From Acidimicrobiia bacterium (GTDB taxonomy: Bacteria; Actinomycetota; Acidimicrobiia; IMCC26256; JAENVU01), in assembly GCA_009694415.1 (NCBI GenBank), contig SHUZ01000001.1:1-52426 (forward strand): DNA of 52,426 bases. The letters are read 5' to 3'. Each line of letters begins with the position of its first letter. Position 1 is the first letter of the stretch. Position numbers and translations under genes: made by a program. The notes under the pieces were generated by a model. That model ran no database searches, had not been told where the DNA came from, and was given only the letters and a program-made list of their open reading frames with translations. Shown here piece by piece: positions 1-52,426 of this stretch.

Positions 1-472
1 CCGCAACGCCGCGAACGTCGAGCCCGCGCGCTCTCGCGAGATCTGCAAGCGCTCCAGCCTCTTCGGGAAGGCAGCCACATCTAGGTAGTCCTACGTTCAC
101 GTCGATCAACACTTCGCGGATGCCGTTTGCTGCAGCAGCTTCAACAGTTTCGTCAGAGTCAACGGCAACGGTTACGCGTGCTTCGCAGTCGGCCATCGCG
201 CGAAGCCGCCCAACATCCACCGTTTCGTTAGCGAGAAGCAGGTCATCACCGAGACCCGCTAGGGCCATGCCAACGACTTCGCGCGGAGTCGCGCACGTGA
301 ACCCAAGGTGGCCTTGTTCGTGCTGTCGCCGTGCAAGGGACGTCGTCTTGTGCGCCTTCACATGTGGTCGACATCGTGAACCCGGTAAGGATTTGGCCAT
401 TGTGGCCAGGTTGGATCCAAGGATGTCGGCATCAATGACCAGTGCAGGTGTGGCAAGTTTACTCAGGTTCAA
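1..472 (-). CDS. PLP enzyme with alanine-racemase N-terminal domain (D-serine deaminase / D-threonine aldolase-like); N-terminal part only, continues off the left edge
   Basis: Absent from the ORF track because it runs off the window. My minus-strand translation from TTG at 472 gives MNLSKLATPALVIDADILGSNLATMAKSLPGSRCRPHVKAHKTTSLARRQ..GFTCATPREV..LLLANETV. The PHVKAHK lysine context is typical of this family. Confidence 0.6.
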   Translation of the reverse strand, partial: MNLSKLATPALVIDADILGSNLATMAKSLPGSRCRPHVKAHKTTSLARRQHEQGHLGFTCATPREVVGMALAGLGDDLLLANETVDVGRLRAMADCEARVTVAVDSDETVEAAAANGIREVLIDVNVGLPRCGCLPEEAGALADLARARGLDVRGVA

Positions 473-492
473 GTAGTTCTCCGGACTAGTCG

Positions 493-1467
493 ATGGACTC
501 CGAGCGAAAGACCGCGGCCCATCTGCGCGAGCATGGCACCCCGACAATAGGAGCGGTAGTGAGCGGCGAAACGCACGAGGCGGGTTGGTACCCAGACCCG
601 TGGGGAACTGAGGGAGAGCGCTACTACGACGGAGTGGCTTGGGCGCGCTCAGTTCGCCTCGCGGGTGGTACTGACGGACCACCTGAAGTTATGGGGATGG
701 CAGCCGATCCGGTTTTCCCAACTTCGGTAGCGCCGCCGATGGCAGATGAGGCATCGTCTGCCGCCGTGATTGGACTGCCTCCTGGTTGGTTCGCCGATCC
801 ATGGCGCGTAGCACCACTTAGATTCTGGGACGGCGACAACTGGACGGGGCATGTCAGTAAAGCCATCGAAGTTCCCAGTCCTGAACTCGAGCGCGACGCT
901 TCGCGGTGGGCACGTATTGCGATGTTGTGGGCAGGACCCGCGCTCGCCGTCTACGCGGTCGGTAATGCCTTTCAAGCGATCTGGATTGCTGATAATTGGG
1001 ATGCGATCGTCAAGGCAGATGGCCGCGTTCCGGATGGAGCGAACGAACTCGCCTCCACAATCGGCCAACTCGCGTTCTTCGCGTTCATCGCCGCGGCCGT
1101 CTTGTTTCTCATGTGGTTCCATCGCTCTGCTGTGTTTGCTGCAGGCGCAGGGCTTCCGGCGCGTCGTCGACCTCGGTTGGTCGTGGGGTCGTTCTTTATC
1201 CCAGTTGTAAATCTCTGGTGGCCCTATCAGTCCGCGTGCGACCTTTTGCCTCCAGGCCATCCCGGCAGATCGGCCATCCTTCGATGGTGGCTCCTGTGTA
1301 TCGGTTCTTTGGTAGCGGGCATCTCGATCGTCGCGAGTGCGTTCCTAGGGACGGTCGCCTTGGCGGCCGCGACGGCGATCGCCGCAGGGTTATCGGTGTT
1401 AGCTGCGTTCGCTGCACGCGCGATCATCGACACAGTGGTTACAGCTCACGCCGATCTCGCTGGATAA
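493..1467 (+). CDS. Membrane protein with two DUF2510-like repeats and a DUF4328-like multi-TM C-terminal half
   Basis: 324-aa ORF. It carries GWYPDPWGTEGERYYDGVAW and GWFADPWRVAPLRFWDGDNWTG repeats, followed by a hydrophobic C-terminal half. Confidence 0.7.
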   Translation: MDSERKTAAHLREHGTPTIGAVVSGETHEAGWYPDPWGTEGERYYDGVAWARSVRLAGGTDGPPEVMGMAADPVFPTSVAPPMADEASSAAVIGLPPGWFADPWRVAPLRFWDGDNWTGHVSKAIEVPSPELERDASRWARIAMLWAGPALAVYAVGNAFQAIWIADNWDAIVKADGRVPDGANELASTIGQLAFFAFIAAAVLFLMWFHRSAVFAAGAGLPARRRPRLVVGSFFIPVVNLWWPYQSACDLLPPGHPGRSAILRWWLLCIGSLVAGISIVASAFLGTVALAAATAIAAGLSVLAAFAARAIIDTVVTAHADLAG

Positions 1468-1487
1468 CGGATCGGTTTTACCGGTCA

Positions 1488-2255
1488 CTATTGGCCAGTC
1501 CAGCGGGGTGCGCGCTTCTCCGCGAATGCTGTGGCGCCTTCTATTGCGTCGGGAGAGGCGAATACATCCATCGCTAGCGAGAAGTTGCGCGTCCAGGCAT
1601 CTTCTTCGGTGAGGCCTCCTGCTTCGCGCACCATCTTCAGCGAGTTGCGAACCGCGAGCGGGCCATTGGCTGCGATGCGATCGGCGAGAGCACATGCCTC
1701 GTCCATGACCTGCTCCGCAGGCACGACGCGGTTGACGAGGCCGAGTTCGTACGCGCGATTCGCGTCTATTGGTTCGCCGGTAATAGCGATCTCTGTAGCG
1801 ACAGCGAGGGGGATGCGACGCGGGAGACGGATGAGTCCACCAGCGGCCGCGAATAATCCGCGCTTGGCCTCGGGGAGACCGAAGGTCGCATGATCGGCGG
1901 CGACTACGAGGTCGCACGCGAGCATTATTTCGAAGCCACCGGCGAGGGCTGGACCATTGATTGCAGCGATTAGAGGTTTCGGGAACTCGCGTCGGATAAT
2001 TCCCGCAAAGTTGCCGCGCTCGGTAGCCATCTCTGCGCCGCGACCCTGTGCGATCAATTTGAGGTCGGCACCAGCGCAAAAGGTTGGACCAGCTCCGGTC
2101 ACGATTACCGCCTGCACCGTCGCATCGGCTTCGAATGTGTCGAGAGCAGATTCAACGCCCTGCGCAAGGTCGCCGTTCACTGCATTGCGCGCCTCGGGGC
2201 GATTGAGAGTGATGATTCCTACGCCACCGCGCTGTTCGGTTTCTACGGCCGCCAT
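1488..2255 (-). CDS. Enoyl-CoA hydratase/isomerase (crotonase family)
   Basis: 255-aa ORF with GIITLNRPEARNA, FCAGADLK and ALAGGFEIMLACD crotonase signatures. Confidence 0.9.
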   Translation of the reverse strand: MAAVETEQRGGVGIITLNRPEARNAVNGDLAQGVESALDTFEADATVQAVIVTGAGPTFCAGADLKLIAQGRGAEMATERGNFAGIIRREFPKPLIAAINGPALAGGFEIMLACDLVVAADHATFGLPEAKRGLFAAAGGLIRLPRRIPLAVATEIAITGEPIDANRAYELGLVNRVVPAEQVMDEACALADRIAANGPLAVRNSLKMVREAGGLTEEDAWTRNFSLAMDVFASPDAIEGATAFAEKRAPRWTGQ

Positions 2256-2293
2256 CGTTCCTCCGGTTCAGATTGTTATGTGAGGTTCGGAGA

Positions 2294-3553
2294 CTAGGGC
2301 GCTTCGACCGCTCCGGCAGCCTCGCCGTGGAACGCAGTGGGTGGGGCTCTGAGTCCATCGGTGAATCGCGGATACGCGATACGGGCGATGGCGAGGATGG
2401 CGAGCATCAGAATCGCGGTACCGGCGGTCGTTGCGCGTAGGCCGATGACGTCAGCGATCTGCCCCTGAATAATGCTTCCGAGGGGATAGAGGGTGCCGAG
2501 CACGAGGATCAGTAGGGAGAGGACTCTGCCTCGTAACGCGGCTGGCACTCGAAGTTGGGCGATGCTCATGAAGCTGGATAGCGCTCCTAGATACAGAAAG
2601 CCGACTAACAGAATCGCGATAAATGACACTTGGATGGTCGGTGCGATCGCGTAGAAAAACAGCGCTGGGGGGAGGCCCCAAAGAACAGCGAAGAGCACGC
2701 GACCGCTCCCGAAGCGCGCTGCGAGTGAAGCCAAGGTGAAGCCCATCGCTACTGCGCCAATGCCCTGAGCGGTTACGAGTGCCGCGGTTCCGCCAGCTCC
2801 CGTGTCAAATACGAGTTGAGACATGGCTGGGATGAGCGCGATGAATGGTGCGGCAAGGAACGTGTTCAAGATCATGTATGCGACGACAATCCGCAATGCC
2901 GGATCGTTTTTTGTATACGAGACACCTTGACGGAACGACTCGAACATCGAAACGCCGCCGTGGTGCGCGGGCGGGGGGAGACGTAACAAGATGATGACGA
3001 TGATCACCGCGAAAAAACTGATTGCGTTCAAGCCGAAGGCCAATGCGTATCCCCCGAGTCCGATGACGATGCCAGCGAGGGCAGGTCCGATAATGCGTCC
3101 GAGGTTCCACTGTGCAGACGACAGTGCAACCGCCCCTACGAGATCTTCCGGAGGGACGAGATCTGGCAGCAGGGTTTGATAGGTGGGGAAACCGATTGCT
3201 TGAGCGCAGCCGCCAGCGAAGACGATGAGCGTGACGGTGATCGGAGACGGTGTTCCGGTTGAGGCCAGGTAAGTCAGAACGGCGGCGAGCAAAATCTGAA
3301 TTGTTGTTGTGGTCAGGAGCAACATCCGTCGCGAGAGGCGATCTGCGAGTATGCCTCCAAGTGGCCCTAAGAGGCCGCCGGGTAAGAAGCCTGCAGCCGC
3401 GACCAATCCAGTCCAGCCTGGGTCTCCCGTCTGGGCCGTCAGGAGAATCCCCACTCCGACGGTTTCCATCCATGTGCCGATATTGGAGACGAAGGCAGCC
3501 GTCCACAACATTGCGAACTCGCGATGACGAAGTGGCGCTAGGGATCGGTTCAC
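2294..3553 (-). CDS. MFS transporter (EntS/MFS_3-like exporter)
   Basis: 419-aa ORF with a 12-TM-type hydrophobic profile. N-terminus REFAMLWTAAFVSNIGTWM is typical of this MFS subfamily. Confidence 0.85.
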   Translation of the reverse strand: MNRSLAPLRHREFAMLWTAAFVSNIGTWMETVGVGILLTAQTGDPGWTGLVAAAGFLPGGLLGPLGGILADRLSRRMLLLTTTTIQILLAAVLTYLASTGTPSPITVTLIVFAGGCAQAIGFPTYQTLLPDLVPPEDLVGAVALSSAQWNLGRIIGPALAGIVIGLGGYALAFGLNAISFFAVIIVIILLRLPPPAHHGGVSMFESFRQGVSYTKNDPALRIVVAYMILNTFLAAPFIALIPAMSQLVFDTGAGGTAALVTAQGIGAVAMGFTLASLAARFGSGRVLFAVLWGLPPALFFYAIAPTIQVSFIAILLVGFLYLGALSSFMSIAQLRVPAALRGRVLSLLILVLGTLYPLGSIIQGQIADVIGLRATTAGTAILMLAILAIARIAYPRFTDGLRAPPTAFHGEAAGAVEAP

Positions 3554-3600
3554 AGGAAAGTCACGGTATCGCCCCTACAAATCGTGGCATCCTTGTTGGC

Positions 3601-4410
3601 GTGCGAGGGAGAGCAAGGCTGGTGCTCTGGATGGCGCCGTTCATCATCGTTGGATGTGGTGGTGGCGGTGAGAACCTAGATGGTTCAACGTTCAAGACTT
3701 CAAGCGATCGACCTAGTTCGACGAGTGAAGTGACTGTTGCGCCTACAGCGAGCACTGCTACTTCTGTAGCGACTACTACAACGCTGCCAGAGGGAATGCC
3801 TGTCGGAGACGATACGACCGTCGTGTCGGTAACGGATGGCGACACAATCGTCGTGGCGGGTGGCACGCGAGTGCGTCTCATCGGCATTGATACTCCCGAG
3901 ACGCGCGATCCGCGAAAACCGGTGCAGTGTTATGGAAAGGAAGCGTCAGCGCACGCGCGTGCTCTCATGTCCGTCGGGTCGGGCGTTCGACTCGTTTATG
4001 ACGTCGAGCATTTCGATCGGTACGACAGAACGCTCGCATACGTTTACCGCTTGTCTGATGGGGCGTTTGTGAATGCGTCGCTTGTTCGAGACGGCTACGC
4101 GCAGTCATACACGTATCCACCGAACGTTCGTCATGCCGACGAGTTCGTCGCCTTGGCGCGCGAAGCCAGGGAAGCAGGCCGTGGATTATGGAGTGCTTGT
4201 AGCGGTTTTGGTGTGCCTGCGGCGGCAGCTGGCCCTGCCACCGCGCCTGGTGCGGTAACCGGATGTGATGCTGCATACCCAGGCGTGTGCATTGCGCCGT
4301 ACCCGCCCGATCTTGACTGCGGCGAGGTCGCTTATAAGAGGTTTACCGTGCTCGCGCCAGACCCGCATGGGTTCGACAGAGACCAAGACGGCGTTGGATG
4401 TCAGACTTAG
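3601..4410 (+). CDS. Secreted thermonuclease (SNase-like) lipoprotein with C-terminal Excalibur Ca-binding domain
   Basis: The ORF-track frame is 3250..4410, but its 5' part overlaps the MFS gene. GTG 3601 (alternative ATG 3631) gives the signal/lipobox (M)RGRARLVLWMAPFIIVGC. SNase core: VRLIGIDTPE..CYGKEA..DRYDRTLAYV. C-terminal DRDQDGVGC is Excalibur-like. Confidence 0.8.
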   Translation: MRGRARLVLWMAPFIIVGCGGGGENLDGSTFKTSSDRPSSTSEVTVAPTASTATSVATTTTLPEGMPVGDDTTVVSVTDGDTIVVAGGTRVRLIGIDTPETRDPRKPVQCYGKEASAHARALMSVGSGVRLVYDVEHFDRYDRTLAYVYRLSDGAFVNASLVRDGYAQSYTYPPNVRHADEFVALAREAREAGRGLWSACSGFGVPAAAAGPATAPGAVTGCDAAYPGVCIAPYPPDLDCGEVAYKRFTVLAPDPHGFDRDQDGVGCQT

Positions 4411-4413
4411 GAC

Positions 4414-4692
4414 GTGGAACGCGAGCCGCGCCCCGGCGGGCGTATTGTCGAGGCGGGCAATTTTGCTACTCGGTACGAAGCGCAATCGGCGATGCACCTC
4501 CTCGAAGAGAATGGGATACAGGCATCGGGCAAGTTCGGTGATGCCGATGGATGGGCACCGAACTTTGCGCTCGTCGATGGATACCGGGTGTTGGTGTTCG
4601 ACGACGACCTCGAAAAGGCGAAGGAACTTTTGGCAGAAGAAGCGCTCGCAGAGGCTGAGACCGAAGCCGACCCGGATCCCGAATCGGGCTAG
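4414..4692 (+). CDS. Small acidic protein, DUF2007-like (putative signal-transducing fold)
   Basis: 92-aa ORF with a GTG start 4 nt after the nuclease stop. The family call is weak. Confidence 0.45.
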   Translation: MEREPRPGGRIVEAGNFATRYEAQSAMHLLEENGIQASGKFGDADGWAPNFALVDGYRVLVFDDDLEKAKELLAEEALAEAETEADPDPESG

Positions 4693-4704
4693 CTCCGTTT
4701 GCGG

Positions 4705-5664
4705 CTAGCCCGAAGAGAGTGTTTTCCAAAGCGCTCTGTAGTTCGAATACTCGAGACCCGGTTGTACATAACCGGCGGAGATCAACTCGCGGTGCAGGGC
4801 AGGCAGCGATCGGTAACCGATACCGGCGTCTACATGATGGGCGAGATGCCAACCCGTGTTGTACGGAACGATCGTCAGTCTGGCGGGCCAAGACTGGAGG
4901 ACAGAGTGCGTCGTCTCGCGCCGGTCGCTGGAGGCCTTCATCCCACCGTGTTCGGCGATGCTGCGCAAGCGATTCATCACGCGCCACACCGTATGCATTG
5001 GAAGTTGCCAAAGCAGTAGGTAGAGCCACGGGTGACCAGCTAGCACGAAGACTAGGAGCAGCACTGCTTGTACTAGGAAGATTGAGATCGCTTGGCGACG
5101 CACATCGGGATCATCGCTACGTATCGCGCGGAAGAGGCCGTGTGTTTGTTTCCAGCCCGTTTTCCCCATCGCGTCACGAGTGAGTTTGCGGCGCATCGAG
5201 TCGCGCTGCATCGGGTAGCCGCGGTATAGCGGAATGTCAGGCTCGTTCGGCCCAAACTCTTCTCGGTGATGCGCCATGTGTCCCCGTCGGTATAGATCGA
5301 TCGGAACCATGACCGGGTAGCCGAGGAACCATTTTCCGACGAAGTCGTTGGCCCGCTTGTTCGCGAATAGAAGACGGTGAGCGGCTTCGTGCATGAGGAT
5401 GTTAAACCGGCAGATCATCGGCCCCATCGCAAGAAACGCGACGAGCCACACGACTGGTTGGTTTAGCCAAACAGCGGTCGCGATGATGCCGATTGTTATG
5501 GCGTAGAGAAGGACGACGCTGAGTGCGTTCCGCAGGGCAGGTACGCGACGCAGGCGTTCGCGCAGTTCCGGGAGAGGCTTACCCGAGGGGGATATGGGTC
5601 CGGAGGGGTCGGGAGGGACCAAGAGACCGGAATCCGGCACCATGCTGTGCGCCACAAGAAGCAA
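4705..5664 (-). CDS. Membrane fatty-acid desaturase family protein
   Basis: 319-aa ORF with three His boxes (HEAAHR, HMAHHR, HLAHHV) and TM segments. Confidence 0.85.
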   Translation of the reverse strand: MLLVAHSMVPDSGLLVPPDPSGPISPSGKPLPELRERLRRVPALRNALSVVLLYAITIGIIATAVWLNQPVVWLVAFLAMGPMICRFNILMHEAAHRLLFANKRANDFVGKWFLGYPVMVPIDLYRRGHMAHHREEFGPNEPDIPLYRGYPMQRDSMRRKLTRDAMGKTGWKQTHGLFRAIRSDDPDVRRQAISIFLVQAVLLLVFVLAGHPWLYLLLWQLPMHTVWRVMNRLRSIAEHGGMKASSDRRETTHSVLQSWPARLTIVPYNTGWHLAHHVDAGIGYRSLPALHRELISAGYVQPGLEYSNYRALWKTLSSG

Positions 5665-5704
5665 GGATACGAGAAAGGCACCAACAATCGCCCCACCAGG
5701 GCCA

Positions 5705-5769
5705 CCCCTAAGGGCGATCTCGGCACGTTCGAGGCCCTTATAGGGCCCGTAACGTGCCGAGATCGCCCT
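5705..5769. repeat. Palindromic intergenic element, copy A
   Basis: cccctaAGGGCGATCTCGGCACGTTCGAGGCCCTTATAGGGCCCGTAACGTGCCGAGATCGCCCT. It has 19-bp perfect arms. It lies 29 bp downstream of the P450 stop and upstream of the desaturase start. Confidence 0.9.
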
Positions 5770-5798
5770 GTTGGGTTTCTTATTGGCTTGCTAGGTCG

Positions 5799-7043
5799 CT
5801 ACTTGGTTGGTGTGAACTCGCAGGGCATGCGCTTTATTCCATGTATGAACGAAGACTGCAGCAAGGCCGGCTCTGCTGTGATCTCGAGATCAGGCAATCG
5901 CTGGAACAACTGCTCGAACATGACCCTGATTTCCCGTCGCGCAAGATTTGCGCCCAAACAGAAGTGGGGTCCGCCGCCTCCGTAACCGCCGTGGGGATTC
6001 GGTGAACGCATGATGTCGAACTTGTACGGATCCTCAAATGCGCGTTCGTCGCGGTTAGCCGAGTTGAACCACATAACCACCTTGTCGCCTTCAGCAATGC
6101 GCTGCCCGGAAATCTCTGTGTCCTGTGTTGCAGTACGGCGGAAATGGATCACCGGTGTAGCCCATCGAACGATTTCTTCGACGGCATTCACGGCATGCCC
6201 ATCAAAGTCAGCGCGCCAAAGTGCCTTCTGATCTGGATTGTTGTGGAGCACCCACATGCCATGACTAATCGCCGTACGTGTCGTCTCGTTACCGGCAACG
6301 ACGAGCAGGATAAAGAACGAAGCAAACTCTCCCAGAGTGAGACGTTCGCCGTCTACCTCCGCATGCATCAGCGTCGTAGCAATGTCATCGGCAGGATTGT
6401 CGAGTCGGTCTTGGCCGATCTCCATCGCCATTTGGTATAGAACCATGAAGGCCCCCATCAGGTCTTCTATGTTCTGCACGTACTCGGGATCCCCGACGCC
6501 AAGAATCACGTTTGACTGCGCGAGCACGCTTTGTTCCATCGATGGAGGCACTCCAACCATGTCGCACACGATCTGCAAAGGCATCGGCGCAGCTAGTTCC
6601 GAAACGAAGTCGCACTGTCCCTTTTCCGCGACCGCATCGATAACTTCGTTCGTGCGCAGACGTACATTCTCGAGGACATCGTTCAGCGCCTTCGGGGTGA
6701 ATCCAGCGCTAACGAGATTGCGCAACTTCTTGTGGCGCGGGTCGTCCATGTTGATGATCGACCCGATGAAGTCCGATACTTCTTGGGGTATATCGCCAAT
6801 GTTGGTGCCGCCGCGACCGGAACAGAAAATATCCGCATGTCGGCTCGTGTAGATGATGTCGTCGCAGCGCGTGAGGGCCCAGAATCCGGGTCCTTGTGGG
6901 TATCCCTCGATAAGCGGTTCGCTGTGAAACGAAATTGGCGCTTCGTCCCTCAGCAACTTGAACGCCGCTTCACGTTCTTTCTCGGGAGCAGCCCAGAACT
7001 CGAGGTCACCTAGGCATATATCGTCAATTGCAAGTTCCGACAC
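5799..7043 (-). CDS. Cytochrome P450
   Basis: 414-aa ORF with the heme-thiolate loop YGGGGPHFCLGANLARRE. GTG start preceded by AAGGAG 9 nt upstream. Confidence 0.9.
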   Translation of the reverse strand: MSELAIDDICLGDLEFWAAPEKEREAAFKLLRDEAPISFHSEPLIEGYPQGPGFWALTRCDDIIYTSRHADIFCSGRGGTNIGDIPQEVSDFIGSIINMDDPRHKKLRNLVSAGFTPKALNDVLENVRLRTNEVIDAVAEKGQCDFVSELAAPMPLQIVCDMVGVPPSMEQSVLAQSNVILGVGDPEYVQNIEDLMGAFMVLYQMAMEIGQDRLDNPADDIATTLMHAEVDGERLTLGEFASFFILLVVAGNETTRTAISHGMWVLHNNPDQKALWRADFDGHAVNAVEEIVRWATPVIHFRRTATQDTEISGQRIAEGDKVVMWFNSANRDERAFEDPYKFDIMRSPNPHGGYGGGGPHFCLGANLARREIRVMFEQLFQRLPDLEITAEPALLQSSFIHGIKRMPCEFTPTK

Positions 7044-7093
7044 GGGTCAAGTACTCCTTGGTGGTAGTGGCCACGCGACGCTAGCGTGCCGCT

Positions 7094-7975
7094 GTGCAAT
7101 TTTCGATAGGCCTGCCAGTTGACCATGTCGACAAGCCTGAAGAGTTTGTGACGGGTGCGGCGATCGCGGAGATGTCCGCTGCGGCCGAAGAAGCTGGATT
7201 CGACGCCGTATACGTGACAGACCACCCAGCGCCGGACGATCGTTGGCTCGACACCGGGGGGCATCACGCTCTTGACCCGCTGATAGCGCTCGCCTTTGCT
7301 GCAGCTTCTACAACATCGATTCGATTACACACCCACATCTATGTTGCGGCCTACCGCAATCCTTTTCTAGCGGCGAAGGGCGTCGCTACTCTCGACGCGT
7401 TGTCGGGGGGCCGCGTGATACTCGGCGTCGCCGCGGGTTACCTGCGCCCAGAGTTCGGTGCGCTCGGCGTCGACTTTGATCTACGAAATGATCTGCTCGA
7501 AGAATCGATCGCCGTTATGAAACGGGTATGGACTGAAGATTCTGTAGCTATCGAAGGCAGTGGTTACCGCGCACGCGGCGTGACCCAACGCCCGCGCCCG
7601 GCGCAGCGGCCGCACCCTCCAATTTGGATTGGAGGAAACAGCATGCGCGCTATGAGGCGAGCGGTCGACATCGGGCAAGGTTGGTCACCGTTTCCTAACC
7701 CCCCAACTGTGGCGCTAGCCGTGAAGACCCCGTCCATTTCGAACGTCGATGAGTTGGCATCGCGCCTCGATGCCGCAAAGGAATACGCGAACTCGGTAGG
7801 GCGCACAGAGACAATGGATGTCTCCTTCGCGCGATTCGAATCGGATCACGACCCAGACGACTATGCGACGATCGGTGTTACGTGGCTGACATCACAACTC
7901 GATGGCCATCCCACTCGTGACTCTTGGATTGATGGGGTGCGTGAGCTCGCCGCGGACCTATGTCTTGGCAATTGA
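7094..7975 (+). CDS. LLM-class (luciferase-like) F420-dependent oxidoreductase
   Basis: 293-aa ORF with a GTG start. Signature stretch: HHALDPLIALAFAAASTTSIRLHTHIYVAAYRNPFLAAKGVATLDALSGGRVILGVAAGY, as in the luciferase-like monooxygenase family. Confidence 0.8.
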   Translation: MQFSIGLPVDHVDKPEEFVTGAAIAEMSAAAEEAGFDAVYVTDHPAPDDRWLDTGGHHALDPLIALAFAAASTTSIRLHTHIYVAAYRNPFLAAKGVATLDALSGGRVILGVAAGYLRPEFGALGVDFDLRNDLLEESIAVMKRVWTEDSVAIEGSGYRARGVTQRPRPAQRPHPPIWIGGNSMRAMRRAVDIGQGWSPFPNPPTVALAVKTPSISNVDELASRLDAAKEYANSVGRTETMDVSFARFESDHDPDDYATIGVTWLTSQLDGHPTRDSWIDGVRELAADLCLGN

Positions 7976-8043
7976 TGACAGTGGAAGCGATGACCGCACA
8001 CCCGTAAAGAACCCCGCTTTCGAACCGCGACTACGATTGCACC

Positions 8044-8652
8044 ATGGCAACGAGTGACCAGAAAAAATACGGGGTTTGGGTAGTGGTCGCTCTAGGTGTC
8101 GTTCTTGTGGCGGTACTTGGGTTCGCGCTGTTCCTATTGTTCGCCCGTGGTGGGGGAGACGAGGGGGACAAGAACGCGCAGCAGTGGGCGACTGATGTTT
8201 GTGAATCTGCAAATACGTGGTTTGACGACGTCACCTCCCTCGACGGTTTCATGAATGATCCGAACCCAGGTTCAAATGGGTTTAGCGATGCAATCGCTAA
8301 GAAACTCGCCGATATTCAAATAGCAACGAAAGATTTGGCTACTCAACTAGAAGATGTCGGCCTCCCAGATACTGAAAAGGGGCGACAAACTGAAGACCGA
8401 GTTCGTGAATCGATTGCATCTGTTGAGAAACGCGTGAAGACCGCCGAGCGCGCGATCGCTCGCGCGAAAAAGGGTGGCGTCTTAGCGATTGTCACCGCGG
8501 TCGCCACGATTGTCACTCAAATTTCCGAGGTTCGAACTGAGGTTGAGGATGCAGTCAAAGAACTCAGCGACATAGATGCAGGCGGAGAAATATCGCGGGC
8601 GTTCGAGTCATCTGCTGCATGTAAAGACCTGCGTTCTGCCGTAGGTGGATGA
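8044..8652 (+). CDS. Hypothetical single-pass membrane-anchored protein with helical ectodomain
   Basis: 202-aa ORF. N-terminal TM segment VWVVVALGVVLVAVLGFALFLLF is followed by a charged helical region with two Cys. The 8220-8400 stretch is locally AT-richer. Confidence 0.6.
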   Translation: MATSDQKKYGVWVVVALGVVLVAVLGFALFLLFARGGGDEGDKNAQQWATDVCESANTWFDDVTSLDGFMNDPNPGSNGFSDAIAKKLADIQIATKDLATQLEDVGLPDTEKGRQTEDRVRESIASVEKRVKTAERAIARAKKGGVLAIVTAVATIVTQISEVRTEVEDAVKELSDIDAGGEISRAFESSAACKDLRSAVGG

Positions 8653-9593
8653 CCGTTGACGTGATCGAAATTTCTGAGCCGGTTGACGGTGCACCCGTTA
8701 ATCCTCAATTGCTTGGGGTGACGAATCTTGTTCGCCGGATCACCGATCTATGCCTTGGCGCACTGAGTGTCGCAGCGATAGCGAGTGTCGATGCGATCGA
8801 GCGCTTCGTTCCCGCTGAACCCGGTGAGGAGTCGCACTCATCACCGACCATCTTCAGCTATCTACCTGGTGCGCTGATTGGCTTCGGTGTTGCAACACAA
8901 AGGCAGTTGTTGCGCGCTACGTCCGCAGGCGAACGCGTAGCCGTTACGATGTCGAGTCTCGCTGCACGCGCGCCGCTGATTGGTGTTCCGCTGCGCGACG
9001 TAGAGGGGTATCTCGCACACTGGGCAGATCGTGGCGAGGCAGAGCAGATACGTAGCCGGGCGTTGCTTGCTGAATTTGTGCGACGCCTTGCCCCTGAGGT
9101 GGCGACAGCCGTAGTCGAGAAATTGGATCTGGCTGAATTGGTCGAGCAAATGCCGATGGATGCGATCGTGGCAAGCCTCGACATCGATGCGCTATTGGTA
9201 CATGTGGATGTAGATGCAATTGTCGCGCGCGTGGATATTCCGGCGTTGTTGGATCGCGTGGATGTAGATGCAATTGTCGCGCGCGTGGATATTCCGGCGT
9301 TGTTGGATCGCGTGGATATAGATGCGATTGTCGGGCGCGTCGATGTAAGCGCAATAGTCGACCGACTCGATCTTGGCCCGGTGGTTACCGGGGTTCTCGA
9401 TCAAGTTGATATCGGAGCAATCGTTCGAGAGTCGACCGGTTCGATTACGGGAGGCATCGTGAACGGTGGCCGCGTCACTGCGATGAAAGTCGATGTGTTC
9501 GTCGCTCGCGTATCGGACAAAGTTTTGTTTCGCAAGAAAGCTCGTGACTTGTCGCTATTTCAAGAGACCAGCGACGAGATAGCCACGCCATGA
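8649..9593 (+). CDS. Hypothetical protein with C-terminal array of 9-residue (V/I/L)D(V/I)xA(I/L)(V/L)xR repeats
   Basis: 314-aa ORF. It has ATGA overlaps with both neighbours. About 11 nonapeptide units span LDLAELVEQ..VDIGAIVRE. Confidence 0.65.
   Translation: MTVDVIEISEPVDGAPVNPQLLGVTNLVRRITDLCLGALSVAAIASVDAIERFVPAEPGEESHSSPTIFSYLPGALIGFGVATQRQLLRATSAGERVAVTMSSLAARAPLIGVPLRDVEGYLAHWADRGEAEQIRSRALLAEFVRRLAPEVATAVVEKLDLAELVEQMPMDAIVASLDIDALLVHVDVDAIVARVDIPALLDRVDVDAIVARVDIPALLDRVDIDAIVGRVDVSAIVDRLDLGPVVTGVLDQVDIGAIVRESTGSITGGIVNGGRVTAMKVDVFVARVSDKVLFRKKARDLSLFQETSDEIATP
9204..9311 (+). repeat. Perfect 54-bp tandem duplication (2 units) inside the nonapeptide-repeat CDS
   Basis: gtggatgtagatgcaattgtcgcgcgcgtggatattccggcgttgttggatcgc occurs at 9204-9257 and again, identical, at 9258-9311. 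Confidence 0.95.
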
Positions 9594-10072
9594 CCGAGCC
9601 GCTGCGTTCGACAATCCGAAACGATCAAGCACGCGCGCTTCAACGAAGCCGGGCCGGTTTTGTCAGCAGGGTGTTGGCCGATACAATCGATTGGGTGGTA
9701 GTCGTCGCTATTTTTTCGAGCCTCCACTTTGCGGTCGAACTCGCGCGATGGATTATCACAAGTGGAACTTTTTCCATTCAGCCGCCGAAGTTCGCAGTGT
9801 TATTGGGACTGGAATGGTTGATCCTCGTCATCTATCTGACGATTGGATGGGGCGGCAATGGGAGAACGATCGGCAAGAGCTTCGCCGGGTTGCGCGTCGT
9901 TCGCTCGGATGGTTCGGACCTCGGAGCTCGCCGCGGGTTTTTTCGTGCATTGGTTTGCGCCACTTTCTGGCCATGGGTTCTACTCTGGAGTCTTGTGAGC
10001 AGATCCAACTCCGGATTGCACGACATCTTGTTGCGCACGGCAGTTATCTATGACTGGTCCTCAGATAGCTGA
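9590..10072 (+). CDS. RDD family membrane protein
   Basis: 160-aa ORF. R..D..D spacing with TM helices, GRTIGKSFAGLRVVRSDG, and C-terminal GLHDILLRTAVI. Confidence 0.8.
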   Translation: MTEPLRSTIRNDQARALQRSRAGFVSRVLADTIDWVVVVAIFSSLHFAVELARWIITSGTFSIQPPKFAVLLGLEWLILVIYLTIGWGGNGRTIGKSFAGLRVVRSDGSDLGARRGFFRALVCATFWPWVLLWSLVSRSNSGLHDILLRTAVIYDWSSDS

Positions 10073-10126
10073 GTATCTGCAGGCCTATATAGGTACGCGA
10101 TTTCCCGAGAGAGCGGCGTTATCATT

Positions 10127-10705
10127 ATGAACATGCAACCTTCCGTTCAGACAACCGTTGTTCAGACCGCGCGCTACTGGTGGATCGTGCTTGTAGTGGG
10201 CATCGTTTCGCTGGCGTTTGGCCTCGTGATGCTCTTCGACGTAGCGAGAGGAGAGAAGATCCTTGCTTGGATCGTCGGCTTGTTTCTGATTTTTGAGGGC
10301 CTGGTCGAGGCCTTCGCGGGAGGACGGACTGGCCGTTCGCGCGTTCTTGCAGTTGTAATCGGCATCGTGCTAATCGCAGGCGGAGTGGTTGTTATCTCGT
10401 GGCCCGGTGCAACTCCGCTCGTGATCGCGATCGTCATCGGAATAGCGATGCTGCTGGGCGGCATCGGCCGCATAATCGCATCGGTTTGGCTCCGTGATTC
10501 CGGGTGGGCGTGGCGCCTTGTGGGCGGAGTGATCGAAACCGCTATCGCGATCGCGATCCTCAACTGGCCAGACGCGACCGCGTACGTCATTCTCATACTG
10601 ATCGGCATTGACGCGATCATCTCCGGAATAGTGCAGATTGTGCTGTCATTCGAGATAAAGAATGGCCCGGACGCTATTGCCGTTATCGAGGTCTCCGCTC
10701 CCTAA
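10127..10705 (+). CDS. HdeD/DUF308 family membrane protein
   Basis: 192-aa ORF with six hydrophobic helices. N-terminus ARYWWIVLVVGIVSLAFGLVMLF is typical of DUF308. Confidence 0.75.
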   Translation: MNMQPSVQTTVVQTARYWWIVLVVGIVSLAFGLVMLFDVARGEKILAWIVGLFLIFEGLVEAFAGGRTGRSRVLAVVIGIVLIAGGVVVISWPGATPLVIAIVIGIAMLLGGIGRIIASVWLRDSGWAWRLVGGVIETAIAIAILNWPDATAYVILILIGIDAIISGIVQIVLSFEIKNGPDAIAVIEVSAP

Positions 10706-10758
10706 CCGGTTATCGGGCGATTACCTGATTCACGGGCTATCTGGCTAGCATCAAGCGC

Positions 10759-11772
10759 GTGACGGATGTTGGTGCGCGACGTATGAGCCTGCCGAAGCGT
10801 TGGCTCTACGTGCTTGCGACGACGAATCCTCCCGAGGGTGACCTAGACCCGATTACAAAGTGGCTCTGGATCACGCGCGCTGGCGTGCTGCCGATGACGC
10901 TTGTCTCGGCTGGCCTTGCGGGTCTCCTTGCTGTGTTCATGGACGCAAGCGTCAATTGGCTGTATTTCGCCGTTGCCGCTTTCGGTCTCGTGCTTTCGCA
11001 TATGGCTAACAACATCATGAACGACATCTTCGATCTTGAAGTTGGAACCGACACTGCCGACTACCCCCGCAACCTTTATTCGCCGCATCCAGTGATTTCG
11101 GGAGCGCTCACGCGTAATCGCCTAGCGATGTACGGACTCGTAGTAAATGTTGCGTGCCTTGCAATCATGATTTATCTAACAGCCGAACGCGGTTGGCCCA
11201 TCGTTGCCTTCGCTTTAGGCGGGTTCTTCTTGTCGACCGCGTACACGGCACCGCCGCTTCGATTGAAGAAGCATGGTCTGGGAGAGCCCACCGTGATCGT
11301 CGTTTGGGGACCGCTGATGGTCGGTGGCGTCTACTTCGCTGCCACAGGTTCGATTACTTGGGCAGTTATAGCGGCATCGCTTCCTTACGCGATCCTTTGC
11401 ACGACAGTGCTTATGGGTAAGCACATCGATAAGGCTCCTTGGGATGGCCCTGCAGGAACGCGCACGCTTCCGGTCATTCTTGGAGACAATGTGGCGCGCC
11501 AAGTGACACGCGGCATGTTCATCGCTTTCTACGCGCTTATTGCAATTCTTGTCGTTGTCCAGATTCTTCCCGTGTTCACACTTCTCGTCGCATTCTCGTA
11601 TCCGATATTCATTCGGGTTTGGAAGACCTACGGCGAACCCAAGCCGGCTGAATCGCCAATGCCAAATCCGGTGTGGCCACTTTGGTTCGCGCCCCACTCG
11701 TTCCTATTGACTCGACGCGCGGGCGGGCTTCTTATTCTTGGCATGGTCGCCGGCGTCATTCTGGGTTGGTAG
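10759..11772 (+). CDS. UbiA-family aromatic prenyltransferase (MenA-like)
   Basis: 337-aa ORF, polytopic. It carries the Asp-rich motif NNIMNDIFDLEVGTD. Confidence 0.8.
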   Translation: MTDVGARRMSLPKRWLYVLATTNPPEGDLDPITKWLWITRAGVLPMTLVSAGLAGLLAVFMDASVNWLYFAVAAFGLVLSHMANNIMNDIFDLEVGTDTADYPRNLYSPHPVISGALTRNRLAMYGLVVNVACLAIMIYLTAERGWPIVAFALGGFFLSTAYTAPPLRLKKHGLGEPTVIVVWGPLMVGGVYFAATGSITWAVIAASLPYAILCTTVLMGKHIDKAPWDGPAGTRTLPVILGDNVARQVTRGMFIAFYALIAILVVVQILPVFTLLVAFSYPIFIRVWKTYGEPKPAESPMPNPVWPLWFAPHSFLLTRRAGGLLILGMVAGVILGW

Positions 11773-11826
11773 ACCCACCGTTTTTTTGTGCCATAGCCGC
11801 GCAGATTCGTCGCGCTTTTTGGAGGG

Positions 11827-12195
11827 ATGATGCCCGAGAGCACCATGTTCGAAAGCACGATGCAGAACTTCCCGCTCACTATCGGGATGATGTTCAGACA
11901 CGGTCGCTCTGTTTACCCAACCAGCGAAGTTGTCACATATGAAGGCGACCACGTCCGTCGTGCGACCTACTCGGAGGTAGCGGACAGGTCCGATCGCCTT
12001 GCTGCGGCGCTTACGCCGCTTGGAGTGTCCGGCGAAACTGCGTCGGAATTCGAATCGGTGCACATCTTCATCGTCACAGGTTCCGGTGATCCTGGAGAAT
12101 TACGCGCAGCGACGAATGCGCGAATCGGGCCGAGCTCTACGGCCGTCGACGGTCTCCTGAGGCGCGCGAGGCACCAGGTCTCCTCGCCCGGGTGA
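11827..12195 (+). pseudogene. 5' stump of a medium/long-chain fatty-acid-CoA ligase gene (first ~68 codons native, then non-ligase read-through to TGA)
   Basis: GGAGGG RBS followed by ATG. MMPESTMFESTMQNFPLTIGMMFRHGRSVYPTSEVVTYEGDHVRRATYSEVADRSDRLAAALTPLGVSGE matches the N-terminus of ~540-aa FACS enzymes. No AMP-binding core follows. Confidence 0.8.
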
Positions 12196-12920
12196 GCAGC
12201 ACTTCCGGATCCGAAGCGGCCGACCCGCCCGACCTGCTCGGCCTCGCCGTGCGTGAGAACGCCACCTGGTGCGACGTCGTGTGCCAGCTGCACCGGATCG
12301 CGCCCCAGGCTGACGCGGATCTGTGGTGGTCGACCCGACGAACCCCGAACCTCTACCCGGACGCCATCACCCTCACACCGGCGGTCTCCGAGTTCGACCT
12401 GCTCGGCCGCATCGACGACGCGACGGGCGCGTCCGTCAAGGACTCGTTCGCACTGCTCGATCTCGCACCCCACGGCTACGAGCCGTTGTTCGACGCGACC
12501 TGGATCGCCCGCCCCCCGGCGACCGCACCGAGAGAGGTCCACGCGGGTTTCGACACCGTTGGCGACAAGTTCAGCTTCTTCGCGTGGCAGCACGCCTGGG
12601 GCGGACCACCGGACCTGCTCCTCCCCTCGCTGCTCAAAGTGGCGGGGGTGACCGTCGTCGGCGCGCGCTCGGCCGACAGATTCACCGACGGCGCGATCCT
12701 GCACCACACGCGGATCGGCGGCGTCGAGGTGCTCGGGATCTCGAACGCGTTCGGCGACCTCGCCGCGCTCGCCGACGTCGCCGCCGCCCGGTTCCCGACC
12801 GCGTGGCTCGTCGGGTACGAACACGCCGACGGCTTGGCCGCGACCCTGGCCCACGGATTCCGCGCGATCGGTCCCCTGCGCGTCTGGGGGCGCGACCTCC
12901 GGCCGTCCAGCGCTGCCTGA
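12192..12920 (+). CDS. Orphan 242-aa hypothetical protein on compositionally foreign DNA (possibly GNAT-like C-terminus)
   Basis: 35 of the first 40 codons end in G/C, against 28/40 in the ligase stump. G+C at 12241-12360 is 84/120. GTG start overlaps the stump stop (GTGA). The C-terminus LVGYEHADGLAATLAHGFRAIGPLRVW resembles GNAT ends. The other frames and strand give Arg/Ser-rich shadow ORFs. Confidence 0.7.
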   Translation: MSSTSGSEAADPPDLLGLAVRENATWCDVVCQLHRIAPQADADLWWSTRRTPNLYPDAITLTPAVSEFDLLGRIDDATGASVKDSFALLDLAPHGYEPLFDATWIARPPATAPREVHAGFDTVGDKFSFFAWQHAWGGPPDLLLPSLLKVAGVTVVGARSADRFTDGAILHHTRIGGVEVLGISNAFGDLAALADVAAARFPTAWLVGYEHADGLAATLAHGFRAIGPLRVWGRDLRPSSAA

Positions 12921-12951
12921 GACGGCTCGGCTCACGCGAGCACGTGCCTAG

Positions 12952-13140
12952 GCCCGGTTTCGGGAGCAGTCATCCGACCCGTTGCGCATCCTCGGCAGCA
13001 AGATCGCGAAGTGGCAACTTCCAAAACGATGGGCATTCATCGACGAGATACCCAAGACGAGCGTAGGAAAGTTCGACAAGAAAGTTCTTCGCGCGCGTTT
13101 TGGCGGCGGCGAACTCGATGTCGAGACCTTGTCTAGTTAG
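12952..13140 (+). pseudogene. 3' fragment of the same fatty-acid-CoA ligase gene (last ~55 codons, no start)
   Basis: My translation is ..[66 protein letters not shown] is the ANL-superfamily C-terminal (A10) motif. An in-frame TAG lies at 12949. Confidence 0.8.
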
Positions 13141-14365
13141 CCCGGAAGCCTTCGTACTTCCGCAATTCGCGACGCGCGATCTGGCGCATGTGCACCTCGT
13201 CCGGGCCATCCACCAGATGCAGCGTGCGTGCATGTGCGTACATGTCTGCGAGCGGCCAGTCTTGGCTTACCCCAGCTCCGCCGAATACTTGGATCGCCCG
13301 GTCGATGACCGTCGTAGCCGTCCGAGCGGCCACGACCTTGATGGCGCCAATCTCGAAACGCGCGCCCTTGTTACCAACCGTATCCATGAGCCACGCGGCC
13401 TTCATCGTGAGCAACCTTGCTTGCTCGATCATGATGCGGCTCTCGGCGATTGAAGCGCCGATCACACCCTGGTCTGCGAGGGGAGAACCGAATGCGACTC
13501 GCATCTGGACACGCGCACAAGTGAGTTCCAAGGCCCGTTCGGCAAGACCGATCGCGCGCATGCAGTGGTGAATGCGGCCGGGGCCTAAACGCGCCTGTGC
13601 CATCGCGAACCCGTTACCTTCGCCTCCCAAAATATTGCCAGCAGGAAGGCGTACGTTTTGGAACAACGTTTCGGCATGGCCGCCGCCGCTGCTGTGGCCG
13701 AAGACGGTGAGTGCCCGTTCTATGGAGACGCCTGGAGCATCCATAGGAACGAGGATCATCGAATGGCGGTGGTATGGATCAGCATCAGGGTCTGAGACGC
13801 CCATGAGGATGGCGACCTTGCAACGCTTCGACATGGCGCCGCTCGTGAACCACTTGTGCGCATTAACTACGTAGTCATCGCCATCACGGGTTATCCGACT
13901 CTGGATATTGGTCGCGTCGGAGCTTGCAACCCACGGTTCGGTCATTGCGAAACAAGATCGGATCTCGCCTTCGATTAGCGGGACGAGCCATGCGTCTTGC
14001 TGTTCGGGGGTACCAAACTCCGCAAGAATTTCCATGTTCCCTGTGTCGGGCGCGGCGCAGTTGGTCGCTTCGGACGTGAGCAAACTACGTCCCATGATTT
14101 CGCACAAAGGCGCATAATCGAGATTGGTCAGACCCGCGCCCCACCGCTCATTGGGCAGAAATAGATTCCAGAGCCCACGGGCGCGCGCCTCGTCCTTGAG
14201 ATCCTCCATGATCGGCGCGTACGAATGCGGATCACCGGACGCTTCGATCTGCGCGAAGTAAGTAGGTGTCGCGGGTTCGATTGTCTCTGTAACGAACGCG
14301 AGCAATCGTTCGCGTAGTTCTTCTGCGCGTTGGCTCAGGGCGAAATCCATGTCATCCTCCGACAT
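13133..14365 (-). CDS. Acyl-CoA dehydrogenase (ACAD10/11 / FadE2-like)
   Basis: 410-aa ORF with ACAD N, middle and C domains, e.g. [16 protein letters not shown] and [15 protein letters not shown]. Confidence 0.9.
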
Positions 14366-14426
14366 TCATTCCCGTCAGATGCGGGAGCAAAGCACCCTAC
14401 TGTCGAACCTCGTGTGCGTTTCGTGC

Positions 14427-14954
14427 TCAGGGGGTGATGATGCTGCCATCCGCTAAGAAAAACGTCGCACCCTTGGCCTCTTGCACCGGTGGCGCTTTGG
14501 CGACGCGCAGCATTTCCGCTTCCGCTCGGTCGGCTGCATCGAACACATGCGTCGTCAAGCACCACTCAACCATGATGCCGTTCGGATCTGTCGTGTAGAT
14601 ACTCACGCTCCATTCGTGATCTACCTCTGCGACATCTAGACCGAACGAAATCCACCGACTCTTTGCATGATCGAGGTGGCCTTGGTCCGCTGCAACGAAG
14701 GCGAGATGGTTTGTCCAGATGGGGAGTCCGAGACCCGTAGAAATGGCCGGGTCAAACTCATTAAGTTTTGCTTTATCCAAATCCCAGAAAGCGATCATGC
14801 CGTCGCCCGTGTCGTAGAAAAGATGTCGGGCCCAGCCGCCCGTTGCGGTGTTGGCGACTTCCACCTTGGCGAGTTCGAACCCCATTGCCTCAGTGTAGAA
14901 ACGGTGCGTGGAATCTGCATCGCGCGTAGCGATGGCGACATGGTGCATTGCCAT
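14427..14954 (-). CDS. VOC (glyoxalase/bleomycin-resistance/dioxygenase) family protein
   Basis: 175-aa ORF beginning MHHVAIATRDADSTHRFYTEAMGFE, a typical VOC beta-alpha-beta start. Confidence 0.8.
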   Translation of the reverse strand: MAMHHVAIATRDADSTHRFYTEAMGFELAKVEVANTATGGWARHLFYDTGDGMIAFWDLDKAKLNEFDPAISTGLGLPIWTNHLAFVAADQGHLDHAKSRWISFGLDVAEVDHEWSVSIYTTDPNGIMVEWCLTTHVFDAADRAEAEMLRVAKAPPVQEAKGATFFLADGSIITP

Positions 14955-15019
14955 CCCGTCAGGGTACCGGAGAATCGAAGCGCCGCCTATGGTGATGTGA
15001 TGCAGAACATCGTGAAATC

Positions 15020-15649
15020 GTGAACACTGCGTCCTGGGCTCTCCTCGCGCTCGCCGCGTTAGTTGCTATCGGTAACTGGATCGGAGTCGCGACGGGCAGG
15101 CAACGCCTCATCTATTGCTGTAAGCCAGCAACCCTGATCCTGTTGATCGCCGTCGCTTGCACGCTTGATCCAGTTCACTCTGACGTACGTACATGGTTCG
15201 TAGTTGCGTTGGTGCTGTCTCTGGTCGGAGATGTGCTCCTCATGTTGCCGCGAGATTTTTTCGTGGCGGGACTCGGTGCTTTTCTTCTCGGCCATCTCGC
15301 GTACATTGTCGGCCTGAATCTTCATTCCGACGGTCGTTGGATCTTCGCCATTCCGATTTTGTTGGTTGTTGCTCTCTCGGCCGTTCGTCTCATTGGCGGT
15401 ATCCGCCGAAATGGACACGACAAATTACTGGTGCCCGTATTTGCGTATGTGGTTGTGATCGCGGTGATGGTCGCTAGCGCCGCGGCGAGCGGCAACTCCG
15501 TTGCGCTGGCAGGCGCGATTTTGTTCATGGCGTCGGACGGTTTGATTGGCGAAATTCGTTTCGTTCAACCCCACAGGTGGGGACCGGTAGCTATCATTTC
15601 GAGCTATCACGTTGGCCAAGTGCTGCTTGTCATCTCGCTTACAACCTGA
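15020..15649 (+). CDS. Lysoplasmalogenase (YhhN family) membrane protein
   Basis: 209-aa polytopic ORF with the KPATLILL motif and a C-terminal SDGLIG-type motif. Confidence 0.7.
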   Translation: MNTASWALLALAALVAIGNWIGVATGRQRLIYCCKPATLILLIAVACTLDPVHSDVRTWFVVALVLSLVGDVLLMLPRDFFVAGLGAFLLGHLAYIVGLNLHSDGRWIFAIPILLVVALSAVRLIGGIRRNGHDKLLVPVFAYVVVIAVMVASAAASGNSVALAGAILFMASDGLIGEIRFVQPHRWGPVAIISSYHVGQVLLVISLTT

Positions 15650-15682
15650 CGTGGCGCTACGTCATGGGCGTACGCTGACCGC

Positions 15683-15937
15683 ATGCGCCGATCGATTGAT
15701 GATGCCCAAGATGATCACCCTGCGGATGAAGAGTTTCCACCTGTGTCCTGGATGGTTGGGCTGTCGGATGATCCAAACGCCTCCGAAGATGGAGAACCAC
15801 GGCTAAGCATCACTCTCGAAGAACGCGGTGCTGCGGGAAGAGGACTGGTCGCGTACCTCGCCCCAGACACCGCGCGACGTATGCGCGCGGCGATGTCTGC
15901 AGCTCTCCGGGAGATCGGCGAAGATCCGGGAATCTAA
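15683..15937 (+). CDS. Small acidic hypothetical protein
   Basis: 84-aa ORF with reasonable codon bias. Its stop overlaps the ribB stop convergently (CTAA). No family was recognised. Confidence 0.4.
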   Translation: MRRSIDDAQDDHPADEEFPPVSWMVGLSDDPNASEDGEPRLSITLEERGAAGRGLVAYLAPDTARRMRAAMSAALREIGEDPGI

Positions 15938-16578
15938 AGCAGGAGCCGCGCGCGGCGCGTGCCGCTCGCTTCGTTGGTCTGACGGTGCTCGGCGATCTGA
16001 GCAACGGTGATCATCGCAATACGATGCTCCTGCGCGAACAACTCGAGATATGGCATCCGTGCTGGCGATCCATCGTCGTGCAGTACCTCGCAGATGACAG
16101 CGACCGGGGTAGTTCCTGCGAGTCGCGCAAGGTCAACAGCGGCCTCAGTGTGCCCGCGACGGTCGAGCACTCCATCGGGCTTAGCCCGCAACGGGAACAC
16201 ATGACCCGGTTTGATGAATTCGTCGACGCTCGCGTTGGGGTCAATGAATCGCTTGATGGTGAGCGCGCGGTCAGCCGCTCCGATACCGGAACCAGCATCG
16301 CGGTGGTCGATGGAGATACTGAATGCTGTGTCGCATCCGGCCTGTCCTGGGGGAACCATGGAGGGAATCTCGAGGCGATCTAGAAATGATGGGTCTGTGG
16401 GCATGCAGACGAGTCCGCGGGCCCAACGCAACATGAAGTTGATCGCTTCCGGAGTGACCCACTCTGCGGCCATCGTGAGGTCGCCTTCGTTCTCTCGGTC
16501 TTCGTCGTCTGCGACGAGAACCATTTCACCCCGGCGAATGCGCTTCAACGCTTCGTCGACTGTTGTGAGTTGCTGCAT
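15934..16578 (-). CDS. ribB: 3,4-dihydroxy-2-butanone-4-phosphate synthase (stand-alone RibB)
   Basis: The ORF track extends to 16632, but the HK stop is at 16593, so ATG 16578 (MQQLTTVDEALKRIRRGEMVLVADDEDRENEGDL) is the likely start. The DHBP synthase signature is clear. Confidence 0.85.
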   Translation of the reverse strand: MQQLTTVDEALKRIRRGEMVLVADDEDRENEGDLTMAAEWVTPEAINFMLRWARGLVCMPTDPSFLDRLEIPSMVPPGQAGCDTAFSISIDHRDAGSGIGAADRALTIKRFIDPNASVDEFIKPGHVFPLRAKPDGVLDRRGHTEAAVDLARLAGTTPVAVICEVLHDDGSPARMPYLELFAQEHRIAMITVAQIAEHRQTNEASGTRRARLLL

Positions 16579-16592
16579 CGTTACTCCAGTTT

Positions 16593-17612
16593 TCAGTGTA
16601 GGGCGCTCGGCAGGGTAACCACCATGCGGCACCCGTGGGGCTCTCTGTGTTCGGGATGGATCTCTCCACCGTGCAGATCAACGATCCAGCGCGCGATTGA
16701 GAGGCCAAGCCCCGCGCCGCCGTCGCTAGATGCTCTCGCTGAGTCAGCACGGTAAAAACGTTCGAATACTCGGCTCGTGTCTTTGTCGGGAATACCTTCA
16801 CCTTCGTCTATCACTTCGATCGTGACGCCACGGCTATTTCGGCGCGCGCGCACTTCTATTACGCAACCGGTAGGCGAGTGGCGAACAGCATTTTCGAGAA
16901 GGTTCGCTACGACTTGATGGACGCGTTCAGGGTCACCGGCTGCGGAAAGATGAGGTTCTTCGACCACCATGGCGATCTCTATTCCGGGTGCGTGGAGCTT
17001 CTGTTCACGTACCGCATGCGCCAGCATCGGTTCAAGCTCAAAGTCCTGCCGGTTAAGAGGCACGATGCCAGCTTCGAGGCGCGAAAGGTCGAGTAGCTGA
17101 GCGACCAGTCGCGTGAGACGTTCCACCTGGGCAAGCATCGTTCGCAGCGTTTCTGGGCTTGCCGTAGCAACTCCATCGACAATGTTCTCGAGGTTCGCTT
17201 GCAGCGCGGTAAGGGGAGTTCTCAACTCGTGACTCACGTTGGCTACCAGGTCTCGCCTAACGCGGTCGGTCTCTGCGAGTTCCGTTGCCATGCCGTTGAA
17301 TGCGCGCGCAAGGCGTCCGACTTCATCGTTGGCTGTGTCGGAAACTCGAATCGAATAGTCGCCGCGCGCCATTGCTTGCGATGCCACCGCCATTTCGCGG
17401 AGCGGCGTCGTCATGCCGCGCGCTAAGAACCGGATGAAAACAAGCGCGACAACCGCGGCGATTGCTCCCGAAATACTGGCCCATAGCCCGAGTATCCGGA
17501 CACCGAACCAGAACACAAAAACCGTGATGCCAACGGCACCAACAATTAGCCCACCAAGTTTCATCTTCACCGAGGTGAGACCTTCGAGCGGACGCTCCGG
17601 CATGTTTCTCAT
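16593..17612 (-). CDS. Sensor histidine kinase (2 TM with minimal loop, HAMP, HisKA, HATPase)
   Basis: 339-aa ORF. H-box VSHELRTPL, N-box NLLENAVRHS, G-boxes DEGEGI and GGAGLGLSI. ATGA overlap with the regulator stop. Confidence 0.9.
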   Translation of the reverse strand: MRNMPERPLEGLTSVKMKLGGLIVGAVGITVFVFWFGVRILGLWASISGAIAAVVALVFIRFLARGMTTPLREMAVASQAMARGDYSIRVSDTANDEVGRLARAFNGMATELAETDRVRRDLVANVSHELRTPLTALQANLENIVDGVATASPETLRTMLAQVERLTRLVAQLLDLSRLEAGIVPLNRQDFELEPMLAHAVREQKLHAPGIEIAMVVEEPHLSAAGDPERVHQVVANLLENAVRHSPTGCVIEVRARRNSRGVTIEVIDEGEGIPDKDTSRVFERFYRADSARASSDGGAGLGLSIARWIVDLHGGEIHPEHREPHGCRMVVTLPSALH

Positions 17613-18355
17613 CGGGCGGGTTCGCCTTCGACGGCGTCTATCGCATACCCAACACCGTGAACCGTGCGGATTAGATCATCGCCGAGTTTGCGACGCACTG
17701 CTCGTACGTGCGAGTCGAGAGTGCGTCCGCCAGACGCGATCTCGTAGCCCCACACGGCAGCGAATAGGTCTTCACGTGTGAACACGGTTCCCGGTTCGGC
17801 TGCCAGGAACGCGACCAAGTCGAATTCGGTCGGCGTCAGGTGGATTACTTTTTCGCCGACGTGCACCTTGCGAGTTGCGAGGTCTAGTTCGATGCGACCG
17901 ATCTTGATCACTCCGACTTCGGAGGTAGAAGGGCCATCGTGACTCCGCTCAAGGTCGACACGTCGAAGTAACGCGTTCACGCGCGCTACGAGTTCGCGAG
18001 CAGAAAATGGTTTCGTTAGATAGTCGTCGGCGCCGATCGTTAGTCCGAGCACTAAGTCTTGTTCGGTATCTCTGGCGGTAAGCATCAGTACAGGCACCGG
18101 TCGGTCCATCTGTATGCGCTTACAAACTTCGATGCCGTCTAATCCCGGCAGCATTAGATCGAGTACCACTAAATCGGGTTGCATTGCATTGCAGCGTTCT
18201 ACGCCGCTCAGTCCGTCGTAAGCGGTCTCGACCATGTACCCCTCAGACCGCAAGCGCGCTGCCACGGCATCTGCGATAGGCGGCTCATCTTCGATTACGA
18301 GAATTGAGCGCACGGGTGTTGCGACTGAACTCACCCTCACAGAATACGGACTCAT
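17609..18355 (-). CDS. OmpR/PhoB-family response regulator
   Basis: The ORF-track 377-aa form has a non-protein-like N-terminus that overlaps msrB. ATG 18355 gives [24 protein letters not shown].., with [14 protein letters not shown] and the wHTH motif RTVHGVGY. Confidence 0.85.
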
Positions 18356-18378
18356 CGGTGCAAACGACCTGTTGTCAG

Positions 18379-18419
18379 CGTGGAGATTGTGTGGAGATTG
18401 CGTGGAGATGCCTGGAGTA
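18379..18419. promoter_or_regulatory. Four direct repeats (G)TGGAGAT with 11/11/10-bp phasing; candidate response-regulator binding array
   Basis: cGTGGAGATTGT GTGGAGATTGC GTGGAGATGCC TGGAGTATGAT. The array lies between the regulator start (18355) and the msrB start (18430). Confidence 0.45.
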
Positions 18420-18429
18420 TGATCGGGAC

Positions 18430-18861
18430 ATGAGCGATCCGGAGCCCGTTGACGCATTTGAGCTCGCCGATGACGAATGGCTGGCGCGTTTAGGTCCTGA
18501 TCGCTATGCGGTTCTGCGGCAACAGGCGACTGAAGGCCCGTACACCGGTGCATACGCGGATTACGCGGATACCGGAGATACGGGTGTGTATAGGTGCGCT
18601 GGCTGTGGCGTAGGCCTGTTCTCCAGCGAGACGAAGTACCACTCTGGATCGGGGTGGCCTTCGTTCTGGATACCGATGAATGACAAGGTCGTAGAGGAAC
18701 GTAGTGACGCGAGTCACGGAATGGTGCGAACCGAGGTTGCATGTAGTCGTTGTGGCGGCCACTTGGGCCACGTTTTTAACGATGGTCCGGCACCTACGGG
18801 TTCGCGTTATTGCATCAATTCGCTAGCGCTGGAGTTCGATAGGAGCGATTCCGAAGCCTAG
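18430..18861 (+). CDS. msrB: Peptide-methionine (R)-S-oxide reductase
   Basis: ATG 18430 ([10 protein letters not shown]..). Two CxxC Zn motifs (CAGCG, CSRCG), GHLGHVF, and the catalytic RYCINS. Confidence 0.9.
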
Positions 18862-19086
18862 AAAGCGATATTCGTCTGCTACCGTCTGTGCACTTCCGCA
18901 TTTCTAGCGCTTTCGAGCGCCAGCGCGGATGTTCCATCGGGTATGCGTTCTCACTCGCAAGTCGGTTACTGCAGCAACTGCTTCGGTCTACCGGATAAGC
19001 GTCTCGGGGTTCGTTCACCCTTTTCGAGACCTATCCAAATATGCGCCACAGTGGCGCGCGATTTCAGAACCGGAGTTTCCAATACC

Positions 19087-20550
19087 ATGACTTCCACTTT
19101 CGCCGACCTCGGCGTGCCTCAAGGCCTTGTGTCCACACTCAAGGCGCACGGGATTGCTTCCCCATTCCCGATTCAGTCGCTCACACTTGAGGACGGTTGT
19201 GCTGGGCGAGACCTATCTGGCCGTGCGCCGACGGGTTCCGGCAAGACCCTGGCGTTCGGCATCCCGCTCGTCATGCGGCTCGGTAAGGCAGTGCCTAAGC
19301 GGCCTGTCGGACTCGTGCTCGTACCGACGCGTGAGCTTGCTGCCCAGGTAAGTGCTGAACTTGAGTGGCTTGGCCACGGGCGCAAGTTGCGCGTTGCAAC
19401 CGCCTATGGAGGCACAGGGTTCGGCGCACAGCTGAAGGCTCTACGACGCGGCGTCGACGTTCTCGTTGCATGTCCCGGTCGCCTCACGGACCTCATCGAA
19501 CGGCGCGAGGTACGCCTCGACGCGATTGAGATGGTTGTAGTCGACGAAGCCGATCGGATGGCCGACATGGGATTCCTCCCCGTCGTGCAGAAGTTGCTTG
19601 ATCTCACGCCCGAGTCGCGCCAGACGTTGCTTTTCTCGGCAACCCTCGATGGCGCTGTCGACACACTCGTACGTCGGTATCAGAAAGATCCAATCAAACA
19701 CCTGTTGCCCGTTGACACCGAAGAGTTGTCACGCGCAACACATATTTTCTGGCGCGTCGAGAGCGAAGATCGCGTTGGTCTTTGCGCGGATGTTATTTCG
19801 CACGCCGGTCCTACGATCGTCTTTTGTCGGACCAAACGTGGCACGGAGTTGCTCGCGCGTCGGTTAGAAGACGCTGGGGTACAAACTGAAGCGCTTCACG
19901 GCGACCGTTCGCAAGCGCAGAGGGAACGCGCACTCGCTGCTTTCAGCAACGGCCGCGTAGATGCTCTCGTTGCGACTGATGTGGCGGCAAGAGGGATTCA
20001 TGTCGATGGGGTCGCTTGCGTCTTGCACTTTGATCCTCCCAACGACGTCAAGGACTACACACACCGGTCTGGCCGTACCGCACGTGCCGGAGCCGAAGGC
20101 GTAGTCGTTTCATTCGTCGGGCGCGATCGTGCGCGCGACGTTGCGCATATGCAACGCAAACTCGGGTTCGACACAGGGCTTGACCGTCCAAACAGCGACG
20201 CTCTTGCATCCATTACCCCTGGCTCAAAGCGTGAGCACAACGGTTCCCGCGACTCCAAGCGCGAGCACACGGGCCCCCGTGGCTCTAAGCGTGAGAACAA
20301 CGGTTCCCGCAAGGAAACGACTTCCCCTGGGCGTTCCAGCTCCTCACCTAGCGGTGTCATCAAGTGGTTCGATGTGCAAAAAGGTTTTGGGTTCATCGAA
20401 CGTCGCGATGGTTCGGACGTGTTCGTGCACTTCTCCTCGATCGAAGGTTCCGGAGTAAAGCGCTTGTGCGAGGGACAGATCGTGGAGTTCGATGTTGAGT
20501 CCGGACCGAAGGGCGACCAAGCGCTCCGAGTACGCGTGTTGGCAGCCTGA
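19087..20550 (+). CDS. DEAD-box RNA helicase with C-terminal cold-shock domain
   Basis: ATG 19087. Motifs: Q (FPIQ), I (APTGSGKT), II (DEAD), III (SAT), VI ([10 protein letters not shown]). The last ~65 aa, [30 protein letters not shown], form a CspA-type CSD with RNP1/RNP2 motifs. Confidence 0.9.
20221..20310 (+). repeat. Three imperfect 30-bp in-frame tandem repeats ([10 protein letters not shown]-type linker)
   Basis: ggctcaaagcgtgagcacaacggttcccgc / gactccaagcgcgagcacacgggcccccgt / ggctctaagcgtgagaacaacggttcccgc, located between the helicase core and the CSD. Confidence 0.9.
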
Positions 20551-20588
20551 CTGATCCTGGTCAAGGGCAGCGCAACTACTCTTCGTCG

Positions 20589-21848
20589 ATGGCTTCACAT
20601 CTAGCCGATGTCTGGTTCAGCGCAACAGATCTTCATGTTGTTTCTGGCGAGGGTTGCACGGTCACGACCGAAGACGGCACTAGATACCTAGATTTCACGA
20701 GTGGAATCGCGGTAACGAGTACTGGACATTGTCATCCGAAGGTTGTTGCGGCGATCCAAGAACAGGCCGCACTCTTTATCCATGCTCAGGTCAACTGTTA
20801 CCGGCATCCGCTCCTCGAACCACTTGGAAAACGTCTTGCCGAAATAACACCCGTCGGGATCGACACGTTCTTCTTCTCGAATTCGGGCGCAGAAGCAACC
20901 GAAGCAGCGGTGAAACTTGCGAAGCAAGTGACGGGACGCCCCAACGTGATTGTGTTCGCTGGTTCATTCCATGGCAGAACACACCAGACCATGGCGATGA
21001 CTACGTCGAAGCATGCTTATCGCGCTGGCCATGCACCCTTGCCTTCCGGCGTGTTCGTCGCTCCGTTCCCGTGTCCGTTGCATGAAGGCGTGAGCGAAGA
21101 GGAGTCCGTGGCGCGCGCTTTGGATGCCACAAATCAGTTGCTTCTCAGTCAGACCGCTCCCGCCGAGACTGCTGCGATGGTTATTGAACCGATTCTTGGC
21201 GAAGGTGGATACCTGCCTGCTCCGGCTTCTTTCCTTCGCGGGCTGAAGGAGATCTGTGACCGTCATGGCATCTTGTTCGTCGCCGACGAAGTGCAGACAG
21301 GTTTCGCTCGCAGCGGAACAATGTTCGCGATCGAACAATCGGGCGTTGTTCCAGATGTGATTGTTATGGCGAAAGGTATTGCTTCTGGTTTCCCAATCTC
21401 TGCGATCGGCGCGTCGGCGGAACTGATGGGACAGTGGCCAAAGGGGAGTCACGGTGGTACATATGGCGGCAACCCGATCGGGTGTGCTGCGGCGCTAGCG
21501 ACGATAGATGTCCTTACCGAATACGGGTTCCTCGAGAACGTGAATGCGCGCGGTGAACAGCTTCGAACTGGACTGCGAGCAATTGGTCAGGAGCATCCGG
21601 TTATCGGAGACGTGCGTGGACCGGGTCTGATGGTCGGTGTCGAGTTCATCGACCCTGTTGGCGGCGCTCGGGATCCGGAAAGGGTCGGGAAAGTGATTAG
21701 CCATGCTCGGGAAACGGGCCACCTTTTGCTCATGAACGCCGGCACGTACGGCAACGTCGTGCGTTTTATGCCTCCGCTAATCGTAAGTGAGGTTGAGATC
21801 GAAACAAGTCTTGAAATAATGCGGGCCGCGTTAGAGGCCACCAGTTAG
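20589..21848 (+). CDS. Class-III PLP aminotransferase (GabT/omega-aminotransferase-like)
   Basis: 419-aa ORF with SGIAVTSTGHCHP, NSGAEATEAAVKLA, DEVQTGFARSG, and the PLP lysine in VMAKGIASG. Confidence 0.9.
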   Translation: MASHLADVWFSATDLHVVSGEGCTVTTEDGTRYLDFTSGIAVTSTGHCHPKVVAAIQEQAALFIHAQVNCYRHPLLEPLGKRLAEITPVGIDTFFFSNSGAEATEAAVKLAKQVTGRPNVIVFAGSFHGRTHQTMAMTTSKHAYRAGHAPLPSGVFVAPFPCPLHEGVSEEESVARALDATNQLLLSQTAPAETAAMVIEPILGEGGYLPAPASFLRGLKEICDRHGILFVADEVQTGFARSGTMFAIEQSGVVPDVIVMAKGIASGFPISAIGASAELMGQWPKGSHGGTYGGNPIGCAAALATIDVLTEYGFLENVNARGEQLRTGLRAIGQEHPVIGDVRGPGLMVGVEFIDPVGGARDPERVGKVISHARETGHLLLMNAGTYGNVVRFMPPLIVSEVEIETSLEIMRAALEATS

Positions 21849-21896
21849 GACTAGGCGCGTTACTTCAGCACCGCATACATCGCAAGGTCGTTCAAG

Positions 21897-22799
21897 TCAG
21901 CTAGCAATCTCGACGCGGCCGTCGGACAGCGATCGTGCTGTTGCTCCCAAGAGTTTCTGAAGGTAAAGACCACGCGCTGCATCGCATGGGTGGCCACCGC
22001 CTCGGCGAGCGGTCTCCACAAGTTCAGATCGCAGAGTTGCGAATGAGCTAGCGCGAGCGCCGAAACGAGCGTCTACTGCGAGGGAGGTGCCGTTTGCTCC
22101 GAACAACTCGACTTCAGTGCGGCTCGGATCAATTGCGGTAGTGCAGGACATCAGCACTTCACTTCGAACGCCACCGCCATGATCAAGAATGACTGAAAGT
22201 TCCCCAAGTGGATCACCGGTCGCCTCTACCGCAACGACCGGACCTAACGCCATGTCGACCAGATCGAGGATATGTGGTCCCACGTCGAGAAGTGCACCTT
22301 CTTCAAGCCTCCACCCACCCGCGAACGCTCCACTTAGGAACGCCCCAGAAATAAAGCAAGCGCGCCCACCTGCGGCTTCAAAATCTTTTGCTTCGCGAAG
22401 GAATTCGCGAACGATCTTGGCGAATCGATAGGTCAACAAGACGACTGATCCGACTCTGGCTTCATCTACCGCGTCCGCGATGCGCTGCGCTCCAGCGATG
22501 TCGGCTGCTAACGGTTTATCGAGAAGCAATGCCTTGCCGGCGCGCGCTGCACGCTCGGCGAGCGCTGGTTGCACCGATGGAGGTACAGCGAGCGCGACGA
22601 GTTCGCAGGAGTCCAATAACTCGTCGAAGGAAGCGAATGCCGGTACTGAGTGTTCCATTGCGAGCGCCTCTGCATTCGCACTCGTACGCGACCAGATCCC
22701 TGCGAGTCTTGTCTCTGGACCGGCGGCGAACATCGGTGCATGAACGGCCCGCGCCCAAGGTCCGGTGCCCGCTAAGCCAACAGATATTGGAGAGTTCAT
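21897..22799 (-). CDS. Gfo/Idh/MocA family oxidoreductase
   Basis: 300-aa ORF. N-terminal Rossmann motif VGLAGTGPWA and LLDKPLA. Confidence 0.75.
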   Translation of the reverse strand: MNSPISVGLAGTGPWARAVHAPMFAAGPETRLAGIWSRTSANAEALAMEHSVPAFASFDELLDSCELVALAVPPSVQPALAERAARAGKALLLDKPLAADIAGAQRIADAVDEARVGSVVLLTYRFAKIVREFLREAKDFEAAGGRACFISGAFLSGAFAGGWRLEEGALLDVGPHILDLVDMALGPVVAVEATGDPLGELSVILDHGGGVRSEVLMSCTTAIDPSRTEVELFGANGTSLAVDARFGARASSFATLRSELVETARRGGGHPCDAARGLYLQKLLGATARSLSDGRVEIAS

Positions 22800-22811
22800 A
22801 AGCGTCGAAGG

Positions 22812-23819
22812 TTACGCGGGAAGTATGAGCGCCGCACCCATGTCGGGAGTGATTTGAACTGCCGTTCCGGCCGCTAGTGGTTCACCGGAACGGATGCTCA
22901 TGGTGCCGTGGATTGTCGTGACGGACACGAGAAAGTGGTCGCGTCGAAAAGTGGATGCTGAAACGACACCGATTATGAGCCCTTCGGGATTGAAGTGCAA
23001 TCCGTCTGGGCGCCATGCGACGCGAATCGGATGCGTAGGACGGGGACCACTGAAGGGTTGGCTACCCCAAGGGAATTTGATTACATCGTTGTCCACCGTA
23101 GCGTCGACGAAAGTAGAGAAACCGAGGAAGTGTGCCGCCGCTTCGGTCTCGGGATGCAGCCATACCTCTTGCGGCGTCCCCTGTTGTTCGACTGTCCCGT
23201 CCCGAAGCAACACGACCTTATCGGCGAGCGCGAACGCTTCATCCTGGTCGTGGGTTACGAACAGAGTCGCGATTCCTACAGAGCGCAATACATCGTGAAG
23301 TTCGCCAACCAAACGCTCGCGCAGCTCACGGTCGAGTGATCCGAACGGTTCGTCCAACATCAGTAGACGCGGTTCCGGCGCAATAGATCGCGCGAGAGCA
23401 ACGCGCTGCTGTTCCCCTCCAGAGAGTTCGTGCACGTGACGCTGCTCGAACCCGCTGAGTCCTACGCGATCCAACGCGGTGCGGGCACGCGACTCGACCA
23501 CATCTTGACTATGGCCGAGCATCCGTAATCCGAATGAGACATTGCCGATCACGTCTCTATGGGCGAACAGTGCGTGATCTTGGAACATCAAACCGAATCG
23601 TCGTTTATGGACGGGCGTTTTTGTCATGTCCGATCCATCCCAACTTACGGTTCCGGTAGTCGGCGTTTCGAGACCCGCGATCGTTCGGAGAAGTGTGCTC
23701 TTGCCGCTGCCGCTAGGGCCGAGGACGCAAACGATCTGGGCTTGGTCGATTCGTAACGAAATATCGGACAGGACACGAGTGTCGCCATAGTGGACCGAAA
23801 GGCCGTTGATGTCGAGCAT
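22812..23819 (-). CDS. ABC importer ATPase (ThiQ/FbpC-like)
   Basis: ATG 23819 (MLDINGLSV..) overlaps the permease stop by 1 nt. Walker A GPSGSGKST, signature LSGGEQQRVALAR, Walker B LLMLDEP. Confidence 0.9.
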   Translation of the reverse strand: MLDINGLSVHYGDTRVLSDISLRIDQAQIVCVLGPSGSGKSTLLRTIAGLETPTTGTVSWDGSDMTKTPVHKRRFGLMFQDHALFAHRDVIGNVSFGLRMLGHSQDVVESRARTALDRVGLSGFEQRHVHELSGGEQQRVALARSIAPEPRLLMLDEPFGSLDRELRERLVGELHDVLRSVGIATLFVTHDQDEAFALADKVVLLRDGTVEQQGTPQEVWLHPETEAAAHFLGFSTFVDATVDNDVIKFPWGSQPFSGPRPTHPIRVAWRPDGLHFNPEGLIIGVVSASTFRRDHFLVSVTTIHGTMSIRSGEPLAAGTAVQITPDMGAALILPA

Positions 23820-25408
23820 CAGAAGACCGTCGCGTGCGGGGATCGTAAGCGTTCGATTGCGAGCACAGAGCCTGCGGTGAGAAACATGAGAAGCGTGCTG
23901 GCTGCCATGGCTTGCGAATACATCTCTTGTCCAGGGCGACCGAGCAGGCGGAAAATAACTACTGGCAATGTCACGGTGTCGGGGCGCACAATGAACAGGG
24001 TCGCGCCGAACTCTCCAAGGGAGATTGCCGCAGCGAAACCGGCCGCGACCAGGGCCGCTCGTAGCCCGATTGGGAAGTCGATCTCGCGCCATACGCGGCT
24101 AGGTCTCGCTCCGAGCACGGCAGCGGCCTCGCGTTGGCGAGGATCTATAGCGGTGAGTACGGGAACCATCAACCAGACAACGAATGGGATTGCGATAAGT
24201 GCATGCGCTATCGGAATAATCGCGGGCGAACTTCGGAGTTCGAACGGCTCTGCATCGAAGGCAATAAGGAATCCAAACCCAACAGTCACTGCAGAAATAC
24301 CGAGTGGCAGCATCACGAGGAGATTGAGTAGGCGTCCCTTGGCTCGCTCGCGGCGACGTACGAGTGCAAATGCGGCGGAGCCTCCAACGAAGACAGCGAG
24401 CACTGTCGCAATCAATGCGTATTGCAATGACGTCCAGACTGAAGATATGGGTGGCTCTGCGAACCCAAAGGTCGTTCTCGTGAGACCGCGATATCCGTCG
24501 AGGCCACCGTCGAACGAGCGCACGACAAGTTGAGTCAGGGGGAGCCCTATGAGAAGGCCAATTACAAAGAGGTTGACACCGAGCATGATTCGCCGCTTTC
24601 CGATCACTGGCAAAGTGTTCTGGTTTGCGGGCCGCAGGGTGGAGAGTGCAATGCGATCGCCGCTCATGCGGTTGCTCACTGCTAACGCGGCGATGACAGC
24701 CCCTAGTTGGAACAGCGAAAGAACTGCTGCTGTTTCCAGGTTGAGGTGTTGCGCCGTTTGCCGGTAAATTTCAGTCTCGATCGTTGCGTAACCAGGGCCA
24801 CCGAGGATCAAGATCACGCCGAAACTTGTGAAACAAAATAGGAAGACAATTGCGGTCGCCGCTCCGATGGCTGGCCGCAATGTTGGAAGAGTGACCGATA
24901 CGAAGGTTCGCACCCTTCCAGCGCCCAATACGCGCGCTGCCTGTTGTTCGCGGTCGTCGATGTGTGACCAGAGGCTTCCTACGGTGCGAACGACGATCGC
25001 GTAGTTGAAGAAAACATGTGCGAGAAGGATCGCCGTCAGCGACCTTGAGACTCCGAGAGAGGTGAACGCTGCACCCACGACGACAGTTGGTAGAACAAAC
25101 GGCACCGTGACCAGAGCGCGAGTCAGTCCTCGACCGCGGAAGCGGTAGCGGCTGAGCACGTAAGCCCCTGGCAGTGCGATCACGAGAGTGATCACCGTCG
25201 ATAGGACGGCCTGCCAAAGCGTGAACCATGCGACCGACCAGAGGGTCGCGTCGTTCAATACGTCGAGCAATGGCGCAAGGTTCAACGCCCCTTCCGGTGC
25301 AAGCCCAAGACGCAGTATGGATAACACCGGCCAGACGAAGAAGATGACGAGAAACAAGACCGGAATCGCGATGAGCACCTGCCGACCCACTCTGGTGCTG
25401 AAGTTCAT
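23819..25408 (-). CDS. ABC importer permease, duplicated two-domain type (ThiP-like)
   Basis: ATG 25408 forms an ATGA overlap with the binding-protein stop. It is ~529 aa with two BPD-transporter halves. Confidence 0.85.
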   Translation of the reverse strand: MNFSTRVGRQVLIAIPVLFLVIFFVWPVLSILRLGLAPEGALNLAPLLDVLNDATLWSVAWFTLWQAVLSTVITLVIALPGAYVLSRYRFRGRGLTRALVTVPFVLPTVVVGAAFTSLGVSRSLTAILLAHVFFNYAIVVRTVGSLWSHIDDREQQAARVLGAGRVRTFVSVTLPTLRPAIGAATAIVFLFCFTSFGVILILGGPGYATIETEIYRQTAQHLNLETAAVLSLFQLGAVIAALAVSNRMSGDRIALSTLRPANQNTLPVIGKRRIMLGVNLFVIGLLIGLPLTQLVVRSFDGGLDGYRGLTRTTFGFAEPPISSVWTSLQYALIATVLAVFVGGSAAFALVRRRERAKGRLLNLLVMLPLGISAVTVGFGFLIAFDAEPFELRSSPAIIPIAHALIAIPFVVWLMVPVLTAIDPRQREAAAVLGARPSRVWREIDFPIGLRAALVAAGFAAAISLGEFGATLFIVRPDTVTLPVVIFRLLGRPGQEMYSQAMAASTLLMFLTAGSVLAIERLRSPHATVF

Positions 25409-26445
25409 CGCAACACGATCTCCGTCCACCGCTCGATCCATTCATCGCGATTGGCGGATATTTCCGACGGAGGTAGCGAGCCCGATGCCGTCGGTGGGGG
25501 AGCGAATTGTTCAAACGCTTCAGGCAGCGGAGTATTGCTGCGCGCTGGGTATACGAACATCGAAGTGGGTACGTCTTTCTGGAATTGTTCTGAGACGAGA
25601 AAGTCGATGAGTGCACGAGCTTCCTTCGGGTGCTTGGCGCCTTTCAGGATTCCTGCCATCTCGATCTGTCGAAAGCATGTGGTGTCTATGTTGCCGGTGG
25701 GCGCAACGGTTATGGGTGGATCTGCGAACATCACTTCGGCAGCGGGACTGGTGGCGTAACTGACGACCAGTGGCCTTGATCCCTTGCCTGCTGAACCAGA
25801 GAACTCCGTGTTGTATGCCTGCTCCCAACCATCGACGACGAGCACGTCGTTGTCGCGCAAGCGTTTCCAGTAGTTCTGCCAACCGTGTTTGTCGGAGCTA
25901 GCGATCGTGGCGAGCAGAAATGCCAGGCCAGGAGATGAAGTGGCTGGGTTCTCAACAACGAGAAGTCCCCGAAAGCGCGGGTCAAGCAAGTCCGCGAGGT
26001 TTTTCGGCGGGTCAATGCCGCGTTTCGCGAACCAGGTGATGTCTGTATTGATGCAGACGTCACCCCAGTCGATGGGGGTTGCGTGGTGCGTTGGATCGAT
26101 GCGCAGCGCGGGAGATACATCATCTAGGCCGAGCGCTTTGTGCGGCACAAAAATATTCGCGTCCAGCGCTCGCGCGAGGAACGTGTTGTCTACGCCGAAA
26201 AGCACATCGCCAAGGGGCGCGCCTTTGGTGAGGATCGCTTGGTTGAGAACTTCCCCAGCGTCACCTCCCTTGAGAACCCGCACATCGATTCCCGACTCGC
26301 GTTCGAAAGCCTTGAGTACGGGCGCAGAAATCGCAAATGAGTCATGGGTGACGAGCGTGACCGACTTGGAATTCGTCATTCCGTTCGAACATGACATGGC
26401 CAACAAGGCGGTGGCGAAAGTGGAGATGTACATGCGCAGGTTCAT
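25405..26445 (-). CDS. Thiamine/TPP ABC transporter substrate-binding lipoprotein (ThiB/TbpA-like)
   Basis: ATG 26445 lies after a GGAGGGGG RBS. Signal/lipobox MNLRMYISTFATALLAMSC; VTLVTHDSFA is typical of ThiB. Confidence 0.8.
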   Translation of the reverse strand: MNLRMYISTFATALLAMSCSNGMTNSKSVTLVTHDSFAISAPVLKAFERESGIDVRVLKGGDAGEVLNQAILTKGAPLGDVLFGVDNTFLARALDANIFVPHKALGLDDVSPALRIDPTHHATPIDWGDVCINTDITWFAKRGIDPPKNLADLLDPRFRGLLVVENPATSSPGLAFLLATIASSDKHGWQNYWKRLRDNDVLVVDGWEQAYNTEFSGSAGKGSRPLVVSYATSPAAEVMFADPPITVAPTGNIDTTCFRQIEMAGILKGAKHPKEARALIDFLVSEQFQKDVPTSMFVYPARSNTPLPEAFEQFAPPPTASGSLPPSEISANRDEWIERWTEIVLR

Positions 26446-26446
26446 G

Positions 26447-27115
26447 TCAGTCCCCCTCCGCTTGTTGCGGTTGAATTGCCAGAAGCACGCCATCGGTAAC
26501 GGTGATGGTGGCGGTAGCGGAGATGAGTTCGTTGCTTACGCCGCGCGTTGATCCGGGGACTAGCTCGGCGTCCGTCAGCGCCCAGCGCAGGCCCGTGGTT
26601 GTTATGCCCGTCGCGCGCCCGTGCAGCGGCAACAGCGTTACGAGCGATCCCTCTGGACCAGGCAGTTCGGCGTACTCGCGAATGACGGTTACGCGCGTAG
26701 ACCCAACGAATGCAACAAGATTGAGACCGGCCCACTCTGGCGCTCCCAAGAGAAGCGCATTCGCCAGGAAGTGGTCGAGGCGCCCGCCTCCGATTCCAAC
26801 CAACGTCACATGAATTGCACCAAGCCGTACGGCCGTCGCGAGCGCGAGTTCTAAGTCGGTAGCGTCTTTAGCCACCGCGAAGCGCTCGACTCGAGTACCA
26901 CCTCGTTGCGCATTGTCCAAGACTGCCGGATCAACCGAGTCCATGTCACCGACCACAACCTCTGCCACCAGTCCGAGCGCGACAACATGTTCAAGGCCAG
27001 AATCGGCTGCGATCACGCGACGCCCGTCTGAAACGGCATCGTGCCATCGCGGGTGCACGGCATCGCCGCCAGCGAAGACAACGAAGTCAGTTCGCCGATC
27101 AGGGCTTGCGTCCAT
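26447..27115 (-). CDS. Thiamine pyrophosphokinase
   Basis: ATG 27115 (MDASPDRRTDFVVFAGGD). Motifs: VVGDMDSV, KDATDLELAL, and the C-terminal thiamine-binding domain motif GLRW. Confidence 0.8.
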   Translation of the reverse strand: MDASPDRRTDFVVFAGGDAVHPRWHDAVSDGRRVIAADSGLEHVVALGLVAEVVVGDMDSVDPAVLDNAQRGGTRVERFAVAKDATDLELALATAVRLGAIHVTLVGIGGGRLDHFLANALLLGAPEWAGLNLVAFVGSTRVTVIREYAELPGPEGSLVTLLPLHGRATGITTTGLRWALTDAELVPGSTRGVSNELISATATITVTDGVLLAIQPQQAEGD

Positions 27116-27159
27116 AACTCTCCTCGTGCTGGTAATGCTCAGCACAAGAGGATTCGCTT

Positions 27160-27255
27160 GAACTCCTCCCTACGCCGGCACTACCCGGATCAGGTTCTTA
27201 CGGTCGGAGGTTGCGCACCTCCCTCTCAACCCGCGCATCGGGCTCCCGCGTGGAT
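27160..27255 (-). promoter_or_regulatory. TPP (THI-box) riboswitch aptamer
   Basis: Minus-strand reading: CGCGGGAGCCCGAUGCGCGGGUUGAGAGGGAGGUGCGCAACCUCCGACCGUAAGAACCUGAUCCGGGUAGUGCCGGCGUAGGGAGGAG. The conserved UGAGA and ACCUGAUCCGGGUAGUGCCGGCGUAGGGA blocks are present. A downstream hairpin can occlude the GAGGAG SD. Confidence 0.9.
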
Positions 27256-27329
27256 CAGAGGGTACCGCAGGTGTCGATGGTGGGCGGAGGAGTCCATACC
27301 GTGCGACCCCATCGGCTAGACCACAGCGC

Positions 27330-28514
27330 GTGGACCTGCGGTTTTCAGAGGAAGATGAAGCATTCCGAGCGGAGGCCCGAGAGTGGCTGCTTGGAATGCT
27401 CTCAGGTGATTTTGCCATGGTGCGCGGTAGAGGCGGACCAGGCGATGAGCACGCATTGTTCGAGGAACGCAGGGCTTGGGAACGCGCACTCGGTGCTGCT
27501 GGTTGGACTTGCCTGTCGTGGCCCAAGGAGTACGGCGGTCGAGATGTCACCCTGCTGCAGCAGGTGATTTTCTACGAGGAATACGCGCGCGCTGGTGGGC
27601 CGGGCAGAGTTGGACTCGTCGGTGAAGGACTTATCGGTCCAACGATCTTGCACTTTGGTACCGAAGCACAGCGCCTGCGATTTCTCCCTGCCATCGCGAG
27701 CGGTGAGGAACTTTGGTGTCAGGGGTATTCCGAACCAAACGCTGGATCGGACCTTGCAGCGCTGGCGACGCGCGCCGATCTCGATGGTGATGAGTGGGTC
27801 CTCCATGGACAGAAGGTGTGGACTTCTCTTGCACATTGGTCCGATTGGTGTTTCGTGCTTGCGCGCACCGATAGAGATGCACCGCGTCATCGGGGGATCT
27901 CCTATTTGTTGGTACCGATGAAGCAAGAGGGGATTGAGATTCGGCCCATCGAACAGATCACTGGGACGTCTGAGTTCAACGAAGTGTTTTTCGAAGGAGC
28001 GCGCACGGCATCGGACCTTGTCGTCGGCGAAGTAAATGGCGGATGGAAAGTAGCGATGGGAACTTTGGCCTTCGAGCGCGGCGCGCTTACTTTGGGCCAG
28101 CAACTCGGTTTCGTCGGTGAATGGCAAGAGATCATTAACGCTGCGCGGGAGATGGGAACTCTGACGAGCGCCGTACTGCGTCAGCGTCTTGCGCAAGCGT
28201 GGATCGAATTAGAGATCATGCGATACAACGCGATGCGCGGATTGACGGCAATGGCTCGAGGTGAGGTAACTCGGGAGACGTCGATTTCCAAGCTCTACTG
28301 GGCGAGTCTCCACCAACGGTTAGGTGAGTTGGCGATGGATGTGTTGGGGCCATGGTCACAAATCGGTGATGCTTTGCCCTATGACATGACGCTCGAGCAG
28401 CGGATATTCCTCTACGGTCGCGCCGATACGATTTACGGTGGTTCGGATGAAATACAACGGAACGTGATTGGCGAGCGGGTACTGGGCCTGCCGCAAGAAC
28501 CCAAGGTGGTCTGA
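27330..28514 (+). CDS. Acyl-CoA dehydrogenase (FadE, steroid/lipid-type)
   Basis: 394-aa ORF with a GTG start. Motifs: WCQGYSEPNAGSDLA, GQKVWTS, TSEFNEVFF. Confidence 0.9.
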   Translation: MDLRFSEEDEAFRAEAREWLLGMLSGDFAMVRGRGGPGDEHALFEERRAWERALGAAGWTCLSWPKEYGGRDVTLLQQVIFYEEYARAGGPGRVGLVGEGLIGPTILHFGTEAQRLRFLPAIASGEELWCQGYSEPNAGSDLAALATRADLDGDEWVLHGQKVWTSLAHWSDWCFVLARTDRDAPRHRGISYLLVPMKQEGIEIRPIEQITGTSEFNEVFFEGARTASDLVVGEVNGGWKVAMGTLAFERGALTLGQQLGFVGEWQEIINAAREMGTLTSAVLRQRLAQAWIELEIMRYNAMRGLTAMARGEVTRETSISKLYWASLHQRLGELAMDVLGPWSQIGDALPYDMTLEQRIFLYGRADTIYGGSDEIQRNVIGERVLGLPQEPKVV

Positions 28515-29272
28515 TGGAACCAACCGATGCTCATGACCTTCTCGTCGGCAAGACCGTGCTCGTCACTGCGGCTGCTGGTACTGGGATCGGATACGCAGCG
28601 GCTGAGCGATGCATTGCTGAGGGGGCGCGCGTTGTAATTAGCGATGCGCACGAGCGGAGATTGGCCGAAGCGGCAGAACGTCTTGGTCCTGCTGTCGCGG
28701 CTGCGATTCCTTGTGATGTAAGGAGCGACCGACAGGTGCAGTCTCTCGTCGCCGGATCAGTCGCTGCTGCTGGGGAACTTGACATTGTCGTGAACAACGC
28801 GGGATTGGGCGGTACCGCGAACGTCGTTGACATGACTGACGAGGAGTGGGCGACTGTTCTCGACGTCACGCTCAGTGGAACGTTCCGATGCATGCGTGCG
28901 GCACTCCGTTATATGCAGCCTCGAGGGAGTGGCGTGATTGTGAACAACGCTTCAGTGCTCGGGTGGAGGGCACAGCGTGGACAAGCCCACTATGCGGCGG
29001 CGAAGGCCGGAGTGATGGCGCTCACCCGATGTGCCGCGATGGAAGCAGCGGAGTTCGGTGTGAGAATCAACGCCGTAGCCCCGTCCATTGCGATGCACCC
29101 GTTTCTTTCGAAGGTGACCACTGATGAAGTGCTAGACGAACTCATCGCCCGTGAAGCGTTCGGCAGGGCGGCAGATCCGTGGGAAGTTGCCAATGTGATC
29201 GTGTTTCTTGCGTCGGACTACTCGACGTATATGACAGGAGAGACAGTAAGCGTGAGCTCGCAGCACCCCTAA
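28514..29272 (+). CDS. SDR-family oxidoreductase (FabG-like)
   Basis: 252-aa ORF. The start overlaps the ACAD stop by 1 nt. Motifs: TAAAGTGIG, NNAG, YAAAK. Confidence 0.9.
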   Translation: MEPTDAHDLLVGKTVLVTAAAGTGIGYAAAERCIAEGARVVISDAHERRLAEAAERLGPAVAAAIPCDVRSDRQVQSLVAGSVAAAGELDIVVNNAGLGGTANVVDMTDEEWATVLDVTLSGTFRCMRAALRYMQPRGSGVIVNNASVLGWRAQRGQAHYAAAKAGVMALTRCAAMEAAEFGVRINAVAPSIAMHPFLSKVTTDEVLDELIAREAFGRAADPWEVANVIVFLASDYSTYMTGETVSVSSQHP

Positions 29273-29291
29273 CTACCATTTCCTACATCGC

Positions 29292-29350
29292 CGTTTGTCG
29301 TGTAGTGCACCGCTGCGGTGCATTCTGCGACAAACGCTCGGCGGTTTTTG
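29292..29350. terminator. Compound hairpin with T-tract between convergent genes (intrinsic terminator, possibly bidirectional)
   Basis: CGTTTGTCG tgtag TGCACCG ctg CGGTGCA ttctg CGACAAACG ctcggcgg TTTTT. It lies between the SDR stop (29272) and the amine oxidase stop (29359). Confidence 0.6.
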
Positions 29351-29358
29351 GCAGGTGG

Positions 29359-31269
29359 CTATTCGTTGGAGTGGCAGTGCGCTGCGCTTGACGGCGGTAC
29401 GTCGAGCGCGGGATTGCGGTCGAAGAATCCCATCGGCGACAGCAGAAAGCCTGTGTATTCAACTGGCATCACAGGCCAATCTTCTGGCCGAACAAAGTGC
29501 GTGATGCCGAACGTGTACCAGAGGACGACGTCGGTGTCCGCGATTGGCCGGTCCTGCTCAGTCCACAGCGGCAATCCATCGCCACCTTCGTGCTGGTTCG
29601 GGTAATCGCCCGCCGCCCGGCGTTCATCTGGCGCATATGGAGTGACCCAAAGGTTGTGGCGCGCGAAGCCGGCACGCTTGCCTACCGATGAGTCCGGTTG
29701 GGCAAGCAACGTCGGTGTGCTCATCGTTGGTATGAGCTTGTATGCAACGGGGAAACCGAGGCCGTTCATCGCGTGGGGGTTCACTACCTTCCAGCATCGA
29801 CTGGATGCCGAGTTCGTCACCCGTTTCGCTTCACCTTCACGCTCGAGCAGCGTCGTCTTCGGGCGGAACGCATTGCCCCACGGGTTCTCGGGACCCGTGG
29901 GCATGGTCTCGGCTTCAACTTCGTAAACCTCGTTGTCCGTGCCGTCCACATCGAGGTCAAGGCGCGCGCTGAACATGTGTTGATGATGTGGAGCGGCAAC
30001 GCCGGGCGCGATCACGTTCGCGAATTCGGATTGGTCTCCCGGTTCTATCGACATTGGAGAAACGATCCCAGTGAGCTTTACTTCTAATTGGATGTTGCCG
30101 TCTAGATAGAAGTACCAATAAAACCCGTACTCGTAATTGCCAACGGTTGAGATGAAACTGACTACTAAACGCCGACTGCGTCGAACCTCACTCGTGTCCC
30201 CAAACAAGTCGACGTGCTTCCAAAGGATTCCGTAATCCTCCTCGTGCATGCAGATGGCGTTGCTGAGTGTGTAGGGATCACCGGCTTCGGTCGTTAGCGC
30301 GGCATCGAAGTAGTGAATCTCGCCCAAGCAGTCGCAACCGAGCGACAGCGACTGGGCCATGCGCCCGAGTCCCCACTCGCCAGCGTCGAACGCGTTCTTG
30401 AATCCTTGCGTTTCGGCCGGGTCGCCGTACGGCACCACCATTTCGGTGATTGAAGCGCGGTGCATGATCGGTCGCACGCGACCTTTGTCGTCGTAGGTGA
30501 CCTGGTGAATTACGAGGCCTTCGTAAGGGTCGAACGTGAGGCGCAATGACCACTTCTGCCATGTGACGAGGTTGCCTTCGACTGCGAAGCTGGGACCGTC
30601 TGGTTGCGTGATTGCGATCGGTTTGAGGTCGGTGCGTAGCGGTTGATGCTCGTCAGGGGTGTATCGAGCGTGTTGTTGCGGAAGTGAAACAGCCCCATGG
30701 TCGATGACTTCGATCACCTCATTGCGTCCCATATCGAAGTGCACGATGAGTCCTTCGATCGGGCGCGCGTAACCGTTGTCAGCGGGGAACTCGCGCAGGA
30801 ATGAGATGCAGCGCGCGATGCGACGACCTTCTTCGCAGTCGTAACCGAAGGAACCGGCTGGCCACGGGTCAATCTGAATCTTGCTGGTATCGGTGATACC
30901 GCGCTTGGCAAGCGCTGCGAGGTATTCGGGATGTTTGACAGTTGTGGCGATCGCATTGAAGGCTTCGCCGAACAGCAACGCCGGCCGCATGCCCTCGATC
31001 TCGCGCCACTCGCGCACTTCTTCAGTATTGAGATCGACGACTGCTTCGATCAATGTGAGACCTTCGTTCGGCACGATCTGCGCGCGTGCCGATCGCGGTA
31101 TTGGTTCGCCGGTCGCCCAGGCAGCGAGCGTTTCTTTGTCTGGCTCGTTGAGCACTACATGAGCGAACTGGGCTTGATCACCGAGTCGACCGGTTGCGCG
31201 GAGCGAAGCGACCGCACGAGCGATCTCGTCGGTGGTCAACATCGACAATGGGTGATCTATAGAAGTCAT
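29359..31269 (-). CDS. Copper-containing primary-amine oxidase (TPQ cofactor)
   Basis: 636-aa ORF. TPQ precursor motif TVGNYEY and Cu-ligand region APHHQHMF. Confidence 0.9.
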   Translation of the reverse strand: MTSIDHPLSMLTTDEIARAVASLRATGRLGDQAQFAHVVLNEPDKETLAAWATGEPIPRSARAQIVPNEGLTLIEAVVDLNTEEVREWREIEGMRPALLFGEAFNAIATTVKHPEYLAALAKRGITDTSKIQIDPWPAGSFGYDCEEGRRIARCISFLREFPADNGYARPIEGLIVHFDMGRNEVIEVIDHGAVSLPQQHARYTPDEHQPLRTDLKPIAITQPDGPSFAVEGNLVTWQKWSLRLTFDPYEGLVIHQVTYDDKGRVRPIMHRASITEMVVPYGDPAETQGFKNAFDAGEWGLGRMAQSLSLGCDCLGEIHYFDAALTTEAGDPYTLSNAICMHEEDYGILWKHVDLFGDTSEVRRSRRLVVSFISTVGNYEYGFYWYFYLDGNIQLEVKLTGIVSPMSIEPGDQSEFANVIAPGVAAPHHQHMFSARLDLDVDGTDNEVYEVEAETMPTGPENPWGNAFRPKTTLLEREGEAKRVTNSASSRCWKVVNPHAMNGLGFPVAYKLIPTMSTPTLLAQPDSSVGKRAGFARHNLWVTPYAPDERRAAGDYPNQHEGGDGLPLWTEQDRPIADTDVVLWYTFGITHFVRPEDWPVMPVEYTGFLLSPMGFFDRNPALDVPPSSAAHCHSNE

Positions 31270-31347
31270 GGCGCATATCTTTCCCGACGCGCTACGGGGT
31301 GTGTCAATTGGCCGTGCTGATTCGACCGGCGAGCATGGTCTCGAGGC

Positions 31348-32127
31348 TTAAGGCTGAGTGTCTTCGGCGGCAGCTAGATAGGCCGGGCGTTCCCCGCCGC
31401 CGTGAACAAGGAGGTTCGCTCCGCTTATGTACGAAGCAAGCGGTGAAGCGAGGAATAGGCACGCGTTCGCCACGTCTGATGGCGTTCCCATCCGGCCGAG
31501 CGGAACAGTCGCGGCCACCGCTGCCATTCCAGCCGCGTCGCCGTAGTGCAGGTGGCTCTGTTCGGTGTGTATCAGTCCAGCCGTTATCGCATTGACGCGA
31601 ACTTTCGGTGCCCATTCGACTGCAAGGGTTTGGGTCAGGTTGAGCAGCCCGGCCTTCGCCGCGCCGTAAGCCGCAGTTCCTGGCGAAGGGCGAGTGCCGC
31701 TAACGCTGGCGATGTTGAGGATGACGCCGCCGGTTTCTTGTGTTTGCATCACGGCGTTCGCGCGCTGCGAGCACAACAGGGGCGCGAGGAGGTTCAGTTC
31801 AACGATCGCCTGAGAGAAACGCGGCGATGCTGTGGACGTGTCAGCAGATGGCGAGCCTCCTGCATTGTTGACTAGCAGATCTATGTGACCGTGTTGTCCA
31901 ACGACTGTGTCGAACAATGCCGCTACGGCATCAGCGTTGCGTACATCTACTTCACCGAATCCGCACACCCGGCCGTCGACTTCGGGCAGAGATTCGGGTT
32001 CGGTTCGCCCGCATACGGTCACCTCGGCGCCAGCCGTGAGGAGTGCTGTTGCGATACCGCGCCCTATTCCCCGTGACCCGCCGGTAACAAGAGCTACATA
32101 GCCTGAGAAGTCGAGGGAATCGGTCAT
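31348..32127 (-). CDS. SDR-family oxidoreductase, divergent from the echA20-ipdAB-like operon
   Basis: The ORF-track form is 374 aa, but its N-terminal part is Ser/Thr/Pro-rich junk. ATG 32127 (MTDSLDFSGYVALVTGGSRGIG; alternative ATG 32145). YGAAK catalytic motif. Confidence 0.85.
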   Translation of the reverse strand: MTDSLDFSGYVALVTGGSRGIGRGIATALLTAGAEVTVCGRTEPESLPEVDGRVCGFGEVDVRNADAVAALFDTVVGQHGHIDLLVNNAGGSPSADTSTASPRFSQAIVELNLLAPLLCSQRANAVMQTQETGGVILNIASVSGTRPSPGTAAYGAAKAGLLNLTQTLAVEWAPKVRVNAITAGLIHTEQSHLHYGDAAGMAAVAATVPLGRMGTPSDVANACLFLASPLASYISGANLLVHGGGERPAYLAAAEDTQP

Positions 32128-32179
32128 GTGGGTTACGTTACCCATCCGATCTGAAGCGCAGTGAGGAACCGGAGCATTC

Positions 32180-32941
32180 ATGGGAATCAGCCAAACAATC
32201 GATGACCTTGGCGTCGCTGAGGTCGTAATGGACAATCCACCAGTCAATGCTCTCAATGTTGCTGGCTGGTTGGAGTTGGCGGACACGATCCGCTCACTCG
32301 GCGACGATGGTTCCGTGCGCGTAATCGTGCTCAGGGCCGAGGGGCGCGGCTTCAACGCTGGCGTAGATATCAAGGAGATGCAAGCGACCGAAGGCTTCAA
32401 GGCACTCGTTGGTGCCAACCGAGGGTGCTTCGCGGCGTTCGCCGCGGTATACGAGTGCGCCGTTCCGGTCATTGTCGCGGTAAATGGTTATTGCTTGGGG
32501 GGCGGGATCGGACTGGTAGGGAACGCAGATGTGATCGTTGCTTCCGACGATGCGACGTTCGGACTTCCTGAGGTCGACAGAGGTGCACTTGGTGCCGCCA
32601 CGCACTTGGCTCGCCTCGTACCGCAACACAAGATGCGCGCAATGGTCTACACGGGAGCGACAGCGACCGCGGCGGAACTACACCACTTCGGATCCGTTGC
32701 GCGCGTTGTTTCGCGCGACGAACTACGAGGCGCGGCGATGGAGATTGCACGAGAGATTGCTTCGAAGAGTCCTGCCGTGATCCGCGCCGCCAAGCAGAGT
32801 CTCAACGGGATTGATCCGATTGATGTCAATCGCTCTTACCGATTTGAGCAAGGGTTCACGTTTGAACTCAACTTGTTGGGAGTCGCCGATGAACACCGCG
32901 AGGCGTTCGTCAACAAGCGCGAAACGGATACCAGCAAGTGA
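32180..32941 (+). CDS. Enoyl-CoA hydratase (EchA20-like by position)
   Basis: 253-aa crotonase (GFNAGVDIKE, CLGGGIGL). GTGA overlap with the next gene. Confidence 0.85.
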   Translation: MGISQTIDDLGVAEVVMDNPPVNALNVAGWLELADTIRSLGDDGSVRVIVLRAEGRGFNAGVDIKEMQATEGFKALVGANRGCFAAFAAVYECAVPVIVAVNGYCLGGGIGLVGNADVIVASDDATFGLPEVDRGALGAATHLARLVPQHKMRAMVYTGATATAAELHHFGSVARVVSRDELRGAAMEIAREIASKSPAVIRAAKQSLNGIDPIDVNRSYRFEQGFTFELNLLGVADEHREAFVNKRETDTSK

Positions 32942-33804
32942 CCGACAAGCGTATCTCTGAAGATGATGTGGTCTCGGAGATACGCGACGGGATGACCATC
33001 GGGATAGGCGGTTGGGGTTCACGCCGCAAACCGATGAGCTTGGTGCGAGCGATCGCGCGGTCGGATGTGCGGGATCTCACGGTCGTTTCTTACGGAGGTC
33101 CCGACGTTGGGTTGTTGTGCGCGGTCGGCAAAGTGCGCAAGGTCGTGTACGCGTTCTGTTCGCTCGATTCGATTGCTCTCGAACCACATTTTCGTAATGC
33201 GCGTCAGGCTGGAACCGTTACGACCCTTGAACTGGATGAAGGGATGTTCCTGTTGGGTCTGCAGGCAGCTGCTTGGCGCGTGCCGTTCCTGCCCACCCGA
33301 GTGGGTCTCGGTTCAGATTTGATGCGCCAGGCCGAGATTCGAACTGTTGTCTCACCGTATGACGATGGCGAGGAATTGGTCGCCGCACCCGCATTGACAC
33401 TCGATGTGGCTTTGGTTCACATGCATCGTGGTGACGCAGGCGGGAACGGGCAATATCTAAATGTTGATCCGTATTTCGATGACTTGTTTTGTATGGCGGC
33501 GGCGCGACGATTCATGAGCGTCGAGCGCATCGTCGAAACCGATGAATTGGCGTCAGGGGGACCGATCCAGTCATTGCGAATCAACCGCCTGATGACCGAT
33601 GGTGTGATTGAGGCGCGGTACGGCGCACACTTTTCTGAATGTGTTCCCGATTACGGGCGCGACGAGGCGTTTCAGCGCGAGTATGCGCTTAGCGCGACGT
33701 CACCAGAAGCTTTGGAAGGGTGGAAGGCCAAGTATTTGGACTGCGGTGGGCATGAGCAGTATCGCAAGGTCGCTGGCTTGAACGCGGAGTTGGCCAATGG
33801 GTAG
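32938..33804 (+). CDS. ipdA: CoA-transferase family subunit A, IpdA-like (steroid ring-D hydrolase alpha subunit)
   Basis: 288 aa. GMTIGIGGWGSRRKPMSLVRAIARSDVRDLTVVSYGGPDVGLLC, DPYFDDLFCMAA, GAHF..PDYGRDEAFQREY closely follow the mycobacterial IpdA pattern as I remember it. The echA-A-B-reductase order also matches. Confidence 0.75.
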   Translation: MTDKRISEDDVVSEIRDGMTIGIGGWGSRRKPMSLVRAIARSDVRDLTVVSYGGPDVGLLCAVGKVRKVVYAFCSLDSIALEPHFRNARQAGTVTTLELDEGMFLLGLQAAAWRVPFLPTRVGLGSDLMRQAEIRTVVSPYDDGEELVAAPALTLDVALVHMHRGDAGGNGQYLNVDPYFDDLFCMAAARRFMSVERIVETDELASGGPIQSLRINRLMTDGVIEARYGAHFSECVPDYGRDEAFQREYALSATSPEALEGWKAKYLDCGGHEQYRKVAGLNAELANG

Positions 33805-34561
33805 CTACGCGACGCGAGCTGAGCATTGTTGCATCGCTGTAGCGGAGTGCTTTCGCGGCGATGGAGAAATACTCGCTAATCCGATCGGCACGATTCCGAT
33901 GATTGGCGGTCGACTTGCACGGGCGAGTTTTGAACCTGATCTGGTGATGACGGACGGGGAAGCATTGTTGATTGCCGGAGCGCGTCCCGTTGGAGTCGAT
34001 GACGCACCCAAGATTGTCGAAGCGTGGAATCCGTATCGATCGATGTTTGATCTTGTGTGGTCGGGCCGCCGCCACGTGATGATGGGTGCGAGTCAGATCG
34101 ATGTGCACGGGAACCAGAACTTCGCGTTCGTTGGTGATTGGGAACGGCCCAAGGCGCAACTGCTGGGGTTTCGTGGTGCACCTGGCAACACGATTCAGAA
34201 CACGACTAGTTATTGGATACCCAATCATTCTGCACGTGTGTTCGTACCGCAGGTCGATGTTGTGAGCGGTGTTGGGTATGACCGTGCCGCGCAACTAGGA
34301 GCGGCTGGTCGCTTCCACGGGATTCGGCGCGTCGTGACAAACCTCGCGGTCCTCGATTTTGAAACGGACGATCGCCGGATGCGATTGCGAGAGGTACACC
34401 CGGGAGTGAGCGTCGAAGAGGTTGTGGCCGCTACTGGATTCGAGTTGGCGATAGCAGATGAGGTGGCCGAGAGCCGCGCGCCGAGCGGAGAAGAGTTGAG
34501 ACTGATCAGAGAGGTGATCGATCCGACGGGATCGCGCGAGCAAGAGGTCCCCCACACGTGA
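33797..34561 (+). CDS. ipdB: CoA-transferase family subunit B, IpdB-like
   Basis: 254 aa. Overlaps ipdA by 8 nt. The N-terminus is RAEHCCIAVAECFRGDGEILANPIG. Confidence 0.75.
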   Translation: MGSYATRAEHCCIAVAECFRGDGEILANPIGTIPMIGGRLARASFEPDLVMTDGEALLIAGARPVGVDDAPKIVEAWNPYRSMFDLVWSGRRHVMMGASQIDVHGNQNFAFVGDWERPKAQLLGFRGAPGNTIQNTTSYWIPNHSARVFVPQVDVVSGVGYDRAAQLGAAGRFHGIRRVVTNLAVLDFETDDRRMRLREVHPGVSVEEVVAATGFELAIADEVAESRAPSGEELRLIREVIDPTGSREQEVPHT

Positions 34562-34630
34562 CCCCAAGCATTCTCGGCACGTTTCGGGCCCTTATAGGGC
34601 CCCGAACGTGCCGAGATCGCCCTGGAGGGG
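34562..34630. repeat. Palindromic intergenic element, copy B (reverse orientation, left arm degenerate)
   Basis: ccccaagcaTTCTCGGCACGTTTCGGGCCCTTATAGGGCCCCGAACGTGCCGAGATCGCCCTggagggg. It starts immediately after the ipdB stop. Confidence 0.9.
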
Positions 34631-34634
34631 CTTG

Positions 34635-35702
34635 ATGCGCGCTGCTTTGCGGACTTCGGCGTGCGACCTCTTCGGTGTCGACTATCCCATTGTCCAAACC
34701 GGTATGGGCTGGGTGGCTGGCGCTCGCCTTACGTCCGCGACAAGCGCCGCAGGTGGCCTCGGAATACTTGCCAGCGCGACCATGACGCTCGCTGAACTGT
34801 CAGCGGCGATTGCTGAAGTGAAGAACCGGACCGACCGACCGTTCGGCGTGAATTTGCGATCCGATCAGGGCGACGTGAACGATCGCATTGCTCTGCTCAT
34901 CCGCGAGCGCGTGCGCGTAGCGAGTTTTGCTCAGGCTCCCGGTGAGCGATTAGTTAAGACGCTCAAGGACGCGGGTGTTGTTGTAATGCCAACCGTCGGT
35001 GCGCGTCGCCATGCGGAAAAGGTCGCGGAGTGGGGCGTCGATGCGGTAATCGCGCAGGGAGCGGAGGGCGGCGGTCACACAGGAACCGTGCCGACCAGTT
35101 TGCTACTTCCTGCAGTTTGTGACGCCGTTGATATCCCCGTTCTTGGCGCGGGCGGATTCTGCGACGGCCGCGGCCTTGTGGCTGCGCGCGCATGGGGCGC
35201 CGCGGGCGTTGCGATGGGAACACGCTTCTTGCTGTCGGCAGAGAGCACGGTGCCAGATGCCGTGAAACAGAAGTATCTCGAAGCCTCGGTCACCGACACG
35301 GTCGTAACCAAAGCCATCGACGGTCACCCGCAACGGGTCATCCGAACGGCCATGGTGGACCACTTGGAGGGCGTCGGTCGATTCAGCGCGCTCGGGCGAT
35401 CGCTTGCCAATGCTCTCCGCTTCCGCAAACTGACAGGCCGTTCAATCGCCGATCTCGCGCGTGAAGGCAGGGCGATGAAGGCAGCCGAAGGGCTTACATG
35501 GGCGCAGGTCGCAATGGCCGCCAACGCTCCGATGCTCACGAAGGCGGCGCTTGTCGACGGGCGACTCGATGCTGGAGTGCTGCCGACGGGACAGGTTGTG
35601 GGAGAGATTTCAAGTCTGCCGACCGCGGCTGAGATAATCCGAGGGATTATGGATGAGGCCGAACGTACGTTGGACCTACTGGGCGACGGGGAGAGCAAGT
35701 GA
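34635..35702 (+). CDS. Nitronate monooxygenase / NPD-family flavin oxidoreductase (IpdC-like by position)
   Basis: The ORF-track start GTG 34608 lies inside repeat copy B. ATG 34635 (MRAALRTSACDLFGVDYPIVQTGMGWV) is the more likely start. FMN-binding NPD fold. Confidence 0.8.
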   Translation: MRAALRTSACDLFGVDYPIVQTGMGWVAGARLTSATSAAGGLGILASATMTLAELSAAIAEVKNRTDRPFGVNLRSDQGDVNDRIALLIRERVRVASFAQAPGERLVKTLKDAGVVVMPTVGARRHAEKVAEWGVDAVIAQGAEGGGHTGTVPTSLLLPAVCDAVDIPVLGAGGFCDGRGLVAARAWGAAGVAMGTRFLLSAESTVPDAVKQKYLEASVTDTVVTKAIDGHPQRVIRTAMVDHLEGVGRFSALGRSLANALRFRKLTGRSIADLAREGRAMKAAEGLTWAQVAMAANAPMLTKAALVDGRLDAGVLPTGQVVGEISSLPTAAEIIRGIMDEAERTLDLLGDGESK

Positions 35703-36130
35703 GTAACAAAGCCAGAGTTCCAGCAGTAGACGGTTGGTTCACAATGGACGATGAGCCGAAGCTCCTGGCGAGTCGCGGAGTCGAGACCGGCAGTTATTTC
35801 TTTCCGAAGAACCTCGCCTTCTCGCGGAATCCGGCAGCACCGACAGAAGCACTCGAAGAGTGCACGTTGTCGCGCCGCGGGCGCGTGTGGTCTTGGACTA
35901 CCAACCATTACAAGCCTCCCGCGCCGTATATCTCGACTGACGAGTTCGTTCCCTACACCGTGGTGGCGGTCGAGTTGGTCGACGAACAGATGGTCGTGCT
36001 CGGACCGCTTGCTACTTCGTGCGACCCAAGCGAGTTGTCGATAGGCGCAGAGGTTGAATTGGTTCTCGGTCGCCTATATGAAGACGAAGACAATGAGTAC
36101 GTCGTGTGGCAGTGGAAGGTCGTTCAGTGA
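35699..36130 (+). CDS. DUF35 OB-fold protein (Zn-ribbon cysteines absent)
   Basis: 143 aa. GTGA overlaps on both sides. The OB-fold region is GRVWSWTTNHY..YTVVAVEL. No CxxC pairs are present. Confidence 0.7.
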   Translation: MSNKARVPAVDGWFTMDDEPKLLASRGVETGSYFFPKNLAFSRNPAAPTEALEECTLSRRGRVWSWTTNHYKPPAPYISTDEFVPYTVVAVELVDEQMVVLGPLATSCDPSELSIGAEVELVLGRLYEDEDNEYVVWQWKVVQ

Positions 36131-37314
36131 GTGACGTAGTGGTGTTGGGCGTCGGGATGCATCCCTGGGGAAAATGGGGACGGAACTTCGTCGAGTATGG
36201 AGTTGCCGCAGCGCACGCCGCGTTGGCGGATGCAAATGTCGATTGGCGCGATGTGCAACTCGTCTGTGGTGCAGACACGATGCGCAACGGATATCCCGGC
36301 TATGTAGCGGGAGCAACATTCGCGCAGGCACTTGGCTGGCAGGGCGCCGAGGTGTCGTCGAGTTATGCAGCGTGTGCGAGTGGGGCGACCGCGTTGAACG
36401 CGGCGAGAGCACAGATACTTGCCGGGCTTTGTGATGTTGCGCTCGTGGTGGGAGCTGACACGACTCCAAAAGGATTTCTCGCGCCGAACGCCGGGGACCG
36501 TCCCGATGATCCCGACTGGCTGAGGTTCCGGTTGTTGGGCGCTTCAAACCCCACCTATTGGGGGATGTACGCGCGTCGCCGTATGGAGATGTTCGGCGCT
36601 ACGCCGGCAGACTTCGCGCGGGTAAAGGTAAAGAACGCGCGTCATGGAGTCTCTAATCCGAACGCGCGCTATCGCAAGTTAGTCACCGAGGCCGAGGTAG
36701 CGGCATCGCCAATGGTGTCGGATCCGCTGCGATTGCTCGAGATATGCGCCACGTCCGACGGCGGCGCTGCGCTGATAATTTCTAGCCTTGAATACGCGAA
36801 GGCACACGGGGTGACTAACCCTGTGCGAATCGCGGCGCTCAGCACTGTGACTCCTAGTTATCCGAACACACTTATAGATATGCCTAACTTCTCGACAGAC
36901 TCTTCCTTTGGCGTAGCAGCCCCCGAGCGCGGCTTTCGTGATTCGATCGCGCACGCGGCCTACGAGAAGTCCGGGATCGGTCCCCAAGATCTGGACCTGG
37001 CCGAGGTGTACGACCTTTCGACAGCGCTCGAACTCGACTGGTACGAGAACATCGGACTCTGCAAGGAGGGAGAAGCCGAGCAGTTGCTCAACTCGGGGGA
37101 GACGACTATTGGCGGGCGCATACCCGTGAATCCAAGTGGCGGTCTTGGTTCATTCGGCGAAGCGGTTCCGGCGCAGGCCATCGCACAGGTTTGTGAAATT
37201 GCATGGCATCTACGAGGTGAAGCCGGCGACCGGCAGGTCGAAGGGGCGAAGGTTGGACTAACCGTTAACCAAGGTTTGTTCGGCCATGGCAGCTGTGTGA
37301 TTCTCAAGAAGTAA
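36127..37314 (+). CDS. Thiolase-fold lipid-transfer protein (Ltp/SCP-x-type, non-condensing)
   Basis: GTG 36127 (VSDVVVLGVGMHPWGKW) overlaps the DUF35 stop. SSYAACASGA, and the C-terminus GGLGSFGEAVPAQA. Confidence 0.8.
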   Translation: MSDVVVLGVGMHPWGKWGRNFVEYGVAAAHAALADANVDWRDVQLVCGADTMRNGYPGYVAGATFAQALGWQGAEVSSSYAACASGATALNAARAQILAGLCDVALVVGADTTPKGFLAPNAGDRPDDPDWLRFRLLGASNPTYWGMYARRRMEMFGATPADFARVKVKNARHGVSNPNARYRKLVTEAEVAASPMVSDPLRLLEICATSDGGAALIISSLEYAKAHGVTNPVRIAALSTVTPSYPNTLIDMPNFSTDSSFGVAAPERGFRDSIAHAAYEKSGIGPQDLDLAEVYDLSTALELDWYENIGLCKEGEAEQLLNSGETTIGGRIPVNPSGGLGSFGEAVPAQAIAQVCEIAWHLRGEAGDRQVEGAKVGLTVNQGLFGHGSCVILKK

Positions 37315-37368
37315 TTCGAGGCGACCGATCGCAGGACGCCGACCCCGACGGAGTTGGAGCAACCAAGC

Positions 37369-38970
37369 ATGGAATGGAACTTTGCGGATCTCTTTGAGGG
37401 TGTTGCCGACGCTGTCGGGAAGCGCACTGCTCTCGTCTGTGGCGAACGCAGGCTCACCTACAGCGAACTTGACGAGCGTGCGACACGGCTTGCCAACCAC
37501 TTGGCCGCACACGGAGTTCAGCCAGGCCAACATGTCGGGATATACGCGTACAACGGTTCAGAGTGGATGGAGGCGATGTTCGCGGCTTGGAAGATCCGAG
37601 CCGTGCCGATCAACGTCAACTATCGCTATGTCGAAGCGGAGCTCGCATATCTATTCGGCAACGCAGACCTTGTTGCCGTTATTCACGGACGGGAATTCAT
37701 CCCGCGTATAGCGGCCATTCTCTCCGAATGTCCGAAGTTGAAGGTGTTGGTGTCTATCGGAGATGACTCCGACGAGGACCTCGCGTTGATTGGTGCAGTC
37801 GATTATGAGGAAGCACTTGGGGCTGCGTCTGCGGTGCGCGACTTTGGCGCGCGAGACGCGGGCGACCAGTACATGCTCTATACCGGCGGAACAACCGGGA
37901 TGCCCAAGGGTGTGATGTGGCGTCAGGATGACTTCTTCTTCTCAACGGTAGGGGCGATCATGGTGATGGGAGGCGAGATGTACTCGTCACCCGAGGCTGT
38001 GGTGAAGGCAGCTGAAGCAGGCGGCGGCATTGTTGCCTTCCCGGTCGCTCCGTTGATGCACGGCGCCGCTCAATGGGTCGCACTGGTTATGTTGCTGCAG
38101 GGCAACGTCGTGGTTTTGACATCGCAGAAACGAATGGATCCCCACGCTGTTTGGGCGACCGTCGAACGCGAAAAGGTGATGTCGATGAGCCTTGTTGGTG
38201 ACGCGATGGCGCGTCCGTTGATTGAGGCACTCGATGATCCCGATACCGAATATGACCTATCCGGTTTTTTGGTCCTCGGTTCCGGTGGCGCAATCTTGTC
38301 ACCCGCAGTCAAAGAGGAGATCGCCGCGAAACTTCCGAACGTCATGATCGTTGACTCACTCGGCGCGTCCGAGACGGGGTACCAGGGTGCTGTTGCTGGC
38401 TCGGATGCCGAGGGGAAGCCCCGTTTTGCAATGGGTGAGCACACGACCGTTATTGATGACGAGGGTCGGGCCGTTGAACCTGGATCCGGCGTCATTGGGC
38501 ACTTGGCGCGGTCGGGTTACATGCCGATCGGCTATTACAAAGATCCCGTCAAGACGGCGGAGACGTTTGTCGAGCTCAACGGGCGTCGGTTTTCGATGCC
38601 GGGTGACATGGCGCGAGTGGAGGCCGATGGCACGATCACGTTGCTCGGCCGCGGTTCGGTGAGCATCAACTCGGGTGGCGAAAAGATTTTCCCAGAAGAA
38701 GTTGAAATCGCGCTGAAGAGTCATCCGCAGGTATTCGACGTTGTAGTTGTGGGCGTTCCCGATGAACGTTGGGGTGAACGCGTTGTTGCGGTTATCCAGC
38801 CGCGCGGTGATGCAACTCCGACCGTTGATGAGTTGGCTGCGCACGCGCGACAGTTGATCGCTGGGTACAAAGTTCCGCGTGAAGTGCACCTCGTCCACGA
38901 GATTGTGCGATCGCCCTCCGGCAAAGCCGATTATCGATGGGCAAAAGCGTACGTCGCGGGGAACGAGTAG
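37369..38970 (+). CDS. Acyl-CoA synthetase (AMP-forming, ANL superfamily)
   Basis: ATG 37369 lies after a GGAG (the ORF track uses TTG 37354). Motifs: YTGGTTGMPKG, GDMARVEADG, PSGKADY. Confidence 0.9.
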   Translation: MEWNFADLFEGVADAVGKRTALVCGERRLTYSELDERATRLANHLAAHGVQPGQHVGIYAYNGSEWMEAMFAAWKIRAVPINVNYRYVEAELAYLFGNADLVAVIHGREFIPRIAAILSECPKLKVLVSIGDDSDEDLALIGAVDYEEALGAASAVRDFGARDAGDQYMLYTGGTTGMPKGVMWRQDDFFFSTVGAIMVMGGEMYSSPEAVVKAAEAGGGIVAFPVAPLMHGAAQWVALVMLLQGNVVVLTSQKRMDPHAVWATVEREKVMSMSLVGDAMARPLIEALDDPDTEYDLSGFLVLGSGGAILSPAVKEEIAAKLPNVMIVDSLGASETGYQGAVAGSDAEGKPRFAMGEHTTVIDDEGRAVEPGSGVIGHLARSGYMPIGYYKDPVKTAETFVELNGRRFSMPGDMARVEADGTITLLGRGSVSINSGGEKIFPEEVEIALKSHPQVFDVVVVGVPDERWGERVVAVIQPRGDATPTVDELAAHARQLIAGYKVPREVHLVHEIVRSPSGKADYRWAKAYVAGNE

Positions 38971-38983
38971 ATATGACGACCAG

Positions 38984-38997
38984 CCGAACCGGTTCGG
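38984..38997. promoter_or_regulatory. Perfect 14-bp palindrome CCGAACCGGTTCGG (candidate TetR/KstR-type operator)
   Basis: It lies in the 96-bp gap between the acyl-CoA synthetase and the FadE pair. The core GAACnnGTTC resembles the KstR operator core (TnnAACnnGTTnnA). Confidence 0.35.
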
Positions 38998-39066
38998 TAC
39001 TGCTTGTTGCTCGAAGATTGATCCACAAGTGGGACCACCGATCAGGTCGTAGGTAACCTCCGTCGG

Positions 39067-40212
39067 ATGGACCTGTCTTGGAGTCCAACCGAAGTTGAGT
39101 TTCGAAACGAAGCACGCGCATGGCTTGCTGCGAATGTTCCGTCCGAAAAGTTGCCCAGTGGCGATACGAGCGATGGCTTCGCGCGTCATCTTGAGTGGGA
39201 GCAACGCCTGTTCGATGCCCGATGGGCTGTTGTTTCATGGCCAGAGGAGTACGGAGGTCGCAACGCAACGCTGTGGGAGTGGCTGATCTTTGAAGAGGAG
39301 TACTACCGCGCGCGTGCGCCGCAACGAGTGACACAGAACGGGATCTTCTTGCTGGCACCCACCATCTTTGAGTTCGGCACGCAAGAACAACGCGACCGCT
39401 ACTTGCAACCGATGGCGCAAGGCACGCAGACCTGGTGTCAAGGGTGGTCGGAACCCGACGCAGGCAGCGACCTCGCTGGCATCCGGTCCACGGCTGTTCG
39501 CGATGATGTAGCCGGAGGCTGGCGACTGTCTGGGCAGAAGACGTGGACGACGAGGGGGGCGTTCTGCACGCACATGTTTGGGTTGTTCCGGTCGGACCCG
39601 GCAGCCGAGCGTCACGCCGGACTCACATACTTCCTCGTTCCTTTGGATGCGCCGGGCGTCACGGTTCGCGGTTTCGGACGGCTTGATGGCGACGAAGGAT
39701 TCGCCGAAGTTTTTCTCGACGATGTGTTCGTTGATGATGCGATGGTGCTTGGCGAAGTCAATGATGGGTGGAAAGTCGCGATGGCTACCACCGGATCAGA
39801 GCGCGGACTTACCTTGCGTAGTCCAGGACGATTCATGGCTACCGCTGACCGACTGGTTCAGTTGTATCGCGATATCGGCGCAAGGGCGTCGGACCCAGCA
39901 TTGCGTCATGCGGTTGTGCAGGCAGTGATCGATGTCGAGGCGTATCGGTTGCAGACCCTCGCGACCGTGACGGCGATTGGCGATGGCGGCAAGCCTGGTG
40001 TGACTTCGAGCCTCACGAAAGTCTTCTGGTCGGAACTTGATATTCGGATGCATGACACTGCGTTGGCGCTGCTTGGTACTGCTGCCGAATTGGAAGACAA
40101 CGGATGGATGAAGGATTTCCAGTTCGCACTGTCGGGTCCTATTTATGCAGGCACTAATGAAATCCAGCGCAACGTGATTGCAGAGCGCATTCTCGGAATG
40201 CCGAAGCGGTAG
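39067..40212 (+). CDS. Acyl-CoA dehydrogenase, alpha-type subunit of a heteromeric FadE pair
   Basis: 381 aa. Motifs: WCQGWSEPDAGSDLA, GQKTWTT, GTNEIQRNVIAERILG. Confidence 0.85.
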   Translation: MDLSWSPTEVEFRNEARAWLAANVPSEKLPSGDTSDGFARHLEWEQRLFDARWAVVSWPEEYGGRNATLWEWLIFEEEYYRARAPQRVTQNGIFLLAPTIFEFGTQEQRDRYLQPMAQGTQTWCQGWSEPDAGSDLAGIRSTAVRDDVAGGWRLSGQKTWTTRGAFCTHMFGLFRSDPAAERHAGLTYFLVPLDAPGVTVRGFGRLDGDEGFAEVFLDDVFVDDAMVLGEVNDGWKVAMATTGSERGLTLRSPGRFMATADRLVQLYRDIGARASDPALRHAVVQAVIDVEAYRLQTLATVTAIGDGGKPGVTSSLTKVFWSELDIRMHDTALALLGTAAELEDNGWMKDFQFALSGPIYAGTNEIQRNVIAERILGMPKR

Positions 40213-40214
40213 AG

Positions 40215-41180
40215 ATGCGCTTCGCGTTCACGACTGATCAACTTGCGCTGCGGGACGCGGTGCGAGAAATGCTTGTGAAGGAGTGCCCGTCTTCGGAGGT
40301 CAGGAGCGCATGGTCAAATGCCAACGGCCGCACCGCTGGCACATGGGATGCCTTGATGGGTATGGGCGTGTTGGAAGCACTCGTACCTGAAGCGGCAGGT
40401 GGGCTTGGATTGAGCGTGCTCGACCTGGTTCTTGTTTGTGAAGAAGTTGGCCGCGTCGCATTGCCGGAACCATTCGTGGAACACGCACTTGTTGCGGCGG
40501 CAGTTGTGGGTAGCGGCCATGGTTCGATGAGCGCGCTTGTCGGACCCGCAGCTCTTTCTGTGTACGCCGACTCCGTGGACGCGGTACTCGTAGAGGATGA
40601 CGAACGCTTGCTACTTGTAGCGAGAGAAGGCCTCGTACTTGAACGTCAGTCGTCGGTCGATCACACGCGGCATCTGTTTACGGTCGACTGGTCCAACACA
40701 GAGGCAACTACCGAAGTAGGTGGACCGCGGGAATGCGCTGACGCGTTCGATAGGGCGGCACTCGGTAATGCGGCGACGCTCCTCGGCCTCGCACAAAACC
40801 TGCTCGATGTGACGGTGGATTACACCGCTACGCGCAGCCAATTTGGGGCACCGATAGGTTCGTTCCAAGCGGTCAAACACAAACTGGCAGACGTGCGAAT
40901 CGCCCTTGAGTTTGCGCGCCCGCTTATTTATCGAGCTGCGTATTCTTTGAGTGTTGATGACATCGACCGGTCGATTCATGTGTCGATGTGCGCGGCTCAG
41001 GTTGCGGATGCCGCCTCTCTCGCGGTTCGACACGCCTTGCAATGCCACGGCGCGATTGGATACTCGGACGAGTCCGATTTGCATATGTGGATGAAGCGCG
41101 TTTGGGCGCTTCAAAGAGCGTACGGCGACCCCGCATGGCACCGCGAGCGCGTCGCGCGCGCGATCCTGGACAAGACCTGA
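40215..41180 (+). CDS. Acyl-CoA dehydrogenase, beta-type subunit of a heteromeric FadE pair
   Basis: 321 aa, starting 2 nt after the previous stop. The ACAD fold has a shortened N-terminus, as in FadE29/FadE32-type partners. Confidence 0.8.
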   Translation: MRFAFTTDQLALRDAVREMLVKECPSSEVRSAWSNANGRTAGTWDALMGMGVLEALVPEAAGGLGLSVLDLVLVCEEVGRVALPEPFVEHALVAAAVVGSGHGSMSALVGPAALSVYADSVDAVLVEDDERLLLVAREGLVLERQSSVDHTRHLFTVDWSNTEATTEVGGPRECADAFDRAALGNAATLLGLAQNLLDVTVDYTATRSQFGAPIGSFQAVKHKLADVRIALEFARPLIYRAAYSLSVDDIDRSIHVSMCAAQVADAASLAVRHALQCHGAIGYSDESDLHMWMKRVWALQRAYGDPAWHRERVARAILDKT

Positions 41181-41194
41181 CGGAGGAACACGAC

Positions 41195-42343
41195 ATGGGC
41201 GATGCATACATTGTTGACGCAATCCGGACGCCAGTAGGACGGAGGGGAGGAGCGTTGAGCGCGGTTCATCCTGCAGACCTTGGCGCACATGTGTTGCGTG
41301 AACTTGTAGAACGTAACGACATTGATCCGTTGGTGGTTGAAGACGTTGTGTTTGGTTGCCTCGACGCGATTGGCCCGCAAGCGGGAGACATCGCGCGCAC
41401 TTCGTGGTTGGCGGCTGGATTGCCGGAGGAGGTTCCTGGCACGACGGTGGATCGTCAATGCGGGTCGAGTCAACAGGCAGTGCACTTCGCAGCGCAAGGC
41501 GTGATGAGCGGAACGCAGGATGTTGTGATCGCCGGTGGCGTACAGAACATGAGCATGATTCCGATCGCGTCGGCGATGATTGTTGCCGAGCAGTTTGGAT
41601 TCACGGATCCGTTCAGCGGTTCGGAGGGTTGGGTCGCGCGTTATGGCACGCAAGAAGTGAGCCAGTTCCGTGGCGCCGAGTTGATCGCAGAAAAGTGGGG
41701 GATCAGCCGTGAAGACATGGAGGCATTCGCGATTGGCTCACATGAGCGGGCGCTGCAAGCCCAGCGCGAGGACCGCTTCGCGCGCGAGATCGTTCCGTTT
41801 GGGAATGTGACGGCAGACGAGGGGCCTCGGGAGCCGAACGCAGAGAAGATTCGGTCTCTGCCGTCGTTGATTGAAGGTGGCCGGATCACAGCGGCACTCG
41901 CCAGCCAGATTTCGGATGCTTCGGCGGCGATGCTCGTTGTGTCGGAGCGCGCGCTGAAGGATCACGGGTTGACGCCGCGGGCGCGGATACATCACTTGTC
42001 AGTGCGCGGCGCGGATCCTATTTTCATGTTGAGTGCGCCTATCCCGGCGACGGCTTACGCGATGGAGAAGTCGGGGATGAGACTCGACGAGATCGACTTG
42101 ATCGAGATCAACGAGGCATTCGCGTCGGTGGTGCTCGCATGGCAACAGGAGACTGGGGCAGATCTGGCGAAGGTGAACGTGAACGGTGGAGCGATCGCGC
42201 TTGGGCATCCGCTGGGTGCGACGGGGGTGCGACTGATGAGCACGTTGCTGTGTGAGCTGGAGAGGACCGGCGGAAGGTATGGGCTACAGACAATGTGCGA
42301 AGGCGGAGGCCAAGCCAACGTGACAATCATCGAGCGCCTCTAG
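41195..42343 (+). CDS. Acetyl-CoA C-acyltransferase (thiolase)
   Basis: ATG 41195 (MGDAYIVDAIRTPVGRRGG). The ORF-track 451-aa form has a junk N-terminus. Active-site DRQCGSSQQA; C-terminal CEGGGQANV. Confidence 0.9.
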   Translation: MGDAYIVDAIRTPVGRRGGALSAVHPADLGAHVLRELVERNDIDPLVVEDVVFGCLDAIGPQAGDIARTSWLAAGLPEEVPGTTVDRQCGSSQQAVHFAAQGVMSGTQDVVIAGGVQNMSMIPIASAMIVAEQFGFTDPFSGSEGWVARYGTQEVSQFRGAELIAEKWGISREDMEAFAIGSHERALQAQREDRFAREIVPFGNVTADEGPREPNAEKIRSLPSLIEGGRITAALASQISDASAAMLVVSERALKDHGLTPRARIHHLSVRGADPIFMLSAPIPATAYAMEKSGMRLDEIDLIEINEAFASVVLAWQQETGADLAKVNVNGGAIALGHPLGATGVRLMSTLLCELERTGGRYGLQTMCEGGGQANVTIIERL

Positions 42344-42414
42344 CCCCTAGGGCGATCTCGGCACGTTCGAGGCCCTATAAGGGCCCGAAACGTGCCGAGA
42401 TCGCCCTAGGGGGG
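42344..42414. repeat. Palindromic intergenic element, copy C (most complete)
   Basis: CCCCTAGGGCGATCTCGGCACGTT cga GGCCC tataa GGGCC cga AACGTGCCGAGATCGCCCTAGGGG. It has 24-bp perfect arms and begins right after the thiolase stop, between convergent genes. Confidence 0.95.
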
Positions 42415-42427
42415 TCTTGTTTGGGGG

Positions 42428-43270
42428 TTAGGTGAGGGTTGCGTACTCGTCTAGGAGCGGTAACACCGTCTCGGCTTGTCCTCCGGGTACTCGCAAGACC
42501 ACTTCTTCGATTCCCAGCGAGATGTAGTACTCCAGTTTCCCGGGATCGGGAATCGTTCCGAACGGCACGATGCGGAGCGTCGATGCATCGCGCCCAATGG
42601 CATCGCATGCCTCGTGTAGATCTCCGAGAGCGGCTCGAATTCCAGAACCACCTATCGGGATCCATCCATCCGCATACTCGGCGATATGGGCAAAGAGCTT
42701 GGGGCCCGCAGCACCCCCGATTAGAACGGGTGGGCCCGACGGCATCGCTGGCTTTGGCCATGACCACGATGGCGGCAACTCGACATGTTTACCGTGGAAC
42801 TCCGCTACGTCGTCGGTCCAGAGGGTGCGCATCGCAAGCATGTGTTCACGCGCAATCGCTCGACGGTCTGTCATGGCCACGCCGTGGTCCGCAATTTCGT
42901 CTTCGTTCCAACCGAAGCCGACCCCGAATACAAACCGACCACCAGAGACCGCATCGAGAGTCGCAACGGCCTTCGCCGTCACAATCGGATCACGTTGGGC
43001 GACGAGACAGACGCCCGTTCCTAGTAACACGCGGTTCGTAACGCTCGCCGCCGCTGCGAGAGCAATGAGCGGATCGAGAGTTCGCTTGTACTCGTTTGCC
43101 AGATCGCGTTCGCCAGTTGGAGGAGGGGTACGCCGTGAAACTGGGATGTGCGTGTGCTCGGGTAGGTAAATCGAATGCAGTCCACGATCTTCGACCGCGC
43201 GCGCGAACTCCACTGGACCCATTGTTTCGTCGGTCATGAACATTGTCACTCCGAAGCGCACAACAGGCAC
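42428..43270 (-). CDS. LLM-class F420-dependent oxidoreductase
   Basis: 280 aa. LDPLIALAAAASVTNRVLLGTGVCLVAQRDPIVTAKAVATLDAVSGGRFVFGVGFGW. Confidence 0.8.
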   Translation of the reverse strand: MPVVRFGVTMFMTDETMGPVEFARAVEDRGLHSIYLPEHTHIPVSRRTPPPTGERDLANEYKRTLDPLIALAAAASVTNRVLLGTGVCLVAQRDPIVTAKAVATLDAVSGGRFVFGVGFGWNEDEIADHGVAMTDRRAIAREHMLAMRTLWTDDVAEFHGKHVELPPSWSWPKPAMPSGPPVLIGGAAGPKLFAHIAEYADGWIPIGGSGIRAALGDLHEACDAIGRDASTLRIVPFGTIPDPGKLEYYISLGIEEVVLRVPGGQAETVLPLLDEYATLT

Positions 43271-43301
43271 CGTAGTAGTAGTGGCGTGAGAAGATCGCCA
43301 A

Positions 43302-44510
43302 GTGAGTTCTTCGAGGGAGTCCGCGGGCGTTCCGGTATTGCTGTACGCAGCGACCGCGATCGAGTCGATGGCCTATGGCGCAATATTCGGGCTCCTTGCT
43401 GAACTGCAGGACGCGTACGGGTTGCCCATGTACGCGCTTGGGCTGATAGCTGGCGCTAGTTCTCTAGCTGGCCTTGTCGCGCAATTGTGGCTTGCTCGGT
43501 ATAGCGACCGTGGGCACACCCGGTTGATGCTTCGCCTGGGTCTGGTAACGGCCGCCGCTGGGATGTTGATGTTCGCGTTGGTCTCGGGGATGTGGCTCTT
43601 CGTCGCGTCGCGAGTTTTGATGGGGTTCGGTTCAGGAATGTTTATGCCAGCGGTCCGCCGCGTCGTCATCTCGAAAGCCGGTACGCGCTCGGGTGAAGAA
43701 CTGGGACGACTCGCGAGTGTCGAAGTGGGTGGGTTCGTATCCGGCGCGCCGATCGCCGCTCTACTCGCCGCGCTATTTGGTCTGCACGCGCCGTTCCTCG
43801 TAATGGCTGTAGCGCTCGTTCTCACAGCTCCGGGTTTGGCACGCATCTCGGAACCGCCGATAGCAGCGAATCCTCCGCGCCGCGCAGTGCGCACATTGAT
43901 CTTGAGGCGCGGTGTTCGTTCGGGTCTAGCGATCGGCGCCGCGTTGTATTTGGCGATCGGTGTCTTCGACGCAGTCTGGGCGCGCTACCTAACCGATATG
44001 GGCGCGAATACTGCAGTGATCGCGATCACTCTCGCCCTGTTCGCGTTGCCGCTCGTTGCATTGAGTCCGTTCGGTGGTCGCCTCGCCGATCGTTCGGGAC
44101 CATTGAAAAGCGGCGTGCTTGCACTGGCTCTAACAGTTCCGCTCCTCGTGGCGTATGGATGGGTTGGGTCGGTCGCATTGGCCGTGGTGGTAGCGCTATT
44201 GCACGGGTTCACCGATGCTTTCGCGACTCCAGCAGGACAGTCGGCTGTTGCTCGCTCCTCACCGCCAGGGCTGGTTGCTGCTGGTCAGGGACTATATGGA
44301 GCGGTAGCTGCAGGCATGGCCGCGTTATCGGGCTTTGGAGCGGCGCCGCTGTATGGAATTGGTGGGTCCAAGGTTATGTGGGGTGTCGCTGGGGGTTGTG
44401 TCGCTGTGCTGGCGATGCTCGCGTGGCGTTGGGGACGCGGGTCCGAACTTGATGGCGCAATAGCCCCGAGCGATGATCTGGGAAACCCCGGTACCGATCT
44501 TGCGGTCTGA
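43302..44510 (+). CDS. MFS transporter
   Basis: 402 aa, 12-TM profile, GTG start. Confidence 0.8.
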   Translation: MSSSRESAGVPVLLYAATAIESMAYGAIFGLLAELQDAYGLPMYALGLIAGASSLAGLVAQLWLARYSDRGHTRLMLRLGLVTAAAGMLMFALVSGMWLFVASRVLMGFGSGMFMPAVRRVVISKAGTRSGEELGRLASVEVGGFVSGAPIAALLAALFGLHAPFLVMAVALVLTAPGLARISEPPIAANPPRRAVRTLILRRGVRSGLAIGAALYLAIGVFDAVWARYLTDMGANTAVIAITLALFALPLVALSPFGGRLADRSGPLKSGVLALALTVPLLVAYGWVGSVALAVVVALLHGFTDAFATPAGQSAVARSSPPGLVAAGQGLYGAVAAGMAALSGFGAAPLYGIGGSKVMWGVAGGCVAVLAMLAWRWGRGSELDGAIAPSDDLGNPGTDLAV

Positions 44511-44543
44511 TATTCGTTCCAGGTCGGCTACGTTGCCCGTCTG

Positions 44544-45449
44544 ATGGGGATATGTGATGCACGGGTTGTGATCGTCACGGGTGCCGGACGCGGGATCGGC
44601 CGTGAGCACGCACTCGCGTTGGCACGTGACGGGGCGTTGGTTGTTGTGAACGACCTCGGCGCGGAGTTGGATGGGTCCGGCGGTTCATCTGGTCCGGCGG
44701 GCGAAGTGGTTGCGGAGATTCGGGCTGGCGGGGGTGAGGCCGTCGCTAACGGTGACGACGTCGCGGACTGGGATGGCGCGCAACGGCTGATTCAAACTGC
44801 GATCGATTCCTTCGGAAGACTTGACGTGTTGGTGAACAACGCTGGATTTTTGCGCGACCGGATGATCGTGTCTACAACTGAAGAGGAATGGGACGCGGTC
44901 ATTCGAGTGCACCTCAAGGGGCACTTCGCGCCGACGCGTTTTGCTGCGGCGTACTGGCGTGAACAGCAGAAGGCCGGCGAAACGGTGGATGGACGCGTGA
45001 TCAACACATCTTCTGGCGCCGGTTTGGTGGGAAGCGTTGGACAGGGAACCTACAGCGCAGCGAAGGCAGGAATCGCCGCGCTAACGATGGTGGAAGCGGC
45101 AGAACTTGGTCGGTACGGAGTTACGGCAAATGCGATTGCGCCCGCAGCGCGCACGCGCATGACAGAGGCAGTGTTCGCTGACACGATGGCCGAGCCTGTC
45201 GACGGAGCATTCGATGCGATGTCCCCAGCAAATGTTTCGCCGCTAGTGGTGTGGCTGGCGAGCGCGGAATCGAAGGATGTAACGGGGCGGGTGTTCGAAG
45301 TTGAAGGGGGCCTTGTGTCGGTGGCCGATGGTTGGCAACATGGCCCGAGTGCAGACAAGGGCGCTAAGTGGGAACCGTCGGAATTGGGGGAGGTAGTGCG
45401 CGAGTTGTTGGCGACTGCGCCCAAGCCGACACCGGTCTACGGCGCATGA
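44544..45449 (+). CDS. SDR-family oxidoreductase (Hsd4A / MFE-2 dehydrogenase-like)
   Basis: 301 aa. Motifs: VTGAGRGIGRE, NNAG, YSAAKAG. The long C-terminal extension is typical of the 3-hydroxyacyl-CoA dehydrogenase type of SDR. Confidence 0.85.
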   Translation: MGICDARVVIVTGAGRGIGREHALALARDGALVVVNDLGAELDGSGGSSGPAGEVVAEIRAGGGEAVANGDDVADWDGAQRLIQTAIDSFGRLDVLVNNAGFLRDRMIVSTTEEEWDAVIRVHLKGHFAPTRFAAAYWREQQKAGETVDGRVINTSSGAGLVGSVGQGTYSAAKAGIAALTMVEAAELGRYGVTANAIAPAARTRMTEAVFADTMAEPVDGAFDAMSPANVSPLVVWLASAESKDVTGRVFEVEGGLVSVADGWQHGPSADKGAKWEPSELGEVVRELLATAPKPTPVYGA

Positions 45450-46921
45450 CGCAAGACGGTTTGGCTGACAACGTCGTAATTGAGTACGGGGTTGCTTTTC
45501 ATGCGACGGCGCGGCCCGAAAAAGTTGCGATTGTGTTTGGCGATCGACGTATCACATATGGCGAACTCGATCACGAGATCAACCGCGCAGCTCGCTTCCT
45601 TGCAGACAAAAAAGTTGGTCCTGGTTGCAGGCTTGGGATTGCATTGCGCAACCGTCCCGAATGGATAATCGCGGCGTTTGCCGCGGCGCGCCTCGGTGCG
45701 CAGGTCGTGCCTATTCCTTACGGCACCACGCCCGACGAATTGGATTACTTCTGCACCGATGGCGAGGTTGAGTACTTGCTAAATGAAGCGGGTCTCGATT
45801 CGTTTATTGCAGAAGCCTCGACTCGCTCTGGTGATGCATTGCCAGAAGCCGCACCCGACTACATCGCGCTGCGCGCGTATACGAGCGGGACTACTGGCGT
45901 TCCAAAGGCCGTCTTGCGGCCAGAGGTTGCACCGCATCTCTCGATCCAGGGTCTAGTTGGCTACTACACCGCATATGGGCTCGATGGTCCCGATGAAGTC
46001 AACGTGACCGGGTCGCCGATGTATCACATTGCAGGTTTTAGCGGGCCGCACACTGCGCTGTTGTTGGGGCACACAACAGTGATCCTGGACCACTTCGATG
46101 CAGGGGAGTGGCTGCAAGCTATCGAGACCGAGCGAGTTACCTACGCGATTACAGCACCCGTGCATCTCTATCGCGTAATGCAACTCTCCGATGACGTGCG
46201 TGCCGCGGCTGACGTCTCGAGCATCAAGCGCATCATGCATGGGTCCGCGCCGTGTGCCCCGAGTCTCAAGCGACAAGTGATCGATTTTTTCCCCGTCGGC
46301 GCGGTATGGGAGGCCTACGGTGGAACGGAGACCATGGGAACGATCATCAGCTCGGAAGAATGGCTCACGCACCCCGGTAGTGTCGGTCGTCCGGCGCCCG
46401 GGTCGGCAATCGCGATCATGGATGATGAGGGGAACGAGTTGCCGACAGGTGATGTTGGTCTCGTTTACATCGGCTCGGAGTGGGGGCTGGGGTTCCGCTA
46501 CGCCGGTCCAGCGGAACATACCGAGGCTGTCTACCGCGGGGATCTCGCGACTCTCGGTGATCTCGGATACGTAAACGATGACGGCTATTTGTTCATCGTG
46601 GACCGCCGCAAAGACATGGTGATCACCGGCGGAGCGAATGTTTATCCAGCGGAAGTTGAAGCGGTTCTCGTCGAGCATCCCAATATCGATGAAGTCGCGG
46701 TGATCGGTATGCCCGACGACGAGTACGGCGAGATTGTTACGGCGGTAGTAGTCGCACACGGCGAGTTGAATAGTGAAGAAGTGATCGCATTCGCGCGTGA
46801 GCATCTTGTTGCGTACAAGAGTCCGCGGCGTGTCGAGTTTGTCGATGTGCTGCCCCGCGATCAGATGGGGAAGGTACTCAAGCGCGTCCTGCGTGAACTC
46901 GGCACGTTCGAGGCCCTATAA
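45446..46921 (+). CDS. Acyl-CoA synthetase (AMP-forming)
   Basis: ATG 45446 forms an ATGA overlap with the SDR stop. Motifs: YTSGTTGVPKA, GDLGYVNDDG. The last 6 codons and the TAA stop lie in repeat copy D. Confidence 0.9.
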   Translation: MTQDGLADNVVIEYGVAFHATARPEKVAIVFGDRRITYGELDHEINRAARFLADKKVGPGCRLGIALRNRPEWIIAAFAAARLGAQVVPIPYGTTPDELDYFCTDGEVEYLLNEAGLDSFIAEASTRSGDALPEAAPDYIALRAYTSGTTGVPKAVLRPEVAPHLSIQGLVGYYTAYGLDGPDEVNVTGSPMYHIAGFSGPHTALLLGHTTVILDHFDAGEWLQAIETERVTYAITAPVHLYRVMQLSDDVRAAADVSSIKRIMHGSAPCAPSLKRQVIDFFPVGAVWEAYGGTETMGTIISSEEWLTHPGSVGRPAPGSAIAIMDDEGNELPTGDVGLVYIGSEWGLGFRYAGPAEHTEAVYRGDLATLGDLGYVNDDGYLFIVDRRKDMVITGGANVYPAEVEAVLVEHPNIDEVAVIGMPDDEYGEIVTAVVVAHGELNSEEVIAFAREHLVAYKSPRRVEFVDVLPRDQMGKVLKRVLRELGTFEAL

Positions 46922-46953
46922 GGGCCCGAAACGTGCCGAGATCGCCCTGGGGG
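46898..46953. repeat. Palindromic intergenic element, copy D (outer left arm missing)
   Basis: CTCGGCACGTTCGAGGCCCTATAAGGGCCCGAAACGTGCCGAGATCGCCCTggggg. It overlaps the 3' end of the synthetase CDS. Confidence 0.9.
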
Positions 46954-46994
46954 TGGGTCGGGATGGGGGTGCGTCGGGGTGGTTCGGTGTCTGG

Positions 46995-48206
46995 TTAGGT
47001 GAGCCGTTCCACGATCATTGCCATTCCTTGGCCTCCTCCTACGCACATTGACTCGAGTCCGTAGCGGCCTCCTACATCCTCCAACCCGTTCAAAAGCGTT
47101 GTCATGATGCGCGCTCCGGTCATGCCGAATGGGTGACCAAGCGCGAGGCCACCGCCGTTTACGTTGAGCTTCTCCCACGGAATACCGAGGTGCTTCGCCG
47201 ACGGGATGACCTGCGCGGCGAACGCCTCGTTGATCTCGACGAGGTCGATGTCGTCGATCGTTAGACCAGCACGTCGCAATGCTTGACGGCACGCCTCTAT
47301 CGGACCGAGTCCCATGATCTCTGGGTCGAGTGCTGAAACACCCGTCGAGACGATCCGTGCGAGCGGCTTGATCCCGAGCGCCTCGGCGCGCACATCGCTC
47401 ATCACGACGACCGCCGCAGCGCCGTCATTTAGCGGGCATGCGTTACCGGCGGTAACCGAACCATCGGGACGGAAGACCGGCTTCAACTGCGCGAGCTTCT
47501 CTGCGGTTGTGTCTGGGCGTGGACCGTCATCTTTACTAATGACGGTGCCGTCTTCGAGGGTGACCGGCGTGATCTCGCGTTCGAAGAAGCCATTCTCTTG
47601 CGACCGCACTGCGCGGTTCTGTGACAACGCCGCAAACTCGTCCATCTCCTCGCGCGTCACTCCCTCCAGGGTCGCGACGTTCTCAGCGGTTTGACCCATC
47701 GAGATGTAGATGTCGGGGAGTCCGTCTAGCGGTGCCCACACATCAACACCGGCCTGCTCACGGGATTTGCTGCGCGACCGGGCATCGGAGAACCGTGAGT
47801 TGGTTGTGCCAGGACCGCCATCTGCGCGGCCTTTGTCGAACCGGCTCACACATTCCACGCCCGCTGCAACGAACACGTCGCCTTCGCCGGCCTTGATCGC
47901 GTGGGCGGCCATCCGAATCGTCTGCAAGGAAGACGCGCAGTACCGGTTGACGGTTGTTCCCGGTGCCGTGCCAAGGCCCGACAGCAGTGCCACGACACGC
48001 GCAAGGTTGTAACCCTGTTCACCAGCCGGTTGCGCGCATCCGGTGATTACGTCTTCGACCTCGGACGGATCGAGAGAAGGCACCTTTGCCATAGCGGCCG
48101 CGATGATCGTTGCGGCAAGGTCGTCCGGTCGCACATCGACAAGTGACCCCTTGTTCGCGCGGCCAATCGGGCTGCGAGCGGTGGAAACGATTACGGCTTC
48201 AGGCAC
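46995..48206 (-). CDS. Acetyl-CoA C-acyltransferase (thiolase, FadA-type)
   Basis: GTG 48206 lies 5 nt after GAGGAG ((M)PEAVIVSTARSPIG); the ORF track extends to 48248. Motifs: NRYCASSLQ and CVGGGQG. Confidence 0.9.
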   Translation of the reverse strand: MPEAVIVSTARSPIGRANKGSLVDVRPDDLAATIIAAAMAKVPSLDPSEVEDVITGCAQPAGEQGYNLARVVALLSGLGTAPGTTVNRYCASSLQTIRMAAHAIKAGEGDVFVAAGVECVSRFDKGRADGGPGTTNSRFSDARSRSKSREQAGVDVWAPLDGLPDIYISMGQTAENVATLEGVTREEMDEFAALSQNRAVRSQENGFFEREITPVTLEDGTVISKDDGPRPDTTAEKLAQLKPVFRPDGSVTAGNACPLNDGAAAVVVMSDVRAEALGIKPLARIVSTGVSALDPEIMGLGPIEACRQALRRAGLTIDDIDLVEINEAFAAQVIPSAKHLGIPWEKLNVNGGGLALGHPFGMTGARIMTTLLNGLEDVGGRYGLESMCVGGGQGMAMIVERLT

Positions 48207-48272
48207 TAGAACTCCTCGGTTGGTTTTGTGCTGTGGCGTGGCGTGCACGCCTAGATCGAAATTAGAGGTCAG

Positions 48273-48653
48273 TTACTTAGAAGACAGTTCCGCGATGCCG
48301 TTCATGAGCGTTCCCATGTCGAAGTAATCGCGCCAGAGCGAAATGCGTCCGTCGCGAAGTTCGAAGAATCCAGCTACGGGCAGGTCGATCCAATGTCCGT
48401 CCTTGCCGAACCGGTCGGTTCGTTCGTTCATTACAACATTGCCCACCGTGCACTGCCGGTGCACGACCCACTCGACGTTGTCGATTGTTCCGGATAGTTG
48501 GTCGAGCACGCTCTTGATTCCATCGGGGCCATAGACCTTGCCCATGGGAACGTTGTCATACTCAACGTCGTCGGTCACTAGTTCGCAAGCGCCATTCAGA
48601 TCGGCGCGTTCGATGCGGGCGATGAACTCGTTGACGACTTCTTCTGGAGTCAT
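48273..48653 (-). CDS. Limonene-1,2-epoxide hydrolase / SnoaL-like NTF2-fold protein
   Basis: ATG 48653 (MTPEEVVNEFIARIE). The C-terminal motif GRISLWRDYFD is shared with the LEH family (EphG-like). Confidence 0.7.
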   Translation of the reverse strand: MTPEEVVNEFIARIERADLNGACELVTDDVEYDNVPMGKVYGPDGIKSVLDQLSGTIDNVEWVVHRQCTVGNVVMNERTDRFGKDGHWIDLPVAGFFELRDGRISLWRDYFDMGTLMNGIAELSSK

Positions 48654-48799
48654 TTGGGCGTTGCCTCCTCGGCATTGTGTGTGGGCAGCATCGCGCGATC
48701 GTCTACAGGGCCACGCAACGCGCAGAACGCGCTGGTTATGAGCCCAAAAAGGGTGGTCCATGCATTGTCGGGGCGTCGTCGCCTGTAGATTCAGCGCCG

Positions 48800-49813
48800 A
48801 TGACTGGCGGAGTAGTCGCTGAAGGCCTTTCCAAGCGGTTCGATGACTTCGACGCGCTTATCGGTGTGGACTTCGCCGTCCCAGAGGGTGCGCTAGTCGC
48901 GTTGCTGGGGCCCAATGGCGCTGGCAAGACGACAACGATTCGGATTCTCACAACCTTGTTGCGAGCGGATGCCGGACACGCGACGGTTGCGGGATATGAC
49001 GTTGCCACACAGCCCCAACTGGTGCGCGGTGCAATCGGCGTAACCGGTCAGTACGCGGCGGTCGATGAAGACCTGTCAGGTAGAGAGAACCTGGTGCTTG
49101 TTGGCAGGTTGTGTCGAATGAAGAAGAAAGCCGCGCAGGAGCGCGCAGCCGCGTTGCTGGAAGTTTTCGAACTAACCGACGCCGCAGATCGTAGATTGCG
49201 TACGTACTCGGGCGGTATGCGTCGACGCCTAGACCTCGGGGGCAGCTTGATGTTCGCTCCAGAGGTGCTGTTCCTCGACGAGCCGACTACAGGCCTTGAT
49301 CCGCGGAGTCGCCTCGATCTTTGGGATGTCATTGTCGATCTGAAGGAGGCGGGCACAACAATTGTGCTCACCACGCAGTACCTCGAAGAAGCGGACCAAC
49401 TCGCCGACACGATCAGCGTGATCGACAACGGTCGCATCATTGAAGAGGGAACTGCCGACCAACTAAAGGATCGTATTGGCGGTGACGTTATTGACCTTCG
49501 AGTGCATGACCGAAGCCAATTGGATGAAGCGGCGGCATCGCTCATGCGCGAGTTCGAAGTGGCCGAAGCAGATGTTGCCGTTAATCGGGATCTCGGTTCG
49601 GTCGTGGTTCCCGTCGGAGGTGATGGCGGCGGCAGCGCTTCGCTAGTTACGGCGATTCGAACACTCGACGCCGCTGGTATCCGTATTGACGATCTAAGCC
49701 TGCGGCGCCCCTCGCTCGACGATGTATTTCTGCACCTGACGGGACACGCCGCAGAGACGCGGGTCGGTGCCAAGAAACGAAGAGGTCGCATGCCTGCGAG
49801 TGGCGTGCGATGA
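48800..49813 (+). CDS. ABC exporter ATPase (DrrA-like)
   Basis: ATG 48800. Walker A GPNGAGKTT, signature YSGGMRRRLDL, Walker B VLFLDEPT. Confidence 0.9.
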   Translation: MTGGVVAEGLSKRFDDFDALIGVDFAVPEGALVALLGPNGAGKTTTIRILTTLLRADAGHATVAGYDVATQPQLVRGAIGVTGQYAAVDEDLSGRENLVLVGRLCRMKKKAAQERAAALLEVFELTDAADRRLRTYSGGMRRRLDLGGSLMFAPEVLFLDEPTTGLDPRSRLDLWDVIVDLKEAGTTIVLTTQYLEEADQLADTISVIDNGRIIEEGTADQLKDRIGGDVIDLRVHDRSQLDEAAASLMREFEVAEADVAVNRDLGSVVVPVGGDGGGSASLVTAIRTLDAAGIRIDDLSLRRPSLDDVFLHLTGHAAETRVGAKKRRGRMPASGVR

Positions 49814-49814
49814 C

Positions 49815-50654
49815 ATGACCCCTATTGCACCTGCACGAATAGGCACGCCCGAAGAACGCGCAGCGTTACCACCCTTCCGTGTGCTTGCCGATATCGGCCT
49901 CCTTGCGCAACGCAACTTGCGCAAGGCCATCCGCATGCCCATGTTCATTGTGTTCTCCACAATTCAGCCGTTCATGCAGCTGGTGCTATTCGTTTTTGTA
50001 TTTGGCGCGGTTGCAGAGGTCGGAGGCATTAGTTATGAGCAATATGTAGTTCCAGCCGTGTTGATTCAAACAATGACGTTCGCCTGCATGGGCACGGGCG
50101 TTGGTATTGCGCGTGACTTGGATACAGGAATGATCGATCGCTTCCGTTCGTTACCGATCGCGCGGTCGGCGTTCTTGGTTGGCCGCACATTTAGTGACAG
50201 TTTGCGGCTTGGCATCCAGGCGATCTTGCTGGTCATCGCATCCATGGTGATGGGTTTTCGCTTTACCACGGGATTAGGACCAGCACTTGCGATGGTTGCG
50301 ATCGTGGTGCTTTTCGGTTTGGCCCTCACAACGTTTTCGGCGTGGATGGGGTTGACGCTGCGCGACCCGGAGACAGTGCAGGCGGCGATGTTTATTCCGA
50401 TGCTGCCGCTGGTGTTTACGAGTTCTGCATTCGCACCGATTTCGGAACTCCCGGCGTGGATGCAACCGTTCGCACGCTGGAGCCCGGTGACGGCCGCGAT
50501 CGACACGGCGCGGGGCCTCGCACTCGGCGACGATATTCTTTATGAAGTGAATCAGATACACCTAAGTCAAGCATTCCTGCATTTCGCGATTTGGTGGCTG
50601 GTGATCGTCGTCGTTTTCACCGCGCTGGCGGTTCGCAAGTATCGCCTCGGTTAG
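49815..50654 (+). CDS. ABC-2 type exporter permease (DrrB-like)
   Basis: ATG 49815 lies 1 nt after the ATPase stop. Six-TM ABC-2 profile. Confidence 0.85.
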   Translation: MTPIAPARIGTPEERAALPPFRVLADIGLLAQRNLRKAIRMPMFIVFSTIQPFMQLVLFVFVFGAVAEVGGISYEQYVVPAVLIQTMTFACMGTGVGIARDLDTGMIDRFRSLPIARSAFLVGRTFSDSLRLGIQAILLVIASMVMGFRFTTGLGPALAMVAIVVLFGLALTTFSAWMGLTLRDPETVQAAMFIPMLPLVFTSSAFAPISELPAWMQPFARWSPVTAAIDTARGLALGDDILYEVNQIHLSQAFLHFAIWWLVIVVVFTALAVRKYRLG

Positions 50655-50676
50655 TAACCCACGCCGGGTACGTCGC

Positions 50677-52092
50677 TCAGGAGAACTTCTTCATTGCGCG
50701 AAGCAGTAGGGGATCCATCGCGCCGTTGAGTTTGCCTGCGTCCATCGATGCGTCTTGGCGAAGCAGGGAACGGCGGGTGAGTTCAGCGGTGATCCAACGC
50801 AGAGGTTCAGGCGGAAATGCTGCTTCGCGCGAGTCAACAAAGCAGAGCTCGGTGAGTTCGCTTGTTTTCCCGAGCACCTTGTCGCGCAGGATCTTGCCGC
50901 CGGTGTGACTCGGTGCGACGCCGTGTCCGTTGTAGCCAAGGCCGTAGTGCAAGCGACCTTCGAGCAGCGTTCCAAACATCGGCATGAATGACGCGGTTAT
51001 TGCAACGGGTCCTCCCCACGTGTGTGAGAAGCGAACGTTGTCGAGTTGAGGGAAGGTGTGACGGAACGTTTTGTCGAGGCGCTTGAAGACTGTTTCACCG
51101 CGGTCGTAGCGCGCTTTGATCTTGCCGCCTGGGTAGATGATGCCGTCGCTACCACCCCACAAGATGCGCCCGTCATCAGTGCGGCGGTAGTAGTGCACGA
51201 AGTTACGTTTGTCTTCGACTCCCTGTCGTTGTTGCCAGCCGATTGTTTCCCACTGCTCCTCGGAGAGTGGTTCGGTGAGTGCGATGTAGGTGTAGAGCGG
51301 TACAACCTTTGATTTGAACCATGGAGTGGTGGATGCCCAGGCGTTGGTGGCGAGTACTACTTGTTCGGCACTGACCATTCCGCCGTGAGTTGCGATGTGC
51401 AGGCGGCCGCCGTGTTCGGAGATGCTGCTCATCGGTGTGTGTTCGTAGATGGTCGCGCCGAGTTCCTCAACAACTGCTGCGAGCCCGTTTGCAAGTTTGG
51501 CTGGGTGCACTACAGCGCAATGTTCTTCGGCGAGAGCGCCGAGGTAGGTGGGGGAGTCGAGTTGGGCGCGGGTTTCTGATCCGGAAAGCAGTTCGAATCC
51601 AGCGAGATCAAGTGCTTCCGAGGTCCGGTAATCGCTCTCTACACGTTGCATCTGCGCGCGGTTAGTGCCGACTACGAGAAGGCCACCGCGTACCCATTCG
51701 CATTCGATGTTGTGCGACGCAATCGTTGCGCCCATCTCATCGATGGAGTCGGCTACCGCAAGGTGTGCTGAGCGCGCACCGCTGTCGCCGTGATTGCGAC
51801 GCAAGTGGGTGAGGCTCATGTCGAGAAGTGTCATTGCGAAGCCGCCGTTACGTCCGCTCGCCCCGAAACCGACTTCTTCGCCTTCGAGAAGTGCAACGCG
51901 CAAACCGGGTTGCGCGTTGAGAAGTTGGTAGGCGGTCCACAGTCCCGTAAATCCGGCGCCGACTATTGCGACGTCTACCTCGATCGCATGCGCGAGCGAG
52001 GGTCGAGGATTGTGTTTAGACGTTTCTAGCCAATAGACCGATGAACCGATGTTACGCACGATGAGCCTTTCGAAGAACTGCGGGCACGCCAT
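50677..52092 (-). CDS. FAD-dependent oxidoreductase (DAO family, gamma-glutamylputrescine/amine oxidoreductase-like)
   Basis: Dinucleotide motif DVAIVGAGFTGL. The start is uncertain: ATG 52092 is chosen, while the ORF track extends to 52155. Confidence 0.75.
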   Translation of the reverse strand: MACPQFFERLIVRNIGSSVYWLETSKHNPRPSLAHAIEVDVAIVGAGFTGLWTAYQLLNAQPGLRVALLEGEEVGFGASGRNGGFAMTLLDMSLTHLRRNHGDSGARSAHLAVADSIDEMGATIASHNIECEWVRGGLLVVGTNRAQMQRVESDYRTSEALDLAGFELLSGSETRAQLDSPTYLGALAEEHCAVVHPAKLANGLAAVVEELGATIYEHTPMSSISEHGGRLHIATHGGMVSAEQVVLATNAWASTTPWFKSKVVPLYTYIALTEPLSEEQWETIGWQQRQGVEDKRNFVHYYRRTDDGRILWGGSDGIIYPGGKIKARYDRGETVFKRLDKTFRHTFPQLDNVRFSHTWGGPVAITASFMPMFGTLLEGRLHYGLGYNGHGVAPSHTGGKILRDKVLGKTSELTELCFVDSREAAFPPEPLRWITAELTRRSLLRQDASMDAGKLNGAMDPLLLRAMKKFS

Positions 52093-52145
52093 TCTGTCGG
52101 CACTGGTCAGAGGTTGCCAACGGGAAGAGGCCAAGCCCTCCGAAC

Positions 52146-52426
52146 ATCCATTCATTCAAGGTTGTCGCACGCGACTGGGAATCAACGTTGGCCTTTTACC
52201 GACTACTCGGGCTTGATGTCCCAGATGCACCCGGAGCGTACCCGCCTGGAAGCGATGGCCTGCACACCGATAGTGGAGAGGTGGAGTTTGACAACGAATC
52301 GATGGCGCGTGTGTGGCACGAGGCGTGGCGAAGTGGAGAGCAACCGAACCGAGTTGTGGTTACGTATGCGTTCGAGTCGCGCGACGCCGTAGATGAGACG
52401 TACGAACTGTTGACCGCCGCGGGCTC
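52146..52426 (+). CDS. VOC/glyoxalase-like protein, partial (runs off the right edge); start unresolved
   Basis: Not in the ORF track. My frame-0 translation is ..IHSFKVVARDWESTLAFYRLLGLDVPDAP..VVVTYAFESRDAVDETYELLTAAG, which looks VOC-like. The first canonical start in frame is TTG 52188, which would remove the first beta-strand. Confidence 0.4.
   Translation, partial: MHSFKVVARDWESTLAFYRLLGLDVPDAPGAYPPGSDGLHTDSGEVEFDNESMARVWHEAWRSGEQPNRVVVTYAFESRDAVDETYELLTAAG

Follow-up and report, generated by a model that had tools for sequence, protein, structure and literature searches.

Most documented horizontal acquisitions of genes carry their vehicle with them, that is, a phage, a plasmid, an integrase or a transposase. 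Capture of DNA at a chromosome break, with no element taking part, has been demonstrated in the laboratory and, from genome statistics, has been proposed to aid transfer between distant lineages. A related route is homology-facilitated (HFIR) or double illegitimate recombination during natural transformation, which is known from Acinetobacter and Streptococcus. To our knowledge, clean natural capture scars with a known ancestral state have seldom been pointed out. In Sinorhizobium meliloti, breaks repaired by NHEJ take in heterologous DNA and show terminal deletions (Dupuy et al. 2019, PMC6379672), and in Streptomyces ambofaciens, end-joining inserts short fragments from the vicinity of the break, of 42 and 83 bp (Hoff et al. 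2018, PMC5869714).

The locus described here lies in a stretch of 52,426 nucleotides (hereafter, the window) from an uncultured deep-water Lake Baikal actinobacterium (an Acidimicrobiia-like population). A gene for a FadD-type fatty-acid-CoA ligase has lost its core at this locus, and a block of high-GC DNA with one intact gene occupies the gap. The features are listed below by position in the window and strand; the profile positions refer to a profile of 26 intact syntenic ligases (550 positions), and L083 is the locus with the ligase of the closest relative.

10759..11772, + strand: UbiA-family prenyltransferase gene, upstream neighbour and host anchor for synteny
11762..11787, + strand: terminator-like hairpin and T-run after the UbiA gene, from a consensus scan only
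11820..11832, + strand: GGAGGG, a putative Shine-Dalgarno-like motif read from the sequence, then the ATG ATG start of the former ligase
11827..12036, + strand: ligase piece 1, codons ~1-69, profile positions 3-66, G+C 0.58
11827..12195, + strand: chimeric 122-codon remnant ORF made up of piece 1, piece 2 and 22 foreign codons, with TGA at 12193-12195
12034..12039, + strand: junction of an in-frame internal deletion, the exact base being ambiguous within GAA ACT
12037..12126, + strand: ligase piece 2, ~L083 residues 132-161, profile positions 132-158, G+C 0.54, host-like
12127..12955, + strand: foreign high-GC block of about 830 bp, with no ligase homology
12127..12191, + strand: 5' flank within the foreign block, GC3 0.905 in the frame of the remnant ORF
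12192..12920, + strand: 242-codon foreign gene, intact, with a GTG start that overlaps the TGA of the remnant ORF
12956..13140, + strand: ligase piece 3, ~L083 residues 497-548 and the stop codon, profile positions 501-549, homology secure from 12985
13133..14365, - strand: acyl-CoA dehydrogenase (ACAD) gene, convergent, host anchor for synteny

Remnants of a ligase gene in a conserved neighborhood

The position directly downstream of UbiA and convergent with ACAD, the 3' end of which overlaps the ligase stop by 8 bp, is that of an orthologous ligase gene. In 26 syntenic loci, a full ligase of 544-568 codons directly follows UbiA, in several cases with ACAD beyond it; the complete UbiA-ligase-ACAD order of the window is found in six loci, L083 among them, and the UbiA-ligase adjacency in about 25 further loci. 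The gene carried by the foreign block occurs at this position in none of about 80 UbiA-anchored and about 80 ACAD-anchored loci. Thus, the intact ligase gene that the original prediction expected in related genomes is there, about 1.65 kb long and at the same place, and the outcome that would have spoken against it, relatives sharing an architecture that encodes a short protein, is seen at none of the ~26 related loci. The terminator-like hairpin behind UbiA suggests that the ligase locus has expression signals of its own.

A search with the ligase profile identifies the three collinear pieces listed above, all in a single reading frame, and no ligase homology in any frame of the foreign block. 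Three collinear in-frame pieces imply two lesions: about 63 codons were lost between pieces 1 and 2 (L083 residues ~69/70 to 131), and about 335 core codons were replaced by foreign DNA, for a total loss of about 400 of ~550 codons. Piece 1 is 70% identical to the L083 ligase. Piece 2, which is in frame with piece 1, reads VHIFIVTGSGDPGELRAATNARI in the window and VHTFVVTGSGDPGALAEATSARI in L083; its alignment score is reached in 0 of 1000 shuffles, and a tblastn search detects it with E = 1.4e-6. Piece 3 shares the absolute frame of the other two, with the link cut by an in-frame TAG at 12949-12951. The remnants are 61-72% similar to L083 and, over stretches of about 100 and about 60 codons, are interrupted by neither a frameshift nor a stop.

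The ORFs at the two ends match NCBIfam models of long-chain fatty-acid-CoA ligases at positions 2-58 and 486-528 of 531, respectively, with scores of 31-50 bits against cut-offs of 476-852, and residues 29-68 of the remnant match PF00501 with 20.4 bits against a cut-off of 29.9. The P-loop (A3) motif (T/S)SG(T/S)TGxPKG, which reads YTSGTTGNPKG in the relatives, is absent from all frames of 11700-13300. The C-terminal A10 lysine motif (PKTxxGKxxK) is present in piece 3 as PKTSVGKFDKK, the same as in the relatives, and is severed from any start codon by the upstream TAG. Relocation of the ligase core within the window was considered and rejected, the only candidates being two paralogues with 27% identity. 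A full-length functional ligase of the ANL superfamily, with its AMP-binding core, is not encoded at this locus; the gutted gene is a pseudogene, not a short member of the family.

Most of the original prediction therefore stands: both ends of the ligase are recognizable, the AMP-binding core with its P-loop is missing at the locus as well as elsewhere in the window, and the boundaries proposed at ~12035, ~12125 and ~12955 are each right to within a few bases. The event had been read as one replacement, of which deletion and acquisition hold and the single lesion does not, given the 90-bp ligase fragment between two lesions; this fragment (12037-12126) had been correctly delimited as ~12035 to ~12125 and not recognized as surviving ligase.

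Occurrence of the mosaic in Lake Baikal assemblies

The junctions are identical, base for base, in two Logan single-run assemblies from Lake Baikal (1250 m and 1350 m). The contig from SRR8561391 matches the window over 10,678 nt with 9 SNPs and that from SRR8561390 over 5,114 nt with 3 SNPs, in both cases with 0 differences at the junctions. The gene order of the window recurs in at least two ENA contigs (39.8 and 40.4 kb), and another, of 6,102 bp, stops ~60 bp beyond the left junction. Exact look-ups of the UbiA and ACAD proteins retrieve insertion-bearing contigs only; an intact ancestral allele was sought in this way in the same population and did not appear, and the insertion arrangement is present on every contig found for the population.

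These observations bear on the assembly artefact that had been offered as an alternative, namely that the ligase gene of an organism with 59% G+C was wrongly joined to reads from a high-GC one. In favor of this, the window comes from a metagenome assembly, the graph of which may be branched or thinly covered around the left junction, where the 6,102-bp contig ends. Against this, all three junctions recur in assemblies that were built separately for each run, from different samples and with other software, the SNPs elsewhere indicate that the contigs are not copies of one sequence, both long ENA contigs keep the gene order, and a chimera would need to re-enter the very same ligase gene, with its frame preserved, 830 bp further on. 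Given this agreement between independent assemblies, the artefact is rejected as scarcely credible.

The high-GC block and its gene

The G+C content of the block (12125-12955) is 0.718 compared to 0.587 for the rest of the window, which corresponds to z = 7.0 relative to 800-nt windows outside the feature (mean 0.587, sd 0.019, maximum 0.636); each of the 21 windows with the highest G+C in the contig overlaps the block. The GC3 of the inserted ORF is 0.897, compared to 0.53-0.69 in all other long ORFs. The tetranucleotide distance of the block to the whole-window profile is the largest in the window (z = 10.4) and is unremarkable (z = -1.7) when normalized for base composition, so that the anomaly is essentially one of G+C and GC3. 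The composition scans proposed at the outset thus place the block outside the host variance, the tetranucleotide signal being mainly base composition. On the left, the block begins abruptly at 12126|12127; on the right, its edge falls within 12921-12985 (about 60 bp), with ~12955 as the best guess. Restriction sites for EcoRI, SacI, SalI, SmaI and AvrII occur near the junctions.

In the 5' flank, GC3 drops from the listed value to about 0.67, counted by hand, when the frame of the 242-codon ORF is used. This flank may represent the tail of an upstream gene of the donor, with a stop codon that overlapped the following start (GTGA) already in the donor; the chance expectation is about 0.05. The argument for this reading comes from GC3 only because the upstream gene of the closest homologues is either divergent (RidA-like) or unrelated.

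The inserted gene is the sole ORF of the block with homologues, and its product keeps 62 of the 63 family columns that are conserved at 80% or more; the original prediction was right about foreign DNA and missed this intact, conserved gene. Homologues are found in Micromonospora, Nonomuraea, Streptomyces, Agromyces, Solirubrobacteraceae and high-GC metagenome contigs, and the family is an uncharacterized, mainly actinomycete one that lacks a Pfam model. The best homologue shows 62% protein identity and about 71% DNA identity, with the DNA match confined to the CDS; likewise, DNA similarity to eight homologous loci ends at the edges of the CDS. The composition of the block together with these relatives in high-GC Actinomycetota indicates that it is of foreign origin. 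A known marker or engineered cassette was considered and dismissed: no relative of the ORF exceeds 62% identity among 5.8 billion proteins, and the locus comes from wild lake metagenomes.

The inserted protein matches no Pfam or NCBIfam family at E <= 1, none of the 120 homologues listed has a precomputed Pfam domain, and a PDB sequence-profile search yields only a non-significant DinB-like match (E = 0.11), so that the relationship described next could be detected only by fold comparison. The AlphaFold2 model (pLDDT 94.5, pTM 0.89), used as a Foldseek query against the PDB, identifies 118 matches at E <= 1e-3, the best 50 of which are almost all GNAT-fold proteins with two-domain GNATs at the top; the best GNAT-type matches have E = 2e-7 to 1e-5 and probability 1.00 over most of the length. 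Similar folds are seen in VipF (6wqb/7wx7), the putative acetyltransferases 3ec4 and 4ius, WecD (2fs5) and N-myristoyltransferases, although with TM-scores of only 0.45-0.57 and 10-15% identity. The inserted protein is thus confidently predicted to adopt a two-lobed GNAT fold, even though sequence profiles do not place it among the GNATs, and is probably an acyl-CoA-dependent acyltransferase. Visual inspection of the sequence following the strand at residues 178-187 did not reveal the canonical motif A (Q/R-x-x-G-x-G/A), which binds the pyrophosphate of acetyl-CoA. A role in defence or a phage identity of this cargo was considered and rejected (no PADLOC match, an insignificant PHROG match). 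A sizeable actinomycete family with a predicted two-lobed GNAT fold, and with neither a Pfam nor an NCBIfam model, is hereby flagged.

The inserted gene lies in sense orientation relative to the ligase. Both left-hand joints are in frame, so that ribosomes starting at the old ligase start could read the 122-codon ORF up to its TGA, which overlaps the GTG start of the insert within GTGA. The promoterless insert could then use the ligase promoter for transcription and termination-reinitiation for translation, that is, it may be expressed through coupling to the dead ligase gene. The GTG lacks a Shine-Dalgarno motif upstream, and translation might instead start at GTG 12249, which corresponds to the start annotated for one homologue. 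Two in-frame joints are expected by chance with a probability of about 0.11 (roughly 1 in 9), and selection for translational coupling of remnant and insert is accordingly only suggested.

Origin of the mosaic and comparison with known systems

A promoterless single-gene cargo in sense orientation recalls a gene cassette, and IS elements can cause adjacent deletions; hence, a mobile element (an IS or MITE, an integron cassette or a small integrative element) might have brought in the GNAT-like gene and then deleted the adjacent DNA. The locus itself offers nothing of the kind, as the original prediction maintained and as repeat and gene scans bear out. No pair of repeats, inverted or direct, joins the block edges, and no transposase, integrase or other mobile-element gene is found within about 10 kb on either side. 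No tRNA is encoded in the 52 kb, the block edges match no Rfam family and have no structured flank, and the 3' flank of the block contains no attC-like structure (fold z = 0.6 relative to shuffles). The pentanucleotide TCGGG near both edges was considered as a target-site duplication and rejected, being expected by chance within the 60-nt uncertainty zone. The block therefore has the features neither of an insertion sequence, transposon or MITE nor of an integron cassette with attC and a nearby integrase, and at 830 bp, with a single gene, it does not resemble an integrative genomic island. Elsewhere, no phage homologues of the inserted gene were found, its plasmid and megaplasmid copies are only about 40% identical, and the eight homologous loci have ordinary, varied chromosomal contexts with no mobility genes or common flanks. 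We consider a mobile element improbable; the locus is a fairly ordinary footprint of gene transfer without one.

Loss of DNA at both break ends and lack of homology between insert and target, as found here, are features expected of an end-joining capture scar. The mechanism, which had been called unrecognised, need not be so: replacement by deletion and acquisition is supported by the intact orthologues, the foreign composition and the high-GC relatives of the insert, and the anatomy fits capture by end-joining or illegitimate recombination, for which there are laboratory precedents (PMC6379672, PMC5869714). The best explanation, with a probability of roughly 0.6, is that non-homologous break repair with capture of foreign DNA destroyed the FadD-type ligase gene. 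The chromosome would have broken within this gene and been repaired by end-joining or microhomology-mediated illegitimate recombination; resection on both sides of the break would have removed the missing codons; and repair would have closed the gap with an ~830-bp piece of DNA captured from a high-GC actinobacterium not yet sampled, the 90-bp ligase scrap having been left behind, or captured anew, at the joint between the left end and this piece. The foreign piece would have comprised one complete gene for a two-lobed GNAT-fold protein and maybe the last 22 codons of the donor upstream gene, with the ligase promoter and start codon supplying expression via the 122-codon ORF, GTGA and reinitiation. 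The repair pathway, a single event as opposed to two, and expression by coupling are inferred, the pathway from the scar only. A point against end-joining is that many streamlined freshwater actinobacteria may lack Ku and LigD.

Successive unrelated events, in which the ligase gene died first, for instance by the in-frame loss of 63 codons or some other mutation, and its core was replaced later by a separate illegitimate recombination, differ from the best explanation in timing and involve the same kind of process. The two separate gaps are compatible with such a course, the in-frame geometry could be coincidental at the chance level given above, and the two paralogous ligases in the window could have made the loss tolerable. 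However, the resemblance of the remnants to L083 is what a live gene might show, they are free of frameshifts and stops, and the insert is not ameliorated (GC3 0.90), so that everything looks recent and close in time; furthermore, a single end-joining event typically leaves patchwork joints of several fragments, filled in with short pieces of local DNA (PMC5869714). Successive events thus appear unlikely, though far from negligible.

Homologous recombination between related freshwater strains is common, and the mosaic could have arisen in another lineage and entered by allele replacement via the ligase flanks. Yet the ligase pieces beside the block are host-like in G+C (0.54-0.58) and GC3, the mosaic is found at no other locus among the roughly 160 fetched, and all contigs with an identical UbiA or ACAD carry it. 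Such a replacement is very improbable.

The most specific version of the capture scenario, a single end-joining event in the wild population that joined the 90-bp scrap and an 830-bp environmental fragment from a distant high-GC donor and was kept because the in-frame joints and the native GTGA expressed the gene, is put forward tentatively and is rather doubtful as a whole. If true, it would be a natural, population-level case of NHEJ-driven transfer, so far a laboratory phenomenon, with a built-in expression route. The locus overturns no current understanding and is a tidy example rather than a discovery. Its value lies in the exact before-and-after comparison afforded by the intact ligase of about 26 related loci, in an un-ameliorated cargo of a single gene, and in the hypothesis it provides for the expression of promoterless genes, an in-frame fusion that keeps translational coupling.

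With FadD ligases (PRK06187, PRK05620; PF00501, PF13193), the locus shares the UbiA and ACAD synteny and ~69 N-terminal, 30 internal and ~50 C-terminal residues, and differs from them in the lack of about 400 of the 550 codons, including the P-loop. Like transformation by illegitimate recombination, it shows replacement of resident DNA, junctions with no homology or microhomology and a net deletion, whereas HFIR requires one homologous anchor, and none is detectable here. As in NHEJ capture in S. meliloti and S. ambofaciens, there is no homology, recombinase site or target duplication, both ends are deleted, and the extra near-break fragment of 90 bp compares with those of 42 and 83 bp in Streptomyces; those reports concern laboratory I-SceI cuts, whereas the Lake Baikal locus is a natural wild allele, the scar of which suggests the same pathway.

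Ligase remnants and the orthologous locus

The two ends of a fatty-acid-CoA ligase claimed in the original prediction are real: NCBIfam models for long-chain fatty-acid-CoA ligases match the 122-codon ORF 11827-12195 over their positions 2-58 and the ORF 12982-13140 over positions 486-528 of 531, with weaker matches of these ends to Pfam AMP-binding and AMP-binding_C. About 160 related loci were fetched from genome and metagenome collections via the neighboring genes, UbiA upstream and a convergent acyl-CoA dehydrogenase (ACAD) downstream; the MAGs with the top ACAD matches bear the label Acidimicrobiia or Actinomycetes. As anticipated, relatives retain an intact ligase at this position: a complete gene of 544-568 codons lies directly 3' of UbiA in 26 loci, in several cases with the convergent ACAD beyond it, and no homologue of the insert gene occupies the ligase position in any fetched locus. 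The closest relative, locus L083 (UbiA 81%, ACAD 88% and glyoxalase 71% identical), has the same gene order as the window: UbiA, ligase, ACAD, glyoxalase.

A luciferase-like oxidoreductase gene lies between ACAD and the ligase in two other loci, L005 (4117-5013) and L006 (3332-4399). The ligase and ACAD genes overlap at their stops by 8 bp in the window (13133-13140) and are ~66 bp apart in L083, so that this gene is absent from both. The MAG containing L005 (CAMDSG010000053.1) is labelled 'Bifidobacterium breve', yet the locus is syntenic with Acidimicrobiia-type loci at 70-79% protein identity, and the label looks wrong.

A profile built from the 26 intact ligases and run on all six frames of 11700-13300 identifies three collinear pieces in a single frame, at profile positions 3-66, 132-158 (window 12037-12117) and 501-549, and no further pieces. 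The weak middle piece is genuine, its score being reached by 0 of 1000 shuffles; the alignment reads VAAELTTVHTFVVTGSGDPGALAEATSARI-VTYEDL in L083 versus TASEFESVHIFIVTGSGDPGELRAATNARI-GPSSTAV in the window. Three separated collinear pieces imply two lesions.

Ligase pieces (tblastn, L083 ligase as query) and lesions, in window order
11842-12039: ligase residues 4-69, 70% identity, E = 3.5e-23
12036/12037: lesion 1, in-frame deletion of ~63 codons
12034-12126: ligase residues 131-161, 61% identity, E = 1.4e-6
from 12127: lesion 2, ~335 codons (L083 ~162 to ~496) replaced by foreign DNA, with loss of the P-loop YTSGTTGNPKG
12991-13128: ligase residues 502-547, 72% identity, E = 9.3e-18

The left edge of the foreign block is sharp at 12127, matching a jump in G+C from 0.54 in the middle piece to 0.75 over the next 65 nt. 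The right edge falls between 12921 and 12985, with ~12955 suggested by the envelope of the profile match and by a weak alignment (REQSSDP versus RKEGSDVD). The AMP-binding core, correctly reported as missing, is found nowhere else in the 52,426-nt window. Two paralogous AMP-binding acyl-CoA ligases, ~27% identical to the lost one, are encoded at 37447-38967 and 45524-46894, near ECH, ACAD, desaturase, P450 and MFS genes, and this lipid-metabolism-rich region may buffer the loss.

Composition and authenticity of the block

In a 300-nt sliding window, G+C is 0.70-0.74 at ~12100-13000 versus 0.54-0.58 on either side, and the block 12125-12955 has 71.8% G+C versus 58.7% in the rest of the window. 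This is the extreme of the contig, 7 sd out (800-nt windows outside the feature: mean 0.587, sd 0.019, maximum 0.636). No other stretch of the window deviates as strongly in its tetranucleotide profile (z = 10.4), but correcting for base composition removes the significance (z = -1.7), so that the anomaly is a G+C signal. GC3 is 0.897 in the block ORF versus 0.53-0.69 across all other long ORFs. These scans uphold the predicted G+C-rich block as the sharpest break in the window and contradict the alternative that it falls within normal host composition. Taken with the two lesions and the intact ligase in relatives, they show that the main reading, replacement of the ligase core by foreign DNA through deletion and acquisition, was correct.

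The second most deviant tetranucleotide window (start 9101), far weaker than the block, lies at ~8900-9900, where GC skew is strongly positive, up to 0.26, over an ORF without a Pfam match (8649-9593). With respect to the clade, the window (58.9% G+C) and the loci L005, L095, L096, L097 and L099 (55-57%) are low-GC members; the other syntenic loci have 66-74% (L083, 70%), so a G+C content of 72%, 'foreign' in the window, is ordinary in the clade at large. These values suggest that G+C has dropped markedly in certain freshwater lineages.

The original prediction allowed for an assembly artefact, which is ruled out by other contigs. The exact 242-residue insert protein is recorded on two ENA contigs (39.8 and 40.4 kb) and in two Logan single-run assemblies, L001 (SRR8561391) and L002 (SRR8561390), all with the order UbiA, 121-aa remnant, 242-aa gene, ACAD. 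The alignment with the window is free of gaps for both L001 (10,678 nt, 9 substitutions) and L002 (5,114 nt, 3 substitutions), and no substitution falls at a junction; the two SNPs within the feature (12093, 12311) each lie in the third position of a codon. Both runs come from Lake Baikal winter samples, taken at 1250 m and 1350 m (PMC7678222). Among the contigs retrieved with identical UbiA or ACAD proteins, none carries an intact-ligase allele and all have the same arrangement. A 6,102-bp contig of ENA ERZ1305449 includes the left junction and stops ~60 bp past it (~12186). This may be due to a loss of coverage in GC-rich sequence or to a branch of the assembly graph, which would imply strain heterogeneity at the locus. 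Six-bp palindromes (GAATTC, TTCGAA, GAGCTC, GTCGAC, CCCGGG, CCTAGG) cluster around the junctions, at 12040-12195 and 12948-12953; given the wild origin and the lack of any known marker, chance is preferred over a cloning scar.

The inserted gene

The block contains a complete 242-codon ORF (12192-12920). Of the candidates scored in a search of 5.8 billion proteins, at least 370 are significant homologues, the nearest on metagenome contigs (55-63% identity, 225-239 aa) and the next tier (40-47%) in Micromonospora, Nonomuraea, Streptomyces, Agromyces, Actinoplanes and Solirubrobacteraceae. The family is mainly actinomycetotal, with weak relatives on Rhizobium plasmids; its invariant residues include C27, W45, a G79-x-S81-x-K83-D84-S85 motif and a C-terminal GPLRVW motif. 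Of the residues that are invariant in a 43-sequence alignment the window protein has all 20, and it keeps 62 of the 63 columns conserved at 80% or more; it is therefore intact.

Neither Pfam nor NCBIfam matches this protein and none of the 120 homologues listed has a Pfam domain; by sequence profiles it belongs to no curated family. The AlphaFold2 model from the same alignment (pLDDT 94.5, pTM 0.89) matches GNAT-fold proteins in a Foldseek search of the PDB, two-lobed ones best: VipF, the putative acetyltransferases 3ec4 and 4ius, WecD and N-myristoyltransferases (E = 2e-7 to 1e-5, TM 0.45-0.57). The UniRef entry of one homologue is named GNAT acetyltransferase. By its predicted fold, the protein is a divergent double-GNAT protein and probably an acyl-CoA-dependent acyltransferase.

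In the two closest long-context homologues (L163, 6001-7146; L166, 6001-7184), a canonical GNAT acetyltransferase gene comes directly after the double-GNAT gene, with a 4-bp overlap in L166; genes for an ECF sigma factor, a zf-HC2 anti-sigma factor and AcetylCoA_hyd_C lie further downstream. This set may be a conserved module hinting at function; the window acquired only its first gene.

There is no evidence associating the gene with mobility. Eight homologue loci have ordinary, varied chromosomal neighbors (RecG and ribosomal protein L28 in some, fatty-acid synthesis genes in others) and none encodes a transposase or integrase; their DNA resembles the block (67-71%) only within 12222-12896, inside the coding sequence. 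No phage copies were found, PADLOC gives no match and PHROG no meaningful one, and plasmid collections contain ~40% identical copies on actinomycete megaplasmids and weaker matches (~26-28%) on Rhizobium plasmids. In agreement with the reported lack of a transposase, integrase, terminal inverted repeats and target-site duplication, neither inverted nor direct repeats pair the block edges, the window has no tRNA, and no mobility genes lie within ~10 kb of the block. No Rfam family was found, and shuffled sequences fold as well as the flanks do.

Proposed expression and origin of the mosaic

UbiA is followed by a terminator-like hairpin, and a GGAGGG motif lies 5' of the former ligase start. The two left joints keep the reading frame, creating a 122-codon chimeric ORF that comprises the ligase start, the second ligase piece, 22 foreign codons and a TGA (12193-12195), which overlaps the GTG of the insert gene (12192-12194) as GTGA. 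Since no Shine-Dalgarno motif precedes this GTG, termination-reinitiation from the remnant ORF would be the simplest route of translation. Because two in-frame joints arise by chance about 1 time in 9, they do no more than suggest selection for such a geometry. The GC3 of the 65 foreign bases 5' of the GTG is 0.905 when read in the remnant frame and ~0.67 (hand count) when read as for the 242-codon ORF. This weakly hints (chance ~0.05) that these bases derive from the end of an upstream donor gene and that the donor already had the overlap, a reading that gains no support from the surroundings of the homologues sampled.

Both ends are shortened, insert and target share no homology, there is no recombinase site, and a short local scrap lies between the joints next to one small cargo. 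Such a scar is most likely the product of non-homologous end-joining (NHEJ) or microhomology-mediated illegitimate recombination. In Sinorhizobium, NHEJ inserted a heterologous linear fragment, sometimes two in tandem, into an I-SceI break with terminal deletions (PMC6379672); in Streptomyces, NHEJ repair inserted 30 bp to 18.8 kb, including near-break pieces of 42 and 83 bp, and was proposed to foster horizontal transfer (PMC5869714). Given these features and precedents, a single patchwork repair event is favored, and two successive events are possible. In the single event, the left end of a break would have been resected to ligase codon ~69 and joined to the 90-bp local ligase piece, then to the 830-bp foreign piece, which would have been sealed to the right end, resected to codon ~497. 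The event looks recent, judging from the GC3 of the insert gene, which shows no amelioration, and the ligase remnants, free of frameshifts and stops over ~100 and ~60 codons; the arrangement is present on all contigs found for this population.

Thus, the original prediction of replacement by foreign DNA stands, whereas the mechanism, called unrecognised there, appears to be of the end-joining type. As an example the ligase mosaic is tidy and well controlled, its proposed route of expression is plausible, and it draws attention to a double-GNAT family that lacks curation; the mechanism being of a known kind, it is a new natural instance and not a new phenomenon.
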